Positions 1 through 64,000 of a DNA stretch of 64,000 nt are shown here, in pieces; positions within the stretch are counted from its first letter, which is position 1, and each line of letters begins with the position of its first letter. Below the pieces are notes generated by a model that saw nothing but the letters and a program-made list of their open reading frames with translations, was not told the DNA's origin and did no database searches. Location: contig CAYZAV010000002.1 of the NCBI GenBank assembly GCA_964475855.1, positions 51,933 through 115,932 of the forward strand, written 5' to 3'. Both the position numbers and the translations under genes were made by a program. The stretch is from an uncultured Candidatus Saccharibacteria bacterium. Its GTDB lineage: Bacteria > Patescibacteriota > Minisyncoccia > Minisyncoccales > Staskawiczbacteraceae.

Positions 1-1
1 T

Positions 2-2080
2 GCTTTTGGCTGCACTAATTGCAATGTTACAACTGATTGGCGTCCAGCTAGCACTCGCGATGGCGGAGGCGGGGGAAGCGGTAGCGGTACGGGAGGATCA
101 ACTAATAATAATCCGATCGCCGGCCCATTTTCTATTTCCATTAATGACGGCAATCAATACACCAATAATCGTTCGGTGGTACTTTTAATAGATGGCAGCA
201 TGAGCGCAGTTTCGATGGAACTTTCGAACACAGCGGATTTTTTAACAGCAGTCAAGGAAAATTACACAACTTCAAAAAATTGGGTTTTACCGGTAGGGGA
301 TGGCACAAAAACGGTGTATGTTCGGTTTTACGGTAGTAATGGCTTGGCTTCAAATCCGGTTGCTGACAGTATTGTACTAGATACCACAGCCCCTGATATT
401 TTGATTACTTCCCTGAAAAATTCTTATACAGAGAACGAAGAAGTAACTGTGGTTGGCACAACCGAAGCTGATGTCCAGGTAATGATGATCACTGATAACA
501 GATACGGGGTTTTTACTGCTGACCATGCCGGGAATTTCAATATTACGCTTGGTAAAAAATCCGCCGGCGCACATCACTTGGAATTTACCGCCCAAGATAC
601 TGCCGGAAATATTGGTAAAACAGTAACTGCAGATTTTTTGGTAGAAAAAACGGCCGTTGCGCCCACTCCTATTATCCCATTTTTTCCCAATATCCTGGCG
701 CCACCGCTAGCTCCGTTATTACATCAACTGCAAGAGGGTATTACTTCATTGATACCTAAGATTTTTTTGCCATTGGAAAAACCGGGGCCGACACCCGTAG
801 TGACTGTTCCCCTGCAGGCGCCATTGGCCTTTAAAACTCCTTTCCGCTATATCTCCACCCAAACGCTGGCCAAATTCGTACTGACCCCACTGCCCCAGGA
901 TATCAAGCTTTTGGCCCAAAAACTGCCGCAAATACAAAAAACGTTCAACCAAGTTGGCATTCAAAAACTGAACGACTTGGAAAAACTCAAAAACACCAAT
1001 TTAAAATTACCAACGCTTACCGAAACAGCGTTACCTGAAACAACTGTTGCCACAGGAAAGTTTGACACAATCAAGGGGATTCCGGTAGCCAGGCTTTCGG
1101 ATGTAGCCAAGGCTCGCATACCTTCTGCGGTTGTATTTGCCAAGGGCGCTGGGGGCCTGGTAGATTTTAACGTAGCTCTTTCCATAAATGATAAAGGAAA
1201 AACAGAGCAAAAAATAGAAACTATCGCCGGTCAGCCCTTGCAGTTGGTGGTGCGCGCTGACAAACCGGTAAAAAGCATAAAAGGCTATATTATTTTCAAA
1301 TCACGAAAATCGACTGCCCCGGTAACCGCTGTACCGCTCAATAATTTAACTGCTTCGCTACTGTTTACTAATCCAAATATGGCCCAAGATGTTTTAGCGC
1401 ATAGCCAAGTTCCGGTGGAAGGCTCAAAAGTGGCATTTGACACATTGGCCATGGCTGATACTAAAAAAGATATTGAACGGCGTCTAGTGCTTAGCACGTT
1501 TGAGTATGTAGACAATGGCAATGGACTTTATACTGCCACGGTTGACACGCCGGTAGTTGATGGCGAATATGAAATTATCACAGTTATGGATTATGAGGGT
1601 GAAGTAGTAGAGCAAAAAGAAATCAGGCTATTGACTGTGGTTGACCCGGAAGGCTATGTGTACGAAAAAAACGGGGACAAGGAAACCCGTATCGCCGGAG
1701 CTATTGTTTCACTATATTGGCTTAATTCTGATACTAAGCAGTATGAGCTTTGGCCAGCCCGGGATTATCAGCAGGAAAATTCCCAAACTACCGATGTGCG
1801 GGGAACATATTCATTTTTGGTACCCAACGGATATTTTTATTTAAAGGTCGATGCGCCCGGATATGTGAGTTACGACGGCAAGCCGTTTGAGGTAAAAGAG
1901 GGAAGTGGTGTGCACATCAATATTGAAATGAAAACCAAATATTGGTGGCTCAGCCTGCTTGATTGGAAAACAGTGTTGCTGGTAGTGATTGTCATCATGT
2001 TACTTTATAATTTTTATCGGGATAGGATGCGGGAAAAAAATGTACCCGTTTCACAAAAAAAATCAAACCATGGAATTTAA
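2..2080 (+). CDS. Large cell-surface protein, 5'-truncated by the window edge (Ig-like segments, CarboxypepD_reg-like beta-sandwich, C-terminal TM anchor)
   Basis: Frame 2 is open from nt 2; my translation AFGCTNCN...GGGGGSGSGTGG...SVVLLIDGSM runs into tracked ORF 176..2080. Ig-like TTAPDILITS / DTAGNIGKTV segments. C-terminal hydrophobic stretch LLVVIVIMLLY followed by a basic tail. Confidence 0.6.
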   Translation, partial: AFGCTNCNVTTDWRPASTRDGGGGGSGSGTGGSTNNNPIAGPFSISINDGNQYTNNRSVVLLIDGSMSAVSMELSNTADFLTAVKENYTTSKNWVLPVGDGTKTVYVRFYGSNGLASNPVADSIVLDTTAPDILITSLKNSYTENEEVTVVGTTEADVQVMMITDNRYGVFTADHAGNFNITLGKKSAGAHHLEFTAQDTAGNIGKTVTADFLVEKTAVAPTPIIPFFPNILAPPLAPLLHQLQEGITSLIPKIFLPLEKPGPTPVVTVPLQAPLAFKTPFRYISTQTLAKFVLTPLPQDIKLLAQKLPQIQKTFNQVGIQKLNDLEKLKNTNLKLPTLTETALPETTVATGKFDTIKGIPVARLSDVAKARIPSAVVFAKGAGGLVDFNVALSINDKGKTEQKIETIAGQPLQLVVRADKPVKSIKGYIIFKSRKSTAPVTAVPLNNLTASLLFTNPNMAQDVLAHSQVPVEGSKVAFDTLAMADTKKDIERRLVLSTFEYVDNGNGLYTATVDTPVVDGEYEIITVMDYEGEVVEQKEIRLLTVVDPEGYVYEKNGDKETRIAGAIVSLYWLNSDTKQYELWPARDYQQENSQTTDVRGTYSFLVPNGYFYLKVDAPGYVSYDGKPFEVKEGSGVHINIEMKTKYWWLSLLDWKTVLLVVIVIMLLYNFYRDRMREKNVPVSQKKSNHGI

Positions 2081-2456
2081 TAATAACCTCTTCATAGCCA
2101 ATAAAAAAACCCGCTGGCTTGCGTTGGCCGTGCTGGTTTTAGCATTTGCTGCACTCTTTTTCGGGGTAAAATATGTGGTTCTCGCCAGGGAAAACCAAAA
2201 GCTGCAAGAGCAAATCAATAACAATCAACAACAAAAGCAAGTGGTGGATTTTCTGGATTTGTTCGTTCAAAAAGTGCTTAAAACCGATAAAGAGGTTTCT
2301 TTTGAAGATCGCTTGAAGTTGGAAAATGCCATCAGAAACATTAATGATCCTGAATTGTTGGCCAAATGGGAAAAGTTTACCGGTGGAAATAATGAATCGG
2401 AAATCCAGCAAGGGGTAAAAGATTTACTGGAAGCATTGGTAAAGAGGATTATATAA
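2070..2456 (+). CDS. Hypothetical membrane-anchored coiled-coil protein
   Basis: ATG at 2070 (MEFNNN...) overlaps the upstream stop by 11 nt. TM segment WLALAVLVLAFAALFFGV followed by a Q/N-rich coiled region. ATG 2040 is an alternative start. Confidence 0.45.
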   Translation: MEFNNNLFIANKKTRWLALAVLVLAFAALFFGVKYVVLARENQKLQEQINNNQQQKQVVDFLDLFVQKVLKTDKEVSFEDRLKLENAIRNINDPELLAKWEKFTGGNNESEIQQGVKDLLEALVKRII

Positions 2457-2458
2457 GC

Positions 2459-2483
2459 AAAAAACGCCCTAAAGGCGTTTTTT
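2459..2483. terminator. Bidirectional intrinsic terminator between convergent genes
   Basis: aaaaACGCCctaaaGGCGTtttttt: a 5-bp GC stem flanked by an A-run and a T-run. Confidence 0.6.
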
Positions 2484-2496
2484 GCAGGGTAGAAAA

Positions 2497-2685
2497 TTAT
2501 ACTTTCGCTACCGCTTTCATGCATTTAGTGCAGGAAAGAACGCGTTTTCCGTTAGCCAACCGTGTCCACTGTAAATTCGGGTACTTGCGTACTTTTTGGG
2601 TGGGGTTGTATTTTCCCCTCAATTTTACCAGTTGCCAGGCCATGCCTGACTTTTTGCCGCAGACGGCACAAATTTTTGAAGCCAT
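2497..2685 (-). CDS. rpmB: 50S ribosomal protein L28
   Basis: 62 aa, MASKICAVCGKK...NLQWTRL..GKRV.L.CTKC. L28-like length and pattern. Confidence 0.7.
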   Translation of the reverse strand: MASKICAVCGKKSGMAWQLVKLRGKYNPTQKVRKYPNLQWTRLANGKRVLSCTKCMKAVAKV

Positions 2686-2777
2686 GAATTGCTGAGCAGA
2701 GCGAAGAAATTCACCTCGAAAATTAGGCTTAAGTAAATAGTATACCTTGAGGCCTAATTTGCGCGGGATACCTTATT
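2686..2777 (-). repeat. Dispersed ~95-bp leader-proximal element, copy 1 (abuts the rpmB start codon)
   Basis: Aligns by eye with 30973..31066 and 47575..47745. Contains stem cgaaaattaggc/gcctaatttgcg and the ggataccttatt box. Confidence 0.7.
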
Positions 2778-2848
2778 CGCTGATATTTGATACTATCAAT
2801 ATACTATCCTATCTTTCAATATTTTACAATACCTGGTATAAATCATAT

Positions 2849-3472
2849 ATGGATATCCTCATAACTATCTTTTCCTTAATCGTTTTGCTATTCTCGGTCA
2901 TTATCCACGAACTGGCACATGGTAGCGTGGCCTATTCACTGGGGGACCCGACAGCAAAATATGAAGGCCGCCTGACGTTTAACCCCATTAAACATCTGGA
3001 CCCGTTTGGTTCCATCATTTTGCCCCTCCTTCTATTTATAAGCGGCAGTTCAGTTTTGGTTGGCTGGGCCAAACCAGTACCCATTAACCCCTATAATTTT
3101 CGCGATCAAAAATGGGGTAGCCTAAAGGTAGCCATTGCCGGGCCAGCTTCCAATATAGTGCTAGCCTTGTTTTTTGGCCTTGCCATCCGTTTTTTGCCCG
3201 TCAGTTTTTTTGTGGCAGTTCCGGGAATACTTATCATTTTTTCTTTTATTGTGCAAATTAATTTGATGCTGGCATTTTTTAATTTAATCCCTATCCCGCC
3301 GCTGGACGGCCACTGGATTTTATTTTCTATCCTGCCTCCTGGTTTTGAGACGGCAAAAACTTTTTTACAACAGTACGGAATTTTCATCTTGATTTTCCTT
3401 ATTTTCATTGGCGCGCTGCAGGGCTTAAACACCATTGTGTTCAATCTTTTTTCACTTATTACAGGAATATAA
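2849..3472 (+). CDS. Site-2 protease family (M50) zinc metalloprotease, polytopic membrane protein
   Basis: HELAHG zinc motif in TM1 and a later PPLDGH motif. Start moved to ATG 2849 because 2747-2848 is the dispersed repeat. TGgTATAAA (2834-2842) lies 6 nt before the ATG. Confidence 0.75.
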   Translation: MDILITIFSLIVLLFSVIIHELAHGSVAYSLGDPTAKYEGRLTFNPIKHLDPFGSIILPLLLFISGSSVLVGWAKPVPINPYNFRDQKWGSLKVAIAGPASNIVLALFFGLAIRFLPVSFFVAVPGILIIFSFIVQINLMLAFFNLIPIPPLDGHWILFSILPPGFETAKTFLQQYGIFILIFLIFIGALQGLNTIVFNLFSLITGI

Positions 3473-3501
3473 TTGACATAGGAAAAAAGATTTGATAAGA
3501 T
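3473..3501 (+). promoter_or_regulatory. Sigma70-type promoter of rpsL; predicts a leaderless mRNA
   Basis: TTGACA(3473-3478)-17 nt-TAAGAT(3496-3501), then 7 nt to ATG 3509. Confidence 0.5.
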
Positions 3502-3508
3502 ACGTGCC

Positions 3509-3928
3509 ATGCCAACTATTCATCAATTAATCAAGAAACCCAGAAAGTCCGTTAAAGCCAAGAAAAAGGGTGTGGCTTTGCATTATGGGTTTAATACCTT
3601 GCAAAACCGGCCATCAATCTACCCTTCGCCATTCAAGCGGGGAGTATGTTTGAAGGTGTTTACCCAAACCCCAAGAAAACCAAACTCCGCTTTACGTAAA
3701 GTAGCCCGCGTAAAATTATCCAACGGTATGGAAGTTACCGCCTACATTCCCGGAGAAGGCCACAATTTACAAGAACACAGCGTGGTGCTTATTCGCGGAG
3801 GAAGGGTTAAGGATTTACCGGGAGTACGTTATCACATTGTCCGCGGCGTGCTTGATACGACAGGAGTGGAAAACAGGAAACAGGGAAGGAGCAGGTACGG
3901 AGCGAAAATGCCAAAAACTGATAAATAA
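3509..3928 (+). CDS. rpsL: 30S ribosomal protein S12
   Basis: [12 protein letters not shown]...[13 protein letters not shown] motifs; 139 aa. Confidence 0.97.
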
Positions 3929-3934
3929 AAACCC

Positions 3935-4405
3935 ATGCGAAGAGCTTATAAAAAACACATCATCGCCCCTGATACCGTTTACAATGATATTGCCGTTGCG
4001 CAATTCATTAACAAGGTAATGCAGCAGGGTAAAAAAACCACCGCACGAAAGATTGTGTATGGTGCTTTTGATATTATCAAAGAAAAAACCAAGCAGGAAC
4101 CTTTGGAACTATTTAAATTGGCCGTTGAAAATGCTTCTCCTCTATTAGAAGTAAAACCAAAACGTATTGGTGGCGCCACCTACCAGGTGCCTATGGAAGT
4201 CCGTCCGGAACGCAAAATGTTTTTGTCGTTAAAGTGGATTATTGATGGTGCCCGTGCCGCCAAAGGAAAAGGCATGGCCGAAAAGTTGGGCCAAGAGTTA
4301 ATCAACGTTTCCAAAAACGAAGGCGCAGCTATGAAAAGAAAAGCTGATATGCACCGTATGGCCGAAGCAAACAAAGCGTTTGCGCATTTCGCCCGTTCAC
4401 GCTAA
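3935..4405 (+). CDS. rpsG: 30S ribosomal protein S7
   Basis: 156 aa, [21 protein letters not shown]; follows rpsL. Confidence 0.97.
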
Positions 4406-4500
4406 AAATCTTTCGCTCCGATATTTCCCCGCAAAAGTCAACGGGGTTGATAACGGGGAATTGACTTTTGGAGAAAATATCTTCGCTTCAGATTTTTTAC

Positions 4501-4531
4501 AAAAAAACGCGCCAACGGGTTGCGTTGGCGC
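4501..4531 (-). terminator. Intrinsic terminator of the antisense small gene
   Basis: GCGCCAACG(4509-4517)/CGTTGGCGC(4523-4531) stem, with an A7 run on the plus strand (T-run on the minus strand). Confidence 0.6.
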
Positions 4532-4542
4532 TTTGTGAAAGT

Positions 4543-4728
4543 TTACTTGTTTTCAATTGTTTTTTCTCTGTAGAGTTTGAACTGGTCAACAGTAAACCAT
4601 TGCTTTTTTCCGCACCAACCACATCTGCAGAATATCCAGGTTTCATGATTGGTTTCTGTGGATTGAAATGGTTTCTTGGGTGGTTGGAAATCGTGGCCAA
4701 TTTCTTTGCAAAGGGCAGAGTCAGGCAT
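4543..4728 (-). CDS. Small hypothetical protein (61 aa, Cys-containing) antisense within the rpsG-fusA spacer
   Basis: AAGGAGGtcctt precedes the ATG. TTGACA-18-TATAAT lies upstream on the minus strand and a terminator lies downstream. Confidence 0.5.
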   Translation of the reverse strand: MPDSALCKEIGHDFQPPKKPFQSTETNHETWIFCRCGWCGKKQWFTVDQFKLYREKTIENK

Positions 4729-4800
4729 AAGGACCTCCTTAAGAAGTGAAATTCAACTTATATTTTAATTATATCATAATACATAATAATTTGTCAATAT

Positions 4801-6879
4801 ATGTCCAATAGAAGCCATCCACTAGAAAAATTGCGTAACTTTGGTATTATCGCCCACATTGATGCGGGCAAGACAACGGTTTCCGAACGGTTGCTTTTTT
4901 ATACCGGAGTTTCCCATAAAATCGGGGAAGTACACGAAGGAGATACCGTCATGGACTGGATGCCCCAGGAACGTGAACGCGGTATTACTATTACCGCCGC
5001 CGCTATTACTATGCAATGGAAGGGCATTCAAATGAACCTGATTGATACCCCTGGCCACATTGATTTTACGGCCGAAGTGCAGCGTTCTCTGCGCGTATTG
5101 GACGGCGCTGTGGTGGTGTTTGACGGAGTTGCCGGTGTTGAGCCGCAATCTGAAACCGTATGGCGCCAAGCTGACAAATACGGCACGCCGCGCATGTGTT
5201 TTATTAATAAATTAGACAGGATGGGGGGAAATTTTGAAAAGTCTTTCCAATCCATTTTAACCAAACTAACCAAAAACGCCGTGGCCATGAATTTGCCTAT
5301 CGGCGAAGAAGAACATCTTTCGGCTATTATTGATTTGCTGAAAATGAAGGCCATTTATTTTGAAGGGGAAAAAGGTGAGATTGTGGTTGAAAAAGAAATT
5401 CCGGCCGATATGTTGGAAAAGGCAAAACTGTGGCGTGAAAAAATGGTTGATAGGATTGCCGGTGAAGATGATGCGTTGACCAATAAATTACTGGAAGGCA
5501 AGGAAATTACGAACGAAGAACTGATGGCCACCATGCGCAAAGCCTGTTTGGCATTTAAATTGGTGCCCGTTTTTTGCGGCAGCGCCTTGAAAAACAAGGG
5601 AACCCAGTTGGTGTTGGACGGTGTGGTGGATTATTTGCCAAGCCCGATGGACATCGGCCAGGTAAAAGGGACTGATCCAAAAACTGGCGCAGAAATTGAA
5701 CGCAAATTCAGTGATGATGAGCCATTTGCCGCCTTGGTATTTAAAGTTGCTACCGACCCGTTTGTGGGACAGTTAACTTTTTTCCGTGTGTACTCGGGAG
5801 TATTAAACAAAGGAACCTATTTGTTAAATTCGGTAACCGGTGAACAAGAGCGCATCAGCCGTATTTTGCGTATGAAGTCCAATAGTCGTGAAGAACTGGA
5901 TGTCATTTACGCCGGGGAAATCGGCGCCACGGTTGGTCTTAAAAATACTGTCACCGGTCATACGTTGTGCGATATGGCAAAGCCCGTGATTTTAGAAAAA
6001 ATCTCTTTCCCTGAACCCGTTATCGCTATGCGCGTGGAACCAAAAACCAAAGCTGACCAGGAAAAGCTGATCATGTCTATCAGAAAGCTAACCCAAGAAG
6101 ATCCGACATTCCGCATCAAAGAAGATATTGAAACAGGCGAAACTATTATTTCTGGTATGGGTGAATTGCACTTGGATATTATTGCTGATAGGCTACGCCG
6201 CGAGTTTAATGTTGATGCAAACTTTGGAAAACCGCAGGTTGCTTATCGTGAAACTATCACTATGGAAGCCGAAGCCGAAGAAAAATATGTCCGCCAGTCT
6301 GGTGGAAAAGGACAGTACGGCCACGTGTGGCTTCGCGTCAAACCAAAGGAACGCGGGGCAGGGTTTGAATTTATTGATGAAATTAAGGGGGGTTCGGTGC
6401 CAAAAGAATTTATCAAGCCGACAGAAAAAGGGGTTATTGAAGCTATGGACAAAGGAGTGGTGGCCGGATACCCATTGGTTGATATTGAAGTTACCTTGTT
6501 TGACGGAAGTTATCACGACGTGGATTCTTCTGAATTTGCCTTTAAAATTGCCGGCTCTATGGCGTTGCAACACGCCGCCAAAGCAGCCAAGCCCGTTATT
6601 TTGGAACCGATCATGAAAACCGAAGTCATTACGCCCGACGGATTCTTCGGCACAGTTATTTCTGATTTATCCAGCCGCCGCGGCAAGATTGAAGAAACCA
6701 AAGAGCGCATGGAAATGAAGGTGATTGACGCTTCTGTTCCATTGAGCGAAATGTTCGGGTACGCAACTGCGCTTCGCAGTTTAACCGAAGGCCGCGCATC
6801 TTTTACGATGCAATTTGATAGATATGAACCGGTGCCGAACAATGTAGCCCAGCAGATTATAGAAGGGAAGGTAAAATAA
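4801..6879 (+). CDS. fusA: Elongation factor G
   Basis: AHIDAGKTT, DTPGH, NKLD GTPase motifs; 692 aa. Confidence 0.98.
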   Translation: MSNRSHPLEKLRNFGIIAHIDAGKTTVSERLLFYTGVSHKIGEVHEGDTVMDWMPQERERGITITAAAITMQWKGIQMNLIDTPGHIDFTAEVQRSLRVLDGAVVVFDGVAGVEPQSETVWRQADKYGTPRMCFINKLDRMGGNFEKSFQSILTKLTKNAVAMNLPIGEEEHLSAIIDLLKMKAIYFEGEKGEIVVEKEIPADMLEKAKLWREKMVDRIAGEDDALTNKLLEGKEITNEELMATMRKACLAFKLVPVFCGSALKNKGTQLVLDGVVDYLPSPMDIGQVKGTDPKTGAEIERKFSDDEPFAALVFKVATDPFVGQLTFFRVYSGVLNKGTYLLNSVTGEQERISRILRMKSNSREELDVIYAGEIGATVGLKNTVTGHTLCDMAKPVILEKISFPEPVIAMRVEPKTKADQEKLIMSIRKLTQEDPTFRIKEDIETGETIISGMGELHLDIIADRLRREFNVDANFGKPQVAYRETITMEAEAEEKYVRQSGGKGQYGHVWLRVKPKERGAGFEFIDEIKGGSVPKEFIKPTEKGVIEAMDKGVVAGYPLVDIEVTLFDGSYHDVDSSEFAFKIAGSMALQHAAKAAKPVILEPIMKTEVITPDGFFGTVISDLSSRRGKIEETKERMEMKVIDASVPLSEMFGYATALRSLTEGRASFTMQFDRYEPVPNNVAQQIIEGKVK

Positions 6880-6883
6880 CTTC

Positions 6884-7060
6884 GCGCCAGCATCCGGGTA
6901 TGAATAGACGCGGTTAATTCCGCCAGCGCGGACCGGCAAAAAAAAGACTCTATCAAGAGTCTTTTTTTTGCCTATTACCGCTCACCTCTCGGCAATTTTC
7001 CCGCTTCGCGGGACCGTGCAAAATTGCCTCCGAGATGCATTCATACCCGGATGCTGTCGC
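6884..7060. repeat. 177-bp structured palindromic (MITE-like) element, copy 1
   Basis: Same length as 39341..39517, with 8 differences by my alignment. 22-nt terminal inverted repeats and an internal 17-bp A8/T8-flanked hairpin. Confidence 0.75.
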
Positions 7061-7070
7061 TATGCACCTC

Positions 7071-7094
7071 AATACGCATGTCCACGTGCGTATT
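7071..7094. repeat. ACGCA/TGCGT hairpin (family member) directly 3' of element copy 1
   Basis: aatacgcatg-tcca-cgtgcgtatt. Same position as the 39524..39547 hairpin, with a compensatory t/a vs c/g change. Confidence 0.55.
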
Positions 7095-7104
7095 AAAAAT
7101 GGTA

Positions 7105-7136
7105 ATAAAAAAGCCTCCCACTTTTTAGTAGAAGGC
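7105..7136 (-). terminator. Probable terminator of the alphaCTD-like gene
   Basis: On the minus strand: gccttc-N12-ggaggc followed by tttttt. Confidence 0.4.
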
Positions 7137-7162
7137 TATGTTACGGGTTAGCATTAAGGTGG

Positions 7163-7558
7163 CTAGATTTCATCTCTCTGGAGAGCCAATCCTAGCCGTC
7201 GAAGTTTTTCTCGCACTTCATTAAGAGAGGTCATTCCGAAGTTACGAGAGCGATCGAGGAGGTCGTCAGCTGACAACTTAATCAGGTCGCCAAGGATAGC
7301 TTCACCCTGTGGACTGCCGGTAATGGCTCGTCTGCATCCTTTGCGTGCGCGCACCGATAGGTTTAGATCGCTGATTGACATTGCCAAGACCTTTTCTTGG
7401 GTTCTTTCTACTACGGTCGGAACCTCTTCAATTGTCATGGTGAACACGATCCGTTCGCCCGGATTCAGGATGCCATCCCGCTGAACCCAGTTCATCAGCA
7501 TGGTGCGGATCGATTCTTTCTTTTCATTGATGATTCGTACACGATCCTGTTGTTGCAT
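7163..7558 (-). CDS. Orphan RNA polymerase alpha C-terminal-domain-like (HhH) protein
   Basis: C-terminal half ISDLNLSVRARKGC...LGDLIKLSADDLLDRSRNFGMTSLNEVREKLRRLGLAL matches the alphaCTD pattern (LSVRaaNcL...dLl..rNfGkkSl.Ei...L...GLsL). GAGGT SD motif. G+C-rich. Confidence 0.7.
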   Translation of the reverse strand: MQQQDRVRIINEKKESIRTMLMNWVQRDGILNPGERIVFTMTIEEVPTVVERTQEKVLAMSISDLNLSVRARKGCRRAITGSPQGEAILGDLIKLSADDLLDRSRNFGMTSLNEVREKLRRLGLALQRDEI

Positions 7559-7595
7559 GATTACCTCATGTAAAAGTGCTAAAGACTCTGTCTCA

Positions 7596-7624
7596 ATAAT
7601 ATATTATAAAAATAATATTGTCAA
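7596..7624 (-). promoter_or_regulatory. Promoter of the alphaCTD-like gene
   Basis: Minus strand TTGACA(7624-7619)-17-TATTAT(7601-7596). Confidence 0.55.
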
Positions 7625-7661
7625 GTTTTTGGTGTGTAACCGATTTTGCGTGTTGAAGTGA

Positions 7662-7784
7662 GGGCGTTGTTGCCCAAGTGCACACGCGCAGGCGCGCGTT
7701 GTCGCGCCGAGCGCAAGGCAGATTTTCAATGCATACGAATATTAGGCATTGAAAAGACTGCCGGGCACTTGGGCAGCAACGCCC
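7662..7784. repeat. G+C-rich 123-bp inverted-repeat element with three internal hairpins
   Basis: gggcgttgttgcccaagtgc (7662-7681) pairs with gcacttgggcagcaacgccc (7765-7784), 1 mismatch. Inner hairpins acgcgc/gcgcgt, gcgc/gcgc and ggcagattttcaatgc/gcattgaaaagactgcc. Confidence 0.6.
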
Positions 7785-7836
7785 GAACGCAAATAGGCTT
7801 GCGTGTTTAAACTAAAAAATATGATACAATAATCCC

Positions 7837-8169
7837 ATGGCAGAATATATTTTCATTATTATTTTAGCTGCAATATTGGTGGTACTGGTAGCTATTTTGT
7901 TTACCCTTTGGATTATGAAGGCAAAAATGGTTGTCGCGCCAACGGGGGGATCACCGCATCTTGATGTCCGAAGGCACACCAAACAGCACAATTTAGAACT
8001 GATTTTGGCCTTGTTTGCCAAATATCCAACGCTTACCAATATGATCATCCGTGAAGAACTGGGCTTTGACGACCGGGTGATTGTAAACTATATGGATGAG
8101 CTGGAAGCTATGGGTAAAGTACGACAAATAGGGGATACGGGCAAATACGTGCACTATGAATTGAGGTAG
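7837..8169 (+). CDS. Hypothetical membrane-anchored winged-helix-like protein
   Basis: N-terminal TM IFIIILAAILVVLVAILFTLWI. The C-terminal ~60 aa has a wHTH-like pattern (ELGFDDRVIVNYMDELEAMGKV). Confidence 0.5.
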   Translation: MAEYIFIIILAAILVVLVAILFTLWIMKAKMVVAPTGGSPHLDVRRHTKQHNLELILALFAKYPTLTNMIIREELGFDDRVIVNYMDELEAMGKVRQIGDTGKYVHYELR

Positions 8170-8184
8170 TTTAACACGCATGCC

Positions 8185-8208
8185 AACACGCACACGGGTG
8201 TGCGTGTT
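8185..8208. repeat. ACGCA/TGCGT hairpin family member
   Basis: aacacgcaca-cggg-tgtgcgtgtt. No T-run follows on the plus strand. Confidence 0.55.
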
Positions 8209-8232
8209 AAAAATGAAGCAAATTTGTCAAAT

Positions 8233-8260
8233 TTGACACGCTTGCTTGGATGGTTACAAT
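8233..8260 (+). promoter_or_regulatory. Promoter within a TTGTCAAATTTGACA palindrome; predicts a leaderless mRNA
   Basis: TTGACA(8233-8238)-16-TACAAT(8255-8260), then 6 nt to ATG 8267. Confidence 0.5.
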
Positions 8261-8266
8261 GGATAT

Positions 8267-8443
8267 ATGAACGTTACTAAATGCGATTTGTGCAAAAAAG
8301 AAATTAAGGAAAGCAGATATGCGGTTACCGTTCGCTTTGATTGGAAAGGTTATGAGTTTTGCAAGAACTGTCGCGTGCCCTTCGTAAAACTATTAGAGAA
8401 ACATAAACTTATTAAAAAAGAAGACAAAAAGCATGAAGAGTAA
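8267..8443 (+). CDS. Small zinc-ribbon protein (CxxC...CxxC)
   Basis: MNVTKCDLCKKE...EFCKNCRVPF. Start set at ATG 8267; the track start at 8246 is TTG. Confidence 0.5.
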   Translation: MNVTKCDLCKKEIKESRYAVTVRFDWKGYEFCKNCRVPFVKLLEKHKLIKKEDKKHEE

Positions 8444-8642
8444 AAAAATCACTATTGAAGATTTGGCTGGGATGATGAAAAGAAGCTTCGATTCTACGGA
8501 TCAGAAAATGGCAGAAGGTTTTAAAAAAGTTGATGAGCGTTTTGATAAGATAGAGCATGAGTTGATTAAAAAGAATTCTGATGAGATTGAAGATCTTAGG
8601 ATACGGATGAAAGTGGTTGAAGATGCCATGGGGATTGAGTAG
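8433..8642 (+). CDS. Hypothetical charged coiled-coil protein (69 aa)
   Basis: Overlaps the upstream stop by 11 nt. No recognisable motif. Confidence 0.4.
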   Translation: MKSKKITIEDLAGMMKRSFDSTDQKMAEGFKKVDERFDKIEHELIKKNSDEIEDLRIRMKVVEDAMGIE

Positions 8643-8772
8643 TTTTCCCACCACAACGCGACCGCAGGTGTTTTTTAGTTGGGGAGTGTTGACTTATTGT
8701 GGTTATTATAATAATATAAAAAGTATTAACAAAAACTAAATAAAATTAATTAATATTTAATTTTTAAAAACT

Positions 8773-9966
8773 ATGGCAGACAAATTTGAGCGAACAAAGC
8801 CTCACGTAAACATTGGTACTATTGGTCACGTGGACCATGGCAAGACCACTACTTCGGCTGCAATCATGCACATCTCAAAGTTGCGTGGTTTGCATTCGTC
8901 CGGGGAAGGGGTTGACCAGATTGACAAGTCACCGGAAGAAAAAGCACGCGGAGTGACAATTTCTATTACCCACTTGGAATGTGAAACGCCAAAGAGGCAC
9001 TATGCTTTGATTGACTGCCCGGGCCACGCTGACTACATTAAGAACATGATTACGGGAGCCGCTCAGATGGATGGTGGTATTTTGGTGGTATCTGCTCCAG
9101 ACGGACCGATGCCTCAGACTAAAGAACACATTTTGCTGGCCAAGCAAGTTGGATTGCCATCCTTGCTGGTGTGGATGAACAAATGTGATATGGTAGATGA
9201 TCCTGAAATTTTGGATTTGGTTGAATCTGAAGTTCGTGAATTATTGAAAAAATATGGATTCCCAGGAGATGAAACCCCGATTATCCGTGGTTCTGCCGTG
9301 AAAGCCCTGGCCGCAACTTCTGTTGATGATGCCGCAGCTAAGCCGATTATTGAATTGCTTGATGCTTGTGATAATTATATTCCTGAACCGGTGCGTGAAT
9401 TAGACAAACCGTTTGCTATGGCTATTGAAGACGTGTTCAGCATTGAAGGCCGCGGAACCGTGGCTACTGGCAGGATTGAACGCGGAATTATCAGGCAAAA
9501 CGACGAAATTGAAGTGGTGGGAATCCGACCAACCCAAAAGTCTGTGGTGGTTTCCGTTGAAATGTTCCAAAAATCTTTGGACGAAGGACGTGCCGGAGAA
9601 AACGTTGGAATTTTATTGCGCGGATTGAAAAAAGAAGACATCGAACGCGGACAGGTGCTGTGCAAACCGGGTTCTATTAATCCTCACACCGAATTTGAAG
9701 CCGAAGTGTATGTGCTTGGCAAAGACGAAGGAGGCCGCCATACCCCATTTTTCACCGGATACAAACCGCAATTATATATCCGCACCTCTGATATTACCGG
9801 AGATGTAACATTGCCTGCCGGAACCGAAATGGTTATGCCGGGCGACACTGCCAATTTAACTGTTAAATTAATTGTTCCGGTTGCTTTGGAAGAAAAAGGA
9901 AAATTTGCCATCCGCGAAGGAGGCAAGACCGTGGGAGCAGGAGTGGTAACAAAGATCATTAAATAA
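8773..9966 (+). CDS. tuf: Elongation factor Tu
   Basis: [18 protein letters not shown]; 397 aa. Confidence 0.98.
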
Positions 9967-9975
9967 TTCCCTATC

Positions 9976-10344
9976 ATGGCAACAGCCAAAGCAGAACCAA
10001 AGAAAAAAGTACCGGCTCATAAAGAGTCTGAGGCTGTTGCTATGCCCAAGCTTCGTATAAAGCTAAAGGCTTACGACCACAAAATTATCGATAGTTCTGT
10101 AAAGCAGATTATCGATATTGCCAATCGGTCAGGAGTTGAGGTGGTTGGCCCGGTGCCACTGCCGACAGAGATTTTGAAATATACCGTAAACCGGTCAACG
10201 TTCGTGCATAAAAACGCCCGGGAGCAATTTGAAATGCGGGTGCATAAACGGGTGATTGATGTAATGAGTCCGAATCCGGAAATCATTGAAGCTCTGCGGG
10301 ACTTGAATCTACCATCGGGTGTAGATATATCTATCAAGATATAG
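9976..10344 (+). CDS. rpsJ: 30S ribosomal protein S10 (possible 22-aa N-terminal extension)
   Basis: RIKLKAYDHKIIDSS core. Alternative start at M23 (nt 10042). Confidence 0.93.
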   Translation: MATAKAEPKKKVPAHKESEAVAMPKLRIKLKAYDHKIIDSSVKQIIDIANRSGVEVVGPVPLPTEILKYTVNRSTFVHKNAREQFEMRVHKRVIDVMSPNPEIIEALRDLNLPSGVDISIKI

Positions 10345-10496
10345 CTACACAAGGGATGGGTCGGAAGGGAAGGATTCCCTTTCGTGTAGGAAAACAGCGA
10401 GCGAAGCGAGCGTTAGAAACCGGGGGTTTCTAAGGAGTGAGCCGGAACCGAAGAGCTAGCCTGAGCGAAGCGAGGGCGATAAGGCGAGCGACGGAG

Positions 10497-10525
10497 TTGA
10501 CATTTCCATTAAAATTTAGTAACCT
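10497..10525 (+). promoter_or_regulatory. Candidate promoter for the rplC operon
   Basis: TTGACA(10497-10502)-17-TAACCT(10520-10525). The -10 is weak (only the TAnnnT positions match). Confidence 0.3.
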
Positions 10526-10596
10526 CTTATTATATTACGACAGTCGTTAACTTTCCCGCCAAGCTTTGGCGAAGTGGGATAACAACATTGCCTCAA

Positions 10597-10617
10597 CTGG
10601 GCATTCGCCCAGTTTTT
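10597..10617 (+). terminator. Terminator-like hairpin in the rplC leader (candidate attenuator)
   Basis: CTGGGC-attc-GCCCAG followed by ttttt, 23 nt upstream of rplC ATG 10640. Confidence 0.5.
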
Positions 10618-10639
10618 CATTACTATTCTAAAAAATCGC

Positions 10640-11245
10640 ATGAAGTTTATCATCGGCAAAAAAATTGAAATGACGCAAATGTTTGATGCAAAAGGCAATG
10701 TTGCTCCAGTGACTTTGGTTGCTGCGGGACCTTGCGTGGTTTTGCAGAAAAAAACAAAAGAGCGCGAAGGATATGATGCCATGCAAATTGGCTTTATAAA
10801 ACTTGAAAAGAAAAACAAGATCAAGAAAACCATGAAGGGCAAGGAGTATCGCCATGTCAAAGAGCAGCGCGCCAGTGGAGCAGATCAGATGGCCGATACA
10901 AATGTGGGTGACCAAATTACCGTTGCAAATTTTAAAGAAGGAGATAGGGTGACGGTTATTGGCATGTCAAAAGGAAAAGGGTTTCAGGGTGGAGTTAAAA
11001 AGCACGGATTTGCCGGGCGTAATGCCAGTCACGGAGCCAAGCACGAACAGCGTCAGATTGGTTCAGTGGGACAACGTTTCCCCCAGCACGTGGTAAAGGG
11101 AAGGAAAATGCCTGGACGCATGGGATATGATCGGGTGACAGTTAAAAACCTGATTATCGCCAAAATTGATACAGAAAATAATATTCTTGCACTGAAGGGG
11201 GCTATTCCTGGCCATCGCGGGACACTTTTGGAAATTAAAGGATAA
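10640..11245 (+). CDS. rplC: 50S ribosomal protein L3
   Basis: GMSKGKGFQGGVKKHGF motif; 201 aa. Confidence 0.96.
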   Translation: MKFIIGKKIEMTQMFDAKGNVAPVTLVAAGPCVVLQKKTKEREGYDAMQIGFIKLEKKNKIKKTMKGKEYRHVKEQRASGADQMADTNVGDQITVANFKEGDRVTVIGMSKGKGFQGGVKKHGFAGRNASHGAKHEQRQIGSVGQRFPQHVVKGRKMPGRMGYDRVTVKNLIIAKIDTENNILALKGAIPGHRGTLLEIKG

Positions 11246-11282
11246 ATACTGGAAATTTCCAATTATCAATTTACAATTTACA

Positions 11283-11912
11283 ATGAAAACGATAGTTTAT
11301 AATCAAGAAGGAAAAGAGGCAGGTGAAGTCACGCTGCCAAAAGAAATATTCCAAGTTCAGATGAACGCTGATTTGGTGCACCAAGTGTTGATTTCTTATT
11401 CGGCCAACAAGCGGCAAGTTTCTGCTCACACTAAAAACCGCGGCGAAGTGCGTGGAGGAGGCCGCAAACCATGGAGGCAGAAAGGAACCGGACGTGCTAG
11501 GGCAGGTTCAACTCGCGGACCGATTTGGAAAGGTGGAGGAGTTTCCGGCGGCCCACGCAATGAAAAAGTATATGCACGTATTATCCCAGTCAAGATGCGT
11601 AAAAAAGCGTTGGCAATGGTATTGTCTGAAAAAGTAAAGAATAATTTATTCGTCATTGTGGATGGCTTGGACATGCAAACGGCAAAAACGAAGTCTATGG
11701 CAACCATGATTAAAAAGTTACCCGTTGCAAATGCCAGCAGATTGGTATTGTATACTACCGGAAAGAACGTATTTTTATCAGCCCGTAATATTGCCAAGAC
11801 AGGCGTAACTGAAATCCGTAATATGAATGTGGCTGATTTGCTCAATTACAAATATGTAGTTTTGAGCAAGGACGAAATTAAAGAAATTGAAAAAATGGTT
11901 AGCATTACATAA
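11283..11912 (+). CDS. rplD: 50S ribosomal protein L4
   Basis: RGGGRKPWRQKGTGRAR motif. Confidence 0.96.
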   Translation: MKTIVYNQEGKEAGEVTLPKEIFQVQMNADLVHQVLISYSANKRQVSAHTKNRGEVRGGGRKPWRQKGTGRARAGSTRGPIWKGGGVSGGPRNEKVYARIIPVKMRKKALAMVLSEKVKNNLFVIVDGLDMQTAKTKSMATMIKKLPVANASRLVLYTTGKNVFLSARNIAKTGVTEIRNMNVADLLNYKYVVLSKDEIKEIEKMVSIT

Positions 11913-11917
11913 GCAAT

Positions 11918-12385
11918 ATGGCATTACTTGATTTTTTAAAAAACAAAAAAGAGAAAGATAAGGCTAACGAAAAAAAAGCCGACCTTTTGGTTTCTAAAGA
12001 AACCAAAACGCAGACCGACGCAGATAAATCGCAGATTGGCGCAGATAAGATCAGCGATAATCAGCGTAACATCAGCGTAAATCAGCGATTTTTACCTGGT
12101 AAAAATGAGAAATTTTCTTATACTATAGTAAAAGAACCGCATATTTCTGAAAAGGGGACTATTTTGTCTGAAAAGAATAAATATGTGTTCCGGGTGTATG
12201 ATCGCGCCAATAAGCCTGAAATTAAAAAAGCGGTTGAAGGAATTTATGGCGTAAATGTATTGGCCGTAAATGTGGTACGTATTCCCAAGAAAAAACGAAA
12301 GCTTGGCAGGACGGAAGGTTTTAAAAAAGCCTACAGTAAAGCCATTGTAACTATTAAAGAGGGGCAAAAGATTGAGATATTCTAA
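11918..12385 (+). CDS. rplW: 50S ribosomal protein L23 with a ~60-aa repeat-containing N-terminal extension
   Basis: Core YVFRVYDRANKPEIKKAVEGIYGV. No internal Met lies before the core. Confidence 0.9.
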   Translation: MALLDFLKNKKEKDKANEKKADLLVSKETKTQTDADKSQIGADKISDNQRNISVNQRFLPGKNEKFSYTIVKEPHISEKGTILSEKNKYVFRVYDRANKPEIKKAVEGIYGVNVLAVNVVRIPKKKRKLGRTEGFKKAYSKAIVTIKEGQKIEIF

Positions 12386-12409
12386 TTATAAATTATATGC
12401 AGAGCATAT

Positions 12410-13240
12410 ATGAAAACATATAAGCCAACAACTCCATCCCGGCGCGGAATGTCCGGAATTGATTTTTCCCAGCTTACTAAAAAAAGAGCGGAAAAGAGTC
12501 TTTTGAAATATGTGCGCCGCAGCAATGGCCGTTCAAAAGCTTCGGGCCGCATTACCGTGCGCCATAAGGGCGGCGGGGTCAAAAAACTATACCGGATAAT
12601 TGAATTTGCACAGAAAAAAATGGATGCGCCTGCAAAAGTGATTGCCTTGGAATATGACCCAAACAGGACGGCGTTTATCGCTTTGATTGAGTATGCCGAT
12701 GCAACTAAGCAATATATCATTGCCCCGCAGAATTTGAAGGTGGGAGACAGTGTTGTATTTTCAGAAAAAGCCCCATTGACACAGGGCAATAGGACGATGC
12801 TTAAAAATGTACCTGTGGGAACGAACGTGTATAACATTGAAATGGAGCCTGGCAGGGGAGGGGTATTAGTTCGGTCAGCCGGATCCGCCGCCCAGATATT
12901 AGCCCATGAAGGATTGTTTACCAATTTGAAAATGCCTTCTTCTGAAATCAGGAAAGTGAAAAGCGAATGTTTTGCCACTCTTGGGGTTGTTTCTAATCCG
13001 GAAAACAGGTATTATAGGGTGGGTAAGGCTGGAAAATCCAGAATGAAGGGACGCAGACCACATGTACGTGGAAGCGCTATGAACCCGGTGGATCATCCGC
13101 ATGGAGGAGGAGAAGGACGACAGCCGATTGGATTGAAACATCCGAAAACACCATGGGGATTACCGGCACTCGGTGTGAAAACCAGATATCGGAAGAAGTG
13201 GACTAACAAATATATTATTCAACGAAGGAAAAAGAAGTAA
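12410..13240 (+). CDS. rplB: 50S ribosomal protein L2
   Basis: RSAGSAAQI and HPHGGGEGR motifs. Confidence 0.97.
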   Translation: MKTYKPTTPSRRGMSGIDFSQLTKKRAEKSLLKYVRRSNGRSKASGRITVRHKGGGVKKLYRIIEFAQKKMDAPAKVIALEYDPNRTAFIALIEYADATKQYIIAPQNLKVGDSVVFSEKAPLTQGNRTMLKNVPVGTNVYNIEMEPGRGGVLVRSAGSAAQILAHEGLFTNLKMPSSEIRKVKSECFATLGVVSNPENRYYRVGKAGKSRMKGRRPHVRGSAMNPVDHPHGGGEGRQPIGLKHPKTPWGLPALGVKTRYRKKWTNKYIIQRRKKK

Positions 13241-13243
13241 CCT

Positions 13244-13576
13244 ATGTCACGAAGTTTACGAAAAGGTCCGTATGTAGACCCAAGGTTGATGCAAAAAGTC
13301 CTCAATGTTCGCAAAGAGGAGAAGGTAATCATCAAAACCTGGGCAAGGCACTCAACGATTTCTCCGGAAATGGTGGGGTATACCTTTGGGGTGCATAACG
13401 GAAAAGAATTTGTGCCGGTCCATATCGGTGAGGACATGGTGGGACACAAATTGGGGGAATTTGCAGCTACTACCAAATTTGGCAGACACGGAGGAAAGAT
13501 GCAGCGTGATTTGGAGACGGGGGCGCAGCAAAAGGAAACAGCTAAGATTGTTGATGCCAAACCAGCTACGAAGTAA
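13244..13576 (+). CDS. rpsS: 30S ribosomal protein S19
   Basis: [21 protein letters not shown]. Confidence 0.96.
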
Positions 13577-13598
13577 CCAGTAACGAGTAATAAGTAAT

Positions 13599-14045
13599 AT
13601 GGAAATAAAAGTCCACCTAAATAATATCAGGATCGCGCCACGGAAAACCCGGCAAATGATTGACGTGGTCCGCAATAAGGACGTGGCAGAAGCCCGCGCC
13701 CAGCTTGAGTTTACCGTAAAACGCGCGGCAAATCCGGTTTTGAAATTACTCAATAGCGCCGTAGCTTCCGCAGTCAATGACTTTAAATTACAAGAAGAGA
13801 ATTTATATATTTCCAAAATTACCGCCGATGAAGGTCCAACCTTAAAGCGCAGTTTTCCAATGTCGCGCGGAAGGGCATATCCGATTATGAAGAGGACCAG
13901 CCATATTACTCTGATATTATCAGAGAAATCCCAAGCACGAAATCAGAAATCCGAAACAAAGCAGAAAAACGAAACAAATTCCGAAACAAAAATAGAAGAT
14001 AAAAAGCCAGCTAGGAAAAGGGCAGTAAAAAAAGTTACCAAGTAA
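13599..14045 (+). CDS. rplV: 50S ribosomal protein L22 with a Lys/Glu-rich C-terminal extension
   Basis: L22 core RIAPRKTRQMIDVVR...; the tail is encoded by cgaaacaaa-type repeats. Confidence 0.93.
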   Translation: MEIKVHLNNIRIAPRKTRQMIDVVRNKDVAEARAQLEFTVKRAANPVLKLLNSAVASAVNDFKLQEENLYISKITADEGPTLKRSFPMSRGRAYPIMKRTSHITLILSEKSQARNQKSETKQKNETNSETKIEDKKPARKRAVKKVTK

Positions 14046-14046
14046 T

Positions 14047-14712
14047 ATGACACATAAGGTCCACCCAAAAGCATTCAGGATTCGGGGAATGGAGGATTTC
14101 AATATCCGCGGTTTTTATGGCAACAAAATGCCACAATATTTGGAGGAAGATTTTTTAATAAAAGATTTTTTGAGGAAAACGCTGGCCGATGCTTCCGTGG
14201 CAAATATTTTAATTGAGCACTCCGCAAATAAACTGAATGTTATCATTGAAAGCGCCCGGCCGGGATTGATTATCGGTAGGGGTGGGGAGGGGGTGGAAGT
14301 ATTGAAAAAAGCCATTGAGCAGAAAATCCAGAAAAAAGGCAAACCCGTCTCCGCCAAGGCTACGGCGAGGCAAATCAAGATTGATATAAAAGAAATAAAA
14401 AATCCGTGGATTTCAGCTAACTTGGTCGGACAGATGGCCGCCCAGCAGATTATAAAAAGGATCCCGTTTAGACAAGTGCTCAAAAGGAGCATGGAGCGTG
14501 TGATGCAAAACAAGGAAGTGAAGGGAATCAGGATGGAAGTTTCCGGAAGATTGAATGGAAATGAAATTGCCCGGAAAGAATGGTTGCGCCAGGGTCGCCT
14601 GCCTCGCCAGACTATCCGTGCCGACATTGATTACGCCAAAAACGAAGCAAACTGCACCTATGGGGTGATTGGGATTAAGGTGTGGATTTATAAAGGGGAT
14701 AAATTTGAATAA
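14047..14712 (+). CDS. rpsC: 30S ribosomal protein S3
   Basis: KH-domain GLIIGRGGEGVE. Confidence 0.96.
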   Translation: MTHKVHPKAFRIRGMEDFNIRGFYGNKMPQYLEEDFLIKDFLRKTLADASVANILIEHSANKLNVIIESARPGLIIGRGGEGVEVLKKAIEQKIQKKGKPVSAKATARQIKIDIKEIKNPWISANLVGQMAAQQIIKRIPFRQVLKRSMERVMQNKEVKGIRMEVSGRLNGNEIARKEWLRQGRLPRQTIRADIDYAKNEANCTYGVIGIKVWIYKGDKFE

Positions 14713-14718
14713 ACGACT

Positions 14719-15135
14719 ATGAGCTTGATGATGCCCAAAAAAGTCAAACACCGCAAATGGCACCGCGGTAGGACCAAAGGTGTGGAACGACGCGCTTCTG
14801 AATTGAATTTCGGCAGCTTTGGGTTAAAAGCTATGGGGACTCGTTGGATTACCGCCCGCCAGATTGAATCTGCTCGCCGATATATTATCCGATACATGAA
14901 AAAAGGAGGTAAAATTTGGGTTAGGATTTTCCCGGACAAACCTATTACTTCAAAGGGTGAAGAAGTGCCATTGGGAGGAGGAAAAGGTGCTGTGCATCAT
15001 TATGTATATCCGATAAAACCGGGAAGAATTATTTTTGAAATAGACGGACTGAAAGAAGATGTTGCTCGGGAAGCCCTAAAGGGTGCCGGCATGAAATTGC
15101 CAATCAAGACCAAATTTATTAAACGGGAAATTTAG
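14719..15135 (+). CDS. rplP: 50S ribosomal protein L16
   Basis: MMPKKVKHRK... The true start may be ATG 14728. Confidence 0.95.
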   Translation: MSLMMPKKVKHRKWHRGRTKGVERRASELNFGSFGLKAMGTRWITARQIESARRYIIRYMKKGGKIWVRIFPDKPITSKGEEVPLGGGKGAVHHYVYPIKPGRIIFEIDGLKEDVAREALKGAGMKLPIKTKFIKREI

Positions 15136-15136
15136 C

Positions 15137-15328
15137 ATGAAAACCGCAGAATTACGGAAAAAAAATACCAAAGAATTGGAAAAATCGGTGGTGGATCTCA
15201 AAAAAAAGTTGAGCGACATCCGGTTTAAGTTTTCCAGCAATCAGATGAAGAACGTGAAAGAATTGAGCAATATCAAAAAAGAAATTGCCCGCAGTTTGAC
15301 TATTATCAACGAATTTACGAATAAATAA
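15137..15328 (+). CDS. rpmC: 50S ribosomal protein L29
   Basis: 63 aa, position between rplP and rpsQ, ELRKKNTKELEK pattern. Confidence 0.9.
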   Translation: MKTAELRKKNTKELEKSVVDLKKKLSDIRFKFSSNQMKNVKELSNIKKEIARSLTIINEFTNK

Positions 15329-15397
15329 CGAATTTGCGAATTAAAGTGTAATTAACGAGTGTATTAGCAAATTCGTAACACATTCGTAAATTCGCTG
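15309..15397. repeat. Word-built inverted repeat (ttcgtaaa/cgaattt words) spanning the rpmC 3' end and spacer
   Basis: acgaatttacgaat...acgaatttgcgaat pairs with gcaaattcgt...attcgtaaattcg. Related to 42563..42660. Confidence 0.6.
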
Positions 15398-15407
15398 ATT
15401 AACTAAC

Positions 15408-15641
15408 ATGCCAAAGAAGAAATTACAAGGAATTGTGGTGTCGGACAAGATGCAAAAGACCGTGGTGGTCAGCGTTGAAAGCGTTAAAGAGCATCCGAAA
15501 TATAAACGCCGCTACAAAACCCACAAAAAATACAAAGCCCACGACGAAAACAGCCAATACCATATTGGAGACACGGTTGTGATTGAAGAAACTATCCCGA
15601 TGAGTAAAGATAAGACATTTAAGGTAATTGCAAAAATTTAA
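15408..15641 (+). CDS. rpsQ: 30S ribosomal protein S17
   Basis: LQGIVVSDKMQKTVVV. Confidence 0.95.
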   Translation: MPKKKLQGIVVSDKMQKTVVVSVESVKEHPKYKRRYKTHKKYKAHDENSQYHIGDTVVIEETIPMSKDKTFKVIAKI

Positions 15642-15650
15642 GACCATACC

Positions 15651-16019
15651 ATGATACAATTACGTTCAATGTTACATGTGGCCGATAACAGTGGAGCAAG
15701 AATTATCCAGTGTGTTAATGTTCCCGGCGGAAGCGGTCGCAGATACGCCCAATTGGGTGATATCATTGTAGGAACGGTTAAAAAAGCCGATCCGCGAAAA
15801 ATCGTCAAAAAACACGAAGTAGTGAAGGCTGTTGTGGTTCGGCAGCGGAAGGAATTTCGGAGACTGGACGGCTCATATATCCGCTTTGATGACAATGCCG
15901 TGGTGGTGCTTGGTGATGGCAAATTGCCAAAAGGGGGTAGGGTATTTGGCCCGGTGGCAAAAGAAGTTAAGGAAAAAGGGTTTGACGAAATTGCCCAAAT
16001 GGCAGCGGAACTGCTGTAG
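15651..16019 (+). CDS. rplN: 50S ribosomal protein L14
   Basis: [17 protein letters not shown]. Confidence 0.97.
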
Positions 16020-16045
16020 TAATCAGTAACAAGTAACGAGTAACT

Positions 16046-16351
16046 ATGAAAGTTAAAAAAGGCGACAGCGTATTAATTATCTCAGGCAAAGACAGGGGTA
16101 GGACCGCCAAGATTTTAAAATCCTTTCCAAAGCAGGGCAGTATTTTGGTTGAAGGCATTAATTTAAAGAAAAAGCATATCAAGCCAAAGCGCCAGGGTGA
16201 AAAGGGTCAGGTTATCCAGGTTCCGGCGCCCTTGGACGCATCCAGTGTGAAATTCCTTTGTCCTAAATGCGGAAAGGCGGTGAGGGTTGGATATAAAATG
16301 GAAAAAGACCGGAAATTCAGGGTTTGTAAAAAATGCAATTCAGAAGTATAA
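16046..16351 (+). CDS. rplX: 50S ribosomal protein L24 (KOW domain plus C-terminal C4 zinc ribbon)
   Basis: VKKGDSVLIISGKDRG; CPKCGK...VCKKC, as in the Thermus-type L24. Confidence 0.93.
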   Translation: MKVKKGDSVLIISGKDRGRTAKILKSFPKQGSILVEGINLKKKHIKPKRQGEKGQVIQVPAPLDASSVKFLCPKCGKAVRVGYKMEKDRKFRVCKKCNSEV

Positions 16352-16360
16352 ATTCTAATT

Positions 16361-16924
16361 ATGGATAAGTTATCAGAAAAATATAAAAAAGAGGCAATAC
16401 CGGCCATGATGAAAAAGTTCGGATTTACCAATCCGATGGCGGTTCCTAAAATTACCAAAGTAACGCTAAACAGTTCCTTTGGAAAAGAAGCAGTTACCAG
16501 AACTTCTTCCGAACGCGACAAGCTGATTACCTTTATTACCCATGATATCGGTTTGATTGCCGGGCAAAAACCCCGCACAGTACGGTCAAAAAAATCCATT
16601 GCCGGATTCAAACTGCGGGAAGGATTGGAAATTGCCAGCATGGTAACATTAAGAAAAAGCAAGATGTGGGATTTTCTGGAGCGATTGATTTATTTATCCC
16701 TGCCAAAGTCACGTGACTTTAAGGGATTAAACCCGATGTCAGTTGACAAGGGGGGAAACCTGAACATTGGCTTTCGTGAGCACATCAACTTCCCAGAAAT
16801 TTTCACGGACAAGGAAAAAACTATCTTTGGCTTGGAAGTCACCGTTTCAACTAATGCTAAAAACCAAGAACAAGGATTACAATTGCTGAAACTAATGGGG
16901 TTCCCAATAAGAGATAAAAAATAA
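16361..16924 (+). CDS. rplE: 50S ribosomal protein L5
   Basis: 187 aa; position and L5-like sequence. Confidence 0.95.
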
Positions 16925-16925
16925 C

Positions 16926-17111
16926 ATGGCAAAAACTTCCCAAATCGCAAGCGCAAAAAAGAAACCAAAATACTCAACCAGACTAGTGAGGCGCTGTTTT
17001 AAGTGCGGAAGGAGAAGGGGTTTTATGCGAGCATTTGGATTGTGCAGGATTTGTTTCAGGGAGCTTGCCAACCAGGGAGAAATTCCGGGAGTAACAAAAT
17101 CAAGCTGGTAA
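16926..17111 (+). CDS. rpsN: 30S ribosomal protein S14, type Z (zinc-binding, 61 aa)
   Basis: [23 protein letters not shown]. Confidence 0.95.
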
Positions 17112-17151
17112 CCATATATATTTCAATATTTAAATATTTAAATTTTTCGCA

Positions 17152-17541
17152 ATGACAGATCCAATCACAGACATGTTAAACAGGATACGAAACGCCCAGG
17201 CCGTACAAAAGCCGGAGGTTTTAGTCCCTTTTTCAAATTTGAAAAACGAAATTGCCATGATTCTGGCAAAAGAGAATTTCCTGGCCGATGTCAAAAAAAT
17301 GGCCAAGGGGAAGGGGAAAGTGCTAAAAATTACCCTGAAATATGATAATGGAGTTTCAGCGATTGAGGGCTCCAAGCGGGTATCAAAGCCGGGTCAGCGT
17401 ATTTATGTGGGAAATGACAGTATTAAGAAGGTGAAGGGAGGATTTGGCGTTTCCGTCATTTCCACACCAAAAGGATTAATGACGGGGCTGCAGGCAAAAC
17501 AGGCCAAGTTGGGCGGGGAAGTATTACTGGAGGTCTGGTAA
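17152..17541 (+). CDS. rpsH: 30S ribosomal protein S8
   Basis: MTDPITDMLNRIRNA. Confidence 0.96.
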   Translation: MTDPITDMLNRIRNAQAVQKPEVLVPFSNLKNEIAMILAKENFLADVKKMAKGKGKVLKITLKYDNGVSAIEGSKRVSKPGQRIYVGNDSIKKVKGGFGVSVISTPKGLMTGLQAKQAKLGGEVLLEVW

Positions 17542-17581
17542 AATTTAGGAAAATAAGATATAATTACCAATCAATTTATTT

Positions 17582-18133
17582 ATGTCAAGGATAGGAAAAA
17601 AATCAATTATCGTTCCGACAACTGTTAAGGTTGAATTTGAAGGCCAGAATATAAAAGTGACTGGTCCTAAGGGAACACTCAATACCATAATGCACCGCGA
17701 TATCAAAGCGGAAGTAAAGGATGGAATGGTTTTTGTGATGCCTCGAAAGCAAATCCCTACTAAGAAAGAAAAAGGATTGTGGGGGCTATACCGTGCACTT
17801 ATTTCCAATATGGTTTTGGGGGTGGAAAAAGGATTTGAAAAAAAACTGGAAATTGAAGGAGTGGGTTTTAAAGCGGCGCTGCAAGGCGATGAGTTGGTAA
17901 TGAATTTGGGATTTGTAAATCCGGTGAAAATAAAAAAACCCGAAGGAATAACGTTTACGGTTGAAAAAAACGTAATTATCGTTTCTGGCATTAGTAAGGA
18001 ACTAGTGGGGCAGACTGCAGCCGAAATCCGGGAAACCAAAAAAGCAGAACCATATAAAGGAAAAGGAATTAAATACCAAGGAGAACAGGTAAGGAGAAAA
18101 GAAGGAAAGAAAGTGGTAGCGGCGAAAAAATAG
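17582..18133 (+). CDS. rplF: 50S ribosomal protein L6
   Basis: MSRIGKKSIIVP...; 183 aa. Confidence 0.95.
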   Translation: MSRIGKKSIIVPTTVKVEFEGQNIKVTGPKGTLNTIMHRDIKAEVKDGMVFVMPRKQIPTKKEKGLWGLYRALISNMVLGVEKGFEKKLEIEGVGFKAALQGDELVMNLGFVNPVKIKKPEGITFTVEKNVIIVSGISKELVGQTAAEIRETKKAEPYKGKGIKYQGEQVRRKEGKKVVAAKK

Positions 18134-18149
18134 AAATTGTTAAAAAACT

Positions 18150-18491
18150 ATGTCATTTAAACAAGAAAAACGGAAAAGGATCCATGGAAGGATCAGGTCT
18201 CGCCTTATGGGAACTGCCATACGTCCGCGGCTTTCGGTATTCAAATCATCAAACCATATGTATGCCCAGCTGATTGATGATGATAGTGCAAAGGTACTGG
18301 TGATGGTTTCTGATATAAAAATGAAAAAAGGAAAAAAAACCGAACACTCCCTTGAAATTGGAAAATTGATTGCCAAAGAGGCATTGGCTAAAAAAATCGA
18401 AACGGTTGTTTTTGACCGTGGTGGTTTCGTATTCCATGGAAGGGTGAAGGCAGTAGCTGATGGTGCGCGCGAAGGCGGACTGAAGTTCTAA
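18150..18491 (+). CDS. rplR: 50S ribosomal protein L18
   Basis: RPRLSVFKSSNHMYAQLIDD...FDRGGFVFHGRVKA. Confidence 0.95.
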   Translation: MSFKQEKRKRIHGRIRSRLMGTAIRPRLSVFKSSNHMYAQLIDDDSAKVLVMVSDIKMKKGKKTEHSLEIGKLIAKEALAKKIETVVFDRGGFVFHGRVKAVADGAREGGLKF

Positions 18492-18529
18492 ATTTATAAT
18501 TATTCTAATTGACCTAATTATTCTAAAAA

Positions 18530-19072
18530 ATGGCTGAAGAAATAAAACAACAACCAGTGGTGCCAAAAACCGAAGGTCGCAATACCGAAGGGTTTAGGCC
18601 CCAAAGGAAATTTGGCTCACGACCCGGTGCCGTTAATGACGGATTTGATACTAAACTGCTTGATTTGGCACGCGTGACCCGTGTGACCGGTGGTGGAAAG
18701 CGGATGAGTTTCCGGGCTGTAGTGGTTGCCGGTGATAAAAAATCTAAGGTTGGCATTGGTATCGATAAGGGAAAAGACGTTTCCCAGGCTATTGAAAAAG
18801 CTACCAGCCGTGCCAAGAAAAATCTGATTACGGTTATTACCGTTAATGGCACTATTCCCCATCAAGTTGAGGCTAAGTCAGGACCGGCCGTTATTTTGCT
18901 CAAACCCCAGAGCCAGGGACGCGGATTGGTTGCCGGCGGCGCCGTTCGGGTTATTTGCGAATTAGCCGGAATCAAAAACATTTCTTCAAAAATCTTGTCG
19001 GGATCCAAGAATAAACTAAACAACGCCAGAGCAACTATGGAGGCGTTACGGAAATTGAAAATAAGGCAATAA
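18530..19072 (+). CDS. rpsE: 30S ribosomal protein S5
   Basis: RVTRVTGGGKRMSFRAVVVAGD. Confidence 0.96.
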   Translation: MAEEIKQQPVVPKTEGRNTEGFRPQRKFGSRPGAVNDGFDTKLLDLARVTRVTGGGKRMSFRAVVVAGDKKSKVGIGIDKGKDVSQAIEKATSRAKKNLITVITVNGTIPHQVEAKSGPAVILLKPQSQGRGLVAGGAVRVICELAGIKNISSKILSGSKNKLNNARATMEALRKLKIRQ

Positions 19073-19074
19073 TT

Positions 19075-19506
19075 ATGCAAATCCACCAATTACAACCAAA
19101 ACACTCCTCAAAAGACCGTAAAATTGTTGGCAGGGGAGGCAAGAAAGGAACCTATTCCGGAAAGGGAGGAAAGGGTCAAACTGCCCGCGCCGGCCGAAAA
19201 TTAGCGCCGATTATCCGAGAATTGATCAAGCGATATCCAAAATTGAAAGGATACCGAGCTTTTAAGATAGGAAATACCACTCGGGTGGTGAATTTGGAAA
19301 TTCTGGAAAAACATGCAAAGGATGGCGATGTTATTAATCCTGAACAGTTGATTGCCAAGGGGATTGTGCGTATGATAAAAGGAAAGACTCCAGAAATTAA
19401 AATTTTGGGAACAGGCGAATTTTCAAAAAAAGTAACCATTGAAAATTGCAGGGTCTCAGCCAGCGCCAAGGTGGCCATTGAGAAAGCGGGAGGGAAAGTC
19501 ACATAA
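19075..19506 (+). CDS. rplO: 50S ribosomal protein L15 (starts 3 nt after the rpsE stop; no rpmD between them)
   Basis: GRGGKKGTYSGKGGKGQTARAG. Confidence 0.95.
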   Translation: MQIHQLQPKHSSKDRKIVGRGGKKGTYSGKGGKGQTARAGRKLAPIIRELIKRYPKLKGYRAFKIGNTTRVVNLEILEKHAKDGDVINPEQLIAKGIVRMIKGKTPEIKILGTGEFSKKVTIENCRVSASAKVAIEKAGGKVT

Positions 19507-19567
19507 CACGTAACATAGAACAGATAACAAATACGTTTTGTTTTATGTTCCATGTTTCATGTTCCAT
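19499..19567. repeat. Word-built inverted repeat (aacat/atgtt heptamers) between rplO and secY
   Basis: cacataacacgtaacatagaacagataacaaa / ttttgttttatgttccatgtttcatgttccatg. Confidence 0.6.
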
Positions 19568-19572
19568 GAAGA

Positions 19573-20850
19573 ATGTGGTACGACAAAATTACGTTATTAT
19601 TTCGCAATAAGGAACTAAGGAATAAATTCGGAATAGTATTATTCCTTTTTTTGGTATTCCGTATCGCCGCCAATGTGCCGATTCCGGGTATTGGCGCTGA
19701 AAGTTTGCGCCGGTTTTTTGAACAAAACCAAGTATTTGGTTTGTTGAATATTTTTTCTGGTGGCGCTTTAAGTAACTTTTCCATTGTGCTATTGGGACTT
19801 GGGCCGTATATTACCTCTACCATTATCTTACAGCTTCTGACCATGATTTTCCCTTCCCTTGAAAAAATGTATAAGGAAGAAGGAGAAGCTGGCCGGCAAA
19901 AGTTCAACCAATATGGTAGGCTTTTGGCCATTCCACTAGCTGCTTTTGAAGGATATGGAATGTTAACCCTTTTCCAGCGACAAGGAGTCATTACCGGGCT
20001 GACCCCGATGATTTTAGTAAGCTCTATTATTACCATTATTGCCGGTTCCATCTTTTTAATGTGGATCGGGGAACTGATTACCGAACAGGGAATGGGAAAC
20101 GGCATTTCACTGCTGATTTTTGCCGGTATTGTCGCCCAGTTACCCATTAATATTTTCCAAACATTTGTTTCGTGGGATCCAAGTAAAATCCCTTCTTATC
20201 TGTTATTCTTTGTGCTTTCGGTGGCTATTATTGCTGCAGTAGTGCTAATTACTGAAGCCCGTCGGAATATTCCGGTTTCTTATGCCAAGCGTGTGCGAGG
20301 GTCAAAAATGTTTGGCGGTCAGTCAACGTATCTGCCGCTTAACGTTAACCCCGCCGGAGTTATCCCTATTATTTTTGCCTTGAGCATCTTATTATTCCCA
20401 GGCATGATTGCCGGATTTTTCGGAGGTGTGCCGGGCATGGTGGGAAACATTGCCACTTCGGTTGCAGCGTTTTTTGCCGATGTGTGGGTGCACGGTATTT
20501 TATACTTTTTGCTGGTTATTTTGTTTACGTATTTTTACACCGCGGTTACCTTTGACCCGAAAGCCATTGCTGAAAATTTACAGAAAATGGGAGGATTTAT
20601 ACCCGGGGTGCGGCCAGGAGAATCAACTACTAAATTTTTAAGCCATATTTTAAACCGCGTATTGTTTACGGGCGCCATTTTTCTTGGCTTAATCGCTGTG
20701 TTACCAACCATTGTTGGCGGACTTACTGGCGTTACCGGATTTGCCTTTTTGATCGGTGGAACTTCTCTGTTGATTGTAGTTTCTGTGGTACTTGATACCA
20801 TACGCCAGGTCAATTCTCAGCTTGAAATGCGGGAATACGATACATTCTAA
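19573..20850 (+). CDS. secY: Preprotein translocase subunit SecY
   Basis: 425 aa polytopic protein, FRIAANVPIPGI, position after rplO. Confidence 0.95.
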   Translation: MWYDKITLLFRNKELRNKFGIVLFLFLVFRIAANVPIPGIGAESLRRFFEQNQVFGLLNIFSGGALSNFSIVLLGLGPYITSTIILQLLTMIFPSLEKMYKEEGEAGRQKFNQYGRLLAIPLAAFEGYGMLTLFQRQGVITGLTPMILVSSIITIIAGSIFLMWIGELITEQGMGNGISLLIFAGIVAQLPINIFQTFVSWDPSKIPSYLLFFVLSVAIIAAVVLITEARRNIPVSYAKRVRGSKMFGGQSTYLPLNVNPAGVIPIIFALSILLFPGMIAGFFGGVPGMVGNIATSVAAFFADVWVHGILYFLLVILFTYFYTAVTFDPKAIAENLQKMGGFIPGVRPGESTTKFLSHILNRVLFTGAIFLGLIAVLPTIVGGLTGVTGFAFLIGGTSLLIVVSVVLDTIRQVNSQLEMREYDTF

Positions 20851-20856
20851 AATAGT

Positions 20857-21567
20857 ATGAGCAAAAGGGTTATTATTTTATTTGGCCCTCCTGGGGCCGG
20901 AAAAGGGACACAGTCAGAGCTTCTTTCTGAAAAGATGGGGCTTTATTTGTTTGAAACTTCCAAAATTTTAGAGCGGGAATTTAAAAAGGCTGAAAAACTG
21001 GATGAACATGCTCAAGACCGGTTTGTGGAGATTGAAGGCGAGAAATTTGATGTGCTTAATGAGCTGGCTATTTGGAAGCGCGGAGAGTTGTGTAGTCCTC
21101 CATGGGTAACTTATCTTAGCATGAAAGAATTCCAGCGCCTCTTTGACGATGGTGATAATTTGATTATTGCCGGTTCCCCGCGCACTGTTTACGAGGCTGA
21201 GCGCGAAATGCCGTTGTTGGCGAGGTTGTACGGCAAAGAAAATATCAACATTTTTATGTTGGAAATTTCTGCAGAGGCCACTATTTTCCGTAATAGTCAC
21301 CGCAAGATTTGCGAGCTGATGCGTCATTCCATTTTATTTAATAAAGAGAGCGAAAAACTGACATTATGTTCCCTAGATGGATCAAAGTTGGTTACCCGCA
21401 AAGATTTGGACGACCCGGAAACCATTAAAACCCGTCTACATCAATACAAAGACCGGACATTGCCCCTGTTTGACTATTTTAATAATAATGGCTTTAACGT
21501 TACAAAAATTAACGGCGAACGGTCGGTGGCAGAGGTACATGAAGATATTTTTAAAGCAATACGATAA
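20857..21567 (+). CDS. adk: Adenylate kinase
   Basis: GPPGAGKGTQ P-loop; position. Confidence 0.9.
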   Translation: MSKRVIILFGPPGAGKGTQSELLSEKMGLYLFETSKILEREFKKAEKLDEHAQDRFVEIEGEKFDVLNELAIWKRGELCSPPWVTYLSMKEFQRLFDDGDNLIIAGSPRTVYEAEREMPLLARLYGKENINIFMLEISAEATIFRNSHRKICELMRHSILFNKESEKLTLCSLDGSKLVTRKDLDDPETIKTRLHQYKDRTLPLFDYFNNNGFNVTKINGERSVAEVHEDIFKAIR

Positions 21568-22314
21568 ATGGGGCTGATAAAAACTTCAGAGGAAATTCAA
21601 ATAATGAAAGAGGGTGGTAAAATTTTGGCAACGGTCTTGAAAGAAATCGAAAAAATGGCCGTGCCGGGAATTACCACCTTGGAACTGGACAGAGCCGCCG
21701 AGGCTCTTATTTTGGCTGCCGGAGCTAAACCCGCATTCAAGGGTTACGAAAAATTTCCCTATTCTTTGTGCGCTTCGGTCAACGATACTATTGTACATGG
21801 CTTTCCCTCTGACTATGTATTAAAAAATGGCGACATTGTGGGGTTGGACTTAGGGGTGAAATGGAAGGGCTATAACACCGATATGGCGGTTACCGTGGCG
21901 GTGGGCGAAGTTTCTTTTGAAGCTCGTCGATTATTGCAGGCTACTAAAAAAGCCTTGCGTTTGGGCATTAAAAAGGCTCGCTCGGGCATCACTACGGGCG
22001 ATATTGGCAACACCATCCAACGATTTTTGGAAGACCAGGGTTTTGGCGTGGTGCGGGATTTGTGCGGCCACGGCATCGGTAAAGAAGTACACGAAGATCC
22101 GCAAGTGCCAAACTACGGCGAACGTCACAAAGGCACGGTATTAAAAGAGGGGATGGTGATTTGCATTGAACCTATGGTCACTATCGGTGACTGGCAGATA
22201 AAGCGCGCCAAAGATAACTACGGATTTTCAACCAGAGATGGCTCACTCTCAGCTCATTTTGAGCATACGCTGGCCATTACCAAAGATGGTTGCAGGGTAT
22301 TGACAGAGTATTAA
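21568..22314 (+). CDS. map: Methionine aminopeptidase type I
   Basis: 248 aa, pita-bread fold pattern (GHGIG, HFEHT). Confidence 0.93.
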   Translation: MGLIKTSEEIQIMKEGGKILATVLKEIEKMAVPGITTLELDRAAEALILAAGAKPAFKGYEKFPYSLCASVNDTIVHGFPSDYVLKNGDIVGLDLGVKWKGYNTDMAVTVAVGEVSFEARRLLQATKKALRLGIKKARSGITTGDIGNTIQRFLEDQGFGVVRDLCGHGIGKEVHEDPQVPNYGERHKGTVLKEGMVICIEPMVTIGDWQIKRAKDNYGFSTRDGSLSAHFEHTLAITKDGCRVLTEY

Positions 22315-22381
22315 ATTTATCCTATTATTAAAATAGATAAGGGTAGGTTGCCCTTTAAAATTTCTTTTACTGGAGGTTTTT

Positions 22382-22729
22382 ATGGATCGCTTTGAGATAC
22401 TGCTGACGCTTTGGATCACGGTTCTCGTTACGGCAACGGCATGGTTGGGTATTGTAATGATGCTCTGTCATGAGAGTAGAAAAGCTCGTCAATGCAAGAA
22501 CATGGTGAAGGGTAAGGAGTATCATATCCTTGTGCTTTCCGATGACACGTGCTATTGGATGGTAATCAAGGGCAAGGATGATGAGTTTCCGTTTACCGTC
22601 GCGCTTACGTTAAAACAGTTAACGGGGCTCAAGATTGGCGATATTGTCCAATGGAATGGAATTAGTCTTACCAAATTCAGATTACTGTCTGATGAAGACA
22701 TCGCGCAAATGGATGCATTTATGCGTTAA
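22382..22729 (+). CDS. Hypothetical single-TM protein (SD-bearing cassette)
   Basis: GGAGGtttttATG. TM LTLWITVLVTATAWLGIVMML. Terminator downstream. Confidence 0.55.
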   Translation: MDRFEILLTLWITVLVTATAWLGIVMMLCHESRKARQCKNMVKGKEYHILVLSDDTCYWMVIKGKDDEFPFTVALTLKQLTGLKIGDIVQWNGISLTKFRLLSDEDIAQMDAFMR

Positions 22730-22739
22730 ATTAGTAAGT

Positions 22740-22765
22740 CCTCGCTAAATCAGCGAGGCTTTTTT
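22740..22765 (+). terminator. Intrinsic terminator
   Basis: CCTCGCT-aaatc-AGCGAGG followed by cttttttc. Confidence 0.65.
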
Positions 22766-22794
22766 CTTGTAATAATTTTTGTTATAATTAATAT

Positions 22795-23517
22795 ATGAAA
22801 CCATTAATCGTAGCCAATTGGAAATTAAATCCTGAAACACAAAAAGAAGCAAAGGAGCTTTTTGATGCAGTGAAAAAGGGGGTGAAAAACGCTGCGGTTG
22901 AAGTGGTTATTTGTCCGCCGTTTATTTATTTGGCGGAGTTGCATGGTTTGCCGCTTGGAGCCCAAAATGTAGGACAGGAGGAAAAAGGTGCTTTTACGGG
23001 CGAAGTTTCGGCCATGCAATTAAAAGATATGGGGGTGGAATATGCGTTAGTGGGGCACTCTGAACGCCGCAACAAATTTTCTGAAACGGATGAAATGGCC
23101 AACCAAAAAATGCAGATTACATTGAAAGCAGGCTTAAAACCTATTCTATGTATCGGCGAAAAAGAAGGCGAAGATAAAGCAGGAGTTATTGATCGGCAAA
23201 TCACCATTGCACTAAAGGGTATTTCTTTAAAAGAGTTAAAACACATTGTCATTGCCTATGAACCTGTCTGGGCTATTGGTACGGGCAAAAATTGCGGCGT
23301 TAATGAAACGTTGTCTTCTATTTTATTGGTGCGAAAAATCTTGACTAATTTATATAAAAGGGAAGCGGCTGATGCTATGCGTATTCTCTATGGCGGCAGT
23401 GTCAAAGCCGAAAATTCGGCAGCTTATTTGAAAGAAGCTGGCACTAATGGCCTTTTGGTGGGTGGATCATCACTAAAGGCGGAAGAATTTATTGCTATTG
23501 TAAAGTCGGCACAGTAG
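22795..23517 (+). CDS. tpiA: Triosephosphate isomerase
   Basis: ANWKLN, GHSERR, AYEPVWAIGTG motifs. TATAAT(22783-22788) lies 6 nt before the ATG. Confidence 0.95.
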   Translation: MKPLIVANWKLNPETQKEAKELFDAVKKGVKNAAVEVVICPPFIYLAELHGLPLGAQNVGQEEKGAFTGEVSAMQLKDMGVEYALVGHSERRNKFSETDEMANQKMQITLKAGLKPILCIGEKEGEDKAGVIDRQITIALKGISLKELKHIVIAYEPVWAIGTGKNCGVNETLSSILLVRKILTNLYKREAADAMRILYGGSVKAENSAAYLKEAGTNGLLVGGSSLKAEEFIAIVKSAQ

Positions 23518-23552
23518 TTTGACATTCTTGTCTTCCGGCGTATATTGAAGGC

Positions 23553-24086
23553 ATGGAATCAGGAATAAAAAATGGCCAATTTTTCAGCCCGTCAAAGGGT
23601 AATTTGGGGTTTGACGCAGTTATCAAAGAAATTTTTGAGTATATTTCCGCCGAGCCCGGATTTTTTTACGACATTGTAGTGGGGTGCGATTCGCCTTCCA
23701 TTGATAAGCCGTTTTTTCCCATTGCCATTGTTGTTTTGCGAAAAGGGCAGGGTGGACGGTTTTTCCTTAAAAAAATGCAGTACCCAGATGCTTATTTAAA
23801 ACGCTTTACGGATGTGAAGCGTAACTGGAAACAGCGCATTTTGCAAGAAGTATATTTAAGTTGCGAACTGGCGCTGGAATTGCGCGAAACGTTAGAACGG
23901 GAATTCGGTGCGGCGCGGGCCGGCTTTAATTATCAATTTGCCTATATTCACGCCGACGTGGGAGAACATGGCAAAACCAAAGAAATGGTGCGCGAAGTTA
24001 CCGGGCTTATCAAAGGCCACGGTTTTGAACCGAAAATAAAACCATTTTCATTCGCGGCTTCGGTGGTGGCTGATAGATATACCTAA
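23553..24086 (+). CDS. YkuK/DUF458-like RNase H-fold protein
   Basis: The pattern F.SPSKGNL.F...I..GCDS...AIVV.RKGQGG...IKP.SFAASVVADRYT resembles the B. subtilis YkuK family (recalled from memory). Confidence 0.5.
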   Translation: MESGIKNGQFFSPSKGNLGFDAVIKEIFEYISAEPGFFYDIVVGCDSPSIDKPFFPIAIVVLRKGQGGRFFLKKMQYPDAYLKRFTDVKRNWKQRILQEVYLSCELALELRETLEREFGAARAGFNYQFAYIHADVGEHGKTKEMVREVTGLIKGHGFEPKIKPFSFAASVVADRYT

Positions 24087-24195
24087 ACTTTGATATGGAG
24101 TTTGGCAGGCGTGTAATGGGTTTATGGGAAAAAATATCGAAGAAAAAGATATTGTGGACTGGATTTAAAAATGTGGATAAAAATCTTGCAAAAAT

Positions 24196-24225
24196 AAAAA
24201 AGCGGAAAGGTTAGTTCTTTCCGCT
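24196..24225 (-). terminator. Terminator of the 4xHTH gene
   Basis: AGCGGAAAG/CTTTCCGCT stem with an A-run on the plus strand. Confidence 0.6.
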
Positions 24226-24273
24226 TGCGTGTGCCCGCGAAGGCGCTTTTTTCTCGCACCAGGATGGTGCTTT

Positions 24274-24957
24274 TTAAGGCTCAAAGATTTCCTCTCCGAA
24301 TTCTTCGCTGGTCTTGCTGACTAGTTGCTCGACACGTTGACGGCTGACACCTATTGCCTCGCCAATTTCTCGCAGGGTTTTACCCTTTTTGACCATCTTG
24401 ATGATGGTTTGCATCCGCCCACTTTCAAGATCTCTCCAAGTGGCAGACGTTCTTGAATCGAGCAGGTTTTCTTTGATAAGCTCGTGGGCATATAGGTCTA
24501 CTTTTCTTACTGAGACGCCAAGTAATGCTGCAATCTTGCCATTGGCAAGGCCTAGGTTCCGTAATAGTACCACGCGCTTTTTATAGCTTTGTCGTTGTTC
24601 TTTCGTAAAATGCTGCCTATGTGGCACAAGCCTTTTCTCTCTAATAAGCTGGGAGGCAATAACGATTACGATGCCAGAGGTAAGACCAAGCTTTTTGGCA
24701 ATGGCTTTATTGTCTAGGCCTTTGTTTCGTAGTCTGATAATCCCTTCTTCGCGCCGGATGTGTTCCTGTTCAGAAACAGTGAAGTTCCCCTTTTTCTGTT
24801 TTTTGACTTTTCCTTTCTTGATAAGCTGGTGGACCGTGTTTATTACTACGCAATACGGAAGCCCTGTTTTCTCTACAACCTCATTGTTACTGAAGCCTTG
24901 ACTGCGCAGTGCAATGATTTGCGATTCGCGGCGTTGCCGTTCTTGGTCGGATAGCAT
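24274..24957 (-). CDS. Protein built of four tandem ~57-aa sigma70-region-4/LuxR-like HTH modules
   Basis: Four internal repeats of the form R..II.LR..G.sn..IA..LG.s...V......LI..g. AAGGAG SD motif. G+C-rich. Confidence 0.65.
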   Translation of the reverse strand: MLSDQERQRRESQIIALRSQGFSNNEVVEKTGLPYCVVINTVHQLIKKGKVKKQKKGNFTVSEQEHIRREEGIIRLRNKGLDNKAIAKKLGLTSGIVIVIASQLIREKRLVPHRQHFTKEQRQSYKKRVVLLRNLGLANGKIAALLGVSVRKVDLYAHELIKENLLDSRTSATWRDLESGRMQTIIKMVKKGKTLREIGEAIGVSRQRVEQLVSKTSEEFGEEIFEP

Positions 24958-25004
24958 AACGATGCTCCTTATTTAGTTTTGTAGGTGCGGGTGATATGAG
25001 TATT

Positions 25005-25033
25005 GTTATATATCATTTTTATTGATATGTCAA
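25005..25033 (-). promoter_or_regulatory. Promoter of the 4xHTH gene
   Basis: Minus strand TTGACA(25033-25028)-17-TATAAC(25010-25005). Confidence 0.5.
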
Positions 25034-25089
25034 ATGGTGCGGATCGCTGTAATTTGCGGAAACCGTCAAGATTTAGTAGTATAAGGTAT

Positions 25090-26802
25090 ATGAAATCCGC
25101 AGAACTTCGCCAAAAATTCCTGGATTTTTTTGAGAAAAAGGGGCATACAATTGTCTCTAGCGCTTCTTTAATTCCTGCAGAAACGGGAGCTGGGCAAAAG
25201 ACATTATTTATTACGGCGGGAATGCAGCCTTTGATACCGTTTTTATTAGGGGAAACGCATCCCGGGGGCAAGAGAATTGTTAATATTCAAAAATGCTTCA
25301 GGACCATTGATATTGATGAAGTCGGCGATGATACACATAACACTTTTTTCCAAATGTTGGGAAATTGGTCGCTGGGGGACTATTGGAAAAAAGAATCTAT
25401 TTCCTGGAGTTTTGAATTTTTAACGAAAGAATTGAATATTCCAATAGAAAAATTGGCAGTTTCTTGTTTTATTGGTGATGAACATGCGCCAAAAGATAAA
25501 GAGTCCGCTGAAATCTGGGAAAGCTTGGGAGTTACGAAAGAAAGAATCGCTTTTTTGCCAAAAGAGGATAACTGGTGGGGTCCGGTTGGAGAAACCGGTC
25601 CGTGCGGCCCCGACACAGAGATTTTTTATTGGAAAGCAAATGATGTGCCCGTGCCAAAAGAATTTGATTCGACTAATAAAAATTGGGTTGAGATTTGGAA
25701 TAATGTTTTCATGCAATATGTTAAGGATACCAATGGCAACTATGTTTTGGCAGAACAAAAAAATGTAGATACGGGTATGGGCTTTGAAAGGACGCTGGCT
25801 ATTTTGAATGGTTTTGAAAATATATACGAAACAGATTTGTTTGCGCCGGTTATGCATTTATTCCCAGGTCATGTTGATGAACGTAAAAAACGGATTATCG
25901 CCGACCACGCCAGGGCATCGGTATTTTTAATTTCAGATGGGGTGATTCCTTCAAATAAAGACCAAGGATATATATTGCGAAGATTGTTAAGAAGAATGAT
26001 GGTACATATGCGAGGCATTGAGCACGATATCTTTGAGCCGATTAAGAAAAATATAGAAATATACCAAGAAATATATGCTTTAGATGAGGGTAAAATTATA
26101 CCGGTAGTTAAAGAAGAGGCCGAGAAATTTGAAAAAACATTGGCGGCAGGATTAAAAGTGATTGAAAAAATAACCACTATTACCGGCAAAGAAGCTTTTT
26201 TACTCTATGAAACATATGGTTTTCCATTGGAAGTTTTAGAAGAAATACGCGAAGTTGTAAATCGAGAAGATTTTTTTGAAGAGTTAAAAAAACACCAAGA
26301 ATTATCTCGCACTGCTTCTGTGGGAATGTTTAAAGGGGGACTGGCGGATCATGATCCAAAAACTATAACATTGCACACAGCGCACCATTTGCTGTTGGCG
26401 GCTTTGCAGCAACTGTTAGGGTCAGAAGTAAAGCAAAAAGGCAGTAATATTACGCAAGAACGGTTACGGATTGATGTTTCGCTTGGGCGGAAAATTACCA
26501 AAGAAGAATTATTGGAGGTGGAAAATTTGGTTAATGAAAAAATTTCTGGCGCTCTGGATGTGGTAAAAAAAGAAATGTCGCTTTCGGAGGCACAGCAAAT
26601 TGGTGCAGAAATGGAATTTGGTGTAAAATACGGTAATACGGTGTCAGTTTACTTTATAGAAGAAAAAGATGGCACGTCGTTTAGTAAAGAATTTTGCGGC
26701 GGCCCGCATGTAAAAAATACATCGGAAATAGGTAAGTTTAAGATAATAAAAGAAGAAGCTTCTTCGCAGGGGGTGAGGAGGATAAAAGCAATCTTAGAGT
26801 AA
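25090..26802 (+). CDS. alaS: Alanyl-tRNA synthetase, compact form (570 aa, no C-Ala domain)
   Basis: MKSAELRQKFLDFFEKKGH start. Editing motifs HTAHHLL and CGGPHV. Start set at ATG 25090 with TTGCGG-17-TAGTAT-7 nt upstream. Confidence 0.9.
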   Translation: MKSAELRQKFLDFFEKKGHTIVSSASLIPAETGAGQKTLFITAGMQPLIPFLLGETHPGGKRIVNIQKCFRTIDIDEVGDDTHNTFFQMLGNWSLGDYWKKESISWSFEFLTKELNIPIEKLAVSCFIGDEHAPKDKESAEIWESLGVTKERIAFLPKEDNWWGPVGETGPCGPDTEIFYWKANDVPVPKEFDSTNKNWVEIWNNVFMQYVKDTNGNYVLAEQKNVDTGMGFERTLAILNGFENIYETDLFAPVMHLFPGHVDERKKRIIADHARASVFLISDGVIPSNKDQGYILRRLLRRMMVHMRGIEHDIFEPIKKNIEIYQEIYALDEGKIIPVVKEEAEKFEKTLAAGLKVIEKITTITGKEAFLLYETYGFPLEVLEEIREVVNREDFFEELKKHQELSRTASVGMFKGGLADHDPKTITLHTAHHLLLAALQQLLGSEVKQKGSNITQERLRIDVSLGRKITKEELLEVENLVNEKISGALDVVKKEMSLSEAQQIGAEMEFGVKYGNTVSVYFIEEKDGTSFSKEFCGGPHVKNTSEIGKFKIIKEEASSQGVRRIKAILE

Positions 26803-26897
26803 ATTATTCTAATTATACTAATTGCTCTAATTATTCTAACTATTTGGGTATTGGCATTTGATTAGGTCAATTAGAATAATTAGGTTAATTAGAAATT
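26802..26897. repeat. Word-built inverted repeat (ttctaatt words)
   Basis: aattattctaattatactaattgctctaattattctaac pairs with attaggtcaattagaataattaggttaattagaaatt. Confidence 0.6.
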
Positions 26898-26905
26898 TCA
26901 CAAGT

Positions 26906-28237
26906 ATGGCTAAAAAAATCTACGATATCTTGCCGCCAAAATTGGCGAACAAAGTGGAGGGTGCGGTAAAAGAAATGGGTTTGGCTCCAAAGCCTAAACG
27001 GACGCGCGGCGCCAAGAAAGCAGTATCAACTGCCAAGGCTTCTGTTTTAGATAAATCTTCGGTGGTACGGGCCGGCGTGGTAAAGGGAAAAAAAATCCCG
27101 TTAAAAGAATTGCTTATTGGTGGCGGGGTGATTATCTGTTTGCTTGGAGTGTATTTATTCACCACCTTGCCTAGCGCCCAAATCCGCATATCACCCGCCA
27201 CAGAACAGCTGAAACTAGAAGCAAGAATAACCGCTGACACGGACCAAAAAACGGTTGATAGTGCCAAGAAAATAATCCCGGCGCGATATGTTGAAGAACA
27301 ACAAGGGGGGAGCCAGGAATTTCCCGCAACCGGCAGCGCCTCCAATGATGGCAAGGCAGCCGGAACTATCAGGGTTTATAATAAGGTCAGCCCGTCAACA
27401 CCCATCGTATTAAAAGAGGGTACCCACTTTTTATCGGATTCAGGGAAATATTTTGTGATATCAGACAGGATTACGGTGCCGGCTATGCAAGGAAAAACTG
27501 CCGGGTCGGTTAGTGTGAAGGTCCAAGCAGAGGAATCGGGTGATGCATATAATATTGGTGCTTCAAAATTTTCCGTTCCCAAATTATCGGGTACTACTTA
27601 TTATTATGGCATTTGGGCTGAGTCTACTTCTGCTATGGCGGGAGGCTATCTGGGCGATGTTAAAAAAGTAACCGCTGATGACCTTGATAATGCGCGCGAC
27701 GTGTTCACTAAAAAATTGTTAGCCGAGGCAGAAGTTTCCCTGAAAAGCAAATTAGGCAGCGACGAAATATTACTGGATGGCGCGTTTTCCAAGAACGTAG
27801 TTGAGGCCTCGGCCAGTGCCAAGGCAAATGCGGTTGCTGAAAAATTCACCCAAACGGCCAAGGTGAAAGTGACGGCGTTGGTGGTTAAAAGATCGGATTT
27901 AGAACAACTGGTAAAAGCTAATTTGGTTTCCAACTTGTCTGACGGGAAAACATATTTGCCGGAAAGTGTGAATGTTGCATATGGTATCGATTCAGTTGAT
28001 ATCCAGGGTGGCGTGGCAAAAATTACGATGAAATCTTCGGCTGCTACGTATTATGCCGTAAATGTCAATGACTTGCTTGACCGAGTTGCCAACAAACCGG
28101 CGGATGAAATCAAGAATGCGATAACTGCCAAATATGGCGAAAAAGTCTCGGCCACTACGGTTGAGTTCTGGCCATTTTGGGTCACCAAGGCGCCAAGTAA
28201 TAAGGATAAAATTACCATCGAGGTTGTTTTTCCGTAA
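26906..28237 (+). CDS. Hypothetical membrane-anchored extracytoplasmic protein
   Basis: Start at MAKKIYDILPP. TM LLIGGGVIICLLGVYLFTTL. No confident family assignment. Confidence 0.5.
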   Translation: MAKKIYDILPPKLANKVEGAVKEMGLAPKPKRTRGAKKAVSTAKASVLDKSSVVRAGVVKGKKIPLKELLIGGGVIICLLGVYLFTTLPSAQIRISPATEQLKLEARITADTDQKTVDSAKKIIPARYVEEQQGGSQEFPATGSASNDGKAAGTIRVYNKVSPSTPIVLKEGTHFLSDSGKYFVISDRITVPAMQGKTAGSVSVKVQAEESGDAYNIGASKFSVPKLSGTTYYYGIWAESTSAMAGGYLGDVKKVTADDLDNARDVFTKKLLAEAEVSLKSKLGSDEILLDGAFSKNVVEASASAKANAVAEKFTQTAKVKVTALVVKRSDLEQLVKANLVSNLSDGKTYLPESVNVAYGIDSVDIQGGVAKITMKSSAATYYAVNVNDLLDRVANKPADEIKNAITAKYGEKVSATTVEFWPFWVTKAPSNKDKITIEVVFP

Positions 28238-28242
28238 TAGAC

Positions 28243-28271
28243 TTGACCTTTGGAATGAAATTTGATAATAT
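28243..28271 (+). promoter_or_regulatory. Promoter of the infA-rpmJ-rpsM... unit
   Basis: TTGACC(28243-28248)-17-TAATAT(28266-28271), 12 nt before ATG 28284. Confidence 0.55.
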
Positions 28272-28283
28272 CAGATTTATTAT

Positions 28284-28535
28284 ATGGATGAGGTAAAAGA
28301 CAGTCTGCCAAACGGGCAAGACTCAAAGAAAGTCATCAAATTGGAAGGCAGAGTGATAGAGGCTTTACCCAACGCCTTTTTTAAGGTAGTATTGGAGGAC
28401 GGGAAAGAATTGATGGGGTTTTTGTCAGGAAAGATGAGACTCAACCGTATTAAGATTTTACCGGGAGATAAAGTGACGCTGGAAATGAGTCCGTATGACG
28501 ACAAAAAAGGAAGAATAGTATATCGACTTAAATAA
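28284..28535 (+). CDS. infA: Translation initiation factor IF-1
   Basis: [19 protein letters not shown]...ILPGDKV S1-like fold pattern. Confidence 0.93.
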
Positions 28536-28537
28536 TT

Positions 28538-28654
28538 ATGAAAGTTCGGCCATCAATAAAACCAATGTGCAATGATTGCCAGATTGTAAAACGATCGGGT
28601 ACGCTTTACGTTATTTGCAAGAAAAATCCAAAACATAAACAGCGACAAGGTTAA
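28538..28654 (+). CDS. rpmJ: 50S ribosomal protein L36
   Basis: Not in the ORF track (38 aa). My translation: [38 protein letters not shown]. Confidence 0.93.
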
Positions 28655-28658
28655 TATT

Positions 28659-29048
28659 ATGCCAAGAATAGCGGGAGTTACTATCCCAGAAAATAAACGT
28701 ATCATTATTGCCATCACCTATATTTACGGAATAGGGAACTCTTTGAGTAAGAAAATTTTAGAACAAACTAAAATTGATCCGAGCAAATTTGCCAAAGACC
28801 TGACAGCTGAAGAAGTGAATGCCCTGAAAGAGTGCATTGATCAAACCACCAAAATTGAAGGAGATTTACGCAGACAAGTGATGATTAATATAAAACGACT
28901 GAAAGATATTGGAACTTGGAGGGGGTCAAGACACGCTAAACGGTTACCGGTACGCGGACAAAGGACAAAGACAAATACCCGGACGGTGCGCGGAAACGTA
29001 AGAAAAACAATGGGATCAGGAAGAAAACCATCTGCTTCCCCAACATAA
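28659..29048 (+). CDS. rpsM: 30S ribosomal protein S13
   Basis: MPRIAGVTIPENKR... Confidence 0.96.
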   Translation: MPRIAGVTIPENKRIIIAITYIYGIGNSLSKKILEQTKIDPSKFAKDLTAEEVNALKECIDQTTKIEGDLRRQVMINIKRLKDIGTWRGSRHAKRLPVRGQRTKTNTRTVRGNVRKTMGSGRKPSASPT

Positions 29049-29059
29049 TCTGAAAATAT

Positions 29060-29512
29060 ATGGGAAAAAAACAAGTCGCAGAACAAAACCAGGAGCAGGC
29101 AATGAAAGACTCGGAGAAGATCGAGGCGAATTTGAATAAGGAAGTAAAGGTAAAAGCTTCCGAAAAAGTAGCCGAAGCCAGAGTTTATATTTCTTCTTCC
29201 TATAATAACACCATTATTACCCTTACCAATGCCAGGGGGCAGGTATTGTCTTCGAAATCAGCCGGGGCGGTGGGATTTAAAGGAACCAAAAAATCAACCT
29301 CATTTGCCGCTTCACGGGTTTCTGAAGCCATTGCCAATATTTGTAAAAAATTGGGGGTTGAGAAATTGGATGTGTTTATCAAAGGCATCGGGGCGGGCAG
29401 GGAATCGGCCGTCAGGACGCTGGTAAACCAAGGACTGAATGTGGTTTCTATTAAAGATGTAACACCAATTCCGCACAACGGGGTAACTCCAAGAAAAGTA
29501 AGAAGGGTATAG
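29060..29512 (+). CDS. rpsK: 30S ribosomal protein S11 (about 20-aa N-terminal extension)
   Basis: SSSYNNTIITLTNARG core. Confidence 0.95.
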   Translation: MGKKQVAEQNQEQAMKDSEKIEANLNKEVKVKASEKVAEARVYISSSYNNTIITLTNARGQVLSSKSAGAVGFKGTKKSTSFAASRVSEAIANICKKLGVEKLDVFIKGIGAGRESAVRTLVNQGLNVVSIKDVTPIPHNGVTPRKVRRV

Positions 29513-29521
29513 TAACATACT

Positions 29522-30112
29522 ATGGCTGAAACAAAACAAACAACAAAACCAGGGGCGTTCACCGATCCGTTTGCCAAAAAACAGGGCATGGGAGGAGGGC
29601 CTGAAAAAAAACGGCAGAAAGCGGCTTCCGAATACAAAAAATCTCTGCAAGAAAAGCAGACCTTGAAACGTCTGTACGGATTATCTGAAAAGCAGTTTAA
29701 AAAGTATGTGAAAAATGCCCTGGAAAAAATGGGCAGGGTTGAAAACGTATCCGACGAACTGATAAAGTATCTTGAAAAGCGACTGGATAATGTGGTCTTT
29801 AGGCTGGGATTTGCAAAAACCAGGGCTCATGCGCGCCAGCTTGTTTCTCATGCTTATTTTAAGATTAATGGAAAACCGGTAAATATCCCATCCTACCAAG
29901 TACAAAAGAATGACGTTATTTCCCTGAAAGATATCAAAAAGAAAAAGGGAGTGTTTGTTGAATTGCCAGGAGAATTGAAAAAGATGGAAGCTCCGCTATG
30001 GCTGAAAATGGACAAAGAAAAATTAGAAGCCCTGACTATTGGCGAGCCATCGTTAGCAGAAGTGAATCCGCCAGTTGAAATTTCATTAATATTCGAATTT
30101 TATTCACGTTAA
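29522..30112 (+). CDS. rpsD: 30S ribosomal protein S4
   Basis: S4-domain LDNVVFRLGFAKTRAHARQLVSH. Confidence 0.95.
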   Translation: MAETKQTTKPGAFTDPFAKKQGMGGGPEKKRQKAASEYKKSLQEKQTLKRLYGLSEKQFKKYVKNALEKMGRVENVSDELIKYLEKRLDNVVFRLGFAKTRAHARQLVSHAYFKINGKPVNIPSYQVQKNDVISLKDIKKKKGVFVELPGELKKMEAPLWLKMDKEKLEALTIGEPSLAEVNPPVEISLIFEFYSR

Positions 30113-30119
30113 TTAATCG

Positions 30120-30180
30120 CATGGAGCACGTGATATGGAACAATTAACCTAAGGTTATGTTTCATGTTTCATGCTTCATG
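30120..30180. repeat. Word-built inverted repeat (catg/gtttcat words) between rpsD and rpoA
   Basis: catggagcacgtgatatggaacaattaacc-taa-ggttatgtttcatgtttcatgcttcatg. Confidence 0.6.
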
Positions 30181-30190
30181 ATTAAAGTAT

Positions 30191-30970
30191 ATGATACCGC
30201 TACCAGTAGCGCCAATTGTAATCAAAAAAGGCAAAAACCAAGCCGTTTTTGAAGTGCAGGGATTGTATCCTGGTTATGGGGTAACCGTGGGAAACACTTT
30301 GCGCAGAGTATTGCTTTCCTCATTGGAGGGCGTAGCTGTTACCGAGGTGAAAATCAAAGGCGTGGCACACGAATTTTCCACCATTGCCGGCGTGCAGGAA
30401 GATGTGATTATGATTTTGTTGAACCTGAAAAATTTAAGGTTTAAAATACACGAAGGCACCACCCAAAAAGTGATACTTTCAGTAAAAGGTGAAAAAGAAG
30501 TGACCGGGGCCGATTTTGCACTTTCACCACAGGTGAAACTGGCGAATCCAGAGCTTCATATTGCCACCATTACTGATAAAAAAACTGAATTGGAAATTGA
30601 GATAAAAATTGAAAAAGGAATTGGGTATGAGCCAAAGGATCATCGGAAAATAAAAAGCACGGAAATTGGAGCGATTATATTGGATGCTATTTTTACACCG
30701 ATTAAAAACGTTAATTTTCAAGTGGAAAGCATGCGTATCGGCGACCGGACCGACTTTGACAAGTTATCACTTCAGATGGAAACCGACGGAACTCTGACCC
30801 CAGAAGAAGCGTTCTACGAAGCGTGCGATATTATCATCAAACACTTCAGTATTATTTTCGAAGGAAAAGGAATGGTAATGCCTGAAGCGATAACAGAAGG
30901 AGGGGAAGAAGAAAAACCGGCCAAAAAAGCAGCTGCCAAGAAAAAAGCGGTTGCTAAGAAAAAGAAATAA
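30191..30970 (+). CDS. rpoA: DNA-directed RNA polymerase alpha subunit, N-terminal domain only (259 aa, Lys-rich tail, no CTD)
   Basis: NTD motifs GNTLRRVLLSS, FTPIKNVNFQVE, RIGDRTDFDKL. Ends ...EEEKPAKKAAAKKKAVAKKKK*. Confidence 0.9.
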   Translation: MIPLPVAPIVIKKGKNQAVFEVQGLYPGYGVTVGNTLRRVLLSSLEGVAVTEVKIKGVAHEFSTIAGVQEDVIMILLNLKNLRFKIHEGTTQKVILSVKGEKEVTGADFALSPQVKLANPELHIATITDKKTELEIEIKIEKGIGYEPKDHRKIKSTEIGAIILDAIFTPIKNVNFQVESMRIGDRTDFDKLSLQMETDGTLTPEEAFYEACDIIIKHFSIIFEGKGMVMPEAITEGGEEEKPAKKAAAKKKAVAKKKK

Positions 30971-30972
30971 AG

Positions 30973-31066
30973 AATAAGGTATCCCGCGGAAATCAGGCCG
31001 CAAGGTATACGATATAATTAAGACTGATTTCCGAGGTGAATTTACTCACTTCGTTCATAAATTCAA
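30973..31066 (+). repeat. Dispersed ~95-bp leader-proximal element, copy 2 (fills the rpoA stop to rplQ ATG gap)
   Basis: aataaggtatcccgcggaaatcaggccgcaaggtatacgatataattaagactgatttccgaggtgaatttactcacttcgttcataaattcaaATG. Confidence 0.75.
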
Positions 31067-31417
31067 ATGCGAAAAAAGAATAAAGGCAGAAAATTATCAA
31101 GGCTCAAAAACCAACGGGTGGCGGTGTTAAGGACACTGGCAACCAGTCTTTTTTTGCATGAAAAAATAGAAACCACAGAAGCCAAAGCCAAGGAGTTGCG
31201 CATTGTGGCTGAAAAAATGATTACCCGGGCCCGGGAAAATTCCCTCGCCAACCGGCGCGTATTGGCAAAAGAAATAAATCCCGAAATATTAAAAAAACTG
31301 ATGGCTGACATTGCGCCAAGATACGCCACGCGACCGGGTGGATATACTCGGATTATCAAGCTTGGGCCCCGAAAGTCTGACAGCGCCAGAATGGCCATCA
31401 TAGAACTTGTGAAGTAA
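31067..31417 (+). CDS. rplQ: 50S ribosomal protein L17
   Basis: 116 aa, [10 protein letters not shown]...[15 protein letters not shown]. Confidence 0.95.
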
Positions 31418-31421
31418 AACT

Positions 31422-31787
31422 ATGGAAGAAATAATAAAACGGGAACAACATATCATTGACGCGACTGACAAAGTATTGGGCCGATTGGCTACCCAAGTGG
31501 TTATTTTGCTTCGCGGAAAAAACAAGCCGGGGTTTGAAGCTTACAAAGATATGGGAGATTATGTCACTATTAAAAATGTGGATAAGCTTAGATTTACCGG
31601 AAACAAATTCAAGAATAAAATTTATTACCACCACACCTTGTATATGGGAGGATTGAAAGAGGCTACTATGAAAGAGCTGTCTGAAAAGAAAGGGCACTCC
31701 GAAGTTTTTAGGAAAGCAGTAATGGGTATGCTTACCAAAAATAAACTACGCGCGAGGCAAATAAAGCGTTTACGCTTTGAAAAGTAA
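31422..31787 (+). CDS. rplM: 50S ribosomal protein L13
   Basis: IIDATDKVLGRLATQVV.LLRGK. Confidence 0.94.
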   Translation: MEEIIKREQHIIDATDKVLGRLATQVVILLRGKNKPGFEAYKDMGDYVTIKNVDKLRFTGNKFKNKIYYHHTLYMGGLKEATMKELSEKKGHSEVFRKAVMGMLTKNKLRARQIKRLRFEK

Positions 31788-31802
31788 CCAGTAATCCGCA
31801 AA

Positions 31803-32360
31803 ATGGCAACAAAAACAACAACTAAAAAAACTACGGAAGAAAAGGAAGTGATAAAACCAATTGTGCCGGTGGTATCGGTTTTGCCGGTCAAAAAAGTTGA
31901 GGTGGATGATGATTTTGATTCGTTAAGCCCCGAAGATTTTCCAACTGAAAAAGATGTGGCCGCTAAGCCAGATCGGTATTTCGAAGCAACTGGCCGCAGA
32001 AAAACCGCAGTTGCCCGTGTGAGGATTTTTACCCGAGGTGAGAAGCAGTTTTTGGTAAACGGTGCGCCATATCAGCAGTATTTTACCTTGGTAGCTGACC
32101 AAGACATGGTAACCGCTTCCATGCGCAAAATGAAATGCCTGGATAAATTTAAAGTTACCGTAATCGTAAAGGGCGGAGGACGCAGCGCTCAAGCTGAGGC
32201 TGTCCGTCATGGAACTGCTCGGGCCTTGGTAGATTTTAATAATAATTTTAAAAAGCGCTTGCGTAAAGTAGGTTATCTGACTCGCGACCCAAGAATGAGA
32301 GAAAGAAAGAAGTTCGGATTGAAGAGGGCTAGAAAGTCCCCACAGTGGGCAAAGAGATAA
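31803..32360 (+). CDS. rpsI: 30S ribosomal protein S9 (about 55-aa N-terminal extension)
   Basis: ATGRRKTAVARV...; C-terminal ...RKSPQWAKR. Confidence 0.94.
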   Translation: MATKTTTKKTTEEKEVIKPIVPVVSVLPVKKVEVDDDFDSLSPEDFPTEKDVAAKPDRYFEATGRRKTAVARVRIFTRGEKQFLVNGAPYQQYFTLVADQDMVTASMRKMKCLDKFKVTVIVKGGGRSAQAEAVRHGTARALVDFNNNFKKRLRKVGYLTRDPRMRERKKFGLKRARKSPQWAKR

Positions 32361-32377
32361 GACGTATCATTCGCAAC

Positions 32378-32405
32378 AAAAAGCACCGAAAAACGGTGCT
32401 TTTTG
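32378..32405 (+). terminator. Intrinsic terminator after rpsI
   Basis: AGCACCG-aaaaa-CGGTGCT followed by ttttg. Confidence 0.7.
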
Positions 32406-32417
32406 TTGCAGTTTCGA

Positions 32418-32446
32418 TTGACAGAATTTGGTTAAGGCACTAGTAT
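32418..32446 (+). promoter_or_regulatory. Promoter of the 71-aa cassette gene
   Basis: TTGACA(32418-32423)-17-TAGTAT(32441-32446). Confidence 0.55.
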
Positions 32447-32489
32447 GCATCTAGTTCTGAATTTCTCTTGTCTTTAGGAGGCAGAAACG

Positions 32490-32705
32490 ATGATGTATCT
32501 TTTCTTGGCTACGGATGGAGATCCGCACTTGAGCATGGAAAAGCCACCGAAAGATTCCCTCTGGGTGGAGGTTAAGATCGATGGAGGTTTCCTTGTTTTG
32601 GCCAATCGCTACTTTCCGATCGTTGCCAAGGCAGGAATGGAATTGCAAAAGAAGCTCCGAGAAATCGAATTTACCACAGACTTGGCAAGACGCGATGAGT
32701 TGTAA
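32490..32705 (+). CDS. Small hypothetical protein (71 aa, SD-bearing cassette)
   Basis: AGGAGG(32476-32481) precedes the ATG; has its own promoter and terminator. Confidence 0.5.
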   Translation: MMYLFLATDGDPHLSMEKPPKDSLWVEVKIDGGFLVLANRYFPIVAKAGMELQKKLREIEFTTDLARRDEL

Positions 32706-32716
32706 TTAGATCGATA

Positions 32717-32746
32717 GGGGGGGTACTTCAGTACCCTCTTTTTTAT
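32717..32746 (+). terminator. Intrinsic terminator
   Basis: GGGTAC-ttca-GTACCC followed by tctttttt. Confidence 0.65.
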
Positions 32747-32754
32747 TGTGTAAT

Positions 32755-32777
32755 GAAAAAGCCGCCCTTGTGGCGGC
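32755..32777 (-). terminator. Terminator of the PEGA-domain gene
   Basis: GCCGCC-cttgt-GGCGGC preceded by an A-run on the plus strand. Confidence 0.6.
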
Positions 32778-32797
32778 TCATATTCAGACAAAAGCTT

Positions 32798-34162
32798 TTA
32801 CGGCACCAACTTTTCGGAAATCACCAAGGTCCTTTCAGTTAACAAATACACTTTTTTATCTCGGTCGCTGAAAAATATGGTTGGGTTTTTTATTTCAATA
32901 TTCAGCGTAGTGCCAGTGGTATCAATCACGGAAATAGTTTTTGGCAGCGGTGCCACGTTTACATTTCCACGGGCGTCAATTTCGGAAATAATAACACTGT
33001 CTTCTGCGGTAAATATCACGTAATCATTGTTGAACCAATGAACTTCGCTGATGGTGGCGGTAACATTGCCTAGTGATATTTTCCCGGCTACAGGCTCTTT
33101 TAAGATAGTGTAGAATATTTCGTGTGGAGTAAAAAAGGTAATTTTTTCCTGATCAGGGGAAAGCTTCAAACCCTGTACTTGTTCAAAAAATGGCACGAAC
33201 ATATTATTGGCACGGTCCAGGGAAAAGGTGCTATCGCCCTGCTTCAAAAACACCATGTCATCAAGGACCACCAAGCTATAATTAGCAGTTTTTTGGATCG
33301 TAAATGCCTGATTAGTAAGCTTGGTGCTTGTTACGCCAAGCAGGGTGGTTTGATATAAAAATCCATCATAGGAAAAAACTACGAGATTGTTTCCGGTCGT
33401 TGCATACGTCGCTATATTTTTTACCAACGGCGCTGCCGCAAGCGATGAATAAAGATTTTTATCTTTGATGAAAAACAATTCAGTGCTATTGTCCGGGTTA
33501 AATGAAACTTGCCGGACTTGTTTGAGTGCTGGTAGGGGAGTAATGGCAAGAGTATCGGCCAATATATCCAGTAAAAAATAACTGCCGGAAAGAGTGACAA
33601 GCGCTTTTTTTGAATCGTTTGACCAGGTAATACTGGCTATTTTCCCATGTACCGCCGCCAGGCTATAGGTTTTTGCTGGCCTGTTGTTTTGCGCGCCCAC
33701 TTCAAATTCAATAGTGTTTTTGGTAATAATAGCTGTCAGTAGTGTGATTTGGTCGGGGGCAAGCGAGAAATAATCCACGTTATTTTTTGCTAAACTGAAG
33801 GCGGGACTTTCTTTAAATAATATTACCTCTTCCAGTTTAGTAACTTCACTGTCTTTTACGGGTAAGGTTTTTTGATAACTGATGTAGGCATCTTTTTTAA
33901 TGCTTACCGAATGATTGCCGTGTACCAGGTTTTGGACAAAAATAGAGGGATTAAAATAGGTGGTCCTTTCTGAAGGTTGCGTATCAATGGAAATTTCTGC
34001 GCCGGTGGGAATTGCCTTGACATAAATGCCGCCGGTGGAAATAATTTCATGGTTGATAAAATCAAATCGGTAGCCCAGGGCATAAAAAACAAGCAGTGGG
34101 GTAGCTGCTAAAAAGACCAGGGCGCAACTAGCCAGAATCAATAAACGGGTTCTTAGTTTCAT
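32798..34162 (-). CDS. Membrane-anchored PEGA-domain protein with a beta-rich extracytoplasmic region
   Basis: N-terminal TM. PEGA-like GGIYVKAIPTGAEISID...GNHSVSIKKDAYISYQKTL. Confidence 0.6.
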   Translation of the reverse strand: MKLRTRLLILASCALVFLAATPLLVFYALGYRFDFINHEIISTGGIYVKAIPTGAEISIDTQPSERTTYFNPSIFVQNLVHGNHSVSIKKDAYISYQKTLPVKDSEVTKLEEVILFKESPAFSLAKNNVDYFSLAPDQITLLTAIITKNTIEFEVGAQNNRPAKTYSLAAVHGKIASITWSNDSKKALVTLSGSYFLLDILADTLAITPLPALKQVRQVSFNPDNSTELFFIKDKNLYSSLAAAPLVKNIATYATTGNNLVVFSYDGFLYQTTLLGVTSTKLTNQAFTIQKTANYSLVVLDDMVFLKQGDSTFSLDRANNMFVPFFEQVQGLKLSPDQEKITFFTPHEIFYTILKEPVAGKISLGNVTATISEVHWFNNDYVIFTAEDSVIISEIDARGNVNVAPLPKTISVIDTTGTTLNIEIKNPTIFFSDRDKKVYLLTERTLVISEKLVP

Positions 34163-34193
34163 GCGGTTATCCTAGCAGAAAGAGGGGTATATT

Positions 34194-34895
34194 TCAACCA
34201 GACTTGGCTTGGAGTAGTTTCTTTGTATATTCTTTAAATTCCACCTGTTCACTGATGGGATTGAAGGTTTCCAGGGCAATGTAATTGCCGAATAAAAAAT
34301 CGGGGAGTGTTTTGATGTAATCAAAATCTTTTAAGCTTTTAATGGTGTGCATATCTACATTTTTTTGCCCGTCCCAGCCGTTTAAGTGGTTGCATTTAAA
34401 AATATGCTTTTGCCTCCGGCGCCAGACATAGTCAAAATCTTTTGATAATTTTTCCATACCGCACTTAAAATGCGCAAGATCAACGCAAAATCCGCCGATT
34501 TTTTCTACCTGGACGGTTTTGGAAACAAAATCATCAAAATTCATTTCCAGGTAAATGTTCCGGTAAAACCCATGCCACTTTTCCATATCATGGCGAGCAA
34601 AATTTTCTTCGTGGCAGGTGAAATACTTGGTGCCAAAGCGGTCACGGAGCCATAGTAATTCTTCACTATGCATGTCATGGCGCAGATGCACTACAGGGAT
34701 GCTTTTAACGCCAGAATCCAATAGCGCTGCGTATATTTCCTGTTTTTCCTGTCTATTATACAGTTCCAAAAATAGGGCGATTTCGGTAATGTCGCGTTTT
34801 TTAATTTCTTTTAGTTTATTCTGCCACGGCTCAATGGGAGAGTGGTGAGCATATTCTTTTCCGTAGCCGGTAATGGAAACTAAAACATGTTTCAT
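34194..34895 (-). CDS. Hypothetical protein (His-rich, possibly a TIM-barrel-like hydrolase/isomerase)
   Basis: Start at MKHVLVSITGYG (ATG 34895). No confident family. AT-rich, no SD. Confidence 0.45.
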   Translation of the reverse strand: MKHVLVSITGYGKEYAHHSPIEPWQNKLKEIKKRDITEIALFLELYNRQEKQEIYAALLDSGVKSIPVVHLRHDMHSEELLWLRDRFGTKYFTCHEENFARHDMEKWHGFYRNIYLEMNFDDFVSKTVQVEKIGGFCVDLAHFKCGMEKLSKDFDYVWRRRQKHIFKCNHLNGWDGQKNVDMHTIKSLKDFDYIKTLPDFLFGNYIALETFNPISEQVEFKEYTKKLLQAKSG

Positions 34896-34924
34896 ATTAG
34901 GTAATAATAGCCCAAAAAATTCCA

Positions 34925-34955
34925 TAAAAAAAGCCCTTTCGCGGGTGCGAAAGGG
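34925..34955 (-). terminator. Terminator of YfiH-like paralog 1
   Basis: CCCTTTCGC-gggt-GCGAAAGGG with an A-run on the plus strand. Confidence 0.65.
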
Positions 34956-34964
34956 TATGGTATT

Positions 34965-35882
34965 TTACAGCTTTTCGAAGCCGTCGTTGGTGAGACAACT
35001 GTCTAGGAATGCGATTGCCATATTGCGGCCATCGGTGGCTTGCCTGCCTGCTTTGAAGCGGTTATGCGACCAGAACAAGGGCTTACCGTTTTCTTCTGCG
35101 CAGCAGGTACACCGGTCATTGACCAAGATGCGATTTTCGGGAATGCCGGCGATGCGCAGCATGAACTTGCACAGGGCATAAAGGTCCACGGTCAGATGTC
35201 CCTCGCCAAAGGGACTTTTAGCAGTAGTTTTCTGCAAACACATACGAAGGATAGCGCCGAGGCGGGTTTTTGACGGATCAGAGATTTCCGGCTTGTCGGC
35301 ATATTCGGGCAGCCAACAGCATGGGCCAATGCCATAGCCAATATAGGCGCGGGTTCGGGAAACATTGAAATGTTCCATGGCCGTCATGAGGATATTGGGT
35401 TCCTTGGAGTCTTCCCTGATCAGTGCGCGGTATCCGGCGTGGAGCACCGCCATTCTGTCTTCCTCAACCAAAGCGATGATCGGGCAGTCGGCGTTGAAAA
35501 AAGCAACAGCGTTTTTTTCGCCAAACACGATGCCGCCATCGGCCGGGCTTTTTGTCCGGGTCATGACAATCTCGGTTCTTTCCTCTTGCCCAATGACCAC
35601 GCTGTTATCATAGCAGGCGCCGTCAACCGGGTCATCCTTGGGATCTCCTGGGCCGTAGATGGGAGTCATCACCGTGCGGGCATGGACATCGTCGTCTTGG
35701 CCAAGATACACCACCCGGTTAGTAAAGGCGGGCTTGGGACAAAACAGGGTGTTGGGGCGCAAGGCCAGGAAATCCTGGCGCGCGTGAAACACTTTTTGCA
35801 TGAAATCTTCACGCGAAAGGTTAGTGGGGCTGCAGTTCCATTGCATGCCCACCAGAGACCGGTACAAACGCAAATCTGCCAT
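34965..35882 (-). CDS. YfiH/PgeF (DUF152, Cu-oxidase_4)-like protein, divergent paralog 1
   Basis: FFNADCPIIAL....AVLHAGYRA, GIGPCC, VDLY..C...L...GIPE..I....CTCC....FWSHNR...DGRNMAIAFL follow the YfiH motif order. GGAG SD motif. G+C-rich. Confidence 0.6.
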   Translation of the reverse strand: MADLRLYRSLVGMQWNCSPTNLSREDFMQKVFHARQDFLALRPNTLFCPKPAFTNRVVYLGQDDDVHARTVMTPIYGPGDPKDDPVDGACYDNSVVIGQEERTEIVMTRTKSPADGGIVFGEKNAVAFFNADCPIIALVEEDRMAVLHAGYRALIREDSKEPNILMTAMEHFNVSRTRAYIGYGIGPCCWLPEYADKPEISDPSKTRLGAILRMCLQKTTAKSPFGEGHLTVDLYALCKFMLRIAGIPENRILVNDRCTCCAEENGKPLFWSHNRFKAGRQATDGRNMAIAFLDSCLTNDGFEKL

Positions 35883-35931
35883 TACTAATCTCCAAAAAAG
35901 TCCTGAGCATTGTTAAGGGGCGAATGCCATT

Positions 35932-35960
35932 AATGTATCACAAATAAATAATATTGTCAA
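35932..35960 (-). promoter_or_regulatory. Promoter of YfiH-like paralog 1
   Basis: Minus strand TTGACA(35960-35955)-17-TACATT(35937-35932). Its ttgacaatattattt core is shared with the 7596..7624 promoter. Confidence 0.55.
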
Positions 35961-35974
35961 ATATTTTCGTCAAT

Positions 35975-36000
35975 AAAAAACCTCTCCGGGTAGAGAGGTT
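35975..36000 (-). terminator. Terminator of YfiH-like paralog 2
   Basis: AACCTCTC-cgggta-GAGAGGTT with an A-run on the plus strand. Confidence 0.65.
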
Positions 36001-36008
36001 CTGATTAT

Positions 36009-36812
36009 TTATTCCAGCCAGGCGAGACTGAAACTTCGGCCATCAATTTCTTGTTGATGGGGTTTTTGCAGGGTGCATCCTTTGCGGATGGTGGCTTGGT
36101 AGCGAAGGTGCGACCAGAACACAGGTTGGCCGTTTTCTGTGGCGCAGCAGGTGCATTTGCGATCGATTTGGATGTTTTTTTTGGGTACACCGGCCATGTG
36201 AAGCAGTTGCTCTATTAATTTGTTAAGATCAACTGATACCTGCCCGGCGCCAAACGGACTTTGCTTGGCAGTGTGGCTAAGGCAACTTTCTACCAAGTCT
36301 TTGTGTTGGCAAGGGATTGGCCTATAGATTTCCTCATCTTCAAGGTCGGGAACAAAGCAGCATGGGCCGATACCTCCAAACACCAATACTTTGATTTGTT
36401 TGGGATTGAAGTGTTTCATGGCAGTTTCAATGATGCCATCTTCTTTTTGATCTTGGCGGATCAGGCATCGGTAACCCGTATGCAGCAATGCCAGTCGGTT
36501 TTTTTCATGCAAACAAACCATCGGGCAGTCTGCGTTGAAAAAACCGATTGCCACTTTTGGTACTTGCACCAAAGCCCCATCGGCGGGGTTGTGCGTACGT
36601 ACCAGCCAATTGAGCCAGGCACTGCCATCTTGGGGAAATGAGACAATATTGGTGGTAAAACCTGTCCTGGGTGCATACACCATATGCAGTCTTTCTTGCA
36701 ATTCTCCCACAAAAATCCGTGAACTGTTAGCCAAAAATTGGCTCATGGGCTGAAGCGTAGGATGAAAATTGCCATTCTCTTTGCCAAAAATCCGGCAGCG
36801 TAACGTACTCAT
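36009..36812 (-). CDS. YfiH/PgeF (DUF152)-like protein, divergent paralog 2
   Basis: FFNADCPMVCLHEKNRLALLHTGYRC, GIGPCC, CTCCATENGQPVFWSH. Start at ATG 36812, preceded by AAGGAGtattgca. Confidence 0.6.
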   Translation of the reverse strand: MSTLRCRIFGKENGNFHPTLQPMSQFLANSSRIFVGELQERLHMVYAPRTGFTTNIVSFPQDGSAWLNWLVRTHNPADGALVQVPKVAIGFFNADCPMVCLHEKNRLALLHTGYRCLIRQDQKEDGIIETAMKHFNPKQIKVLVFGGIGPCCFVPDLEDEEIYRPIPCQHKDLVESCLSHTAKQSPFGAGQVSVDLNKLIEQLLHMAGVPKKNIQIDRKCTCCATENGQPVFWSHLRYQATIRKGCTLQKPHQQEIDGRSFSLAWLE

Positions 36813-36939
36813 TGCAATACTCCTTTTAACTTTTTCAAGGAACAAATATTCCAACATATGCGGAATTACTAAAATCGTACCACTTTTTTTAAAAAAAACA
36901 AGCCAAAACAGGGGTTGGGACATGATAGGACAGGCGAGG

Positions 36940-36968
36940 TTGACATCTTGGTAAAAAGGGAATAGAGT
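36940..36968 (+). promoter_or_regulatory. Promoter of murA-mreB
   Basis: TTGACA(36940-36945)-17-TAGAGT(36963-36968). Confidence 0.5.
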
Positions 36969-37006
36969 ATAGCATACGCAAATTACAAAATATAAGTTAT
37001 ATAAGG

Positions 37007-38266
37007 ATGGAAAAATTTATCATAAATGGCAATAGGGAGTTGGCCGGAGAAATTGAGGTAAGGGGGTCAAAAAACGCTGCGGGCCCGGTGCTGGCGGCGA
37101 CTTTGCTTACCCGCGAGCCGTGCATTATTGATAATATTCCGCTGATTGATGATGTTAAAAATACTATAAAAGTGCTGGAAAGTTTGGGGGCAACGGTTGA
37201 ATGGCTCGGCGAACGTAAAGTAAAAATTACGGCTGCGAACATTAATCCCGAACATATTGATCTTGAAAAAGTTTCAAAAACCCGCATGTCGGTGGCGTTG
37301 TTTGGTTCACTCTTGGGCCGCCTTAAGAAATTCAGTATTTCAGCGCCGGGGGGAGATGCCATAGGATTGCGTCCGATTACCGTGCAATTAAAGGCTTTGG
37401 AAAAAATCGGCGCGCGCATTGAACGCGAAGGCAGTGTGTATAACGTGGAGCGTGATGAATTAATGGGTAAAGAAATCATGTTAGGGGAATTCAGTCCAAC
37501 CGCCACCCAGTCACTGATGTTGGCCGCTGTTTTGGCAAAAGGAAAAACGATAATCAAAGGGGCGGCTTCAGAGCTTTCCGTGCAGGATACTTCCAAAATG
37601 CTGGTGAGTATGGGCGCGCGCATTACCTGGCGCGGCAGCCATACTATTGAAATTGAAGGTGTTGAAACACTTCACGGCTGTGAACATTCCGTTGAATCGG
37701 ATAATTTGGAAGCAGGAACCTTTATTATCATTGCCGCCCTGACTCCCGGCCGCGTGGTTATCAAAAACATCAATTTTGAATATTTGGATTTCTTTTTATA
37801 TAAATTAGAAGAGATGGGAGTTAATTTTGACCGCGGCGACAAGCAAATCACCGTATTTTATTCCCCGTTTTTAAAGCCGGTAAAAATACAGGCGTTGCCG
37901 CACCCCGGATTTCCGACTGATTTGTTGCCCGTTATTTTACCACTCTTGATAAAAGCCCAAGGGAAAAGTTTGATCCATGACCCGCTGTACGAAAATCGTT
38001 TGGGTTATTTACAAGAACTTCGTAAAATGGGCGCTGATGTGGAGATGGTAGATCCTCATCGGGCATTTGTATTTGGGCCAAACCAGATTGAAGGAGCGGT
38101 AGTAAATTCCCTGGACGTCCGCGCCGGGGCCGTTTTGGTGGTGGCGGGTTTGATGGCCAAGGGTCAGACCGTGGTCCATGACATCTTCCATATTGACCGT
38201 GGATATGAGAAGATAGAAGAAAGATTGCGGGGCATTGGCGCGGATATTAAAAGAGTTTCAGTTTAA
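37007..38266 (+). CDS. murA: UDP-N-acetylglucosamine 1-carboxyvinyltransferase
   Basis: 419 aa, GSKNAAGPVLAATLL start, EPSP/MurA fold pattern. Confidence 0.93.
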   Translation: MEKFIINGNRELAGEIEVRGSKNAAGPVLAATLLTREPCIIDNIPLIDDVKNTIKVLESLGATVEWLGERKVKITAANINPEHIDLEKVSKTRMSVALFGSLLGRLKKFSISAPGGDAIGLRPITVQLKALEKIGARIEREGSVYNVERDELMGKEIMLGEFSPTATQSLMLAAVLAKGKTIIKGAASELSVQDTSKMLVSMGARITWRGSHTIEIEGVETLHGCEHSVESDNLEAGTFIIIAALTPGRVVIKNINFEYLDFFLYKLEEMGVNFDRGDKQITVFYSPFLKPVKIQALPHPGFPTDLLPVILPLLIKAQGKSLIHDPLYENRLGYLQELRKMGADVEMVDPHRAFVFGPNQIEGAVVNSLDVRAGAVLVVAGLMAKGQTVVHDIFHIDRGYEKIEERLRGIGADIKRVSV

Positions 38267-38280
38267 TTTAATTTTTCAAC

Positions 38281-39288
38281 GTGTTTAATAATAAAATTGC
38301 CATTGATCTTGGAACGTGCAATTCTTTGGTGTATGTGCGCGGAAAGGGTGTTGTGTTAAGCGAGCCTTCCGTGGTGGCTGTTTCGCTGTCAGACAACCGG
38401 ATTTTGGCTGTGGGCCAGGCCGCCAAAGAAATGATCGGCCGCACTCCGGCTGACATTAAAGTATATCGCCCATTAAAAGATGGCGTTATTGCTGATTACA
38501 AAGTCACCCAGGCCATGATGCGGCATTTTATTACCAAGGCTTCACCAAATTTCCGTATCTTTAAACCAGAATTGGTTATTTCCGTTCCCGCCGGCATTAC
38601 CTCAACCGAACGCCGCGCAGTTATTGAAGCTGCCATTTCTTCGGGCGCCCGCAGCGCATTTGTGGCCAAAGAACCTATTTTGGCGGCCATTGGCGCGGGT
38701 ATTCCTATTAATTCCTCCAGCGGCCACATGATTATCAACATTGGCGGTGGAACTTCTGAAGTTGCCGTAATTTCGTTGGGTGGCATTGTTACTTCCCGGT
38801 CAGCTCGCGTGGCGGGAGACAAGCTGGACGCAGCCATTGCCGAATATATCAAACGCAAATATAACTTAGCTATTGGTACCCAGTCTGCCGAGGAAATAAA
38901 AATAAAAGTGGGCACGGCTTTACCGCAGAAAGAATTAAAGTTTATGGAAATCCAGGGCCGCGACTTGATTTTGGGCCTGCCACGCAACATTAAAATTTCC
39001 AACAACGAAATTTGCGAAGCGATGACGGATGTGTTGGCTGAAATTGTACAGGTTGCCAAGCACGTATTAAGTGAAACTCCGCCCGAGCTTTCCGCAGACA
39101 TTATGAACAAAGGAATTATTATGTCCGGCGGCGGTAGCTTGCTGCCAAAAATTAATGAATTGGTTGCCCAAAGCACCGGCGTGCCATGCTTTATTGCCGA
39201 AGAACCGTTGCTTTGCGTGATTAAAGGAACAGGAACGGTACTTGAACATTTGGAGGAATACAAGAAAGTGGTGATGTCGAAAAAATAG
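38281..39288 (+). CDS. mreB: Rod-shape protein MreB, paralog 1 (GTG start)
   Basis: IAIDLGTCNSLVYV, actin-fold phosphate motifs, GGGSLL. Confidence 0.92.
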   Translation: MFNNKIAIDLGTCNSLVYVRGKGVVLSEPSVVAVSLSDNRILAVGQAAKEMIGRTPADIKVYRPLKDGVIADYKVTQAMMRHFITKASPNFRIFKPELVISVPAGITSTERRAVIEAAISSGARSAFVAKEPILAAIGAGIPINSSSGHMIINIGGGTSEVAVISLGGIVTSRSARVAGDKLDAAIAEYIKRKYNLAIGTQSAEEIKIKVGTALPQKELKFMEIQGRDLILGLPRNIKISNNEICEAMTDVLAEIVQVAKHVLSETPPELSADIMNKGIIMSGGGSLLPKINELVAQSTGVPCFIAEEPLLCVIKGTGTVLEHLEEYKKVVMSKK

Positions 39289-39299
39289 AATAAACTAAG

Positions 39300-39321
39300 C
39301 CACCTCTCTGGGTGGTTTTTT
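39300..39321 (+). terminator. Intrinsic terminator after mreB
   Basis: CCACC-tctctg-GGTGG followed by tttttt. Confidence 0.6.
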
Positions 39322-39340
39322 GATGTTGTTTGTTCGATCC

Positions 39341-39517
39341 GCGACAGCATTCGGGTATGAATAGACGCGGTTAATTCCGCCAGCGCGGACCGGTAAAAAA
39401 AAGACTCTGCGAAGAGTCTTTTTTTTACCTATTACCGCTCACCTCTCGGCAATTTTCCCGCTTCGCGGGACCGTGCAAAATTGCCTCCGAGATGCATTCA
39501 TACCCGAATGCTGTCGC
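39341..39517. repeat. 177-bp structured palindromic (MITE-like) element, copy 2
   Basis: Perfect 22-nt terminal inverted repeats gcgacagcattcgggtatgaat / attcatacccgaatgctgtcgc. Same orientation as copy 1. Confidence 0.75.
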
Positions 39518-39523
39518 TACACG

Positions 39524-39547
39524 AACACGCAAGCACATCTGCGTGTT
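39524..39547. repeat. ACGCA/TGCGT hairpin directly 3' of element copy 2
   Basis: aacacgca-agcacatc-tgcgtgtt. Confidence 0.55.
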
Positions 39548-39604
39548 GGTATTTCTATTATTTTTGCAAAAAAATACCCACGGCGCGATGGGCGTGAGCT
39601 TTTG

Positions 39605-39817
39605 TTAGTGAGTCGCTGTGATTTCAATGAGTTCCAAGTTGAACCGGGTGGAGCATTTTTGTTCTTCTCGGGCTTTTTTGAAATCTTGCCATTGGTTGAA
39701 GGCATCGGTCTCTGTGTCGGCATGGAAAATCCTATCTTGGACAGACGCAAGCCTGCCATCGGCCCATCTCTGGACTTCTTTGTATATGACACGCCAGCAT
39801 TTTTGAAAACCCATCAT
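39605..39817 (-). CDS. Small hypothetical protein (70 aa, cassette)
   Basis: MMGFQKCWRV... GAAAGG lies 8 nt before the ATG; has its own promoter. G+C-richer than the flanks. Confidence 0.45.
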   Translation of the reverse strand: MMGFQKCWRVIYKEVQRWADGRLASVQDRIFHADTETDAFNQWQDFKKAREEQKCSTRFNLELIEITATH

Positions 39818-39869
39818 ACTAGTTGCCTTTCTTGATAAAGAGCATTGCCCTAAGTAAGTAGGTAATCCT

Positions 39870-39898
39870 ATATTACATCTTTTAAAAGTATTTGTCAA
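39870..39898 (-). promoter_or_regulatory. Promoter of the 70-aa cassette gene
   Basis: Minus strand TTGACA(39898-39893)-17-TAATAT(39875-39870). Confidence 0.5.
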
Positions 39899-39936
39899 CT
39901 CTTTTATTGCGACTATCGTTTTGCTACAATGATGCC

Positions 39937-40719
39937 ATGAACCAGTTGGAATTTTTGAAGAAAATGTGGGATGGTGGGCAATTGGCTCATGCTTATATTT
40001 TTTCGGGGGCTGACATGGTGGGGTTGAAAAAAGCGGCCAATGAATTGCTCGGACATGCCGGCTGTAAATTTCCGGATGTGATTACACTTTCCAGTGCGCA
40101 AAGCGACAGTTCCATTAAAAATGAAAAGGATATGATGGAAATCGATATTGATCAGATTCGTCGTGTCCAGCAATTTTTATCATATAAATCATATAACGGG
40201 GGACTGAAAGCCGTGGTGGTTGAACATGCAGAACGGATGAACGTCGAAGCCCAAAACTGTTTTTTGAAAAATTTGGAAGAACCAAAGGGCCAGACATTGA
40301 TCATGTTATTATGCGACAAGCCTGAATATTTATTGCCCACCATTGCCTCACGCTGTCAGACAATCCGGTTTTCCGCAAAAAGCGAAGCGCAAGAAGCAGT
40401 ATTGCCCCAAGTTTTGCAAAATGTAATTAATGGGGACTTGGCTGAAAAATTCAAGTTTGCCAAAACAGCCAACCTGGAGGGAGAAAATTTCGAGAATATG
40501 TTAGCGGGTCTACAGCGACATTTTCGGAATTTACTTCTGGATAAAATCCAGGGAGAGACTAATCTACCTGCCTCGCCGGCAGGCGGGCGAATTACATCCG
40601 AATATACGAATGAAAAGATGGTATCGGTACTGCGGCAGATTGAAACATTGCAGCACCAGGCGGCAACCACCAATCTTAATAACAAACTGGCATTGGAAAT
40701 ATTATTACTTGAGTTATAA
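39937..40719 (+). CDS. holB: DNA polymerase III delta' subunit
   Basis: LAHAYIFSG..., NCFLKNLEEP, LPTIASRCQ motifs. Start at MNQLEFL. Confidence 0.8.
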   Translation: MNQLEFLKKMWDGGQLAHAYIFSGADMVGLKKAANELLGHAGCKFPDVITLSSAQSDSSIKNEKDMMEIDIDQIRRVQQFLSYKSYNGGLKAVVVEHAERMNVEAQNCFLKNLEEPKGQTLIMLLCDKPEYLLPTIASRCQTIRFSAKSEAQEAVLPQVLQNVINGDLAEKFKFAKTANLEGENFENMLAGLQRHFRNLLLDKIQGETNLPASPAGGRITSEYTNEKMVSVLRQIETLQHQAATTNLNNKLALEILLLEL

Positions 40720-40791
40720 AGTTCATAAAGTTATAAAGTTCATAAAGATACGAAGAACTTTAAAAACTTTACGAACTTTCAAACTTTATAA
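40715..40791. repeat. Word-built inverted repeat (aaagtt 9-mers)
   Basis: ttataaagttcataaagttataaagttcataaag pairs with actttaaaaactttacgaactttcaaactttataa. Paired aaagtt cores are separated by 3-nt mismatches. Confidence 0.6.
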
Positions 40792-40800
40792 TTAAAATTT

Positions 40801-41358
40801 ATGGCAGCACTAAAAGAATTTATGGATCGGGCAAAGCCGGAATTTGAAAAGGCAATCAAATTTTTGGAGGGTGAAATAGCCAAAATCCGCACATCGCGGG
40901 CGACTCCGGCGTTAATTGAAGACATTGAGGTTGATTGTTTTGGTCAAAAATTTTCCCTAAAACAGTTAGCGGCCATTTCCGCGCCTCAATCAAACCAACT
41001 GGTTATTCAACCTTGGGATCAGTCATATATAGAACCGATTGAGAAAGCCATTTTAAAATCCGGCCTTGGCATGTCGGCGGCGGTTGATAAAAATTTGATC
41101 CGGTTGAGCCTGCCCACACTGACGGAGGAATATCGCCACAGTCTGGTGAAGGTGCTCAATGAAAAAGCGGAAGATTGCCGACAGGTGCTGCGCCGCCAGC
41201 GCGAAGATATTTGGAACAAAATCCAGGCTGCCCAAAAAACCAAAGATCTTTCCGAAGACGATAAATTCCGAGGCAAAGATGAATTACAGAAACTGATTGA
41301 CGAATTTAATAAAAAAATCAAGGAATTAGTGGAGAGAAAAGAACAGGAAGTCTCCTAG
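40801..41358 (+). CDS. frr: Ribosome recycling factor
   Basis: 185 aa, IRTSRATPALIEDIEVD pattern. Confidence 0.93.
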   Translation: MAALKEFMDRAKPEFEKAIKFLEGEIAKIRTSRATPALIEDIEVDCFGQKFSLKQLAAISAPQSNQLVIQPWDQSYIEPIEKAILKSGLGMSAAVDKNLIRLSLPTLTEEYRHSLVKVLNEKAEDCRQVLRRQREDIWNKIQAAQKTKDLSEDDKFRGKDELQKLIDEFNKKIKELVERKEQEVS

Positions 41359-41359
41359 T

Positions 41360-41429
41360 AAAATTTACAATATACAATACACAATATACAAACAAATTTT
41401 GTAAATTGTAGATTGTGTATTGTATATTT
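41360..41429. repeat. Word-built inverted repeat (tacaata heptamers)
   Basis: tacaatacacaat (41372-41384) pairs perfectly with attgtgtattgta (41412-41424). Confidence 0.6.
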
Positions 41430-41433
41430 AGTA

Positions 41434-42561
41434 ATGATAATTACTTTGTTGATTGCATTTTTAAGTCTTATTGCCCTCATGATCATCCATGAATTCGGGC
41501 ATTTTATCATTGCTAAAAAATTCGGGGTGAAGGTGGAGGAATTCGGCATTGGATATCCGCCGCGGCTTTTTGGCAAGCAATTTGGCGATACGCTGTATTC
41601 CATAAATTTGGTGCCACTTGGCGCGTTTGTGAAAATTTATGGAGAAGAGGGCGAGGTAGTTTCTGACGTTGATAATTACCGTAGTTTTTCGGGACTTGCC
41701 ATTTACAAGCGTATGTTGATTGTCCTTGGCGGGGTGATTGCGTTTTGGATTGCCAGCATTATTATTTTTTCAGTAATGTTTTTGACCGGCGCCACAATGC
41801 CTGTTGGTGACCAGGATGTGGCCGGATTCACCGATATCACCATCACTATTTCTGAAGTGGCGGAAAATTCCCCAGCTCACGATTCGGGACTCAAAGAGGG
41901 TGATAAGATAGTCAGTGTCCAAGTTGGCCAAGTACGCACGGATATCAAAAAAGTGGCAGATTTTCAGAAAATCGTGCAAGAGAATAAAAGTAAACAAATA
42001 ATCGTAGCCGTTGTGCGTCAAGGGGAAGAACTTTATATTCCATTAATCCCGCGAGTTGAATATCCCGAAGGTCAGGGGCCGACAGGGGTGGTGTTGGAGC
42101 GTCTTGACACTATTATCCAAAAAGCCCCCTGGTATGAAGCTCCGTTCCGTGGAGCCGCGTATTGCTGGAAGGTGACCGTTGATATCACCTATGGCATATT
42201 TTCTTTTTTTGCCAATATCTTCCGGGGACAGGGTGTTCCTTCGGGCGCTGAATTCGCCGGGCCGGTGGGGATTACCATTTTCCTGGCACGCGCAGCAAGT
42301 TACGGAGCAGGATTTTTCCTTTACTTTATCGGGTCTATTTCTGTGCTTTTGGCTATCTTTAATTTACTGCCCATCCCGGCGCTAGACGGGGGGAAGTTAC
42401 TATTTTTAATCATTGAAAAGGTGAAGGGGTCGGCCGTTTCAGTAAAAATAGAGGGTTGGCTGACTATTTTCTTTTTTATTCTATTGATTTCCATGTCGCT
42501 ATTTATTACCATAAAATTTGATTTCCCGCGAGTAATGGAATTTTGGAAAGCAGGGTTGTAA
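41434..42561 (+). CDS. rseP: RIP metalloprotease RseP (M50 with PDZ domain)
   Basis: HEFGHF zinc motif, PDZ-like AENSPAHDSGLKEGDKIVSV, LPIPALDGG. Confidence 0.88.
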   Translation: MIITLLIAFLSLIALMIIHEFGHFIIAKKFGVKVEEFGIGYPPRLFGKQFGDTLYSINLVPLGAFVKIYGEEGEVVSDVDNYRSFSGLAIYKRMLIVLGGVIAFWIASIIIFSVMFLTGATMPVGDQDVAGFTDITITISEVAENSPAHDSGLKEGDKIVSVQVGQVRTDIKKVADFQKIVQENKSKQIIVAVVRQGEELYIPLIPRVEYPEGQGPTGVVLERLDTIIQKAPWYEAPFRGAAYCWKVTVDITYGIFSFFANIFRGQGVPSGAEFAGPVGITIFLARAASYGAGFFLYFIGSISVLLAIFNLLPIPALDGGKLLFLIIEKVKGSAVSVKIEGWLTIFFFILLISMSLFITIKFDFPRVMEFWKAGL

Positions 42562-42562
42562 T

Positions 42563-42660
42563 CAGCGAATTTGCTAATATATTACGAATTTACGAATGTG
42601 GCGAACGAGCGATCACGTAAAGTGTATTCGTAAATTCGTAACTAATTCGTAAATTCGTTG
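42563..42660. repeat. Word-built inverted repeat (ttcgtaaa words), related to 15309..15397
   Basis: cagcgaatttgctaatatattacgaatttacgaatg pairs with tattcgtaaattcgtaactaattcgtaaattcgttg. Confidence 0.6.
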
Positions 42661-42668
42661 ATGATACT

Positions 42669-43916
42669 ATGTTACAGTCAAAATTATTTTATAAATCCCA
42701 GAAAAACAAAACGGGCAATGCGGATTCGGTTTCGCATGATCTTTTGGTGCGCTCAGGATATGTGGATCAACTGATGAGCGGAGTGTATTCTTTTTTACCA
42801 CTAGGGTACCGGGTTTTAAAAAATATTGAAAATATCATTCGTGAAAACATGGAAGCCGTGGGTGGGCAAGAATTATTGTTGCCTGTTTTGCAGCCCAAGG
42901 AAAATTGGCAAAAAACAAACCGGTGGGATACATTGGATATTTTGTTTAAGGTAAAGGGATCTGGAGATAAGGAATATGCCATGGGGCCGACTCATGAGGA
43001 GGTGATTACGCCGTTGGCAAAAAAGATGGTATTTTCTTACCGCGATTTACCGTTTTATGTTTTCCAAATACAAACAAAATTCCGGGATGAATTGCGTGCT
43101 AAATCAGGAATTTTACGGACGCGTGAATTTTTGATGAAAGATTTATATTCCTTCCACACTGCGCAAGCTGATTTGGATGCTTATTATGAAAAATTAGCCA
43201 AAACGTACACTGCTATTTTTAAGGCTTGCGGCATTGGTAAAATAACGTATCGCACGTTAGCGTCGGGGGGTAGTTTTTCAAAATATTCCGATGAATACCA
43301 AATGGTGACAGATGCAGGTGAGGATATTATTTATGTGTGTAAAAAATGTGGCATAGCAATCAATAAGGAAATAAAACATGAAAATATCGCGTGTCCGAAA
43401 TGCCAGTCATCTGAATTCGAAGAAAAAAAATCTATTGAAGTGGGGAATATTTTTAATCTTGGCACGGGATTTTCAAAGCCTTTTGATTTGAAATTTACGG
43501 ACAAGGATGGCCATGACAAACCGGTGTTGATGGGCTGCTATGGCATCGGGCTTGGCAGGCTGATGGGCGCGATTGTGGAGGCAAGCCACGATGATAATGG
43601 GATTATCTGGCCAAAAAGCGTGACACCGTTTTTAGTTCATGTAATCAGCCTGGGTACGGATAAAAAAATTAAGACATCGGCAGAGAAACTTTACAAGAGT
43701 TTACAGGAAAATAATATTCAAGTATTATGGGACGATAGGGAAAACAAAGGTGCCGGTGAAAAGTTTGCTGAATCTGATTTATTAGGCATTCCGTACCGGC
43801 TCGTAATTTCTGAAAAAACACTGGCGGCGGGTAGCGTGGAAATAAAAGAACGCGGGAAGGAGAAAGTGAAACTGATAAAATTGGCAGACGTAATAAAAAG
43901 TATCAATGTTAAATAA
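42669..43916 (+). CDS. proS: Prolyl-tRNA synthetase, short form without the INS editing domain, with a Cys4 insertion
   Basis: Class II motifs. Zinc-ribbon-like CKKCG...CPKC insert. 415 aa. Confidence 0.88.
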   Translation: MLQSKLFYKSQKNKTGNADSVSHDLLVRSGYVDQLMSGVYSFLPLGYRVLKNIENIIRENMEAVGGQELLLPVLQPKENWQKTNRWDTLDILFKVKGSGDKEYAMGPTHEEVITPLAKKMVFSYRDLPFYVFQIQTKFRDELRAKSGILRTREFLMKDLYSFHTAQADLDAYYEKLAKTYTAIFKACGIGKITYRTLASGGSFSKYSDEYQMVTDAGEDIIYVCKKCGIAINKEIKHENIACPKCQSSEFEEKKSIEVGNIFNLGTGFSKPFDLKFTDKDGHDKPVLMGCYGIGLGRLMGAIVEASHDDNGIIWPKSVTPFLVHVISLGTDKKIKTSAEKLYKSLQENNIQVLWDDRENKGAGEKFAESDLLGIPYRLVISEKTLAAGSVEIKERGKEKVKLIKLADVIKSINVK

Positions 43917-44973
43917 AGCAAAAGGACTATTCTCGTTTTTAACCATGGACATGGCCATTGATTTGGGCACGGCCAATTCATTGGTGTATGTAAAAGACCG
44001 GGGTATCATAATTAATGAGCCAAGCGTGGTTGCGGTTAACAATAAAACCGGCCAGATTTTAGCCATCGGTGAAGAAGCCAAAAAAATGGTGGGACGTACT
44101 CCTTCGTATATTACCGCTACTCGACCGTTGGTTAATGGGGTAATTTCCGACTTTGAAGTGACCGAGCAAATGCTCAAATATTTCATTGAAAAGGCCGTGG
44201 CCGGCAGCAAGAAATGGTTTGGCTTTGGTTATATGCCACGGGTTATTATCGGCATTCCATGCGGGGTAACAGAAGTAGAAAGAAAGGCCGTGATTGACGC
44301 GGCTAAAAACGCGGGTGCAAGGAAGGTTTTTTTGATTGAGGAACCGCTGGCTTCTGCCATCGGCGCCAAATTACCCATTAACGAACCGGGTGGGAATTTT
44401 ATTGTAGACATTGGCGGCGGGACCACTGAAGTAGCCGTAATTTCTTTGGGCGGCATTGTCGTTTTCCGTAGTTTGAAAATAGCGGGGGATAAATTAAATG
44501 ATGATATTATCCAGTTTGCCCAAAAAGAGTATAAATTGTTGATTGGCGAACGCACTGCCGAAATGATAAAAATTGCCATTGGCAGCGCCATGCCGCTCAA
44601 AGATAAAAAAGACATGCCTATGCGCGGGCGGAATTTAGTGACGGGGCTGCCCGAAGAAGTGGTGGTCTTTAACGATGATATTCAGCGCGCGTTGGAAAGA
44701 TCTGTCCGTCAAATTGTGACAGCTATTAAAACCACTATTGAAGAAACTCCGCCGGAATTGTTGAGCGATGTGATGACCAATGGAATTTACCTGGCCGGCG
44801 GCGGAAGTTTGCTTAAGGGCTTGGACCAGCTTATTGCCCGTGAAACCAAGATGCCATGCCAAATCATTGATGACCCGCTGACCTCTGTGGTGCGGGGAAG
44901 TGGCATTACCCTGGAAAACACTGAAGTCTTGGCCGGATTACTGGCAAAAGACGAGGAATTATTTCTATCATAA
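43906..44973 (+). CDS. mreB: Rod-shape protein MreB, paralog 2
   Basis: GLFSFLTMDMAIDLGTANSLVYV. Overlaps the proS stop by 11 nt. Confidence 0.92.
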   Translation: MLNKAKGLFSFLTMDMAIDLGTANSLVYVKDRGIIINEPSVVAVNNKTGQILAIGEEAKKMVGRTPSYITATRPLVNGVISDFEVTEQMLKYFIEKAVAGSKKWFGFGYMPRVIIGIPCGVTEVERKAVIDAAKNAGARKVFLIEEPLASAIGAKLPINEPGGNFIVDIGGGTTEVAVISLGGIVVFRSLKIAGDKLNDDIIQFAQKEYKLLIGERTAEMIKIAIGSAMPLKDKKDMPMRGRNLVTGLPEEVVVFNDDIQRALERSVRQIVTAIKTTIEETPPELLSDVMTNGIYLAGGGSLLKGLDQLIARETKMPCQIIDDPLTSVVRGSGITLENTEVLAGLLAKDEELFLS

Positions 44974-44990
44974 GTATAATTGCTTCTCCG

Positions 44991-45019
44991 ATAACCACGC
45001 ACAAACTGTGCGTGGTTAT
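44991..45019. repeat. ACGCA/TGCGT hairpin family member
   Basis: ataaccacgcaca-aac-tgtgcgtggttat (13-bp stem). Confidence 0.6.
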
Positions 45020-45036
45020 GTTATATAGTCCACTAG

Positions 45037-45065
45037 TTGAGGAAAATGGTGAGTTTTGCTAGAAT
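45037..45065 (+). promoter_or_regulatory. Promoter of gatCA; predicts a leaderless mRNA
   Basis: TTGAGG(45037-45042)-17-TAGAAT(45060-45065), then 6 nt to ATG 45072. Confidence 0.55.
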
Positions 45066-45071
45066 AATATT

Positions 45072-45356
45072 ATGATTTCAAAAGAAGACGTACAGCATAT
45101 TGCCAAGTTGGCGCGATTGGAACTGGGTCAGCAAGAAGCGATAAAAATGCAGCAGGATATGTCGGCGATTTTAGATTATTTTGATTTGTTGAAAAAAGCG
45201 CCAAAAGTTACAAAGGTTACAAAAGTGACAAAGGTAAAAAATAATGGATTGCGCGACGATAAGGTGGGGCAACAAAATAGTGCTTTGGCGGGAGAACTAA
45301 TCAATGCCGCGCCGGATAAAAAGGATGGATATGTCAAAGTTAAGGCAATACTATAA
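45072..45356 (+). CDS. gatC: Glu/Asp-tRNA amidotransferase subunit C (contains a KVTKVTKVTKV repeat)
   Basis: 94 aa, VQHIAKLARLEL...ILDYFD..., precedes gatA. Confidence 0.88.
   Translation: MISKEDVQHIAKLARLELGQQEAIKMQQDMSAILDYFDLLKKAPKVTKVTKVTKVKNNGLRDDKVGQQNSALAGELINAAPDKKDGYVKVKAIL
45207..45233 (+). repeat. Three tandem in-frame 9-bp units (same family) inside gatC
   Basis: gttacaaag gttacaaaa gtgacaaag, translated (K)VTKVTKVTK. Confidence 0.8.
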
Positions 45357-46796
45357 ATGGATCTTACGTTATTAACCATCGCCCAATTGCATGAGGGGTT
45401 CAAAAAAAAGCAATTTACTTCAACCGAGGTAACCCAAGCGTATTTGGATCGGATTGAAAAAATAGATAGCAAGATCGGGGCGTATTTGTCGGTTGATAGG
45501 GAGGGGGCTTTGGAGCAAGCGTTGTTGGCGGATAAGATTATCCAGACACACCCTTCGACTAGCGCTCAGGGCAAGAAAGATTTTCCGGTATTGACGGGCG
45601 TGCCGTGCTCTATTAAAGACGCCATTTTAGTGAAGGGGCAAAAGGCAACTTCGGCTTCAAAAATTTTGGAAAACTATGAAGCTTCCTACGATGCCACGGT
45701 AATTTCGCGCCTCAAAAAACAGAACGCCGTAATTTTGGGAAAAACAAATTTGGATGAATTTGCCATGGGGGCGAGCACGGAAAATTCGGCATACGGTGTT
45801 ACCAGAAATCCACACGATGTCAGCAGGGTGGCAGGTGGAAGTTCGGGGGGCTCGGCGGCTTCAGTGGCAGCACATATGGCAGCGTATTCATTAGGATCAG
45901 ACACAGGCGGTTCTATTAGGTTGCCAGCTTCGTTTTGCGGGGTGGTGGGGCTTAAATCCACGTATGGCACGGTTTCGCGCAGTGGGCTGATTGCCCTGGC
46001 TTCTTCGCTTGACCAAATCGGGCCGTTTGCAAAAACGATTGAAGATGCAAAAATAGTATTTGAAGCTATTTCAGGAAAAGATGCGTTGGATGCAACTTCT
46101 ACCGAATATGAATTTAAAGAAATTGAACGACCACTCAAAGGTTTGAAAATTGGTGTTCCAAAAGAATATTTTTCAAAGGGACTGGATAAAGAGGTTGAAA
46201 AGATCATTAACGGCAGCATTGAAAAAGCGAAAGAGGCTGGCGCAAAAATAATTCCCATCAGCTTGCCGAGCGTGGCCTACGCGGTGGCTTGTTATTATAT
46301 AACGTTAACTTCCGAGGCTTCGTCCAATCTGGCTCGGTTTGACGGAATAAAATATGGGCTGTCGAAACCGGGCGAAAATTTATTGGATGTTTATGTAAAA
46401 AGCAGAGGCGCAGGATTTGGATCCGAGCCAAAACGTCGCATAATGCTTGGTACATATAGCCTTTCCAGCGGATACTATGACGCCTATTACAAAAAAGCGC
46501 AGCAGGTACGCGAATTGATCAAACAAGATTTTGCCGCGGCATTTAAAAAAGTAGATGTGATTTTTGCGCCCGTTTCGCCGTATCCGGCATTTCGCGTGGG
46601 TGAAAAAGCGGCTGACCCGCTGGCGATGTATTTGGTGGATATTTACACGGTTTCCGTGAACTTGGCCGGAATTCCAGCACTTTCCATGCCTGCCGGCGCC
46701 GTTGAAAAACTTCCGGTTGGCCTGCAGATCATCGGAAATCATTTCGAAGAAAATATTATTTTGGCTGTGGCAGGGGCCATGGAAAAAATGCTATAA
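45357..46796 (+). CDS. gatA: Glu/Asp-tRNA amidotransferase subunit A
   Basis: Amidase signature GGSSGGSAASVA...GSDTGGSIR. Confidence 0.95.
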   Translation: MDLTLLTIAQLHEGFKKKQFTSTEVTQAYLDRIEKIDSKIGAYLSVDREGALEQALLADKIIQTHPSTSAQGKKDFPVLTGVPCSIKDAILVKGQKATSASKILENYEASYDATVISRLKKQNAVILGKTNLDEFAMGASTENSAYGVTRNPHDVSRVAGGSSGGSAASVAAHMAAYSLGSDTGGSIRLPASFCGVVGLKSTYGTVSRSGLIALASSLDQIGPFAKTIEDAKIVFEAISGKDALDATSTEYEFKEIERPLKGLKIGVPKEYFSKGLDKEVEKIINGSIEKAKEAGAKIIPISLPSVAYAVACYYITLTSEASSNLARFDGIKYGLSKPGENLLDVYVKSRGAGFGSEPKRRIMLGTYSLSSGYYDAYYKKAQQVRELIKQDFAAAFKKVDVIFAPVSPYPAFRVGEKAADPLAMYLVDIYTVSVNLAGIPALSMPAGAVEKLPVGLQIIGNHFEENIILAVAGAMEKML

Positions 46797-46886
46797 TTCT
46801 ATTGATAATAGAATTCGCGGAACCTCGCGGAAATTAACACGGAAAAACGCAGAAGTATGCAGCGTAGTTCCGCGTGAAATTCCGCG
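46794..46886. repeat. Word-built inverted repeats (ttcgcggaa words)
   Basis: Palindrome aattctatt-gat-aatagaatt, then ttcgcggaacctcgcggaaatt pairing with agttccgcgtgaaattccgcg. Confidence 0.55.
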
Positions 46887-46912
46887 TCATTCAGCGCATT
46901 TTATGCAATAAA

Positions 46913-47452
46913 ATGTCTTGGGAACAACTTTACGATTTATTAAAAATAAAAGAATTTATTTATTTTATTTCTTCGCCTGCCATCCAGGAACAGCTTTTTG
47001 GTGTCAAAATTATTTTTTTATTTTTCACCGTTTTTTTTCTGGCAGGGATTATTTATTTTTATCTTAACAGCAGTTATTTGCAGTACCAATTTTTGCAAGA
47101 CACCACAGAATTTTTTTCCTGGCAGCCCTATGGTTTGCGCGAGGTTAATAAACGCTGGGGCCAGATTACTAAGCGCATTGTTTCCGGCACAGAAACCGAG
47201 TATAGACTTGCCCTGATAGAAGCTGACGATTTTTTGTACCAGGTACTGGAGGAAAAAGGATACCAAGGTGAAACGTTTGAAGAATTGCTGGCCGCGGCCA
47301 AAATGAAAATCCCCAACTATGTTGAAGTAGTCGGGGCGCATAAGGTGCGCAACGAAATTGTCTATAATACCGATTATTCGATTGACGTGGAAAACGCCCG
47401 GCAGTTACTTTCTATTTACGAAAGCACCATAAAAACCATTTTTACTTCGTAA
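46913..47452 (+). CDS. Hypothetical membrane protein
   Basis: Start at MSWEQLYDLL. TM VKIIFLFFTVFFLAGIIYFYL. Confidence 0.45.
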   Translation: MSWEQLYDLLKIKEFIYFISSPAIQEQLFGVKIIFLFFTVFFLAGIIYFYLNSSYLQYQFLQDTTEFFSWQPYGLREVNKRWGQITKRIVSGTETEYRLALIEADDFLYQVLEEKGYQGETFEELLAAAKMKIPNYVEVVGAHKVRNEIVYNTDYSIDVENARQLLSIYESTIKTIFTS

Positions 47453-47466
47453 TGGTTTTGGCGAAA

Positions 47467-47574
47467 TTACCTTAGAAATCCAACGCCCACCGAAAATGCC
47501 ACCATGCTGATTGCCACTAGGCTGATGAGGGCTACCCAAACGCCTTTAAGTATCTTTTTTTGGTTAAATTTCAT
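47467..47574 (-). CDS. Possible 35-aa small membrane protein
   Basis: My translation: MKFNQKKILKGVWVALISLVAISMVAFSVGVGFLR. Its ATG abuts the dispersed element exactly as at rpmB and rplQ. Confidence 0.3.
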   Translation of the reverse strand: MKFNQKKILKGVWVALISLVAISMVAFSVGVGFLR

Positions 47575-47745
47575 GAATTTATGAACGAAGTGAATAAATT
47601 CACCTCGGAAATCAGGCTTAATTATATCGTATACCTTGCGGCCTGATTTCCGCTGGATACCTTATTCGGAAATCAGGCTTAATTATATCGTATACCTTGC
47701 GGCCTGATTTACGCGGGATACCTTATTTTCTCGCAGGATACCTTT
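47575..47745 (-). repeat. Dispersed leader-proximal element, copy 3, with a tandem 61-bp duplication
   Basis: Units 47606-47666 and 47667-47727 differ at 2 positions. A partial third ggatacctttatt box follows. Confidence 0.75.
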
Positions 47746-47766
47746 ATTGTTTAATATTACTTTTTT

Positions 47767-48165
47767 ATGATACCGCGTTTAAAGAAAAAAAACCAGAAAC
47801 ATCCGTATAAAAAGATGCTGATAATGCTTGGCGGAGTTTGTCTTTTACTGATTGCCACCGGGTTGGTGGTGGCTAGTATTAATATGTACCAAAAAAAACG
47901 TGAGCTTTCTTACCAAGTCAAAAGCCTGGAAAATAAAATGCTCCAAATGCAGCAAAAAAACCAGGAACTCAAGCAAGGCATTGCAAAATCCGACGATGAG
48001 CAGTATATAGAAAAGGTGGCGCGCGAAGAACTTGACCTGCAAAAACCGGGGGAAAAAGTATTTTCATTTATCCGGGCAGAAAAGGAAGCGTCCGCAGAGG
48101 TAGAACAATCAGTAAATTTTTGGCAAGCATGGGTCGCCTGGGTTGCGGGTATTGTTCAGTGGTAG
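47767..48165 (+). CDS. FtsB/DivIC-like septum formation initiator
   Basis: N-terminal TM, coiled coil, VAREELDLQKPGEKVF motif. The 3' end overlaps tRNA-Gly by 21 nt. Confidence 0.65.
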   Translation: MIPRLKKKNQKHPYKKMLIMLGGVCLLLIATGLVVASINMYQKKRELSYQVKSLENKMLQMQQKNQELKQGIAKSDDEQYIEKVAREELDLQKPGEKVFSFIRAEKEASAEVEQSVNFWQAWVAWVAGIVQW

Positions 48166-48215
48166 AATGCGACCTTCCCAAGGTCGAGACACGGGTCCGA
48201 TTCCCGTTACCCGCT
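48145..48215 (+). tRNA. tRNA-Gly (CCC)
   Basis: Hand-folded cloverleaf: acceptor gcgggta/tacccgc, anticodon loop ttCCCaa, T arm acggg-tccgatt-cccgt. No encoded CCA. Confidence 0.85.
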
Positions 48216-48230
48216 CAGGGTTTTTTGTGT

Positions 48231-48303
48231 GCCACCTTAGCTCAGTTGGCAGAGCACCACTTTCGTAAAGTGGGGGTCCGCGGTTCGATCCCGCGAGGTG
48301 GCT
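48231..48303 (+). tRNA. tRNA-Thr (CGT)
   Basis: Acceptor gccacct/aggtggc, anticodon loop ttCGTaa, T arm cgcgg-ttcgatc-ccgcg. Confidence 0.88.
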
Positions 48304-48423
48304 CCCTTGAAAATATAGGTTGACAATAAGGGGCATTAGGATAACATAGCTATAATAAGGCATATGGGAAAGTTTGTCATGATCGGCAAACTGATATGTC
48401 TTATGTGGTATAGGAGTTGCGCG

Positions 48424-48888
48424 ATGAGCAATAAGGGATTTTCTGGGGTTGCCGGGTCATCGTTTTTGGAATCGCCCGACGATGGACCCGTTTTCAGCAG
48501 TTTCCGGGTGGTCAGTCCGCCTGTCGAGCCAATCCGTCGGCCGCAAGTTGGTGTGTCAGAGCAACAGCAATTTGATGCCATGGCAGAGAGGGGATTAATT
48601 GTTTTTATGAGTGTTCTCACATTGATGCGCACCGGAAAAACGCAAAATGTCTTACAGACCATTGCCGAAGGTGAGAATATGCACATTATCGCCTGTTTCC
48701 TGGCACAAGCTTTTCACGGAAACCTTTCCATGCATGTGGTCCGTAAAAAAGCCCGTGGCTACGATGAGCTGCGCAAATTTGTCAGCGCCCGTGTTGCCGA
48801 GTTGCGCCGGCAAAAACAAGAATTCCCGGAAAATTATTCCGGTCTTGCCAATAGGCTCTTTACCAACAGACATCTTTCGCTTCCTTAA
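48424..48888 (+). CDS. Hypothetical protein (154 aa, G+C-rich cassette next to tRNAs)
   Basis: AGGAGttgcgcgATG at 48424. No recognisable motif. Terminator downstream. Confidence 0.5.
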   Translation: MSNKGFSGVAGSSFLESPDDGPVFSSFRVVSPPVEPIRRPQVGVSEQQQFDAMAERGLIVFMSVLTLMRTGKTQNVLQTIAEGENMHIIACFLAQAFHGNLSMHVVRKKARGYDELRKFVSARVAELRRQKQEFPENYSGLANRLFTNRHLSLP

Positions 48889-48914
48889 CTCTTTTGCGAA
48901 ATAAGATACCCATG

Positions 48915-48943
48915 CCTCCAGCGCTCAAGCGCCGGAGGTTTTT
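48915..48943 (+). terminator. Intrinsic terminator
   Basis: CCTCCAGCGC-tcaa-GCGCCGGAGG followed by ttttt. Confidence 0.65.
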
Positions 48944-48982
48944 AATTTTCACATTTTTAAAAAATATGGTAAAATTCCCAAT

Positions 48983-50057
48983 ATGGATACGAGGTTAACT
49001 ATTCAAGAGTTAGAGCAAAAGGTCCACGTATTGGTGGACCGGCTTTGATGTGGATAGCAAGGAAAAAGAGCTACAGGAGCTGGAGCGCCAGGCGGGCATG
49101 CCAGATTTTTGGAATGACCACGCCTCGGCGGCAGTAGTTAGTCAGCAGATTTCAGGATTAAAAGAAGAACTGCAAACGGTTGAAGCACTTAAAAAAGAAC
49201 TACAGGATTTAAAAGAGTTGAATGCTTTGGATCAGGTTGATGAAATGGCTTTTGTAAGTTTGAGAAAACGAATTGAAAAAGAAGAATTTCGGATTTTTTT
49301 AAGCGGCAAGCATGACAAAAGCAACGCCATTCTGGAAATTTTTTCGGGAGCGGGCGGAGTGGATGCCCAGGATTGGGTGACTATGGTATTAAGGATGTAC
49401 CAGCGTTATTGTGCGACAAAGGGGTTTGAGGTGAATATTTTGCACCAGTCGTTTGGCGAAGGCGGCGGGCCTGATGGGCGCATTGGTACCAAAAATGTGA
49501 CCTTAGAAATACGTGGAAAATATGCTTATGGTTTTTTGAAAAAAGAAGCGGGGGTGCATCGGTTGGTCAGGCAATCACCCTTTTCCGCCCAAAAATTACG
49601 TCATACTTCATTTGCTTTGGTGGAAGTGATGCCCGAGATTGAAGAAAGCGCAGAATTAGAGCTAAAACCGGAAGAATTGCGGGTTGATACGTTTCGCGCT
49701 TCCGGCCCCGGCGGGCAGTATGTTAATAAAACCGAATCGGCTATTCGCATTACACATATTCCCACCGGCATTGCCGTTGCCAGCCAGTCTGAACGGAGTC
49801 AGGGCAGAAACCGCGAGCACGCCATGAAAATTTTATACTCAAAACTACACCAACTAAAAGAACAGCAGCACAAAAAAGAATTGAAAGAAATAAAAGGCGA
49901 CAGCGTCAGTGCAAGTTGGGGAAACCAGATCAGAAGTTATGTGCTACACCCATATAAAATGGTCAAAGATTTACGTACCCAATATGAAACTTCCCAGGCA
50001 GAAAAAGTATTGGACGGTGATTTGGAGGAATTCATTCAGGCTGAACTAAAAATATAA
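48983..50057 (+). CDS. prfB: Peptide chain release factor 2, requires a programmed +1 frameshift at CTT TGA (49043-49048)
   Basis: ORF0 is MDTRLTIQELEQKVHVLVDRL, ending at stop TGA 49046-49048. The +1 frame continues DVDSKEKELQ..., with SPF and GGQ motifs downstream. Confidence 0.9.
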
Positions 50058-50737
50058 TGATCCAATTTCAAAAAGTTACTAAAATTTACGAGCCCAATGT
50101 GACGGTACTCCAAGACGTTTCTTTTGATGTAAAAGAGGGGGAGTTTGTTTCCATTGTGGGGAAATCCGGAGCTGGAAAAACAACGCTCATCCGTATGGTG
50201 CTTGGGTTAGAAACGCCTACGTATGGCAGTGTATTTTTCAACGGTCAAAACGTCAGCCAGGTGGATGGCGCAGCTCTTCAGCAAATCCGCCGGAAAATCG
50301 GGGCTATTTACCAGGATTATAAATTACTGTCAGGAAGGACGGTGTACGAAAATGTAGCGTATGTCATGGAAACCAGTGGCCGGGAAAATTCTGAAATTGA
50401 ACAAGAAGTGCCAAAAGTATTGGAAGTGATTGGTTTGCAGGATAAAATGGAAAATTTCCCGCATGAACTTTCTGGCGGCGAACAACAAAGACTGGCCATT
50501 GCCCGTGCCTTGGTGAATTACCCGGATGTGATTATTGCCGATGAACCGACGGGCAACTTAGACCCGTATAATGCCTATGAAGTGTTAAGCTTGCTGGAAA
50601 AAATCAACCGAGCCGGAAAAACCGTGATTTTAGCAACCCACGACCGCGAGATGGTAAACCGACTGCAAAAACGCGTCATCACACTGGAAAATGGCCGAGT
50701 CATAAGGGATGAAGTTAAAGGAAGATTTGTTATTTAA
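50057..50737 (+). CDS. ftsE: Cell division ATP-binding protein FtsE
   Basis: Walker A GKSGAGKTT, LSGGEQQR signature; precedes ftsX. Confidence 0.9.
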   Translation: MIQFQKVTKIYEPNVTVLQDVSFDVKEGEFVSIVGKSGAGKTTLIRMVLGLETPTYGSVFFNGQNVSQVDGAALQQIRRKIGAIYQDYKLLSGRTVYENVAYVMETSGRENSEIEQEVPKVLEVIGLQDKMENFPHELSGGEQQRLAIARALVNYPDVIIADEPTGNLDPYNAYEVLSLLEKINRAGKTVILATHDREMVNRLQKRVITLENGRVIRDEVKGRFVI

Positions 50738-50750
50738 TTATTCTAAATAA

Positions 50751-51665
50751 ATGCTTACCAATTTTAAACGGGTAGTAAACTTTGCACTGGTTGATTTTCA
50801 TCGTAACAAGGGCATGTCCGTGGCCGCTATTTTTGTGCTGACCATTACCATTTTATTGGTGACGGGATTATTTTTTTTGCAGGGTATTAACCATTACCTG
50901 ATCCAAAGCCTGCAAAACAAAATTGACATCACGGCATATTTTCAAGAAAACACTTCAGAGGAAGATATCTTGGGTGTGCGGGAAGAACTGATTAAAGATG
51001 CTCCGGAAATAAAAAACATTGAGTATGTTTCGCGCGAAGATGCGCTGGCAAATTTTAACGAAAAGCATAAAGACAATCCTGTTTTTTCCCAGGCACTTAG
51101 TGAGGTGGGGGACAATCCGTTTTTACCATCACTAAACATTACCACCAGCGGCACTGCCAATGATTACGAACAAGTGGCAAAAACGTTGGAGCAGGAAAAA
51201 TTCAGCCCATTCATAGAAAAGGTTGATTTTTCGCAGAAAAAGGATACTATAGAGAAAGTATTTTCGCTTACCTCAAGCGTAAATCGGGTGGGTATTAGTT
51301 TGGGGTTAGTGCTGATATTGATTGTTATCTTGGTGGTCTTTAACACCATAAAACTGGTAGTTGATGCTTCGCGCGAAGAAATCGCCACCCAGCGCATTGT
51401 GGGGGCTTCCAGCTGGTTTGTGCGCGCGCCGTTTGTGATTGAGGGGGCGCTGTTTGGGGCCATTGCCTTTATCCTTTGTTTTTTCATGGCCCTGGCCGTT
51501 TGCTACTTTTTATCGCCCATATTAGAGTTGATTATGCCAGGTTTTTCCCTGTTTTCCTATTTCCTTTCCAATATGCTGCTATTGATCGCCATCCAGTTTG
51601 GGGTAGGGGTAGGGCTAGGCGTAGTAGCAAGTTTTATTGTGGTGAGGAAATATTTGAAAGCGTAA
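50751..51665 (+). CDS. ftsX: Cell division permease-like protein FtsX
   Basis: 304 aa, 4 TM with a large periplasmic loop; follows ftsE. Confidence 0.85.
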   Translation: MLTNFKRVVNFALVDFHRNKGMSVAAIFVLTITILLVTGLFFLQGINHYLIQSLQNKIDITAYFQENTSEEDILGVREELIKDAPEIKNIEYVSREDALANFNEKHKDNPVFSQALSEVGDNPFLPSLNITTSGTANDYEQVAKTLEQEKFSPFIEKVDFSQKKDTIEKVFSLTSSVNRVGISLGLVLILIVILVVFNTIKLVVDASREEIATQRIVGASSWFVRAPFVIEGALFGAIAFILCFFMALAVCYFLSPILELIMPGFSLFSYFLSNMLLLIAIQFGVGVGLGVVASFIVVRKYLKA

Positions 51666-51673
51666 TAATATAT

Positions 51674-51752
51674 GTGACAAAAGTAGCAAAGGAAGCAGAA
51701 GATACAAAGGCCTTTGAGCCATCTGTATCCTTTGTTACGTTTGAAACTTTTT
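51674..51752. repeat. Hairpin built from GTKRCAAAG-type 9-mers
   Basis: gtgacaaaa gtagcaaag gaagcagaa gatacaaag pairs with cctttgagccatctgtatcctttgttacgtttgaaac. Confidence 0.55.
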
Positions 51753-51758
51753 GATCAT

Positions 51759-51829
51759 TGCGGGATCGTCTAATGGTAGGACACATCCCTCTGAAGGATG
51801 TTATCTTGGTTCGAGTCCAAGTCCCGCAG
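51759..51829 (+). tRNA. tRNA-Gln (CTG)
   Basis: Acceptor tgcggga/tcccgca (U1-A72), anticodon loop ctCTGaa, T arm cttgg-ttcgagt-ccaag. Confidence 0.85.
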
Positions 51830-51963
51830 CAGTCTAGGCCTACCGAGACGGGTCATAAAACCCGCTCGGTAACCAGATTCTTTTCCTTTGATAGCAAACC
51901 GGCTGAGCGCCGCATTCAGAACAGAAATTCGCCCAAAAGGCGATTTTTTGTTAGAATCAACTT

Positions 51964-52434
51964 ATGAAGATGAGCAACTTTCTTAAATTAATCACCTGTG
52001 TCATTGTTTCAGAAGCGGCCGGAGTCATTGGCTCTTTTTTTACTGTTTCCGCCATCCCAACTTGGTACGCAACGCTTCAAAAGCCTCCGCTCAATCCTCC
52101 TGGATGGCTTTTCGGCCCTGTCTGGGTGACCCTTTATTTATTGATGGGTATCTCACTATGGTTGATTTGGAAAAGCAACGCCAAAGAAAAGAAAAAAGCA
52201 CTATGGCTATTTTTTGCCCAGTTAATATTAAATGCCATTTGGTCACCAGTATTTTTCGGGGTGCAATCAATTGGCGGATCGTTGGCGATCATTGTACTTC
52301 TGTGGGTTGTCATTGTTTTGACGATTCTGGTATTCACTAAAATATCAAAAACTGCGGCTTGGCTGTTGATTCCATATATTCTCTGGGTAAGTTTTGCCGC
52401 GTATTTAAATTTTGGTATTTGGATTTTAAATTAA
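51964..52434 (+). CDS. tspO: TspO/MBR family tryptophan-rich sensory protein
   Basis: WYATLQKPPLNPPGWLFGPVWVTLYLLMG... 5-TM pattern. Confidence 0.85.
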   Translation: MKMSNFLKLITCVIVSEAAGVIGSFFTVSAIPTWYATLQKPPLNPPGWLFGPVWVTLYLLMGISLWLIWKSNAKEKKKALWLFFAQLILNAIWSPVFFGVQSIGGSLAIIVLLWVVIVLTILVFTKISKTAAWLLIPYILWVSFAAYLNFGIWILN

Positions 52435-52446
52435 TCAAATAACCTT

Positions 52447-53028
52447 ATGAAGCGCATTTCTATTATGGCAATTTTAATAGTAGGCGTTGGCACTGTCATT
52501 GGGGTGGGTTATTTTTTATCTAAAGAGAAAATAACTCCTGTTACCACGAAAACTTCGGGCAGTGAAACAATGAATACGGTAAAACTGGTGGATTTTTCTC
52601 AAATCAACTCAGAATTTTTGTTTTCGGCAGAAATCCCAAAAGAATTAGAGGTAGAATATATTCCCCAGTTAAAAGCAATAAACATATATAATCCGTCCTT
52701 GACTAGTCAAACTAGTATAGAAAAATCCCAACTATATATCAGTTTTTTTAAAGCAAACAGATTTTTAACTTTAAATACGGTAGATATTACCAAGCAAGAT
52801 AAAATAACCATCAAAGAGCGTGAAGCAATTTTATACGAAATCACGAAAAAAGATGGTATACCCAATTTTTACGGTCAGCCAATGTGGCGCAATACCAAGC
52901 ACGAGGCACTCGATATTCGTTTGACTCAAACTAATCCAAGTTATTTTTACTCATTTGCTCAAAATCCAAATTTGTCTCAGAAAATATTTGATGATGTTAT
53001 AAATTCTCTTATTTTTATTGATAATTAA
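52447..53028 (+). CDS. Hypothetical membrane-anchored protein
   Basis: N-terminal TM. Its last 35 nt plus stop are duplicated at 56171..56207. Confidence 0.45.
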   Translation: MKRISIMAILIVGVGTVIGVGYFLSKEKITPVTTKTSGSETMNTVKLVDFSQINSEFLFSAEIPKELEVEYIPQLKAINIYNPSLTSQTSIEKSQLYISFFKANRFLTLNTVDITKQDKITIKEREAILYEITKKDGIPNFYGQPMWRNTKHEALDIRLTQTNPSYFYSFAQNPNLSQKIFDDVINSLIFIDN

Positions 53029-53030
53029 AT
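52994..53030 (+). repeat. 37-bp direct repeat, left copy
   Basis: atgttataaattctcttatttttattgataattaaat, 36/37 identical to 56171..56207. Confidence 0.8.
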
Positions 53031-53113
53031 AAAAAATTATTCAAATGGGATTGTAAAGTAAACTTGACATATTAGTTTGAATTACACTACAATAAAACCA
53101 ATAACATGTATGT

Positions 53114-53320
53114 ATGAAAGAATCCATATTAAATCAAGTTTACCAGTTGCGGAACAGGGCTGGTATTACTCAAGAAGCGCTAGCCGATGCGGTTTCTGTA
53201 ACCCGACAAACTATTATTGCAATTGAAAAAGGGAATTATATTCCCTCGGTTCTTTTGGCATTAAAGATAGCAAAATTCTTTAAAAAACCATTGGAGGAAA
53301 TTTTTAACTTTAAACAATGA
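53114..53320 (+). CDS. XRE-family HTH transcriptional regulator (68 aa)
   Basis: [34 protein letters not shown]. Confidence 0.85.
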
Positions 53321-53685
53321 TGAAAAATAATTTTTTGCAGGAAGTAGTAGTTTCTTTGATACTTATCCTATTGTTAATATTATTGCTTAACCCATTTCAT
53401 TTTTGGATGCCTACGAATATTTTAATGATAATATTGGTGGGGTTAATGGTTATTTTTGCGATATTTGCCAGTTTTGTTTGGAGAGAAAATGCCAAAGATG
53501 AGCGAGAACTTTTACACCGGATGTTCGCAGGAAGAGTAGCATATCTTGTTGGCACCGGCACATTAGTGCTAGCTATTATTGTTCAGTGTTTCAGTCATCA
53601 ACTCGATCCTTGGTTAGTGCTTGTTTTAGTTTTGATGATTCTGTCAAAGATTTATGGCATTATGTATAGCAGAACAAAAAATTAG
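53317..53685 (+). CDS. Small polytopic membrane protein co-transcribed with the HTH regulator
   Basis: 4-nt overlap with the upstream gene; three or four hydrophobic helices. Confidence 0.55.
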
Positions 53686-53771
53686 TTATCCACAACGAGA
53701 ATGTAAAGCCGTCTTTACATTCTTTTTTGTTTAAATTACACTATAAGTATATTATTAAACACAAAAAAATT

Positions 53772-54365
53772 ATGAAAAATAATTTACAAAAAGGATTTAT
53801 GAGTCCCGTCGCTATTGGAATAATTGCCGTCGTTGTTGTTGTGGTTATTATGTTTGGTTATTATATTATTCAAAAAGAACCACGGGAGGTAAGTGATAAA
53901 ACAACCCAAGAAAAAGCTATGATGCAAAAGGATGAAACATCAATGACAGAAGCAGAAAAAATGGAACAGAAAGCCATGATGGAGAAAACGGCGATGGAAG
54001 AAAAAGAAGCCATGACGAAAACCGAAACTACAAAAACCGAAACCATGATGAAGGCAGGTTCTTATGAGGCCTATAGTTCTGAAAAAGTGGCAATGGCTTC
54101 TGCTACCCATCAAGTAGTTTTATTTTTTAGGGCTGGATGGTGCCCATCTTGCAGGGCTGTTGACGCTGACATTAAGGCCAATATGTCAAAAATTCCTGGG
54201 AGTCTGGCTATTTTAGATGTTGACTATGATAATTCAACTGCTTTAAAACAAAAATATGGCGTAACCTATCAGCACACCTTTGTGCAAGTTGATAGTAGTG
54301 GGAATCTTATAAAAAAGTGGAGTGGCAGCCCAACCCTCTCTGCGTTGGTGGCAGAAGTAAAATAG
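53772..54365 (+). CDS. Membrane-anchored thioredoxin-fold protein with a Met-rich linker
   Basis: Start at MKNNLQKGF, then a TM, then the Met-rich KAMMQKDETSMTEAEKMEQKAMMEKTAMEEKEAM. WCPSC active site. Confidence 0.7.
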   Translation: MKNNLQKGFMSPVAIGIIAVVVVVVIMFGYYIIQKEPREVSDKTTQEKAMMQKDETSMTEAEKMEQKAMMEKTAMEEKEAMTKTETTKTETMMKAGSYEAYSSEKVAMASATHQVVLFFRAGWCPSCRAVDADIKANMSKIPGSLAILDVDYDNSTALKQKYGVTYQHTFVQVDSSGNLIKKWSGSPTLSALVAEVK

Positions 54366-54381
54366 ATTAAAGTAACATACC

Positions 54382-56148
54382 ATGATTCTTTTTGTCATTT
54401 CCTTTATTGCCGGGGTATTAACGGTGCTGGCACCGTGTATTTTACCGTTACTTCCTGTCATTATTGGTGGCGCACTAGGCACTGAAAAAAAGTTTAACAC
54501 AAAAAAGGCGCTGACCATTATTGTGTCTTTGGGAGTTTCGGTCATTTTGTTTACCCTGCTTTTGAAAGCCAGCACGCTTTTTATTGATATTCCCGAATAT
54601 GTTTGGAAATGGATTTCCGGTGGCATTATTTTGGTGCTTGGACTGGTGACCGTTTTCCCTGGTCTGTGGGAAAATTCTTTTCTTGCCAAATTAAACACCA
54701 AATCAAATGCGGTCATTGGGCTTGGGTATCAAAAAAAGAGCTTTCTGGGTGATATCATTATTGGTGCGGCGCTTGGGCCGGTGTTTTCAACCTGTAGCCC
54801 AACTTATTTTATCATTTTAGCCACAGTTTTGCCTGTTAGCCCATTTCTTGGAATGTTGTATTTGCTTTCGTACACTGCGGGGCTTTGTTTGGCATTGCTC
54901 TTAATAGCTATTGTTGGCAAAAAAATTATCAATAAACTTGGCATGGTAGCCAATCCCCATGGCTGGTTTAAAAAAACGCTGGGGGTATTATTTATTATTG
55001 TTGCCCTAGCTATTATTTGGGGCTTTGATAAAAAAACTCAGTTATTTTTGTTAGACGCTGGTTTTTTTGACATAACAAAAGTTGAGCAATATTTATTACA
55101 AAAGAATGCGACTCCGGTGGCAGAGCCAGATATAAAAAGTGAAGTAAAAGATATGCAAGAATCGGGCGCCCAAAAAGATGAAGCACCAGTAGCACAATAT
55201 TTAACCGAAAAACAAAAACAATCAAAATTTAAAAAAGTTCCCGAATTAAGCAGTCCTGATGGTTTTATTAATACCGGCGGAAAGCCCATTACCTTAGAAA
55301 GCTTGCGTGGTAGAGTGGTGCTACTGGATATTTGGACCTATAGTTGTATTAATTGCCAAAGAACATTGCCGTATGTAAACGACTGGTATGCCAAATATAG
55401 AGATCAGGGTTTAGAAATTATTGGCCTTCATACCCCAGAATTCGCTTTTGAAAAATTGCAGGCAAATGTTCAAAAGGCCGTAGAAAACTTTAACATACAG
55501 TATCCGGTGGTTTTAGATAATGATTATTCAACTTGGCAGGCGCTGGGAAACCAATACTGGCCCAGAAAATACTTGGTAGACATTGATGGTTATATTGTTT
55601 ATGACCACATTGGAGAGGGTGCGTACCAAGAAACAGAAAAAGCCATTCAAGGGGCTTTAAAAGAGCGGGCGTATCGCATGGGCATAAAAGATGCTGTTTT
55701 AAAAAATATATCCACTCCTGGCAATATTGTTACGGTTGATAGTAGCAAGGTAAAAAGTCCTGAAATATATTTTGGATCAGCAAGAAATCAGTACCTTGCC
55801 AATGGTAAAAGCCAAATTTCCGGCCAGCAAACTTTTTTGTTGCCATCAACTATTGAACCCAATAATTTGTATCTTGCTGGCAATTGGAATATAGCTTCTG
55901 AATATGCGGCAAATCAAGGCAAGGCGAGCATTGTGTTCGGTTATGAAGCAAAAAATGTGTATATGGCGGCGGGGTCTGATGCGGGGGTTGAAGTTGAAAT
56001 TTACCAAGACGATGTTTTGGTAAAGAAAATCATGATTAATGACGAAAAACTTTACACCCTAATTAGTGGCAGTGATTACGGTAAGCATGTGCTACGCATT
56101 GAGATTCCTTCTGAAGAATTGAAGGCATTTACTTTTACCTTTGGGTAG
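54382..56148 (+). CDS. DipZ-like protein: CcdA/DsbD-type thiol-transfer membrane domain fused to a TlpA-like thioredoxin and a C-terminal beta domain
   Basis: N-terminal CcdA-like TMs (LAPCILPLLPV), a thioredoxin domain with WTYSCINCQ, and a ~170-aa C-terminal domain. Confidence 0.7.
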   Translation: MILFVISFIAGVLTVLAPCILPLLPVIIGGALGTEKKFNTKKALTIIVSLGVSVILFTLLLKASTLFIDIPEYVWKWISGGIILVLGLVTVFPGLWENSFLAKLNTKSNAVIGLGYQKKSFLGDIIIGAALGPVFSTCSPTYFIILATVLPVSPFLGMLYLLSYTAGLCLALLLIAIVGKKIINKLGMVANPHGWFKKTLGVLFIIVALAIIWGFDKKTQLFLLDAGFFDITKVEQYLLQKNATPVAEPDIKSEVKDMQESGAQKDEAPVAQYLTEKQKQSKFKKVPELSSPDGFINTGGKPITLESLRGRVVLLDIWTYSCINCQRTLPYVNDWYAKYRDQGLEIIGLHTPEFAFEKLQANVQKAVENFNIQYPVVLDNDYSTWQALGNQYWPRKYLVDIDGYIVYDHIGEGAYQETEKAIQGALKERAYRMGIKDAVLKNISTPGNIVTVDSSKVKSPEIYFGSARNQYLANGKSQISGQQTFLLPSTIEPNNLYLAGNWNIASEYAANQGKASIVFGYEAKNVYMAAGSDAGVEVEIYQDDVLVKKIMINDEKLYTLISGSDYGKHVLRIEIPSEELKAFTFTFG

Positions 56149-56170
56149 TTTTTTGTATATTTTTTTGGTA

Positions 56171-56207
56171 ATGTTATAAATTCTCTTATTTTTATTGACA
56201 ATTAAAT
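56171..56207 (+). repeat. 37-bp direct repeat, right copy
   Basis: atgttataaattctcttatttttattgacaattaaat. Confidence 0.8.
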
Positions 56208-56296
56208 CTTTTGTTTTTGAATCAGAGTGTATATTGGGAGAATAAGTGGTATAATAAATTAGTCGATTATATAAATTGTAATAATGTTAAAAATAC

Positions 56297-56500
56297 ATGA
56301 AAATAATAAAATGCTCGCAAGTTGGGGGCGATACATGTTCTTTTGAGGTAACCGCAGAAACAATGGAAGATGCAAAAGCGCAAATGGGTGCGCATGCAAA
56401 GGAAGCTCATGCTGATATGATGGCAAAATCAACACCGGAAAGCATGGCAGAATGGAACACTATGTTTGAAAAGTTGTGGGCTGAAACTCCGGAAAATTAA
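56297..56500 (+). CDS. DUF1059-like small metal-binding protein
   Basis: MKIIKCSQVGGDTCSFEVTAETMEDAKAQMGAHAKEAH pattern. Confidence 0.6.
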   Translation: MKIIKCSQVGGDTCSFEVTAETMEDAKAQMGAHAKEAHADMMAKSTPESMAEWNTMFEKLWAETPEN

Positions 56501-56521
56501 ATAATATATGGTTTTAAAGAA

Positions 56522-56543
56522 AATCACCCGACGGGTGATTTTT
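56522..56543 (+). terminator. Intrinsic terminator
   Basis: AATCACCC-gac-GGGTGATT followed by ttt. Confidence 0.6.
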
Positions 56544-56574
56544 GTTTAGGACTATCTTTGATATAATAAGTGGC

Positions 56575-58094
56575 ATGGAAATCAATTGGTATTCAAAATC
56601 AATTTCTGATGTCTTGGATGGGCTTGTCTCCAGTCAACAAGGGTTGGATGCAAAAGAAGCGGATGCAAGATTGAAGCAGTACGGAAAAAATACTTTGCCG
56701 GAAGGAAAACCTGACGGACTTTTGATTATTTTTTTGCGGCAATTTAAAAGCCCCTTGATCTATATTCTTTTGGCTGCCGGAGTGGTGGTTTTTTCATGGG
56801 AGAAACGGTTGATTCTTTGATTATTTTGGCGGTACTTATCTTTAATGCCGTAGTGGGAACGGTGCAAGAAGGCAGGGCTCAAAACACCCTAATGGCACTA
56901 AAAAAATACACGGTAAAAAAAACCGTTGTGGTGCGTGACGGCAGGGAAATCATTTTGAAGGGCGAAGATATTGTTCCTGGTGACGTTATTATTCTGCAAG
57001 AAGGTGAGAAGATTCCGGCTGATGCGCGGGTTATGGTATCAAATAATCTTAAGGTAGACGAGTCTGCATTTACCGGTGAATCAACTCCGATTCACAAAAT
57101 TGCCGAACCATTGCACGGAGAGCATATATCCGTTGCCGAACAGAAAAATAGCATTTTCAAAGGAACCCACATTGTTTCGGGAAATGGCAGGGCGGTGGTG
57201 GTAGCCACGGGAATTAACACCCAGCTAGGAAAAATAGCTAAGCAAATTTCAGCCATAGATACGGAAATACCACTGAAGGCGAATATCCGTTATTTGTCCC
57301 GCGCTATTATTTTGGTAGTTGCGGTTATGAATATTATACTGCTCGGCACAGGATTATTTTTGGGCAAAGGCTTAAAAGGGGTAGTAGATGCTGTAGAATA
57401 CTTCGCTGGGAATACGAAATTGGTTTCTGACTTAAAGCTTTCTTTTGAGGCAAATAATATTCAGACAGAAACATTGCAGGGGAAGACTCCTATTATTCTT
57501 GCAAGCAAGAAAGAAGTTATCGCTGTCATAATGGTTGCTGATGCAATTAAGCCAGAAGCTATTGAGGCTGTTAGAAATCTGCACAAGCTTGGCATTAAAA
57601 CGGTTATGCTTACAGGAGACAGTAAAAATACCGCCAGTGCTATTGCCAAAGAGGTGGGTATTGATGAAGTGATTGCGGAGGTGCTCCCTGAAGACAAGTT
57701 AAATACCATAAAAGAATTTCAAAAGAAAGGAAGAATAGTTGCTATGGCTGGAGACGGGGTTAACGATGCCCCCGCACTTGCACAGGCTGATGTGGGTATT
57801 GCTATGGGAACAGGAACTGATGTAGCCATAGAAACTGCTGGAATTACGCTTCTTAATGGCGACATTTCAAAATTGGTAAAAGCCTTAAAGCTTTCAAAAA
57901 TGACGATGCGGGGCATTAGGCAAAACTTATTCTGGGCTTTTATTTATAACTTAGTTGGTATTCCTCTTGCCGCAGGTTTATTTTTCCCAATATTCGGTTG
58001 GACACTAAACCCTATTTTTGCTGGTCTTGCCATGGCTTTCTCAAGCGTAAGTGTGGTAAGCAACAGTTTGCGTATTAAAACAAAAAAGCTATAA
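56575..58094 (+). pseudogene. Degraded chimeric P-type ATPase: P2-type N-terminus joined to a P1B (CopA-like) C-terminus, frameshifted, no DKTGT
   Basis: Cation_ATPase_N-like start and TGES A-domain. Frameshift at the T6 run 56789-56794. From about nt 57366 the sequence switches to the CopA-like GIKTVMLTGD...GDGVNDAPALAQADVGIAMG...NLFWAFIYN. No DKTGT or PEGL anywhere. Confidence 0.7.
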
Positions 58095-58096
58095 TT

Positions 58097-58582
58097 ATGA
58101 TGATAAAATCCATGGAAAATACAAAAGACAGCATGGCAAAAGACCACGCATTGAAATTTTTAAAAAGCCATACCACGATGGTGCTTGCCAGTATGTCCAA
58201 TAATGTGGAACCCGCGGCGGCAACGGTGTATTTTGTTTCCGATGATAATTTTAACTTGTTTTTTCTTACGTCGGCAAAAAGTAAAAAGGCTGATAATTTA
58301 AAAACAAACGGTAAGGTGGCATTTGTGATTGGCTGGGGTCCTGAAATAATTACTATTCAAGGGGCGGGGGTGGCAAAGGATCTTCCTGAAAAGGAGGCAG
58401 AGATATTTTTCGATCTGATCAAGAAAAACGCATTTACTTCGGTCAACCAATGGCCTATCTTAAAGTTTGCCGATGAGGGTTATTGCGCCTTTAAAATTAC
58501 TCCCTCCTGGATCTCGTATCTGAATTTGAACAAGGAATTGTATCCGGATATCGCCAGTAATGAGTTTTATAAAATAATATAG
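58097..58582 (+). CDS. Pyridoxamine 5'-phosphate oxidase-like FMN-binding split-barrel protein
   Basis: 161 aa; general-stress-protein-26-like pattern (VLASMSNNVEPAAATVYFV...). Family call from memory. Confidence 0.45.
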   Translation: MMIKSMENTKDSMAKDHALKFLKSHTTMVLASMSNNVEPAAATVYFVSDDNFNLFFLTSAKSKKADNLKTNGKVAFVIGWGPEIITIQGAGVAKDLPEKEAEIFFDLIKKNAFTSVNQWPILKFADEGYCAFKITPSWISYLNLNKELYPDIASNEFYKII

Positions 58583-58608
58583 AGCAACCCATCAGGATTT
58601 CGCGGCAA

Positions 58609-58637
58609 TTGACGTGTCTCTTAATATGTTATATAAT
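58609..58637 (+). promoter_or_regulatory. Near-consensus promoter of the 286-aa G+C-rich gene
   Basis: TTGACG(58609-58614)-17-TATAAT(58632-58637). Confidence 0.6.
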
Positions 58638-58729
58638 AGAGCTATTAAACTAAGGTGTTTAATCCCAGTGGTGAGGCTTTCGCCATATGCACTTTGATAC
58701 CAGTACAACTGGTAGAAAGGATGATGACG

Positions 58730-59590
58730 ATGTCCAAGACATTGATCACGTCTCGTGAGGCAAAGGGTCTCGAGATCGCCAACTTCTTTGATGTCGTTTT
58801 GAATGAGGCCGGGCTCGACCAAGAGCGGGGCCAGCGCCTCATTGAGAACGGCGGCGAGTTCCAGGAAGGCCTCAAGGACCTCATCAAGAGGTTTTCGGTC
58901 ACGAATCAGTTCGCCAACGAGGAAGTGGCTTCCGGCTATGGTTATCTCTCGGGTTACAAGCCCAAGAGCGTCGCCAGGCAGGTCAAAATCCTCAATGGGC
59001 TGTTCCCGAATTTGGGTTCTGCCAACAAGAGACTGTTTGGCAAACCGCTTCCCGAAAACGCCGAAGGATTGTTCGCAATCCCGCGGTGGGAGTGCTTTTC
59101 CACAACCTACAACGAGGCAGTGGTAAGGGTACTCGACCAGATCAAGCTGATCTGTGGTGGCAAGTTCTACAACTACCGCGAAAACCAGCTCGGTCCAAAG
59201 TTTCTCCGCCAGCACGCCAAAACCGTCAAGGCATTCAGTATGCTGGGCGAACAGCAGACGGGCTACGAGATTCTCGTGGTTGCCTGTCAGTTCGGCCTTC
59301 GGCACCGTGGACGCAGTGTCCGCCGGGCCCGCGAAGTCATGAACTCTTTGGAGTTCGGTCTCGGCGCTTTCGCCAACGGCTGCATGATTCTGACCCACCC
59401 GGAACGCCTCCAGTACTACGACGATCTTTGGATCGATTGTGCCGGTGATGAGTTTTCCGATGGCGGTGTTGGTTCCTTCGGCCACGCTCCGTGCTTCAGG
59501 TTCTATGGCGGCAAGGTCCTCTTCGACTCGAGGCCTCTCGGCGCTGCCTTCGGCAACTGTGGTTCGTCGTCTGGTCTGCTCTCGCAGTAA
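58730..59590 (+). CDS. Hypothetical protein, strongly G+C-rich cassette (286 aa from ATG 58730; GTG 58655 is an alternative)
   Basis: GAAAGGatgatgacgATG. Conserved-looking blocks GLFAIPRWE, QFGLRHRGRSVRRAREVM, ILTHPERLQYYDDLWIDCAGDEF. No family recognised. Confidence 0.6.
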   Translation: MSKTLITSREAKGLEIANFFDVVLNEAGLDQERGQRLIENGGEFQEGLKDLIKRFSVTNQFANEEVASGYGYLSGYKPKSVARQVKILNGLFPNLGSANKRLFGKPLPENAEGLFAIPRWECFSTTYNEAVVRVLDQIKLICGGKFYNYRENQLGPKFLRQHAKTVKAFSMLGEQQTGYEILVVACQFGLRHRGRSVRRAREVMNSLEFGLGAFANGCMILTHPERLQYYDDLWIDCAGDEFSDGGVGSFGHAPCFRFYGGKVLFDSRPLGAAFGNCGSSSGLLSQ

Positions 59591-59612
59591 CCTTGAAATT
59601 TGTTCGTGGTAT

Positions 59613-59651
59613 ATGGCATTGTTTGTTTCACAAACAATGCCATCTTTTTTT
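59613..59651 (+). terminator. Strong intrinsic terminator
   Basis: ATGGCATTGTTTG-tttca-CAAACAATGCCAT followed by ctttttttt. Confidence 0.75.
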
Positions 59652-59661
59652 ATAGAAAAAA

Positions 59662-60264
59662 CTATTTTACGAAAAATCTTTTAGTGCCGTACGTATATAT
59701 GATGGCCAGGGCGCCGGTGATGCCATAGAAAATCCAGATGATGCGCAAGGGGGGCGATTGCAAATCGCTGCCCAAATTCAAGGAATGGAAAAAACTTAAC
59801 AAAAACCCCAGATTGCTAGTGATTAATACTTTTTGCCAGTGTTTGGCGAAAAATCCCTGCTGTTTGAAGGGTTTTGTGATGTCGTAAACGATAAGCAGTA
59901 ACCAGGAAATAATGCCAAGCCAGATATATAGCGTGCCATAGTAAAAAAAGATATTGCTTACGCTATAGCCAACCCCGGCAAACAGCAATATCGGGTGCAG
60001 GCCAAAGCAAAGTAAAATAAGTTTGGCAGTAATATTAACAAACCGGTCAAAATTGATGTGCTGGCGCAGCCAGGGTTCAAACACACCACTGATGGAATGT
60101 AGCCATAACATGGAAACCGCAGCCAGCCCAAGAAGTGGGAATATATTCAAGGAAATGTTAGTAATTTCCATTTGCCATTGCAAATGTTGGGCGCGCACCC
60201 AAAGCGGGTAACATACCGCCAACCAACCAAAAGCGATAATGAAATATTTTGGAAATTTGTTCAT
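59662..60264 (-). CDS. Hypothetical polytopic membrane protein (about 6 TM, several conserved His)
   Basis: 200 aa, hydrophobic throughout. Confidence 0.5.
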   Translation of the reverse strand: MNKFPKYFIIAFGWLAVCYPLWVRAQHLQWQMEITNISLNIFPLLGLAAVSMLWLHSISGVFEPWLRQHINFDRFVNITAKLILLCFGLHPILLFAGVGYSVSNIFFYYGTLYIWLGIISWLLLIVYDITKPFKQQGFFAKHWQKVLITSNLGFLLSFFHSLNLGSDLQSPPLRIIWIFYGITGALAIIYTYGTKRFFVK

Positions 60265-60298
60265 GGGTTTATATTATCATATGTGGTATATTTCAGCT

Positions 60299-61168
60299 AT
60301 GAATAAGTTAATAGTATATTTGATAGTGGGACTGGTTTTTTGCATGCCAGTGGCGACAAACGCGCAAACTCCCCTGGAGCAGCAAATTTTGGTATTGCAA
60401 ACAAAAATCAAGCAACTGCAATTATTGCTGGCTGACATGGTTTTGCAAGAACAAACTTCGGCTGGTTCATATATTGCCGTTGATGTATTAGACGGCTCGG
60501 TTATTTCCGCTAAAAATAGCGTAGGGAAATTTCCCATTGCTTCTATTACTAAATTAATGACTGCCGCTGTGATAGTTGAGAATACTGATCTTAGTCAAAC
60601 AGTTACCTTGACTGAAGACATGCTGCGGCCAGAAGGATACAGTCCATCGCTATTTTTAGGGGCAACGGTAACCGTAAAAGATCTTTTGTGTGCCATGTTA
60701 ATCCAGTCAACGAATGATGCGGCCCAAGCTCTGGCTTATGCTGCCGGGCACGAAACATTTATAGAAAAGATGAACCAGAAGGCGGGGGACCTTGGTATGG
60801 TTGATACCCATTTTGAAGATGCCCACGGGCTCGGCCTACAAAACCGATCTACGGCGGCTGACCTGGCTAAATTAATTACGTATATATATCAAAACCATCC
60901 GGAGCTGTTTAGCACAACCAAGGATAATAACTTTTGGTTACCGGATTCGGACGGCCGATTGCTAAAATTCCAAAACTTGAATGTATTTTACAAAAACCCT
61001 GATTTTATTGGCGGCAAAACGGGGTATTTGATTGAAGCGCGCCAGTCCATCGCTTCGGTTTTTACGGTGAAGGGCAGGCCAGTGGCAATTATGTTGCTAT
61101 ATTCCGAGCATCGGCAGGCGGATATTTTAAAAATCATTGAATTTCTAAAAATACCGACCCACTTTTGA
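60299..61168 (+). CDS. D-alanyl-D-alanine carboxypeptidase (S11, PBP5-like)
   Basis: SITK (SxxK), STN (SxN), KTG motifs. Signal peptide from ATG 60299. TGgTATATT lies 6 nt upstream. Confidence 0.82.
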   Translation: MNKLIVYLIVGLVFCMPVATNAQTPLEQQILVLQTKIKQLQLLLADMVLQEQTSAGSYIAVDVLDGSVISAKNSVGKFPIASITKLMTAAVIVENTDLSQTVTLTEDMLRPEGYSPSLFLGATVTVKDLLCAMLIQSTNDAAQALAYAAGHETFIEKMNQKAGDLGMVDTHFEDAHGLGLQNRSTAADLAKLITYIYQNHPELFSTTKDNNFWLPDSDGRLLKFQNLNVFYKNPDFIGGKTGYLIEARQSIASVFTVKGRPVAIMLLYSEHRQADILKIIEFLKIPTHF

Positions 61169-61204
61169 CTTATGCACGTTTTTTTGGTAAAGTTTGCTTA
61201 ACGT

Positions 61205-61279
61205 GGGCCCGTAGTTCAGTGGTAGAACGCTGTCCTGATAAGACAGAGGTCAAAGGTCCGATTCCTTTCGGGCCCACCA
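61205..61279 (+). tRNA. tRNA-Ile (GAT), CCA encoded
   Basis: Acceptor gggcccg/cgggccc, anticodon loop ctGATaa, T arm aaagg-tccgatt-ccttt, 3' acca. Confidence 0.88.
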
Positions 61280-61288
61280 AATAATCGT

Positions 61289-61606
61289 ATGTTTCAAATG
61301 AATAAAAAAAATATCATTACGGTTGCCATTATTGCCGTCATTATTGTGATTGCGGCAATTGCTTTTGGCTGGTATTACTATAGCGTTTCCGGGCCAGTGG
61401 TGCCGGCAGATACTAATCAGTCAGAAAATACTTCCCCTGAAGATAGTGGGATTGAAATACAAACCGGGTCCCAAACCGGGCTTAATATCTGTATCGATAA
61501 ATGCGGTGACGGCGTGTGTCAAAAAGTAGATTTGAAGTGTGTTGATAATTTGAATTGTATCTGTTTGGAAGATACTAACGAATGTCCGCAAGATTGTTCA
61601 AAGTAA
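61289..61606 (+). CDS. Small secreted/anchored Cys-rich protein
   Basis: N-terminal TM. C-terminal CIDKCGDGVCQKVDLKCVDNLNCICLEDTNECPQDC (10 Cys). Confidence 0.5.
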   Translation: MFQMNKKNIITVAIIAVIIVIAAIAFGWYYYSVSGPVVPADTNQSENTSPEDSGIEIQTGSQTGLNICIDKCGDGVCQKVDLKCVDNLNCICLEDTNECPQDCSK

Positions 61607-61615
61607 CCAATACAT

Positions 61616-62143
61616 ATGGGTACGGAGCTTAAATTACTGTTAAGTGCAGTAATTTCATTATTGGTAATGGGCATAGTGTATGCGTTGGGCGGCGACCAGG
61701 TGGCTTCTTGGAAAAATAGCGCGGCTTATTCATCCGCCATTGCCAAAGACAGCGCAGTCTGCCTGGCACCAAAGAAAGCCATAGTGGTAGATGTGATTGA
61801 TGGCGATACGCTAATTGTGGAAGGTGGCGCCCATGTGCGGTTGATTGGCATCGATGCCGAAGAAGTTTCTTTTCCTTGTTTTGGATATGCTAAAAACCGC
61901 TTGGAAGAATTGGTGATGGGAAAAGAAATCAGTCTGGAACGCGACGTAACAGATACCGACCAATACAAGCGTTGTTTAAGGACAGTATTTTTAGAAAATG
62001 AAAATATTAACGTGAAGCTCGTGCGTGAAGGGTTAGTGGCAGCGCGCTTTTATCCGCCGAATGTAAAGTATATGGCTGACCTGACAACGGCTGAAATGTA
62101 CGCCATGGAAAATAATATCGGTTGTAAATGGGCGAACAATTAA
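61616..62143 (+). CDS. Thermonuclease (staphylococcal nuclease homolog)
   Basis: VIDGDTLIV...VRLIGIDAEE...RCLRTVFL...NVKLVREGLV. Confidence 0.8.
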   Translation: MGTELKLLLSAVISLLVMGIVYALGGDQVASWKNSAAYSSAIAKDSAVCLAPKKAIVVDVIDGDTLIVEGGAHVRLIGIDAEEVSFPCFGYAKNRLEELVMGKEISLERDVTDTDQYKRCLRTVFLENENINVKLVREGLVAARFYPPNVKYMADLTTAEMYAMENNIGCKWANN

Positions 62144-62164
62144 TAAAAAACTGAATTCACTCCT

Positions 62165-62389
62165 ATGAAAATAATCATCAAGGCAAGGCCGGGGGCCAGG
62201 CAGGACACGGTAGAAAAAGTGGATGAAGCCAATTATATTGTTTCGGTTATTGCCCCGCCCAAAGACGGTAAGGCAAATGCAGCTATTATCAAGTTGCTGG
62301 CAAGCCACTTTGATGTCAGCCAGTCACTGGTAGAAATTGTCTCCGGTCACATGGCGCGGGTAAAGGTGGTAGAGATACATACGTCGTAA
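62165..62389 (+). CDS. DUF167 (YggU) family protein
   Basis: KARPGARQDTV...APPKDGKANAAIIKLLA... Confidence 0.7.
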   Translation: MKIIIKARPGARQDTVEKVDEANYIVSVIAPPKDGKANAAIIKLLASHFDVSQSLVEIVSGHMARVKVVEIHTS

Positions 62390-62405
62390 AAAACAAGCCG
62401 CAGAG

Positions 62406-62433
62406 TTGATTTTTTCGGGGCACAGAGTACACT
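62406..62433 (+). promoter_or_regulatory. Promoter of ftsZ; predicts a leaderless mRNA
   Basis: TTGATT(62406-62411)-16-TACACT(62428-62433), then 7 nt to ATG 62441. Confidence 0.45.
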
Positions 62434-62440
62434 ATACATA

Positions 62441-63952
62441 ATGGCAAAGCCCAAGAAAAAAAAGAAACTAGTGCTTGCACGAAAAAAACCGGTAAAAAAA
62501 CCGAAAAAAGTTTTAGTAAAGAAAAAACCGATTACCAAGAGAATAAAAGCCAAGACCTTCCGCGGAGTTTCGCGTAAAATTCAGATTGATTCCGCGCCGG
62601 TAGCAGCCTTTCCGGCGGAGGCATTTTTCAAGGCGAAAATAAAAGTAATTGGCATTGGCGGGGGAGGTGGGTCTATTGTTTCCGAAATTGGCAGGTCTTT
62701 GAACAAGGCCACATTTGTGGTGGCGGATACTGATGAACGCGCGTTTAAAAAACGCCAGGGCATCAAACAGTTTTTATTCGGCCAGGAATTGACACATGGT
62801 TTGGGTACCGGATTAAACACCGACTTGGCACAGCGGGCCGCTGAAAGTGAAAAAGAAAATATCGCTAAATTATTTGACGGCCAGGATATTGTTATTTTTA
62901 TCGCCTGTTTGGGCGGAGGATTAGGAAGTGGTGCCACCCAAATATTCGCCGAGGCGGCCAAAGATTTCGGGGGAATTACCTTTGGTATTTTTACGCTGCC
63001 ATTTAAATTTGAAGGCAAAAACAAGCAAAAAATCGCAGCCAAGGCGTTGCGGGAACTACGTAAATCACTTAATGTTTCCATTACTATTCCCAACGAGCGT
63101 ATTTTTAAAATCATCCAGGAAAACACGGCCATTACTGATGCGTTCAGTACGGTTAACCGCAGCCTGATAGAATCGTTGGAAAGTTTGATAGATTTGATTT
63201 ACAATCCCGGTGTCATTAATATTGACTTCGCCGATCTGCGCGCTATTTTAAAGGGACGGGGGAATTTGGCGTTTTTAAATACGGCCGAGGCTTCCGGGGC
63301 TAATAGGGCGGATACCATCATTCATGAAATTTTGCATAACCCCCTATACCAAAGTAATAATTTTTCCGCCGAAAAAGTGCTATTTAACATTGCGAGCGGG
63401 GGAAATTTAAGCATGTTTGAGGTGGATAAAATAAGCCGGGTCATTTCTGAACATAACCAGTCCGCCAAGATTATTTTCGGGATTTCCAAAGACAATTCTC
63501 TGAAAAATAAAATCAAGACGACGCTGCTCATGACGGGGGCACCGCTTGGGGTGGAGCCCGATGCTACAAAGGTTACAAAGGTTGCAAAGGTGGCAGAGGT
63601 CGCAAAGGCTCCGGAAGCTACAAAGGTGACAAAGGCTACAAAAGTGGCAAAGACCACAAAGGTGGCAAAGGTGGTCTCGCCTTCGCCTAAGGCTTCGGCG
63701 AAACAAAGAAAGAAAAAAGTGGTGCCGGCGTCAAAAACCCCACCGCTTCAAAATGTTCCCGTTTTTTCCAATGTGTACGAGCCGGCCGAAAATTCGCGTA
63801 AATTGAGCATTGTTGAGCCACCACAGAAAAAAGCCATCAGGCGCACAGCATTGGAAGTGAAAAAAGCCGAAGAAATACAAGAACAAAGGCAATCCGATCA
63901 GGAAAAAGAGTGGGAAATTCCAGCATTTTTAAGAAAAATAAAGATCAAATAA
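62441..63952 (+). CDS. ftsZ: Cell division protein FtsZ with a ~60-aa Lys-rich N-terminal extension and a repeat-built C-terminal linker
   Basis: GIGGGGGS, ACLGGGLGSGA tubulin-signature region. C-terminal peptide EWEIPAFLRK. Confidence 0.9.
   Translation: MAKPKKKKKLVLARKKPVKKPKKVLVKKKPITKRIKAKTFRGVSRKIQIDSAPVAAFPAEAFFKAKIKVIGIGGGGGSIVSEIGRSLNKATFVVADTDERAFKKRQGIKQFLFGQELTHGLGTGLNTDLAQRAAESEKENIAKLFDGQDIVIFIACLGGGLGSGATQIFAEAAKDFGGITFGIFTLPFKFEGKNKQKIAAKALRELRKSLNVSITIPNERIFKIIQENTAITDAFSTVNRSLIESLESLIDLIYNPGVINIDFADLRAILKGRGNLAFLNTAEASGANRADTIIHEILHNPLYQSNNFSAEKVLFNIASGGNLSMFEVDKISRVISEHNQSAKIIFGISKDNSLKNKIKTTLLMTGAPLGVEPDATKVTKVAKVAEVAKAPEATKVTKATKVAKTTKVAKVVSPSPKASAKQRKKKVVPASKTPPLQNVPVFSNVYEPAENSRKLSIVEPPQKKAIRRTALEVKKAEEIQEQRQSDQEKEWEIPAFLRKIKIK
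63563..63670 (+). repeat. Twelve tandem in-frame 9-bp units (GTKRCAAAG family) inside ftsZ
   Basis: gctacaaag gttacaaag gttgcaaag gtggcagag gtcgcaaag gctccggaa gctacaaag gtgacaaag gctacaaaa gtggcaaag accacaaag gtggcaaag. Confidence 0.85.
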
Positions 63953-64000
63953 AGTTGATAGTTATTAGTTTATAGTTTTAGTTAAGTGGTTATCAGTTAA

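Follow-up and report, generated by a model that had tools for sequence, protein, structure and literature searches.

A structure-constrained, MITE-like palindromic repeat with a nested terminator-like hairpin in Candidatus Staskawiczbacteria

ERIC (IRU) and Correia (CREE, NEMIS) elements are intergenic repeats of 100–170 bp, built as imperfect palindromes with terminal inverted repeats (TIRs) whose sequences are conserved across species; they duplicate a TA target, are often co-transcribed and can affect transcript fate. In the Bacillus cereus group, bcr1 is a dispersed intergenic repeat of about 155 bp, the distribution of which is not conserved between related strains, while its predicted cruciform-like fold is kept by compensatory base-pair changes (PMC3184786). 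REPINs are hairpin-forming units mobilised by RAYT, which show frequent compensatory changes on both sides of their stems and no target-site duplication, and for which the structure of single-stranded DNA or of mRNA has been proposed as the selected form (PMC3116915). The pneumococcal interspersed repeat SPRITE has a fold resembling an intrinsic terminator (PMC3184786). A literature search found no description of small repeats in Patescibacteria/CPR bacteria. The family described below is best read as a lineage-restricted addition to these structure-constrained MITE-like repeats.

In the window (the whole stretch of 64,000 nt that was analysed), an element of 177 nt is present twice on the plus strand: copy 1 at 6884–7060, beginning 4 nt past the stop codon of fusA (6877–6879), and copy 2 at 39341–39517, 52 nt past the stop codon of mreB, with covariance-model (CM R1) scores of 131.9 and 133.7 bits, respectively. 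An earlier sequence-only reading of this DNA had claimed two copies of equal length and strand, the differences of which are concentrated in compensatory pairs and a loop, and the comparison bore this out. The copies are 96% identical and differ at eight element positions (4, 11, 54, 69–71, 87 and 167), where 11/167 and 54/87 are compensatory pairs changing C-G to T-A, the first in the 22-bp terminal stem and the second at the base of an A8/T8 hairpin, 69–71 are three bases of a 4-nt hairpin loop, and position 4 is the sole mismatch, within the 22-nt TIR of copy 1. The terminal stem, P1, pairs a left arm at 6884–6905 with a right arm at 7039–7060 (22 bp, one C/T mismatch), the arms being 95% complementary in copy 1 and 100% in copy 2. 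It encloses the hairpin P2a (TCCGC-CAGC-GCGGA) at 6919–6932; a 17-bp hairpin, GGC-A8-GACTCT/AGAGTC-T8-GCC, at 6935–6972, which forms on either strand and whose counterpart in copy 2, at 39392–39429, has T-A in place of C-G and the loop GCGA instead of ATCA; and the P3 module at 6987–7035, repeated with the same sequence at 39444–39492. P3 runs in copy 1 from CTCGGCAATTT through the apical hairpin CCCGC/GCGGG and the bulge ACCGTGC to AAAATTGCC and TCCGAGA, and of the hairpins in the earlier reading, both the A8/T8 one and the nested GGCAATTTT/AAAATTGCC one were found.

The fold is more stable than those of shuffled sequences (z = -11.6 on the plus strand and -12.1 on the minus strand), reaching -108 kcal/mol when the flanks are included. 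In a simulation of 200,000 runs, each placing eight random substitutions on the fold of copy 2, the probability of breaking at most one pair was 0.013, and that of obtaining at least two compensatory double changes was 0.0008; a chance origin of the pattern of differences is unlikely (P about 0.001–0.01).

By exact matches of its proteins, the window was assigned to a contig of 404 kb in the ENA metagenome assembly ERZ27247820. The best relatives of the EF-G and MreB proteins encoded here belong to Candidatus Staskawiczbacteria (Patescibacteria/CPR), and searching related genomes for copies, as had been suggested, recovered three diverged members. A weak match among the EF-G homologue loci was found in L008 (EF-G 90% identical), directly past fusA, and an nhmmer profile then gave two more in the genome L092/L093 (GCA_001820095.1), one in the rplC-rplD spacer, inside the S10 operon, and the other after rpsH. 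The family amounts to five members in three genomes, three of them beyond the window and in two other genomes, with two copies in about 80 kb here, two in about 38 kb of L092 and one in L008. A covariance model made from the five members, which scores those same members at 105–136 bits, found no further one in about 0.85 Mb of Patescibacteria loci, and none was present in the loci of five other Staskawiczbacteria genomes (L091, L094/L095, L096, L097 and L105); with filters off, the model gave in five relatives just generic palindromes of 10–23 bits on both strands, the conserved core appearing in none. Nor was a third copy seen on the source contig extended by about 16 kb.

Wider collections were equally silent. 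A gapped TIR-core pattern had no match in 185,579 species genomes, and a 20-nt TIR pattern met in JGI metagenomes two isolated chance matches of 20–25 nt in unrelated high-GC or coding DNA; plasmids and phages (blastn), viral contigs (conserved-core pattern) and 5.8 billion proteins, searched with the element translated in six frames as a pseudo-protein so as to catch spurious ORFs covering its other copies, gave none. Thus the public collections searched (genomes, metagenomes, plasmids, phages and viruses) yielded neither a full-length parent element nor another copy, and the genome and metagenome contigs no autonomous insertion sequence with the same ends. As for known RNAs, a comparison with Rfam, which had also been proposed, offered no family that explains the element: in the window four tRNAs alone reach the gathering score of Rfam 15, the best matches over either copy at E up to 10 have 13–22 bits against thresholds of 37–100, and the L008 and L092 members match nothing.

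One architecture is common to all five members: a long stem closes the structure, one hairpin carries a YAGC loop, and another, which is bipartite, carries an ACCRUGC bulge. The closing stem, P1, has a species-specific sequence. P2a keeps the YAGC loop and the C-G pair that closes it in all five, with stems that are exchanged between members (TCCGC, AAATTGC, TCCCGAC and CATTTTTC). P3, the most conserved module of the family, follows the consensus CTCGGC-RR-TTT, a variable apical hairpin, the conserved bulge ACCRUGC and AAAYYGCC, the core pattern of the family being CTCGGCRRTTT-N(12-42)-ACCRTGCNAAAYYGCCT. Between species, the termini vary and the internal core is conserved, which is the reverse of a classical TIR-MITE. 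Every member is oriented as its upstream gene and starts at the stop codon of that gene or within about 50 nt of it.

Two observations concern the borders of such elements in the relatives. In L008, at 8071–8335, an insert of about 190 nt past the fusA stop precedes a repeated version of the last 23 fusA codons (MEFNKYEVVPNNVAAQIIESRGK and stop), so that an insertion has duplicated the 3' end of fusA just upstream of the L008 element. Furthermore, a TAGGG(GG)CG(C)TT motif begins three different palindromic elements (L092 10063–10075, L092 17288–17300 and L097 about 8946–8960), its TAG being the stop codon of the upstream gene (rplC, rpsH); insertion-free relatives end rplC with TAA.

Within the five-member alignment, standard pairs occupy 92% of the cells of the paired columns, compared with 72% after column shuffles and 36–46% (about 40%) in controls with slid partners, and both sides have changed in 29 of the 51 pairs, statistics to be read as those of five sequences from three genomes, and few independent lineages, with a structure partly derived from the same sequences. 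RNAalifold finds P1, P2a and P3 independently, with 31 of 45 pairs covarying, and the internal helices P2a, P3 and P3a all take part, while the internal loops are the most conserved positions and the TIR sequence differs from one species to another. In the comparison of L092a with L092b, loops, junctions and flanks are 100% identical, and yet the P2a and apical P3 stems have been swapped en bloc and three P1 pairs have been compensated too. Taken together, the alignment supports a pairing constraint on the stems of the element. The sequence-only reading had gone further, arguing from covariation for a selected fold rather than a MITE. The first half of this argument stands, as a pairing constraint on the stems, given the non-random differences between copies, the architecture kept across species and the RNAalifold result; the opposition to a MITE does not, since the element is multi-copy, sporadic among close species and absent at orthologous sites of the nearest relative, and since the MITE-like bcr1 and REPINs show equal compensatory behaviour.

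The G.U and A.C cells give a mixed signal as to the strand on which the fold matters. Non-Watson-Crick cells of the plus strand are mostly A.C, equivalent to G.U on the minus strand, with four of them in P1 of L008, a member whose minus strand also folds better (z = -8.0 versus -4.5); one L092b cell favours the plus strand, opposite to L008. The plus strand is, by GC skew, the leading strand, and as the members are all co-oriented with the upstream gene, the polarity of transcription and that of replication are inseparable.

The distribution of the element is sporadic among close species. In the nearest relative species, represented by L088 and L100–L103, both sites are without it: homology between L088 (EF-G 95% identical) and the window ends at 6882, two bases short of the start of copy 1 at 6884, and in L100–L103 (MreB 99% identical, from the same JGI sample) the mreB-holB spacer lacks the element, keeps the flanking hairpin and can be aligned on either side of the point of insertion. 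Moreover, the contigs of two independent Logan assemblies end 42 nt into copy 2, as expected for a repeat. Several copies and presence/absence polymorphism at orthologous sites, by which MITEs are recognised, are both found. The fusA-tuf spacer is itself a hotspot, measuring 187 nt, 980 nt, 1.9 kb or 3.1 kb depending on the species. Absence at the orthologous mreB and fusA sites, multiple copies and the Logan breaks indicate that the element behaves as inserted, mobile-type DNA. No target-site duplication was seen at the five sites, which include additional copies of the kind that the earlier reading had advised examining, or in the comparison with the empty site of L100, the boundaries being uncertain by a few nucleotides. 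A TA duplication suggested by L092a (TA|GGGCGC...GCGC|TA) was not reproduced at the other four sites and was discarded. The earlier statement that the window holds no transposase agrees with the Pfam domains in precomputed gene tables and in a scan, which covered most of the window (all outside the ribosomal-protein operon at about 14.4–19.6 kb) and about 16 kb of flanks and showed no transposase, integrase or recombinase domain.

Each window copy lies 7–11 nt upstream of an ACGCA/TGCGT hairpin, AATACGCA...TGCGTATT at 7071–7094 and AACACGCA...TGCGTGTT at 39524–39547. That these hairpins exist had been correctly noted; their covariation, which had been counted with that of the element, is not part of it, the hairpin being native to its site. 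Considered as a component of the element, the hairpin was rejected because it occurs element-free at 7784, 8185 and 44994 and at the empty L100 site: it is one of a distinct family of short palindromes, and the one beside copy 2 has its orthologue in the native terminator hairpin of mreB in L100. The window contains five ACGCA-N-TGCGT hairpins where 0.6 would be expected, three of the five without the element. This AAYACGCA-loop-TGCGTRTT family stands at gene ends (7071–7094, 7784–7807, 8185–8208, 39524–39547 and 44994–45016) and is also found in relatives (L100 4241–4305 and L091 13373–13396), where the L100 hairpin with its T-run constitutes the mreB terminator. The placement of both copies beside such a hairpin may reflect a target preference.

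On the far side of these hairpins, each copy faces a minus-strand ORF which had been called a G+C-rich cassette gene, a description that holds weakly: 7163–7558 has 49.5% GC and 39605–39898 has 41.8%, the window as a whole having 42.7%. The two ORFs are unrelated to each other, and the source assembly has no gene call for the second. The first encodes a stand-alone protein of 131 aa matching the C-terminal domain of the RNA polymerase alpha subunit (PF03118, E = 5e-11). As rpoA encodes here 259 aa and no C-terminal domain, whereas RpoA of the relative L104 has 308 aa including that domain, 7163–7558 may represent a split alpha subunit, with the gene for the C-terminal domain on the opposite strand between fusA and tuf. 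The second ORF, of 97 aa and without a Pfam match, has a promoter-like site at 39898–39870 and a terminator-like hairpin at 39593–39576, and the block of about 340 nt which carries it, 39548–39890, is missing from the nearest relative.

The A8-GACTCT-loop-AGAGTC-T8 module (38 nt) was found, within the material searched, solely inside the two window copies, and its lack in the L008 and L092 members makes it an insertion relative to the members of other species. On either strand it presents a hairpin followed by a U-tract, the anatomy of an intrinsic terminator, the extended stem having a dG of about -30 kcal/mol, the core with three A-U pairs one of -9.5, and the terminator stem proper being short (6 bp, three of them G-C). 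It was missed by a generic terminator scanner because the A:T pairs were counted as stem and no T tail was left. The module is a putative bidirectional, Rho-independent terminator, whose activity we infer from this anatomy. In copy 1 it lies 56 nt past the fusA stop and is the only terminator-like signal of the plus strand before the terminator of the convergent gene (7137–7112), so that it probably terminates fusA; most likely, copy 1 would end the fusA transcript and insulate it from the convergent gene. Copy 2 lies between a plus-strand terminator-like hairpin belonging to mreB (39297–39318) and the minus-strand one at 39593–39576, and its module is probably redundant at that site and little transcribed. 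This position between convergent hairpins argues against a purely RNA-level explanation of the element and makes an RNA-level function of copy 2 doubtful; co-transcription is predicted from position for copy 1 and L092a, and not for copy 2.

Compared with the systems described at the outset, the element shares with bcr1 a similar size, intergenic dispersal and a fold kept by compensation. The two are, however, unrelated in sequence and live in hosts of different phyla, bcr1 has 5-bp direct repeats at its ends where none is seen in this element, and bcr1 is known to be transcribed. With REPINs it has in common a long hairpin-forming unit, compensatory changes and the lack of a target-site duplication; nevertheless, a REPIN consists of two inverted REPs of 20–40 bp with a conserved REP sequence, while this element keeps an internal branched core and its terminal stems differ from species to species, the GTAG/CGTC tag is absent from its termini and no RAYT was seen in the regions scanned. 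ERIC and Correia elements are likewise intergenic imperfect palindromes with TIRs and of comparable size, but this element has neither TA duplication nor cross-species conservation of the TIRs, and no sequence similarity to them. Finally, unlike the fold of SPRITE, the terminator-like hairpin is here one module, of 38 nt, within a larger three-way structure, and it is confined to the subfamily of one species. Each individual property thus has a precedent in bcr1, REPINs and SPRITE taken together, and what sets the family apart is its host phylum, a branched core that keeps its loops, together with species-specific termini, the missing target duplication and the terminator module nested in one subfamily.

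Several explanations were weighed against this background. We hold it moderately probable that the element is a non-coding palindromic repeat of the insertion type, MITE-like in a broad sense, of a few Candidatus Staskawiczbacteria species, whose fold is kept by compensation and whose subfamily in the window has acquired a terminator-like hairpin. An alternative which is possible, and on the whole unlikely, is a functional structured RNA, acting in cis within a 3'-UTR or between cistrons or else encoded by a small RNA gene, the copies having arisen by duplication or selection and not by transposition, and the fold serving, for example, mRNA stabilisation, processing or protein binding through the YAGC loop and the ACCRUGC bulge. 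Conserved loops and a bulge among fully covarying stems are the classical signature of such RNAs, and the orientation shared by all five members with the upstream gene, their start near its stop codon, the necessary co-transcription of the rplC-rplD member in the S10 operon, and a core that is alignable between species when the surrounding spacers are not, all fit. Nevertheless, little transcription is expected for copy 2 between its convergent hairpins, the closest relatives lack the element at the same sites, Rfam families match no member, the A.C cells of the plus strand, above all in L008, contradict selection on a plus-strand RNA, and a promoter of its own is not evident at either copy. 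Less likely again is a structure-specific mobile element of CPR bacteria with a single-stranded DNA or RNA intermediate, in which a putative enzyme would read the YAGC(G) loop and the ACCRUGC bulge, or else a protein-binding non-coding RNA motif; structure-specific mobility would explain the missing target duplication and the strand-specific insertion by hairpins just after stop codons, as well as the species-specific closing stems and the en-bloc swaps of stems amid flanks that are 100% identical.

The remaining two explanations seem to us very improbable. The element could be a DNA-level site for recombination, attachment or protein binding, tied to the gain of the small, lineage-specific minus-strand genes beside both copies and marking the boundary of a cassette and not a transposon. 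Both copies share the succession of element, short hairpin, minus-strand terminator, small minus-strand ORF and promoter-like site, the nearest relative is without both ORF blocks, and the ribosomal-protein operon spacers of other Staskawiczbacteria also pair palindromes with small minus-strand ORFs; at mreB, however, the element and the ORF block are on opposite sides of the native hairpin, which makes them separate insertions, no minus-strand gene lies next to the L092 members, the two ORFs are not related to one another, and a recombinase domain is absent from the Pfam-checked parts of the window. With just as little expectation we consider a classical TIR-MITE derived from an insertion sequence with a DDE transposase, the internal structure of which would be incidental and the covariation a product of TIR symmetry and palindrome-templated repair. 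The near-perfect 22-bp TIR and the small, non-coding, multi-copy nature of the element are those of such a MITE, and compensatory change in the TIR is expected if one transposase binds both ends; moreover, template switching at quasi-palindromes can restore the symmetry of a hairpin without selection, and could have done so here. Yet there is no target-site duplication, the collections searched hold no insertion sequence with these ends, and P2a, P3 and P3a also covary and the internal loops are most conserved, with a TIR sequence that changes from species to species. Two further candidates were dropped: an integron attC-like site, for which the hairpin is too short, without the R/L box pattern and not in an array, and a retron, bridge-RNA or omega-RNA, as no reverse transcriptase, recombinase or TnpB is adjacent and no Rfam family matches.

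According to the favoured reading, that of an insertion-type repeat, the branched fold (long closing stem, YAGC-loop hairpin, and bipartite hairpin with the ACCRUGC bulge) is held by compensatory change, probably because the folded single strand, of DNA or RNA, is recognised by the machinery that mobilises or maintains the element. The subfamily of the window has gained the 38-nt A8-stem-T8 hairpin, terminator-like in both directions, with copy 1 most likely terminating and insulating fusA and copy 2 remaining redundant.

Streamlined as they are, Staskawiczbacteria genomes have ribosomal-protein operon spacers with many long palindromes, and those of L094, L096 and L097 are full of near-perfect hairpins of 70–190 nt from other families. 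In the window, a G+C-rich long hairpin at 7662–7784 (20-nt arms, 95% complementary and 83 nt apart), whose sequence is unrelated to the 177-nt element, sits within the fusA-tuf spacer, with the alpha-CTD-like gene on one side and a 110-aa ORF on the other. Other long intergenic palindromes are at 15305–15399, 42561–42662, 26802–26894, 40709–40796 and 41369–41428, two of which form a second repeat family with arms of CGAATTTACGAAT-like units. In addition, a 97-nt direct-repeat family (2683–2779, 47572–47668 and 47633–47729; 84% identity), one pair of which overlaps in tandem, carries a AAATTAGGC...GCCTAATTT inverted repeat, and runs of a 9-nt CAAAGGTNA-like unit occur at 45193–45244, 51678–51711 and 63558–63672, the last within the ftsZ ORF (62441–63952). 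A 227-aa protein encoded at 24274–24957 on the minus strand has about four tandem helix-turn-helix units (HTH_23, HTH_28 and Sigma70_r4-like) and no catalytic domain.

Small repeats being apparently undescribed for Patescibacteria/CPR, the family provides a concrete and alignable example, with clear covariation, insertion polymorphism and, in one subfamily, a built-in two-way terminator. The element also breaks short-read assemblies of these genomes. Moreover, repeats of this kind can remodel the way in which operons of core genes end, those of fusA and mreB in this case, and the family offers a handle for finding the enzyme that moves them.

Follow-up and report, generated by a model that had tools for sequence, protein, structure and literature searches.

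To our knowledge, tandem helix-turn-helix (HTH) "reader" proteins are rare in prokaryotes, and the only characterised natural examples that our searches turned up, Cbp1 and Cbp2, are both archaeal. They are the CRISPR DNA repeat-binding proteins of Sulfolobales and Desulfurococcales, and a structure of Cbp2 is available (2LVS). Both proteins consist of tandem three-helix HTHs with basic linkers and contain no other domain (PMC3597662). When the protein is bound to DNA, its basic linker is protected and its HTHs lie in order on the repeat, with the three HTHs of Cbp1 aligned 5' to 3' on a 25-bp repeat (PMC3597662, PMC10883916). Here we describe a 227-aa protein encoded in the window (the whole 64-kb stretch of DNA that was analysed) that resembles Cbp1 and Cbp2 in being small and basic (pI 10.2; K+R = 45, D+E = 26) and in consisting solely of tandem, imperfect three-helix HTH repeats with basic linkers, three repeats in Cbp1 and two in Cbp2. 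It differs from them in being bacterial and in having four units, of which the last is sigma-4-like. We consider it rather likely that this protein is a basic, stand-alone DNA binder with four HTHs, a short orthologue that has been inherited vertically and that would act as a monomer on a site of about 40-50 bp.

The open reading frame is a genuine gene, and it forms a separate transcription unit. Translation opens at the earliest possible start codon, and the gene is accompanied by its own expression signals:

24274-24957, minus strand: reading frame for the four-HTH protein of 227 aa, with the stop codon counted in
25005-25033, minus strand: promoter-like site of the sigma-70 type, TTGACA-17-TATAAC, identified by pattern and by its equivalents at the orthologues
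24965-24970, minus strand: Shine-Dalgarno sequence AAGGAG, 7 nt upstream of the ATG
24190-24226, minus strand: the HTH gene's intrinsic terminator, in which a T-run comes after a 10-bp stem (AAGCGGAAAG / CTTTCCGCTT)

All three signals named in the original prediction were located, the terminator reading from 24226 to 24190. The promoter scanner that we used accepts only second hexamers whose sixth base is T, and TTGACA-17-TATAAC was therefore unlisted. A promoter, a Shine-Dalgarno site and a terminator of its own accompany the gene in three genomes, namely that of the window and those carrying the orthologous loci L007 and L027: the orthologues have TTGACA-17-TATTAT and TTGACA-17-TATGAT upstream, respectively, and the terminator core TTCCGCTTTTTT, which has a single exact occurrence in the window, is also found at the 3' ends of both. 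tRNAs were the only Rfam matches in the window, and neither a leader nor a riboswitch was seen close to the gene. All copies that we found, on 6 contigs from several samples, were identical in protein and DNA. The description of the gene as a G+C-rich cassette did not hold up: its GC content of 45.6 % (GC3 0.47), set against 42.7 % for the window, lies well within the range of the neighbouring genes, and it seems G+C-rich only next to alaS, at 38 % GC.

The protein divides into four modules, whose limits are as follows:

24793-24951, minus strand: HTH module 1 (aa 3-55), a LuxR/Cbp-like repeat with helices at aa 4-19, 24-31 and 35-47
24616-24777, minus strand: HTH module 2 (aa 61-114), a LuxR/Cbp-like repeat with helices at aa 63-78, 83-90 and 94-106
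24448-24609, minus strand: HTH module 3 (aa 117-170), LuxR/Cbp-like, with helices at aa 119-134, 139-146 and 150-162
24277-24447, minus strand: module 4 (aa 171-227), like sigma-70 region 4.2, with the family flanks TWRDL ... FGEEIFEP and the recognition-helix motif SRQRVEQ

The protein had been predicted to consist of four tandem repeats of ~57 aa that resemble sigma region 4 or LuxR-type HTHs, in segments that map to aa 6-51, 63-110, 119-166 and 178-220, and to have neither a receiver domain nor sigma region 2. Pfam searches agreed with this likeness, with HTH matches covering all four modules: HTH_23 (PF13384) matched four stretches over the whole protein (49.7 bits against a gathering threshold of 24.6, E 2.8e-13), GerE (PF00196) matched three stretches on repeats 1-3 (36.5 bits against a threshold of 23.5, E 3.8e-9), Sigma70_r4_2 also matched three stretches (7.4e-9), and Sigma70_r4 (PF04545) matched aa 181-215 of module 4 only marginally, at 25.0 bits where the cut-off is 24.1. 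No receiver domain, no sigma region 2 and no non-HTH domain of any kind was matched by Pfam or NCBIfam models in the 227 aa, as had been stated. The idea of four equal repeats was borne out in part. Local alignments among repeats 1-3 scored 57-79, where shuffles averaged 20-23 (z = 8.5-14.6) and 0/500 of them came up to the observed score, whereas segment 4 was only weakly similar to segments 1-3 in pairwise comparison (z 1.2-3.0). Its relationship to the repeats appeared only at the profile level, where hhalign matched the profiles built from 53 family repeats and from 39 fourth modules at a probability of 96.8 % (E 2.4e-10, 41 columns). Judged by these sequence comparisons, there are two kinds of module: repeats 1-3 are LuxR/Cbp-like, and the fourth is distinct and like sigma region 4.2. 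In the syntenic orthologue P0012, unit 1 was the best counterpart of module 1, and unit 2 and module 2 were reciprocal best matches; because each of the two pairs with its counterpart in the orthologue and not with the other, units 1 and 2 are old and have been kept distinct. Module 3 is the most divergent of the repeats and has no counterpart in P0012, an orthologue with two repeats.

Structure prediction also returned helix-turn-helix folds. An AlphaFold2 model based on a 27-sequence alignment had a mean pLDDT of 93.5 and contained four three-helix units, every one of the four modules scoring above 90; the pTM of 0.57 is as expected, since the units are independent beads. In this model the units are joined by short and flexible linkers, of which linkers 1 and 2 are basic, the first reading KGKVKKQKKG. 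A fold search with the whole chain gave no match at E <= 0.001, which is expected of flexibly linked domains. Fold matches were found with Cbp2 (Foldseek probability 0.99), with NarL and with the bipartite domains of Tc3 (1U78), Mos1, SETMAR and Pax6, and the best single-domain structural match was that of module 2 to NarL (rmsd 1.7 A over 43 columns, 35 % identity). The repeat profile likewise matched both HTHs of Cbp2 (2LVS, E 1.8e-9), including the recognition-helix tail "L..G+I..R+", followed by NarL, VpsT, VraR and the PAI subdomain of Sleeping Beauty. Because the tandem-HTH layout and the profile and fold matches are shared, we adopted a Cbp1-type model for the window protein. Its score with the NCBIfam Cbp1 model NF040595 is low (21.4 bits, against a curated cut-off of 140), no CRISPR-like array was found within the 64-kb window, which covers part of a 404-kb contig, and the wider family to which it belongs has extra C-terminal domains that the Cbp proteins lack.

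Matches were also seen with two further described systems. In LuxR/GerE proteins, such as the C-terminal domains of NarL, VraR, VpsT and DosR, the likeness lies in repeats 1-3, which exceed the GerE threshold, and in the NarL superposition. The window protein differs from these in having no receiver or ligand-binding domain and in having its units covalently repeated instead of dimerising. Its best GerE match runs from position 5 to position 31 of the 57-position profile, reaching at most 42 of 57 in close relatives, and because the Pfam matches stop early and the model has three helices per unit, the fourth, dimerisation helix of LuxR/GerE is missing. The Tc1/mariner/IS630 and Pax domains are alike in reading an extended site with at least two three-helix HTH subdomains and a basic linker. 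The window protein has neither the DDE catalytic domain nor the transposon ends of Tc1/mariner/IS630 elements, and its match to the IS630 model NF033545 (30.4 bits against a cut-off of 100) covers HTH positions 2-37 only.

The window protein is one of a family of proteins that we could find only by an exhaustive HMMER search. A word-indexed homology search returned the query alone, and the same kind of search with the family alignment gave 4 proteins, with "CsgD family transcriptional regulator" as the one generic name; no literature on the family or on the accessions of the samples was found. Taking as members those proteins whose match to the 61-aa fourth module has E < 1e-6 and spans 45 positions or more, we found the fourth module in 43 of the best 150 matches of the exhaustive search. 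Members have 1-3 repeats and the sigma-4-like module, usually followed by ~200 aa at the C terminus in which an excisionase-like HTH_17 and a further HTH occur together with a zinc ribbon of the Cys4 type. The window protein has three repeat units, the maximum among the 43 members, and the family flanks of module 4, W-R-D-L ... H/F-G-x-E-x-F-x-P. The C-terminal region of ~200 aa is present in 35/43 members; the window protein terminates at "FEP" with zero residues beyond. Using tblastn with seven C-terminal regions, we found no split gene or remnant of the missing part in the window. Because this region is absent, the protein can be grouped with the other short forms among its relatives, P0023 (228 aa) and P0086 (188 aa); on alignment evidence it belongs to an unnamed family, as a form shortened at the C terminus, and is no isolated oddity. 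Some members have recent internal duplications, and giant relatives carry a complete sigma-70-like core followed by 6-7 units of the family repeat. The sampled family contexts appear to come mostly from small-genome bacteria that we call CPR-like because of gene content, with no L30 between S5 and L15, a 570-aa AlaRS, and DUF5671/DUF5656 beside relatives. As far as we know, the regulators of such bacteria are almost wholly uncharacterised. With its one to three variable units, internal duplications, sigma-4-like module and recurrent position next to alaS, the family therefore offers a tractable entry point, and it opens the questions of how core genes are regulated in these bacteria and how linked HTHs divide a long DNA site between them. 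The 227-aa protein itself is small and confidently predicted, and it would be easy to express for DNA-binding assays.

The likeness of module 4 to sigma-70 raises a different possible function, in which this module would dock on the beta-flap tip of RNA polymerase or take -35 hexamers while the repeats anchor the protein to DNA close by; it would then act either as a sigma-appropriation factor or as a repressor of selected promoters. The recognition-helix residues T-R-E-R-x-R-Q are linked to -35 contacts in E. coli sigma-70. Both module 4 and the family profile match sigma-70 region 4.2 (1KU3, 4G8X, 7CKQ chain F), with an E value of about 3e-7 for the module-4 profile against SigA/RpoD, and the family consensus [TS]RER[AV]RQ, exact in 17/43 members, is the same as TRERIRQ of B. 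subtilis SigA. A degenerate search of reference genomes, which settled on the motif TRERARQ, pulled out ordinary sigma-factor fragments from unrelated phyla, a true sigma core is combined with the family repeats in the giant relatives, and TTGACA is present at all three alaS-linked genes and in many promoters. The window motif, however, is SRQRVEQ, which departs from the sigma-like motif at 2/7 positions, one of them an Arg-to-Glu change seen in only 3/43 members, and the flanks TWRDL ... HG.E.F.P are specific to the family and are not sigma features. Alongside the marginal Sigma70_r4 score, the protein lacks sigma regions 2 and 3, and for that reason it is not a sigma factor; TIGR02937 matched with 27.4 bits against 42.9, at the C-terminal end of the model only, and there was no Sigma70_r2 match. 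We regard a role as sigma region-4 mimic or decoy as unlikely for the window protein. A bolder proposal concerns the family as a whole. Because the repeat is fused behind sigma cores in the giant relatives, the combination of sigma-4 with this repeat recurs in promoter-reading proteins, a point that also speaks for the DNA binder that we favour. The family may be a new class of promoter-reading factors that tie a free-standing domain like sigma region 4.2 to HTHs of the LuxR/Cbp type arranged as a programmable array. We give this proposal only a slim chance. If it were true, the family would act at chosen promoters in competition with sigma region 4, in its place or as an extension of it, the giant relatives would represent the fused version and the four-module window protein the minimal one, and small-genome bacteria poor in regulators would have a modular means of promoter addressing.

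The shortened C terminus bears on whether the gene functions at all. The window copy may function differently or less well for want of the tail, and a stronger form of this argument would have the gene as a decaying remnant whose C-terminal half was deleted and which is functionless and drifting toward loss. The tail present in most relatives has left no trace in the window, module 3 and the recognition helix of module 4 are the most divergent parts of the protein, and the available copies on six contigs show no DNA variation. We think decay distinctly improbable, as the reading frame is intact with a strong promoter, a Shine-Dalgarno site and a terminator, all four modules are confidently modelled, the orthologous terminator has been kept immediately 3' of the new stop codon, and other short forms occur in the family.

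Returning to the stand-alone DNA binder that we favour, we infer a "beads on a string" protein with three LuxR/Cbp-like HTH repeats followed by the HTH that is like sigma-70 region 4.2. A single monomer would stretch out on the DNA, placing its four recognition helices in successive major grooves, and its linkers would follow the backbone or the minor groove. By analogy with Cbp1 and with the bipartite model of paired and Tc3 domains, the site that is read would be long and asymmetric, spanning roughly 40-50 bp, and the output is probably transcriptional or architectural regulation. The first targets could, speculatively, be its own promoter and the back-to-back promoter of alaS in the 132-bp divergent intergenic region at 24958-25089. 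This region contained no significant operator repeats, the one pair of CCGCACC words, 52 bp apart, being at chance level, and a comparison of the promoter regions of orthologous loci showed no conserved intergenic footprint. Another set of targets had been proposed in the short tandem "word" arrays of intergenic gaps, with one HTH binding each word. There are 12 such arrays in the window, 18486-18526 among them, with a period of 7-10 nt and 3-5 copies; one lies directly 3' of alaS (26802-26844, AATTATTCT x4.8) and another in the gap between L18 and S5, and a copy number of ~4 is near the number of modules. Comparison gave no support to this proposal. The word sequences vary between sites, so no single sequence-specific reader fits them all, and periods of 7-9 bp would be out of step with the roughly 10.5 bp per groove of HTHs bound side by side. 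The closest relative, with a SecY 84 % identical, has an orthologue of the gene, yet its syntenic 12 kb is free of arrays, as are three other family loci. Binding to the arrays is therefore very unlikely.

The genomic neighbourhood bears on the inheritance of the gene. It runs antisense to its neighbours in a ribosomal-protein gene block, and orthologues adjoin alaS within the same block in two other genomes, although AlaRS is only ~50 % identical among the three genomes. Linkage to alaS was seen in 3/9 sampled family contexts, with an orientation that varies among those three. This conserved position argues for vertical inheritance of the HTH gene. It is highly improbable that the protein is part of a mobile element or phage, be it the domesticated DNA-binding domain of a transposase or a regulator from a phage or defence system, inserted antisense into the ribosomal block: the antisense orientation, the weak match to the IS630 transposase N-terminus, the fold matches to bipartite transposase HTH domains and a match to phrog_3855 "HTH DNA binding protein" (2e-23) would fit such an origin, but the catalytic domain is absent, no inverted repeats, integrase or phage genes were found nearby, the GC content of the gene is typical, the equivalent position is filled in two other genomes, relatives were not found in viral contigs, and defence-system models gave no meaningful match.

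On the plus strand, two further features flank the HTH gene:

25054-25082, plus strand: candidate divergent alaS promoter, TTGCGG-17-TAGTAT, by pattern match only, in the shared 132-bp intergenic region
24231-24275, plus strand: two terminator-like hairpins, one at 24231-24246 and one at 24256-24270, both with a T-run after them, by consensus scan only

The called start of alaS is the ATG at 25090, so that the HTH gene and alaS stand back-to-back over the 132-bp region, and because the candidate promoter ends 7 nt before this ATG, the alaS mRNA may be leaderless. The two hairpins would stop an incoming transcript of ...tpiA-RNaseH_like, and the ribosomal gene block would therefore be interrupted at this point.

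The 227-aa query is a new architectural variant among tandem-HTH DNA binders, a known class, and represents the short form of an unnamed family. Pfam matched HTH_23 over four stretches (2.8e-13), GerE over three, Sigma70_r4_2 over three and Sigma70_r4 on module 4; as predicted, it detected neither a receiver domain nor sigma region 2. NCBIfam matches were all sub-threshold (PedR, IS630 N-terminus, ECF sigma C-terminus, NarL, Cbp1 and Tfx). Four three-helix units were already visible in a single-sequence AlphaFold2 model, and modeling with a 27-sequence family alignment (mean pLDDT 93.5, pTM 0.57) placed the helices as follows.

aa 4-19 / 24-31 / 35-47: module 1
aa 63-78 / 83-90 / 94-106: module 2
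aa 119-134 / 139-146 / 150-162: module 3
aa 180-190 / 195-202 / 206-220: module 4

The original prediction described these modules as four tandem repeats (segments 1-4: aa 6-51, 63-110, 119-166 and 178-220). All four are indeed HTHs, but repeats and module 4 are two kinds. Local alignments among segments 1-3 scored 57-79, where shuffled sequences averaged 20-23 (z 8.5-14.6) and 0 of 500 shuffles reached the observed values, whereas the pairwise similarity of segment 4 to the others was weak (z 1.2-3.0). We then compared two profiles using hhalign, A4 built from 53 repeat units of the family and A5 from 39 fourth modules, and their match (probability 96.8 %, E 2.4e-10, 41 columns) identifies module 4 as a homologous HTH. 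The two profiles differ in their nearest relatives among solved structures.

A word-indexed homology search retrieved the query alone, and 277 proteins reached E <= 1e-3 in an exhaustive HMMER search, 51 of them E <= 1e-10. Among the best 150 of these 277 matches, 43 carry this particular fourth module and its flanking residues (consensus W.DL...R.QTII.M.K.RATL.EIG..LG.TRERARQLI..I...HG...F) after one to three repeats. Of these 43, 35 continue for a further 183-212 aa at the C-terminus, a region with a weak HTH_17/excisionase-like match, a Cys4 zinc-ribbon motif and a second conserved HTH-like block. No single model in Pfam, NCBIfam or PHROG spans the whole architecture, and source names for members are exclusively generic. 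With three repeats the query reaches the family maximum, and its chain ends at the ...FEP motif, which makes it a short form comparable to family members P0023 and P0086. Neither tblastn of seven family C-terminal regions against the window nor the three reading frames 3' of the stop codon revealed a recognizable trace of this region. Units 1 and 2 of the query correspond to the like-numbered units of the orthologue P0012 (for unit 2 a reciprocal best match, score 144), and unit 3 is divergent and extra relative to P0012. Recent internal duplications in the homologues P0005 and P0011 indicate that unit number is evolutionarily dynamic.

Against solved structures, the top match of the repeat profile was a designed "CAP repeat," followed by both HTHs of 2LVS (E 1.8e-9) and then by NarL, VpsT, VraR, DosR and the PAI subdomain of Sleeping Beauty. 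2LVS is Cbp2 of Hyperthermus butylicus, a CRISPR repeat-binding protein with two HTHs; its basic linker has been implicated in binding at high affinity and is shielded from trypsin when Cbp2 sits on DNA (PMC3597662). The query likewise joins tandem HTHs, four rather than two, by linkers of which the first two are basic (linker 1, KGKVKKQKKG; linker 2, EKRLVPHRQH), and is strongly basic overall (pI 10.2). Foldseek returned no match to the whole chain at E <= 0.001, as expected of flexibly linked beads; sub-threshold matches were Cbp2 (probability 0.99), NarL (1.7 A over 43 columns), the bipartite domains of Tc3, Mos1, SETMAR and Pax6, and sigma factors.

The module-4 profile matched SigA/RpoD region 4.2 in many structures (about 3e-7), its segment ratlkeIGeaLgvTrERarqlikk aligning with that of B. 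subtilis SigA. This similarity is genuine, and giant relatives of 1260-1444 aa join a sigma-70-like core to 6-7 copies of the query's repeat unit, so that the query might be read as a mimic of sigma region 4. However, its SRQRVEQ is a less sigma-like variant of the family motif [TS]RER[AV]RQ, which 17 of the 43 members carry exactly; the Arg-to-Glu change of the query occurs in just 3. We consider mimicry unlikely. The giants (P0006, P0008, P0009, P0010 and P0013, all outside the window) hold their core in the first ~500 residues, with the LuxR/Cbp-like units after it; sigma regions 2 and 3 were detected in P0006, and 2 and 4 in P0008 and P0009. Their layout resembles that of sigma factors extended at the C-terminus by a poly-HTH stretch. 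Proteins consisting purely of 7-10 HTH units also occur (P0002, P0003 and P0015).

The HTH gene and its signals lie in the window as follows.

24274..24957 (-): HTH gene ORF, 227 aa, from the earliest possible start codon
25005-25033 (-): promoter-like TTGACA-17-TATAAC, upstream
24965-24970 (-): AAGGAG, 7 nt 5' of the ATG
24226-24190 (-): 10-bp hairpin then T-run, downstream
24231-24275 (+): two terminator-like hairpins, 3' side of the gene
25054-25082: candidate alaS promoter TTGCGG-17-TAGTAT, back to back with the HTH-gene promoter

The predicted AAGGAG, promoter and terminator are thus all present. With the opposing hairpins, which would stop an incoming tpiA-RNaseH_like transcript, they indicate a monocistronic gene at a break in the gene block around it. 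No DNA difference separates the six available copies, which is why we retained decay to a remnant as an explanation; it is unlikely, as the signals are intact, the folds are predicted confidently and other short forms exist. The claim of a G+C-rich cassette failed: the gene has 45.6 % GC (GC3 0.47) against 42.7 % for the window, many neighbors equal or exceed it, and it appears rich solely because the adjoining alaS is at 38 %. Apart from this, the original observation was confirmed, and its interpretation is partly supported.

On its 404-kb metagenomic contig, the HTH gene is antisense within a ribosomal-protein gene block, with ...L16-L29-S17-L14-L24-L5-S8-L6-L18-S5-L15-SecY-Adk-Map-115aa-TpiA-RNaseH_like to its left and AlaS-459aa-InfA-S13-S11-S4-RpoA-L17-L13-S9 to its right. 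The missing L30 and an AlaRS of just 570 aa are consistent with a CPR-like bacterium with a small genome. In a related genome, the full-length P0012 (377 aa) occupies the equivalent position and diverges from alaS (identity 84 % for SecY, 52 % for AlaRS and 50 % for the 459-aa neighbor). P0014 (455 aa) has alaS on one side and a homologue of the 459-aa protein on the other, and it sits upstream of S13-S11-S4 on the same strand as these neighbors. All three alaS-linked genes have a TTGACA-17-TAnnAn promoter of their own and a common terminator core, TTCCGCTTTTTT (exactly one exact occurrence in the window), which supports their orthology. These sequences suggest that the query lost its C-terminal region internally and retained the terminator. 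A near-identical 20-mer, CTAACCTT(T)CCGCTTTTTTA, is common to the terminators at window 24196-24215 and at about 1975-1995 of L027, the other alaS-linked relative locus; this likeness is unusually high for a non-coding 3' end, the AlaRS of the L027 genome being ~50 % identical. The most constant neighbor of the alaS-linked genes is the 459-aa predicted membrane-anchored protein directly after alaS (window 26858-28237, +), conserved at 50 % identity in the closest relative's locus, L007, and 22-24 % in L027, with weak domain matches alone (GlxA, Baseplate_J). Linkage to alaS holds in three sampled contexts. The six others differ: two are glycosyltransferase clusters, and the rest comprise PfkB kinases, pyrG/EF-G, miscellaneous housekeeping genes and a contig that ends too early to show neighbors. 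None of the six appears phage-like or mobile-element-like, and viral-contig and defence-model searches were negative.

Judging from its anatomy, the query very likely binds DNA. As a monomer, it would read an extended, asymmetric site in the pattern of Cbp1, paired and Tc3 proteins; the three HTHs of Cbp1 are ordered 5'->3' along a 25-bp repeat (PMC10883916). Such a binding mode is likely, and it fits both the four independent three-helix HTHs with short linkers (the first two basic) and high pI, and the long maintenance of units that were kept distinct. In itself no surprise to a specialist, the query would lend itself well to a simple DNA-binding assay. Obvious candidate targets are its own promoter and the candidate alaS promoter, both within 132 bp. 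This intergenic region contains no significant repeats (one CCGCACC pair, at chance level), and comparison with the orthologous loci gave no conserved footprint. In the short AlaRS (alaS, 25090-26802), catalytic and second additional domains alone were detected. The best promoter-like site of alaS ends 7 nt 5' of its ATG, suggesting a leaderless mRNA, and Rfam found no T-box or other element upstream (25054-25092 region).

The original prediction offered the genome's arrays of repeated words as one possible target. Twelve exist in the window, with a period of 7-10 nt, 3.4-4.8 copies and a distinct word per site, and almost all of them fall between genes of the ribosomal block.

11254-11284, 12050-12087, 17118-17147, 18486-18526, 19545-19568: word arrays
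26802-26844, 30157-30180, 40712-40788, 41362-41391, 45202-45232: word arrays
15301-15401, 42559-42666: also word arrays

This idea has little in its favor, as the words are unlike each other from site to site and the closest relative has the orthologue but no arrays in the syntenic 12 kb. The array at 18497-18526 has an inverted copy at 26861-26894, and AATTCGTAA-type arrays occur as inverted pairs.

Other repeats include a dispersed ~94-nt family (82-97 % identity, three loci, one tandemly duplicated) and, separate from it, a 180-nt pair (96 % identity) with internal inverted repeats and terminator-like hairpins. Either could be a small non-coding element or a miniature mobile element.

2685-2778; 30972-31065 (inverted); 47574-47727 (61-nt unit x2): ~94-nt family
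6883-7062; 39340-39519: 180-nt pair

A 9-nt periodic repeat, CAAAGGTNA-like, reaches 12 copies at 63558-63672 inside ORF 62441-63952, with shorter copies of the series at 45193-45244 and 51678-51711. Finally, the true GC outliers of the window are ORFs at 34965-35882 and 58592-59590 (53-56 % vs 42.7 % background), where long ORFs overlap on both strands; these may be foreign or unusual genes.

Follow-up and report, generated by a model that had tools for sequence, protein, structure and literature searches.

In RNA polymerase, the alpha subunit's C-terminal domain (alphaCTD) is, according to the textbooks, universal in bacteria. It reads UP elements and docks class-I activators, and its sequence-independent contacts with upstream DNA speed promoter capture. 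The rpoA gene in the window (the whole 64-kb stretch of DNA analyzed here, part of a 403,851-bp contig) raises the question of what happens when this domain is gone. A preliminary description of the window had claimed that the alpha subunit consists of an N-terminal domain (NTD) and a Lys-rich tail only. Is the domain really missing, is its absence inherited, and has anything taken its place?

The alpha subunit encoded in the window

The gene order around rpoA is canonical (infA-rpsM-rpsK-rpsD-rpoA-rplQ-rplM-rpsI), and the features discussed here are listed in Table 1. Both parts of the NTD were recognized by Pfam, the dimerization domain (RNA_pol_L, PF01193) at residues 27-219 (profile positions 5-74 of 74, E = 9.3e-22) and the insert domain (RNA_pol_A_bac, PF01000) at residues 53-169 (profile positions 1-119 of 119, E = 8.5e-32). 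The Pfam profile of the CTD (RNA_pol_A_CTD, PF03118) gave no match to the 259-aa protein, even at E ≤ 10. With the NCBIfam rpoA equivalogs, only the first ~225-250 of ~300-340 model positions are covered. TIGR02027 reaches 245 bits (cut-off 227.8), so the protein passes as a bacterial alpha; lacking the part for the CTD, it does not reach the cut-offs of the other equivalog models. When solved alpha chains from the PDB are compared, the NTD and linker alone align (Thermus residues 15-247 of 314; E. coli residues 24-245 of 329), and the AlphaFold2 model of the NTD is confident (pLDDT ~85-93 over most of the domain). The claim of an NTD-only alpha with a Lys-rich tail is therefore borne out by Pfam, NCBIfam, PDB alignment, and AlphaFold2, and neither set of HMMs matched a CTD inside the 259 aa. 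The window RpoA is a bacterial alpha with a full NTD and without an alphaCTD, the domain having been cleanly deleted. Because the NTD is intact, the protein can dimerize and scaffold beta and beta-prime. No other rpoA was detectable in the 64 kb searched.

Table 1. Coordinates of the features discussed in the text (positions within the window)
Feature	Position	Strand	Description and basis
rpoA	30191..30970	+	259 aa; TAA stop at 30968-30970; ORF list, sequence, Pfam and NCBIfam matches
Alpha N-terminal domain, residues 1-229	30191..30877	+	RNA_pol_L dimerization domain with RNA_pol_A_bac insert; last helix at residues 204-229; Pfam, AlphaFold2, alignment to solved alpha NTDs
Acidic spacer, residues 230-241 (MPEAITEGGEEE)	30878..30913	+	Counterpart of the linker between NTD and CTD in relatives that keep the CTD
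Polybasic tail, residues 242-259 (KPAKKAAAKKKAVAKKKK)	30914..30967	+	10 Lys in 18 residues; at the alphaCTD position
94-nt dispersed repeat, two hairpins	30972..31065	+	Fills the rpoA-rplQ spacer; further copies in the window
rplQ (ribosomal protein L17)	31067..31417	+	ATG at 31067; usual gene after rpoA; ORF list
Stand-alone alphaCTD protein, 131 aa	7163..7558	-	Antisense between fusA and tuf; PF03118 at 5e-11
Predicted sigma-70-like promoter, TTGACA-17-TATTAT	7596..7624	-	11 of 12 consensus positions; consensus scan
Intrinsic-terminator-like hairpin and T-run	7112..7137	-	Directly after the stop of the stand-alone alphaCTD gene; consensus scan

The whole tail comprises 30 residues, the acidic spacer, which is the ancestral linker, and then KPAKKAAAKKKAVAKKKK, a Lys/Ala/Pro-rich, low-complexity block of net positive charge that is H1-like in composition. 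It is predicted to be disordered: in the AlphaFold2 model, residues 230-259 lack secondary structure (mean pLDDT 41, 47, and 55 in blocks of 10 residues, with residues 230-247 below 50). K/R make up 50% of the last 20 residues of RpoA versus a window mean of 18% (sd 11%). The other ORFs of the window with at least 40% K/R over this length occur in ribosomal-protein operons only; they are presumed ribosomal proteins, with the basic termini typical of these. Elsewhere in the window, FtsZ (62441..63952) has a polylysine N terminus and a Lys-rich repeat linker.

The spacer between rpoA and rplQ is only 96 nt long and has stops in all frames, in agreement with the initial observation that no CTD-coding remnant is left. 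A CTD in another frame, or one reached through slippage on the A-runs, was considered and rejected because the spacer is closed in all frames; the CTD-coding DNA of relatives, when read in other frames, yielded no Lys-rich peptides. The ~95-bp element described between the stop codon and rplQ is present (94 nt), although it starts one base after the stop and not 2 nt later. It folds at -22.5 kcal/mol (z = -2.05), and there are further copies at 2685-2778 and 47574-47667, as well as a partial copy at 47666-47727. The repeat is absent from all fetched loci of relatives, and their spacers gave no alignment to it. That the repeat cut rpoA was also rejected, given that the K-tail is the same in the closest relatives (L004, L011, and L013), which lack the repeat. 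The element is a later, genome-specific insertion that lies outside the truncation mechanism.

State of the CTD and of the tail among relatives

Most close homologues are of similar length (245-278 aa in 92 of the 120 closest, 71-100% identity), and nearly all of these are NTD-only with a Lys-rich end. We surveyed 80 GTDB species-representative Parcubacteria genomes (Staskawiczbacteria, Nealsonbacteria, and others). The CTD is kept in 33 species, replaced by a Lys/Arg-rich tail in 39, and missing from 8 bare species in which the protein ends right after the NTD (3-14 residues beyond it); 47/80 are therefore CTD-less. In all three classes rplQ lies directly 3' of rpoA, a relative of L17 was found by phmmer in every locus, and the distance from the rpoA stop to the rplQ start is a few nucleotides in every class (class medians, in ascending order, 1, 6, and 15.5 nt), which leaves no room for a CTD. 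The CTD-less, Lys-tailed form first noted in the window is thus common among its relatives.

An assembly error, frameshift, or pseudogene that hides a true gene with a CTD might be suspected, given that the tail is coded by A-runs prone to indel errors and that error-ridden long-read contigs do yield fake split rpoA genes. However, the spacer offers just 96 nt and these are filled by the repeat, the identical RpoA protein occurs on three contigs (NCBI, ENA, and Logan), and dozens of independently assembled relatives have the same architecture with rplQ abutting. We consider an artefact, which had been raised at the outset, to be excluded for practical purposes. The CTD-less, Lys-tailed alpha is a stable inherited state of the window's Staskawiczbacteria-like clade (Parcubacteria/Paceibacteria).

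How often this state arose can be estimated from a tree. A neighbor-joining tree of the NTD alone was too star-like, and a neighbor-joining tree of 8 proteins (1166 columns) was used instead. On this tree, in which many deep nodes are weak, Fitch parsimony gives 17 changes with CTD as the root state, and there are at least six well-supported contrasts in state. CTD/K-tail contrasts have bootstrap values of 100 (L030/L055), 92 (L044/L048), and 85 (L023/L033), and L001 is nested within a CTD clade (bootstrap 87/100). The window's own K-tail group (the window, L004, L011, and L013) has a bootstrap value of 56 and falls inside a 100%-supported clade that holds the CTD-bearing L002, L003, L007, and L009. 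Related lineages appear to have reached a K-tail or a barer NTD-only alpha repeatedly and independently. It should be noted that the count of losses may come out too high if relatives have exchanged the 3' ends of rpoA by recombination.

Across 89 homologous tails (median length 33 aa, median net charge +8), Lys accounts for 37% of residues and Ala for 13%. The first half of the tails is acidic (D/E 23%, K/R 18%), as are the linkers of CTD-bearing forms (D/E 26%, K/R 14%), and the second half is strongly basic (K/R 57%, D/E 7%), with at least four K/R among the last six residues in 84% of tails. The residues N, I, F, Y, and L together make up 5%, whereas a random translation of sequence with the base composition of the window would give 28%. 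Pairwise identity is ~40% in the tail versus ~75% in the NTD, so the composition of the tail is kept while its sequence drifts.

The orphan alphaCTD gene

The preliminary description had also pointed to one orphan ORF resembling an alphaCTD. When all six-frame ORFs of the window were searched with a mixed alphaCTD HMM, this gene alone was returned, and no other ORF resembles PF03118. The assignment is firm: PF03118 scores 42.6 bits (cut-off 23.8), the B. subtilis alphaCTD 3gfk_B matches at 2e-7, and the AlphaFold2 model superposes on 1z3e_B at 1.4 Å rmsd (TM 0.89, Foldseek). The protein has a helix at residues 3-27, a low-confidence linker, and an alphaCTD fold at about residues 49-121 with a 6-residue insertion (TGSPQG); the N-terminal 56 residues gave nothing by Pfam. 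The LSVRAR motif is kept, and its Arg aligns with E. coli R265. A GAGGT Shine-Dalgarno sequence follows the promoter-like site, ~5 nt before the ATG.

With the CTDs of the clade's rpoA genes the orphan shares 23-27% identity, versus 46-55% by BLASTP (up to 60%) with a family of stand-alone alphaCTD proteins, and an HMM of the clade CTDs did not match it at E ≤ 1e-3. No orthologue was found in 5.8 billion proteins or in a metagenome scan, and a stand-alone CTD ORF within 10 kb of rpoA was found in 0/80 relatives. The gene is identical in five assemblies, all from one study, and its GC content is 49.5% versus 42.7% for the window (about 1.6 sd), a difference that would fit a native as well as a foreign gene. 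Members of the stand-alone family (PF03118-only, mostly double-CTD, one named from Pirellulaceae) share with the orphan the PF03118 domain and the motifs LNLSVRARK...NFGMTSLNEVREKL. The orphan differs from them in having one CTD rather than two, the unique TGSPQG insertion, and another N terminus, and it is a singleton in a CPR genome. Its origin as a fission product of rpoA was rejected on the grounds of identity, absence from the relatives searched, and family membership. On the same grounds, the orphan is probably a separately acquired foreign gene of the stand-alone alphaCTD family, and not a split-off half of rpoA.

In a profile search with the clade CTD, most matches were proteins in which the alphaCTD is repeated; the short ORFs that also came up are in many cases contig-edge fragments or frameshift products. 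Two cases of “split” rpoA (L171 and L172) are plainly frameshift artefacts. Four others (L166-L169) are stand-alone, partly Lys-rich CTD ORFs directly 5' of rplQ, without NTD coding upstream, on short metagenomic contigs (0.5-1.3 kb, one at a stated coverage of 1.5x). The sequence upstream of these four ORFs gave nothing meaningful by Rfam or BLAST. They suggest that separation of NTD and CTD may occur in some relatives.

Possible roles of the tail and comparison with known systems

The polylysine tail may act as a non-specific tether to upstream DNA that partly replaces the role of the CTD. We give this reading about even weight, and we infer the DNA binding from composition alone. In the alpha dimer, both polybasic tails would extend from the upstream face of the polymerase and hold on electrostatically, without sequence specificity, to DNA upstream of the -35 element, likely with a preference for the AT-rich minor groove. 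In this way the generic upstream-DNA contact of the alphaCTD would be kept and its surfaces for UP elements and class-I activators discarded, and the loss of activator surfaces would fit organisms in which transcription activators are very scarce. The orphan alphaCTD would not be needed in such a scheme. In CPR bacteria, no activators of the CRP/FNR type were found (PMC12531629).

Alternatively, the loss may be purely reductive, with a dispensable CTD and a functionless tail that is a leftover linker or an A-rich by-product. The eight bare species evidently persist, so a polymerase that lacks the CTD can do without a tail. Lys-rich linkers are already present in some CTD-bearing relatives (L064, L067, L028, and L073), so some K-tails may be inherited linker and not newly selected. 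In L011 and L013 the last residues are fixed by their overlap with the region of the rplQ start codon, the terminal “NAKKK” of some relatives corresponds to the rplQ start in another reading frame, and polybasic extensions such as that of FtsZ are common in the genome. What makes this explanation unlikely in our judgment is the behavior of the 89 divergent tails, which keep their length, acidic-to-basic polarity, and basic end in spite of their low identity and are far in composition (N/I/F/Y/L) from a random A-rich translation. Moreover, the linkers of Staskawiczbacteria CTD forms are acidic, and the basic block is thus additional sequence.

The tail could also have another job, such as RNA or ribosome binding (coupling) or nucleoid localization or condensation. 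Similar basic tails in the window are found on presumed ribosomal proteins, which are RNA binders, and the polybasic segments of FtsZ indicate that polylysine here is not DNA-specific; their wider occurrence in the genome weakens the case for a nucleic-acid-specific tail. The RpoA tail, however, sits exactly at the linker/CTD exit on the upstream-DNA side (from established RNA polymerase architecture and the NTD alignment), and it is present where the DNA-binding CTD is gone, and we find such a job distinctly improbable. We regard it as very unlikely that the polymerase is split, with the CTD function supplied in trans by the orphan protein through binding to upstream DNA and/or to sigma region 4 or the alpha tail. 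The orphan does have a confident alphaCTD fold, LSVRAR, a near-consensus promoter-like site, a Shine-Dalgarno sequence, a terminator-like hairpin, and an unchanged sequence in the five assemblies, and the ORFs of L166-L169 would be in keeping with such a division. Nevertheless, it is closer to the stand-alone family than to the clade CTDs, it lacks an orthologue in the databases searched and a counterpart near rpoA in the 80 relatives, and nothing points to its attachment to the polymerase; L166-L169 are short, one with a stated coverage of 1.5x, and the comparable splits in L171 and L172 are frameshifts.

A tail that contacts upstream DNA is part of a broader proposal, which we advance tentatively and hold to be somewhat doubtful as a whole: that the alphaCTD was lost at least six times (17 by parsimony) in one CPR class and mostly replaced by a polylysine tail that would be an undescribed DNA-contact module, and that some lineages may also deploy a free-standing alphaCTD in trans. 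Newly brought out by the analysis are the lineage-wide, apparently recurrent CTD-less state, the lack of relationship between the orphan and the lineage's rpoA CTD, and the repeat as a later insertion. Repeated discarding of the alphaCTD in a large bacterial group would show how little regulatory apparatus suffices. The replacement is usually a polylysine tail and not nothing, so that relatives with a CTD, a K-tail, or neither make a ready three-state comparison by which the generic tethering of DNA by the CTD could be told apart from its specific functions. If both the repeated loss and the tail as a DNA-contact module are true, these lineages amount to natural experiments in transcription initiation without activators or UP elements. 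In practice, annotation pipelines and completeness checks that expect an RpoA of 300-340 aa or a PF03118 marker will mis-score these genomes.

Truncated alpha subunits have been made in E. coli. For alpha-235 and alpha-256, as relayed in PMC8321222, the NTD by itself dimerizes, assembles core enzyme, and supports basal transcription, and the response to UP elements and class-I activators is lost (Igarashi and Ishihama 1991; Hayward et al. 1991). The eight bare relatives are essentially a natural alpha-235. The E. coli truncations are laboratory constructs without a basic tail, whereas the CTD-less form in the window is a native gene in a canonical operon. To our knowledge, neither alpha-235 nor alpha-256 can serve as the sole alpha in vivo.

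Natural CTD-less alpha subunits are described from the endosymbionts Hodgkinia and Tremblaya and from Euglena plastids, and Parcubacteria are named in one sentence, without data (PMC8321222). In the paper cited for that sentence (Nelson and Stegen 2015), RNA polymerase is absent from the main text. As here, Hodgkinia, Tremblaya, and Euglena plastids have kept the NTD and lost the CTD in reduced genomes, although the organisms studied here are not intracellular endosymbionts. In the literature searched, this passing sentence was all that we found on CTD loss in Parcubacteria; a Lys-rich tail in place of the domain, a mixture of CTD, K-tail, and bare forms in close relatives, and recurrent loss were nowhere described in it.

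The archaeal RpoD and eukaryotic Rpb3/AC40 subunits (PMC13374769) provide the same two-domain assembly platform without an alphaCTD. They form heterodimers with RpoL/Rpb11, and promoter recruitment is carried out by separate factors, whereas the protein in the window is clearly a bacterial alpha by TIGR02027.

H1-like Lys/Ala/Pro tails are found on mycobacterial HupB/MDP1, chlamydial Hc1, and Pseudomonas AlgP, where they bind DNA non-specifically, often with AT-rich targets. The tail in the window shares with them PAKK/AKKA motifs, disorder, and charge, although the likeness is compositional only, as low complexity bars a test of homology. We know of no report of an H1-like tail on an RNA polymerase alpha subunit. 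A related case is parcubacterial YidC, for which a positively charged C-terminal extension has been suggested to make up for the absence of SRP (PMC4508563). YidC is another protein, its partner is the ribosome, and its compensatory role is likewise a proposal, but the phylum is the same and so is the logic, with a basic tail standing in for a lost module.

Domain content of the rpoA product

The rpoA gene lies in the standard order infA-rpsM-rpsK-rpsD-rpoA-rplQ-rplM-rpsI, and its product, which ends ...IIFEGKGMVMPEAITEGGEEEKPAKKAAAKKKAVAKKKK, had been described from the sequence as an alpha N-terminal domain (NTD) with a lysine-rich tail and no C-terminal domain (alphaCTD). Pfam, NCBIfam, solved structures, and structure prediction all agree. 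Both NTD profiles are covered essentially in full (RNA_pol_A_bac at residues 53-169, 8.5e-32; RNA_pol_L at residues 27-219, 9.3e-22), and RNA_pol_A_CTD (PF03118) has no match in the 259 aa, even at E<=10. The protein passes the TIGR02027 cut-off (245 vs. 227.8 bits), with alignment to the NCBIfam rpoA equivalogs restricted to the first ~225-250 profile positions, and solved alpha chains match through the NTD and linker only. In an AlphaFold2 model made with 98 homologs, the NTD is confident, with its last helix at 204-229, and residues 230-259 are unstructured and of low confidence (10-residue block means of 41-55).

The 96 nt between the rpoA stop and the rplQ ATG hold no CTD remnant in any frame. 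This spacer is filled by a copy of a 94-nt dispersed repeat (see table), which starts one base after the stop and not two, the only particular in which the preliminary description needs correction. Copies of the repeat are 82-97% identical, all lie in apparently intergenic DNA, and the element folds into two hairpins (-22.5 kcal/mol, z = -2.05). Every related locus that we fetched lacks it, which rules it out as the cause of the truncation, and even the longer rpoA-rplQ spacers of three of these loci (L004, L018, and L021) show no alignment to the repeat, which was inserted later and in this genome only. Elsewhere in the window, two loci carry ATTCGTAAATTCGTAA-like units in paired inverted arrays (84-88% complementary) that resemble operator sites or the ends of mobile elements, and two stretches of high GC (400-nt values >2.5 sd above the window mean, up to 59% vs. 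43%) match no RNA family in Rfam.

Coordinates of features in the window
Feature	Position	Strand	Remarks
rpoA	30191-30970	+	ORF, 259 aa; TAA at 30968-30970
rplQ start	31067		ATG
94-nt repeat	30972-31065	+	rpoA-rplQ spacer
94-nt repeat	2685-2778	-	
94-nt repeat	47574-47667	-	
94-nt repeat, partial tandem copy	47666-47727	-	
Orphan alphaCTD ORF	7163-7558	-	131 aa
Orphan promoter	7624 to 7596	-	sigma-70-like
Orphan hairpin	7137 to 7112	-	terminator-like
180-nt repeat	6883-7062		begins right after fusA stop
180-nt repeat	39340-39519		
Paired inverted arrays	15301-15401; 42559-42666		
High-GC stretches	35100-35900; 58700-59600		
ftsZ	62441-63952	+	Tubulin and FtsZ_C domains
9-nt tandem repeat, FtsZ linker	63558-63672		CAAAGGTTA-type
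Same 9-nt repeat family	45193-45244; 51678-51711		

Recurrent absence of the CTD among relatives

Among the 120 closest rpoA homologs (71-100% identity; named matches are Candidatus Staskawiczbacteria and Parcubacteria), 92 are 245-278 aa long, nearly all of them NTD-only with a Lys-rich C-terminal end, and the other 28 are 295-318 aa long and carry PF03118. A scan of species-representative genomes gave 80 loci (Staskawiczbacteria, Nealsonbacteria, Wildermuthbacteria, Paceibacterota, Minisyncoccales), to each of which an rpoA state was assigned using clade-specific NTD and CTD HMMs. The CTD is present at 33 loci (79-106 residues beyond the NTD), a Lys/Arg-rich tail replaces it at 39 ("K-tail"; 25-72 residues), and eight are bare, stopping 3-14 residues beyond the NTD with rplQ directly after (L024, L036, L057, L062, L068, L069, L077, and L079; eight species that fall into two clades in the tree described below). 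Median gaps from the rpoA stop to the rplQ start in the three classes are 6, 1, and 15.5 nt; a gap of a few nucleotides in all three implies that the CTD-coding segment was removed cleanly rather than disabled. The CTD-less alpha is an inherited lineage state, and an artefact is effectively excluded.

As the NTD-only tree was too star-like, we concatenated eight neighboring proteins (IF-1, S13, S11, S4, alpha-NTD, L17, L13, and S9; 1166 columns) for a neighbor-joining tree with 100 bootstraps. On this distance-method tree, in which many deep nodes are weak, Fitch parsimony gives 17 CTD/no-CTD changes and a CTD-bearing root. Bootstrap support for contrasts between K-tail and CTD-bearing loci (K-tail locus first) is 100 for L030/L055, 92 for L044/L048, and 85 for L023/L033; in addition, the K-tailed L001 sits within a CTD clade (87 and 100), and L018-L021 form an all-K clade (100). 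The window's own K-tail group (with L004, L011, and L013) has a bootstrap of 56, and a 100%-supported clade joins it with the CTD-bearing L002, L003, L007, and L009. The CTD-less state appears to be recurrent in the group; exchange of rpoA 3' ends by recombination among relatives could give a false appearance of repeated loss.

Alpha CTDs outside rpoA

The sole alphaCTD-like ORF in the window, as the preliminary description had noted, is an orphan gene lying antisense between fusA and tuf. Its product matches PF03118 (5e-11) and the B. subtilis alphaCTD (2e-7, with a 6-residue insertion), and in the model a helix (3-27) is followed by a low-confidence linker and then by an alphaCTD fold that superposes on 1z3e_B at 1.4 A. 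The gene has a promoter-like site matching 11 of 12 consensus positions and a GAGGT ribosome-binding site. It is bordered by one copy of a 180-nt repeat (copies 96% identical), and this arrangement between fusA and tuf is found again in five assemblies from a single study. Within the 180-nt repeat, a second inverted repeat encloses the palindrome GGCAAAAAAAAGACTC...GAGTCTTTTTTTTGCC.

The orphan is ruled out as the missing half of rpoA: its identity to clade rpoA CTDs is 23-27%, no ortholog turned up in a search of 5.8 billion proteins or in a scan of metagenomes, and no stand-alone CTD ORF occurs within 10 kb of rpoA in the 80 relatives. It shares 46-55% identity (BLASTP; up to 60% in one search) with members of a stand-alone CTD family, most of which have two CTDs and one of which is named from Pirellulaceae. 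The simplest interpretation is that the gene was acquired horizontally; its GC is 49.5% vs. 42.7% for the window, composition alone not being decisive.

The clade CTD profile, searched against 1.84 billion representatives, matched many proteins in which alphaCTD-like repeats occur in tandem, up to 13 per protein (e.g., P0241-P0250 and positions 4350-11096 of contig L170; one protein of 1031 aa has 11 repeats, and a single contig carries three adjacent such genes) as well as short CTD-only ORFs, most of which are contig-edge or frameshift fragments. Two contigs, L171 and L172, are apparently error-prone assemblies in which rpoA and many ribosomal-protein genes are split into two or three ORFs; "CTD-only" database entries derived from assemblies of this kind are artefacts, and a survey for split rpoA could be misled by them. 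On four further contigs (0.5-1.3 kb, at least one at 1.5x coverage), stand-alone CTD ORFs of Parcubacteria type lie just before rplQ (L166 332-652, L167 346-621, L168 178-453, and L169 83-316), two of them with a Lys/Arg-rich N terminus. No NTD coding occurs upstream on these contigs in any frame, and the upstream sequence found no match in the searches made. They may be either real split rpoA or chimeric assemblies; if real, the halves of alpha are separated in some relatives.

The lysine-rich tail and its possible role

In 89 K-tail homologs, the tail has a median length of 33 aa (range 19-52); Lys makes up 37% of it, Ala and Glu 13% each, and Pro 5%, and aromatics are almost absent. Its first half is acidic (D/E 23%, K/R 18%), like the linkers of CTD-bearing forms (D/E 26%, K/R 14%, median 23 aa), and its second half is polybasic (K/R 57%, D/E 7%); net charge has a median of +8, and in 84% of the tails at least four of the final six residues are K/R. 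Pairwise identity is ~40% for tails vs. ~75% for NTDs; composition and polarity are conserved, and sequence is not. A-rich DNA does not yield this composition by chance: N, I, F, Y, and L make up 5% of tails vs. 28% expected. In the window, K/R form 50% of the last 20 residues of rpoA vs. a mean of 18% (sd 11%), and other ORFs with at least 40% occur only in ribosomal-protein operons and are presumed ribosomal proteins by their termini.

The rpoA product is an assembly-competent NTD with an acidic-then-polybasic tail, predicted to be disordered, in place of the CTD. In the alpha dimer, both tails would leave the enzyme at the normal linker exit, on the upstream side, where they could contact DNA upstream of -35 electrostatically, so that a generic upstream tether would be retained and UP-element reading and activator docking given up. 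We give this tether about an even chance. The tail is not indispensable, because bare-NTD lineages exist. It may instead be a neutral leftover or have another role, and several observations count against a specific selected one. FtsZ has a polylysine N-terminal extension of ~60 residues (MAKPKKKKKLVLARKKPVKKPKK...) and a Lys-rich linker coded by a 9-nt tandem repeat, so polybasic extensions are a wider trait of this genome; CTD-bearing alphas of several distant relatives already have Lys-rich linkers; and in L011 (~10765-10785) and L013 (~8720-8740) the tail end ...NAKKK-stop is the rplQ start ATGCGAAAAAGAAATAA in another frame, which implies an rpoA/rplQ overlap of ~17 nt, the NAKKK ending being common to many database homologs. 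A CTD supplied in trans by the orphan protein is a further, unlikely rival.

CTD loss is documented in Hodgkinia and Tremblaya, and a single sentence states that it "is also present in Parcubacteria" and in microalgal plastids (PMC8321222), so the bare fact of loss in this phylum was already noted. RNA polymerase goes unmentioned in the main text of the source given for Parcubacteria (Nelson & Stegen 2015), our literature search found no further paper tying Parcubacteria or Patescibacteria to the alphaCTD, and in a 2026 review of alpha-like subunits the norm for bacteria is an alpha of two domains (PMC13374769). We found no description of a Lys-rich replacement tail, of three alpha states coexisting in close relatives or repeated loss, or of an unrelated orphan CTD.

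Three published points fit the tether reading: E. coli alpha without its CTD retains assembly and basal transcription (summarised in PMC8321222), no CRP/FNR-type activators were found in CPR bacteria (PMC12531629), and, in a parallel to the rpoA tail, the basic C-terminal extension of parcubacterial YidC has been proposed as an SRP replacement (PMC4508563). The bare alphas of the eight species correspond in nature to the alpha-235 truncation made in the laboratory.
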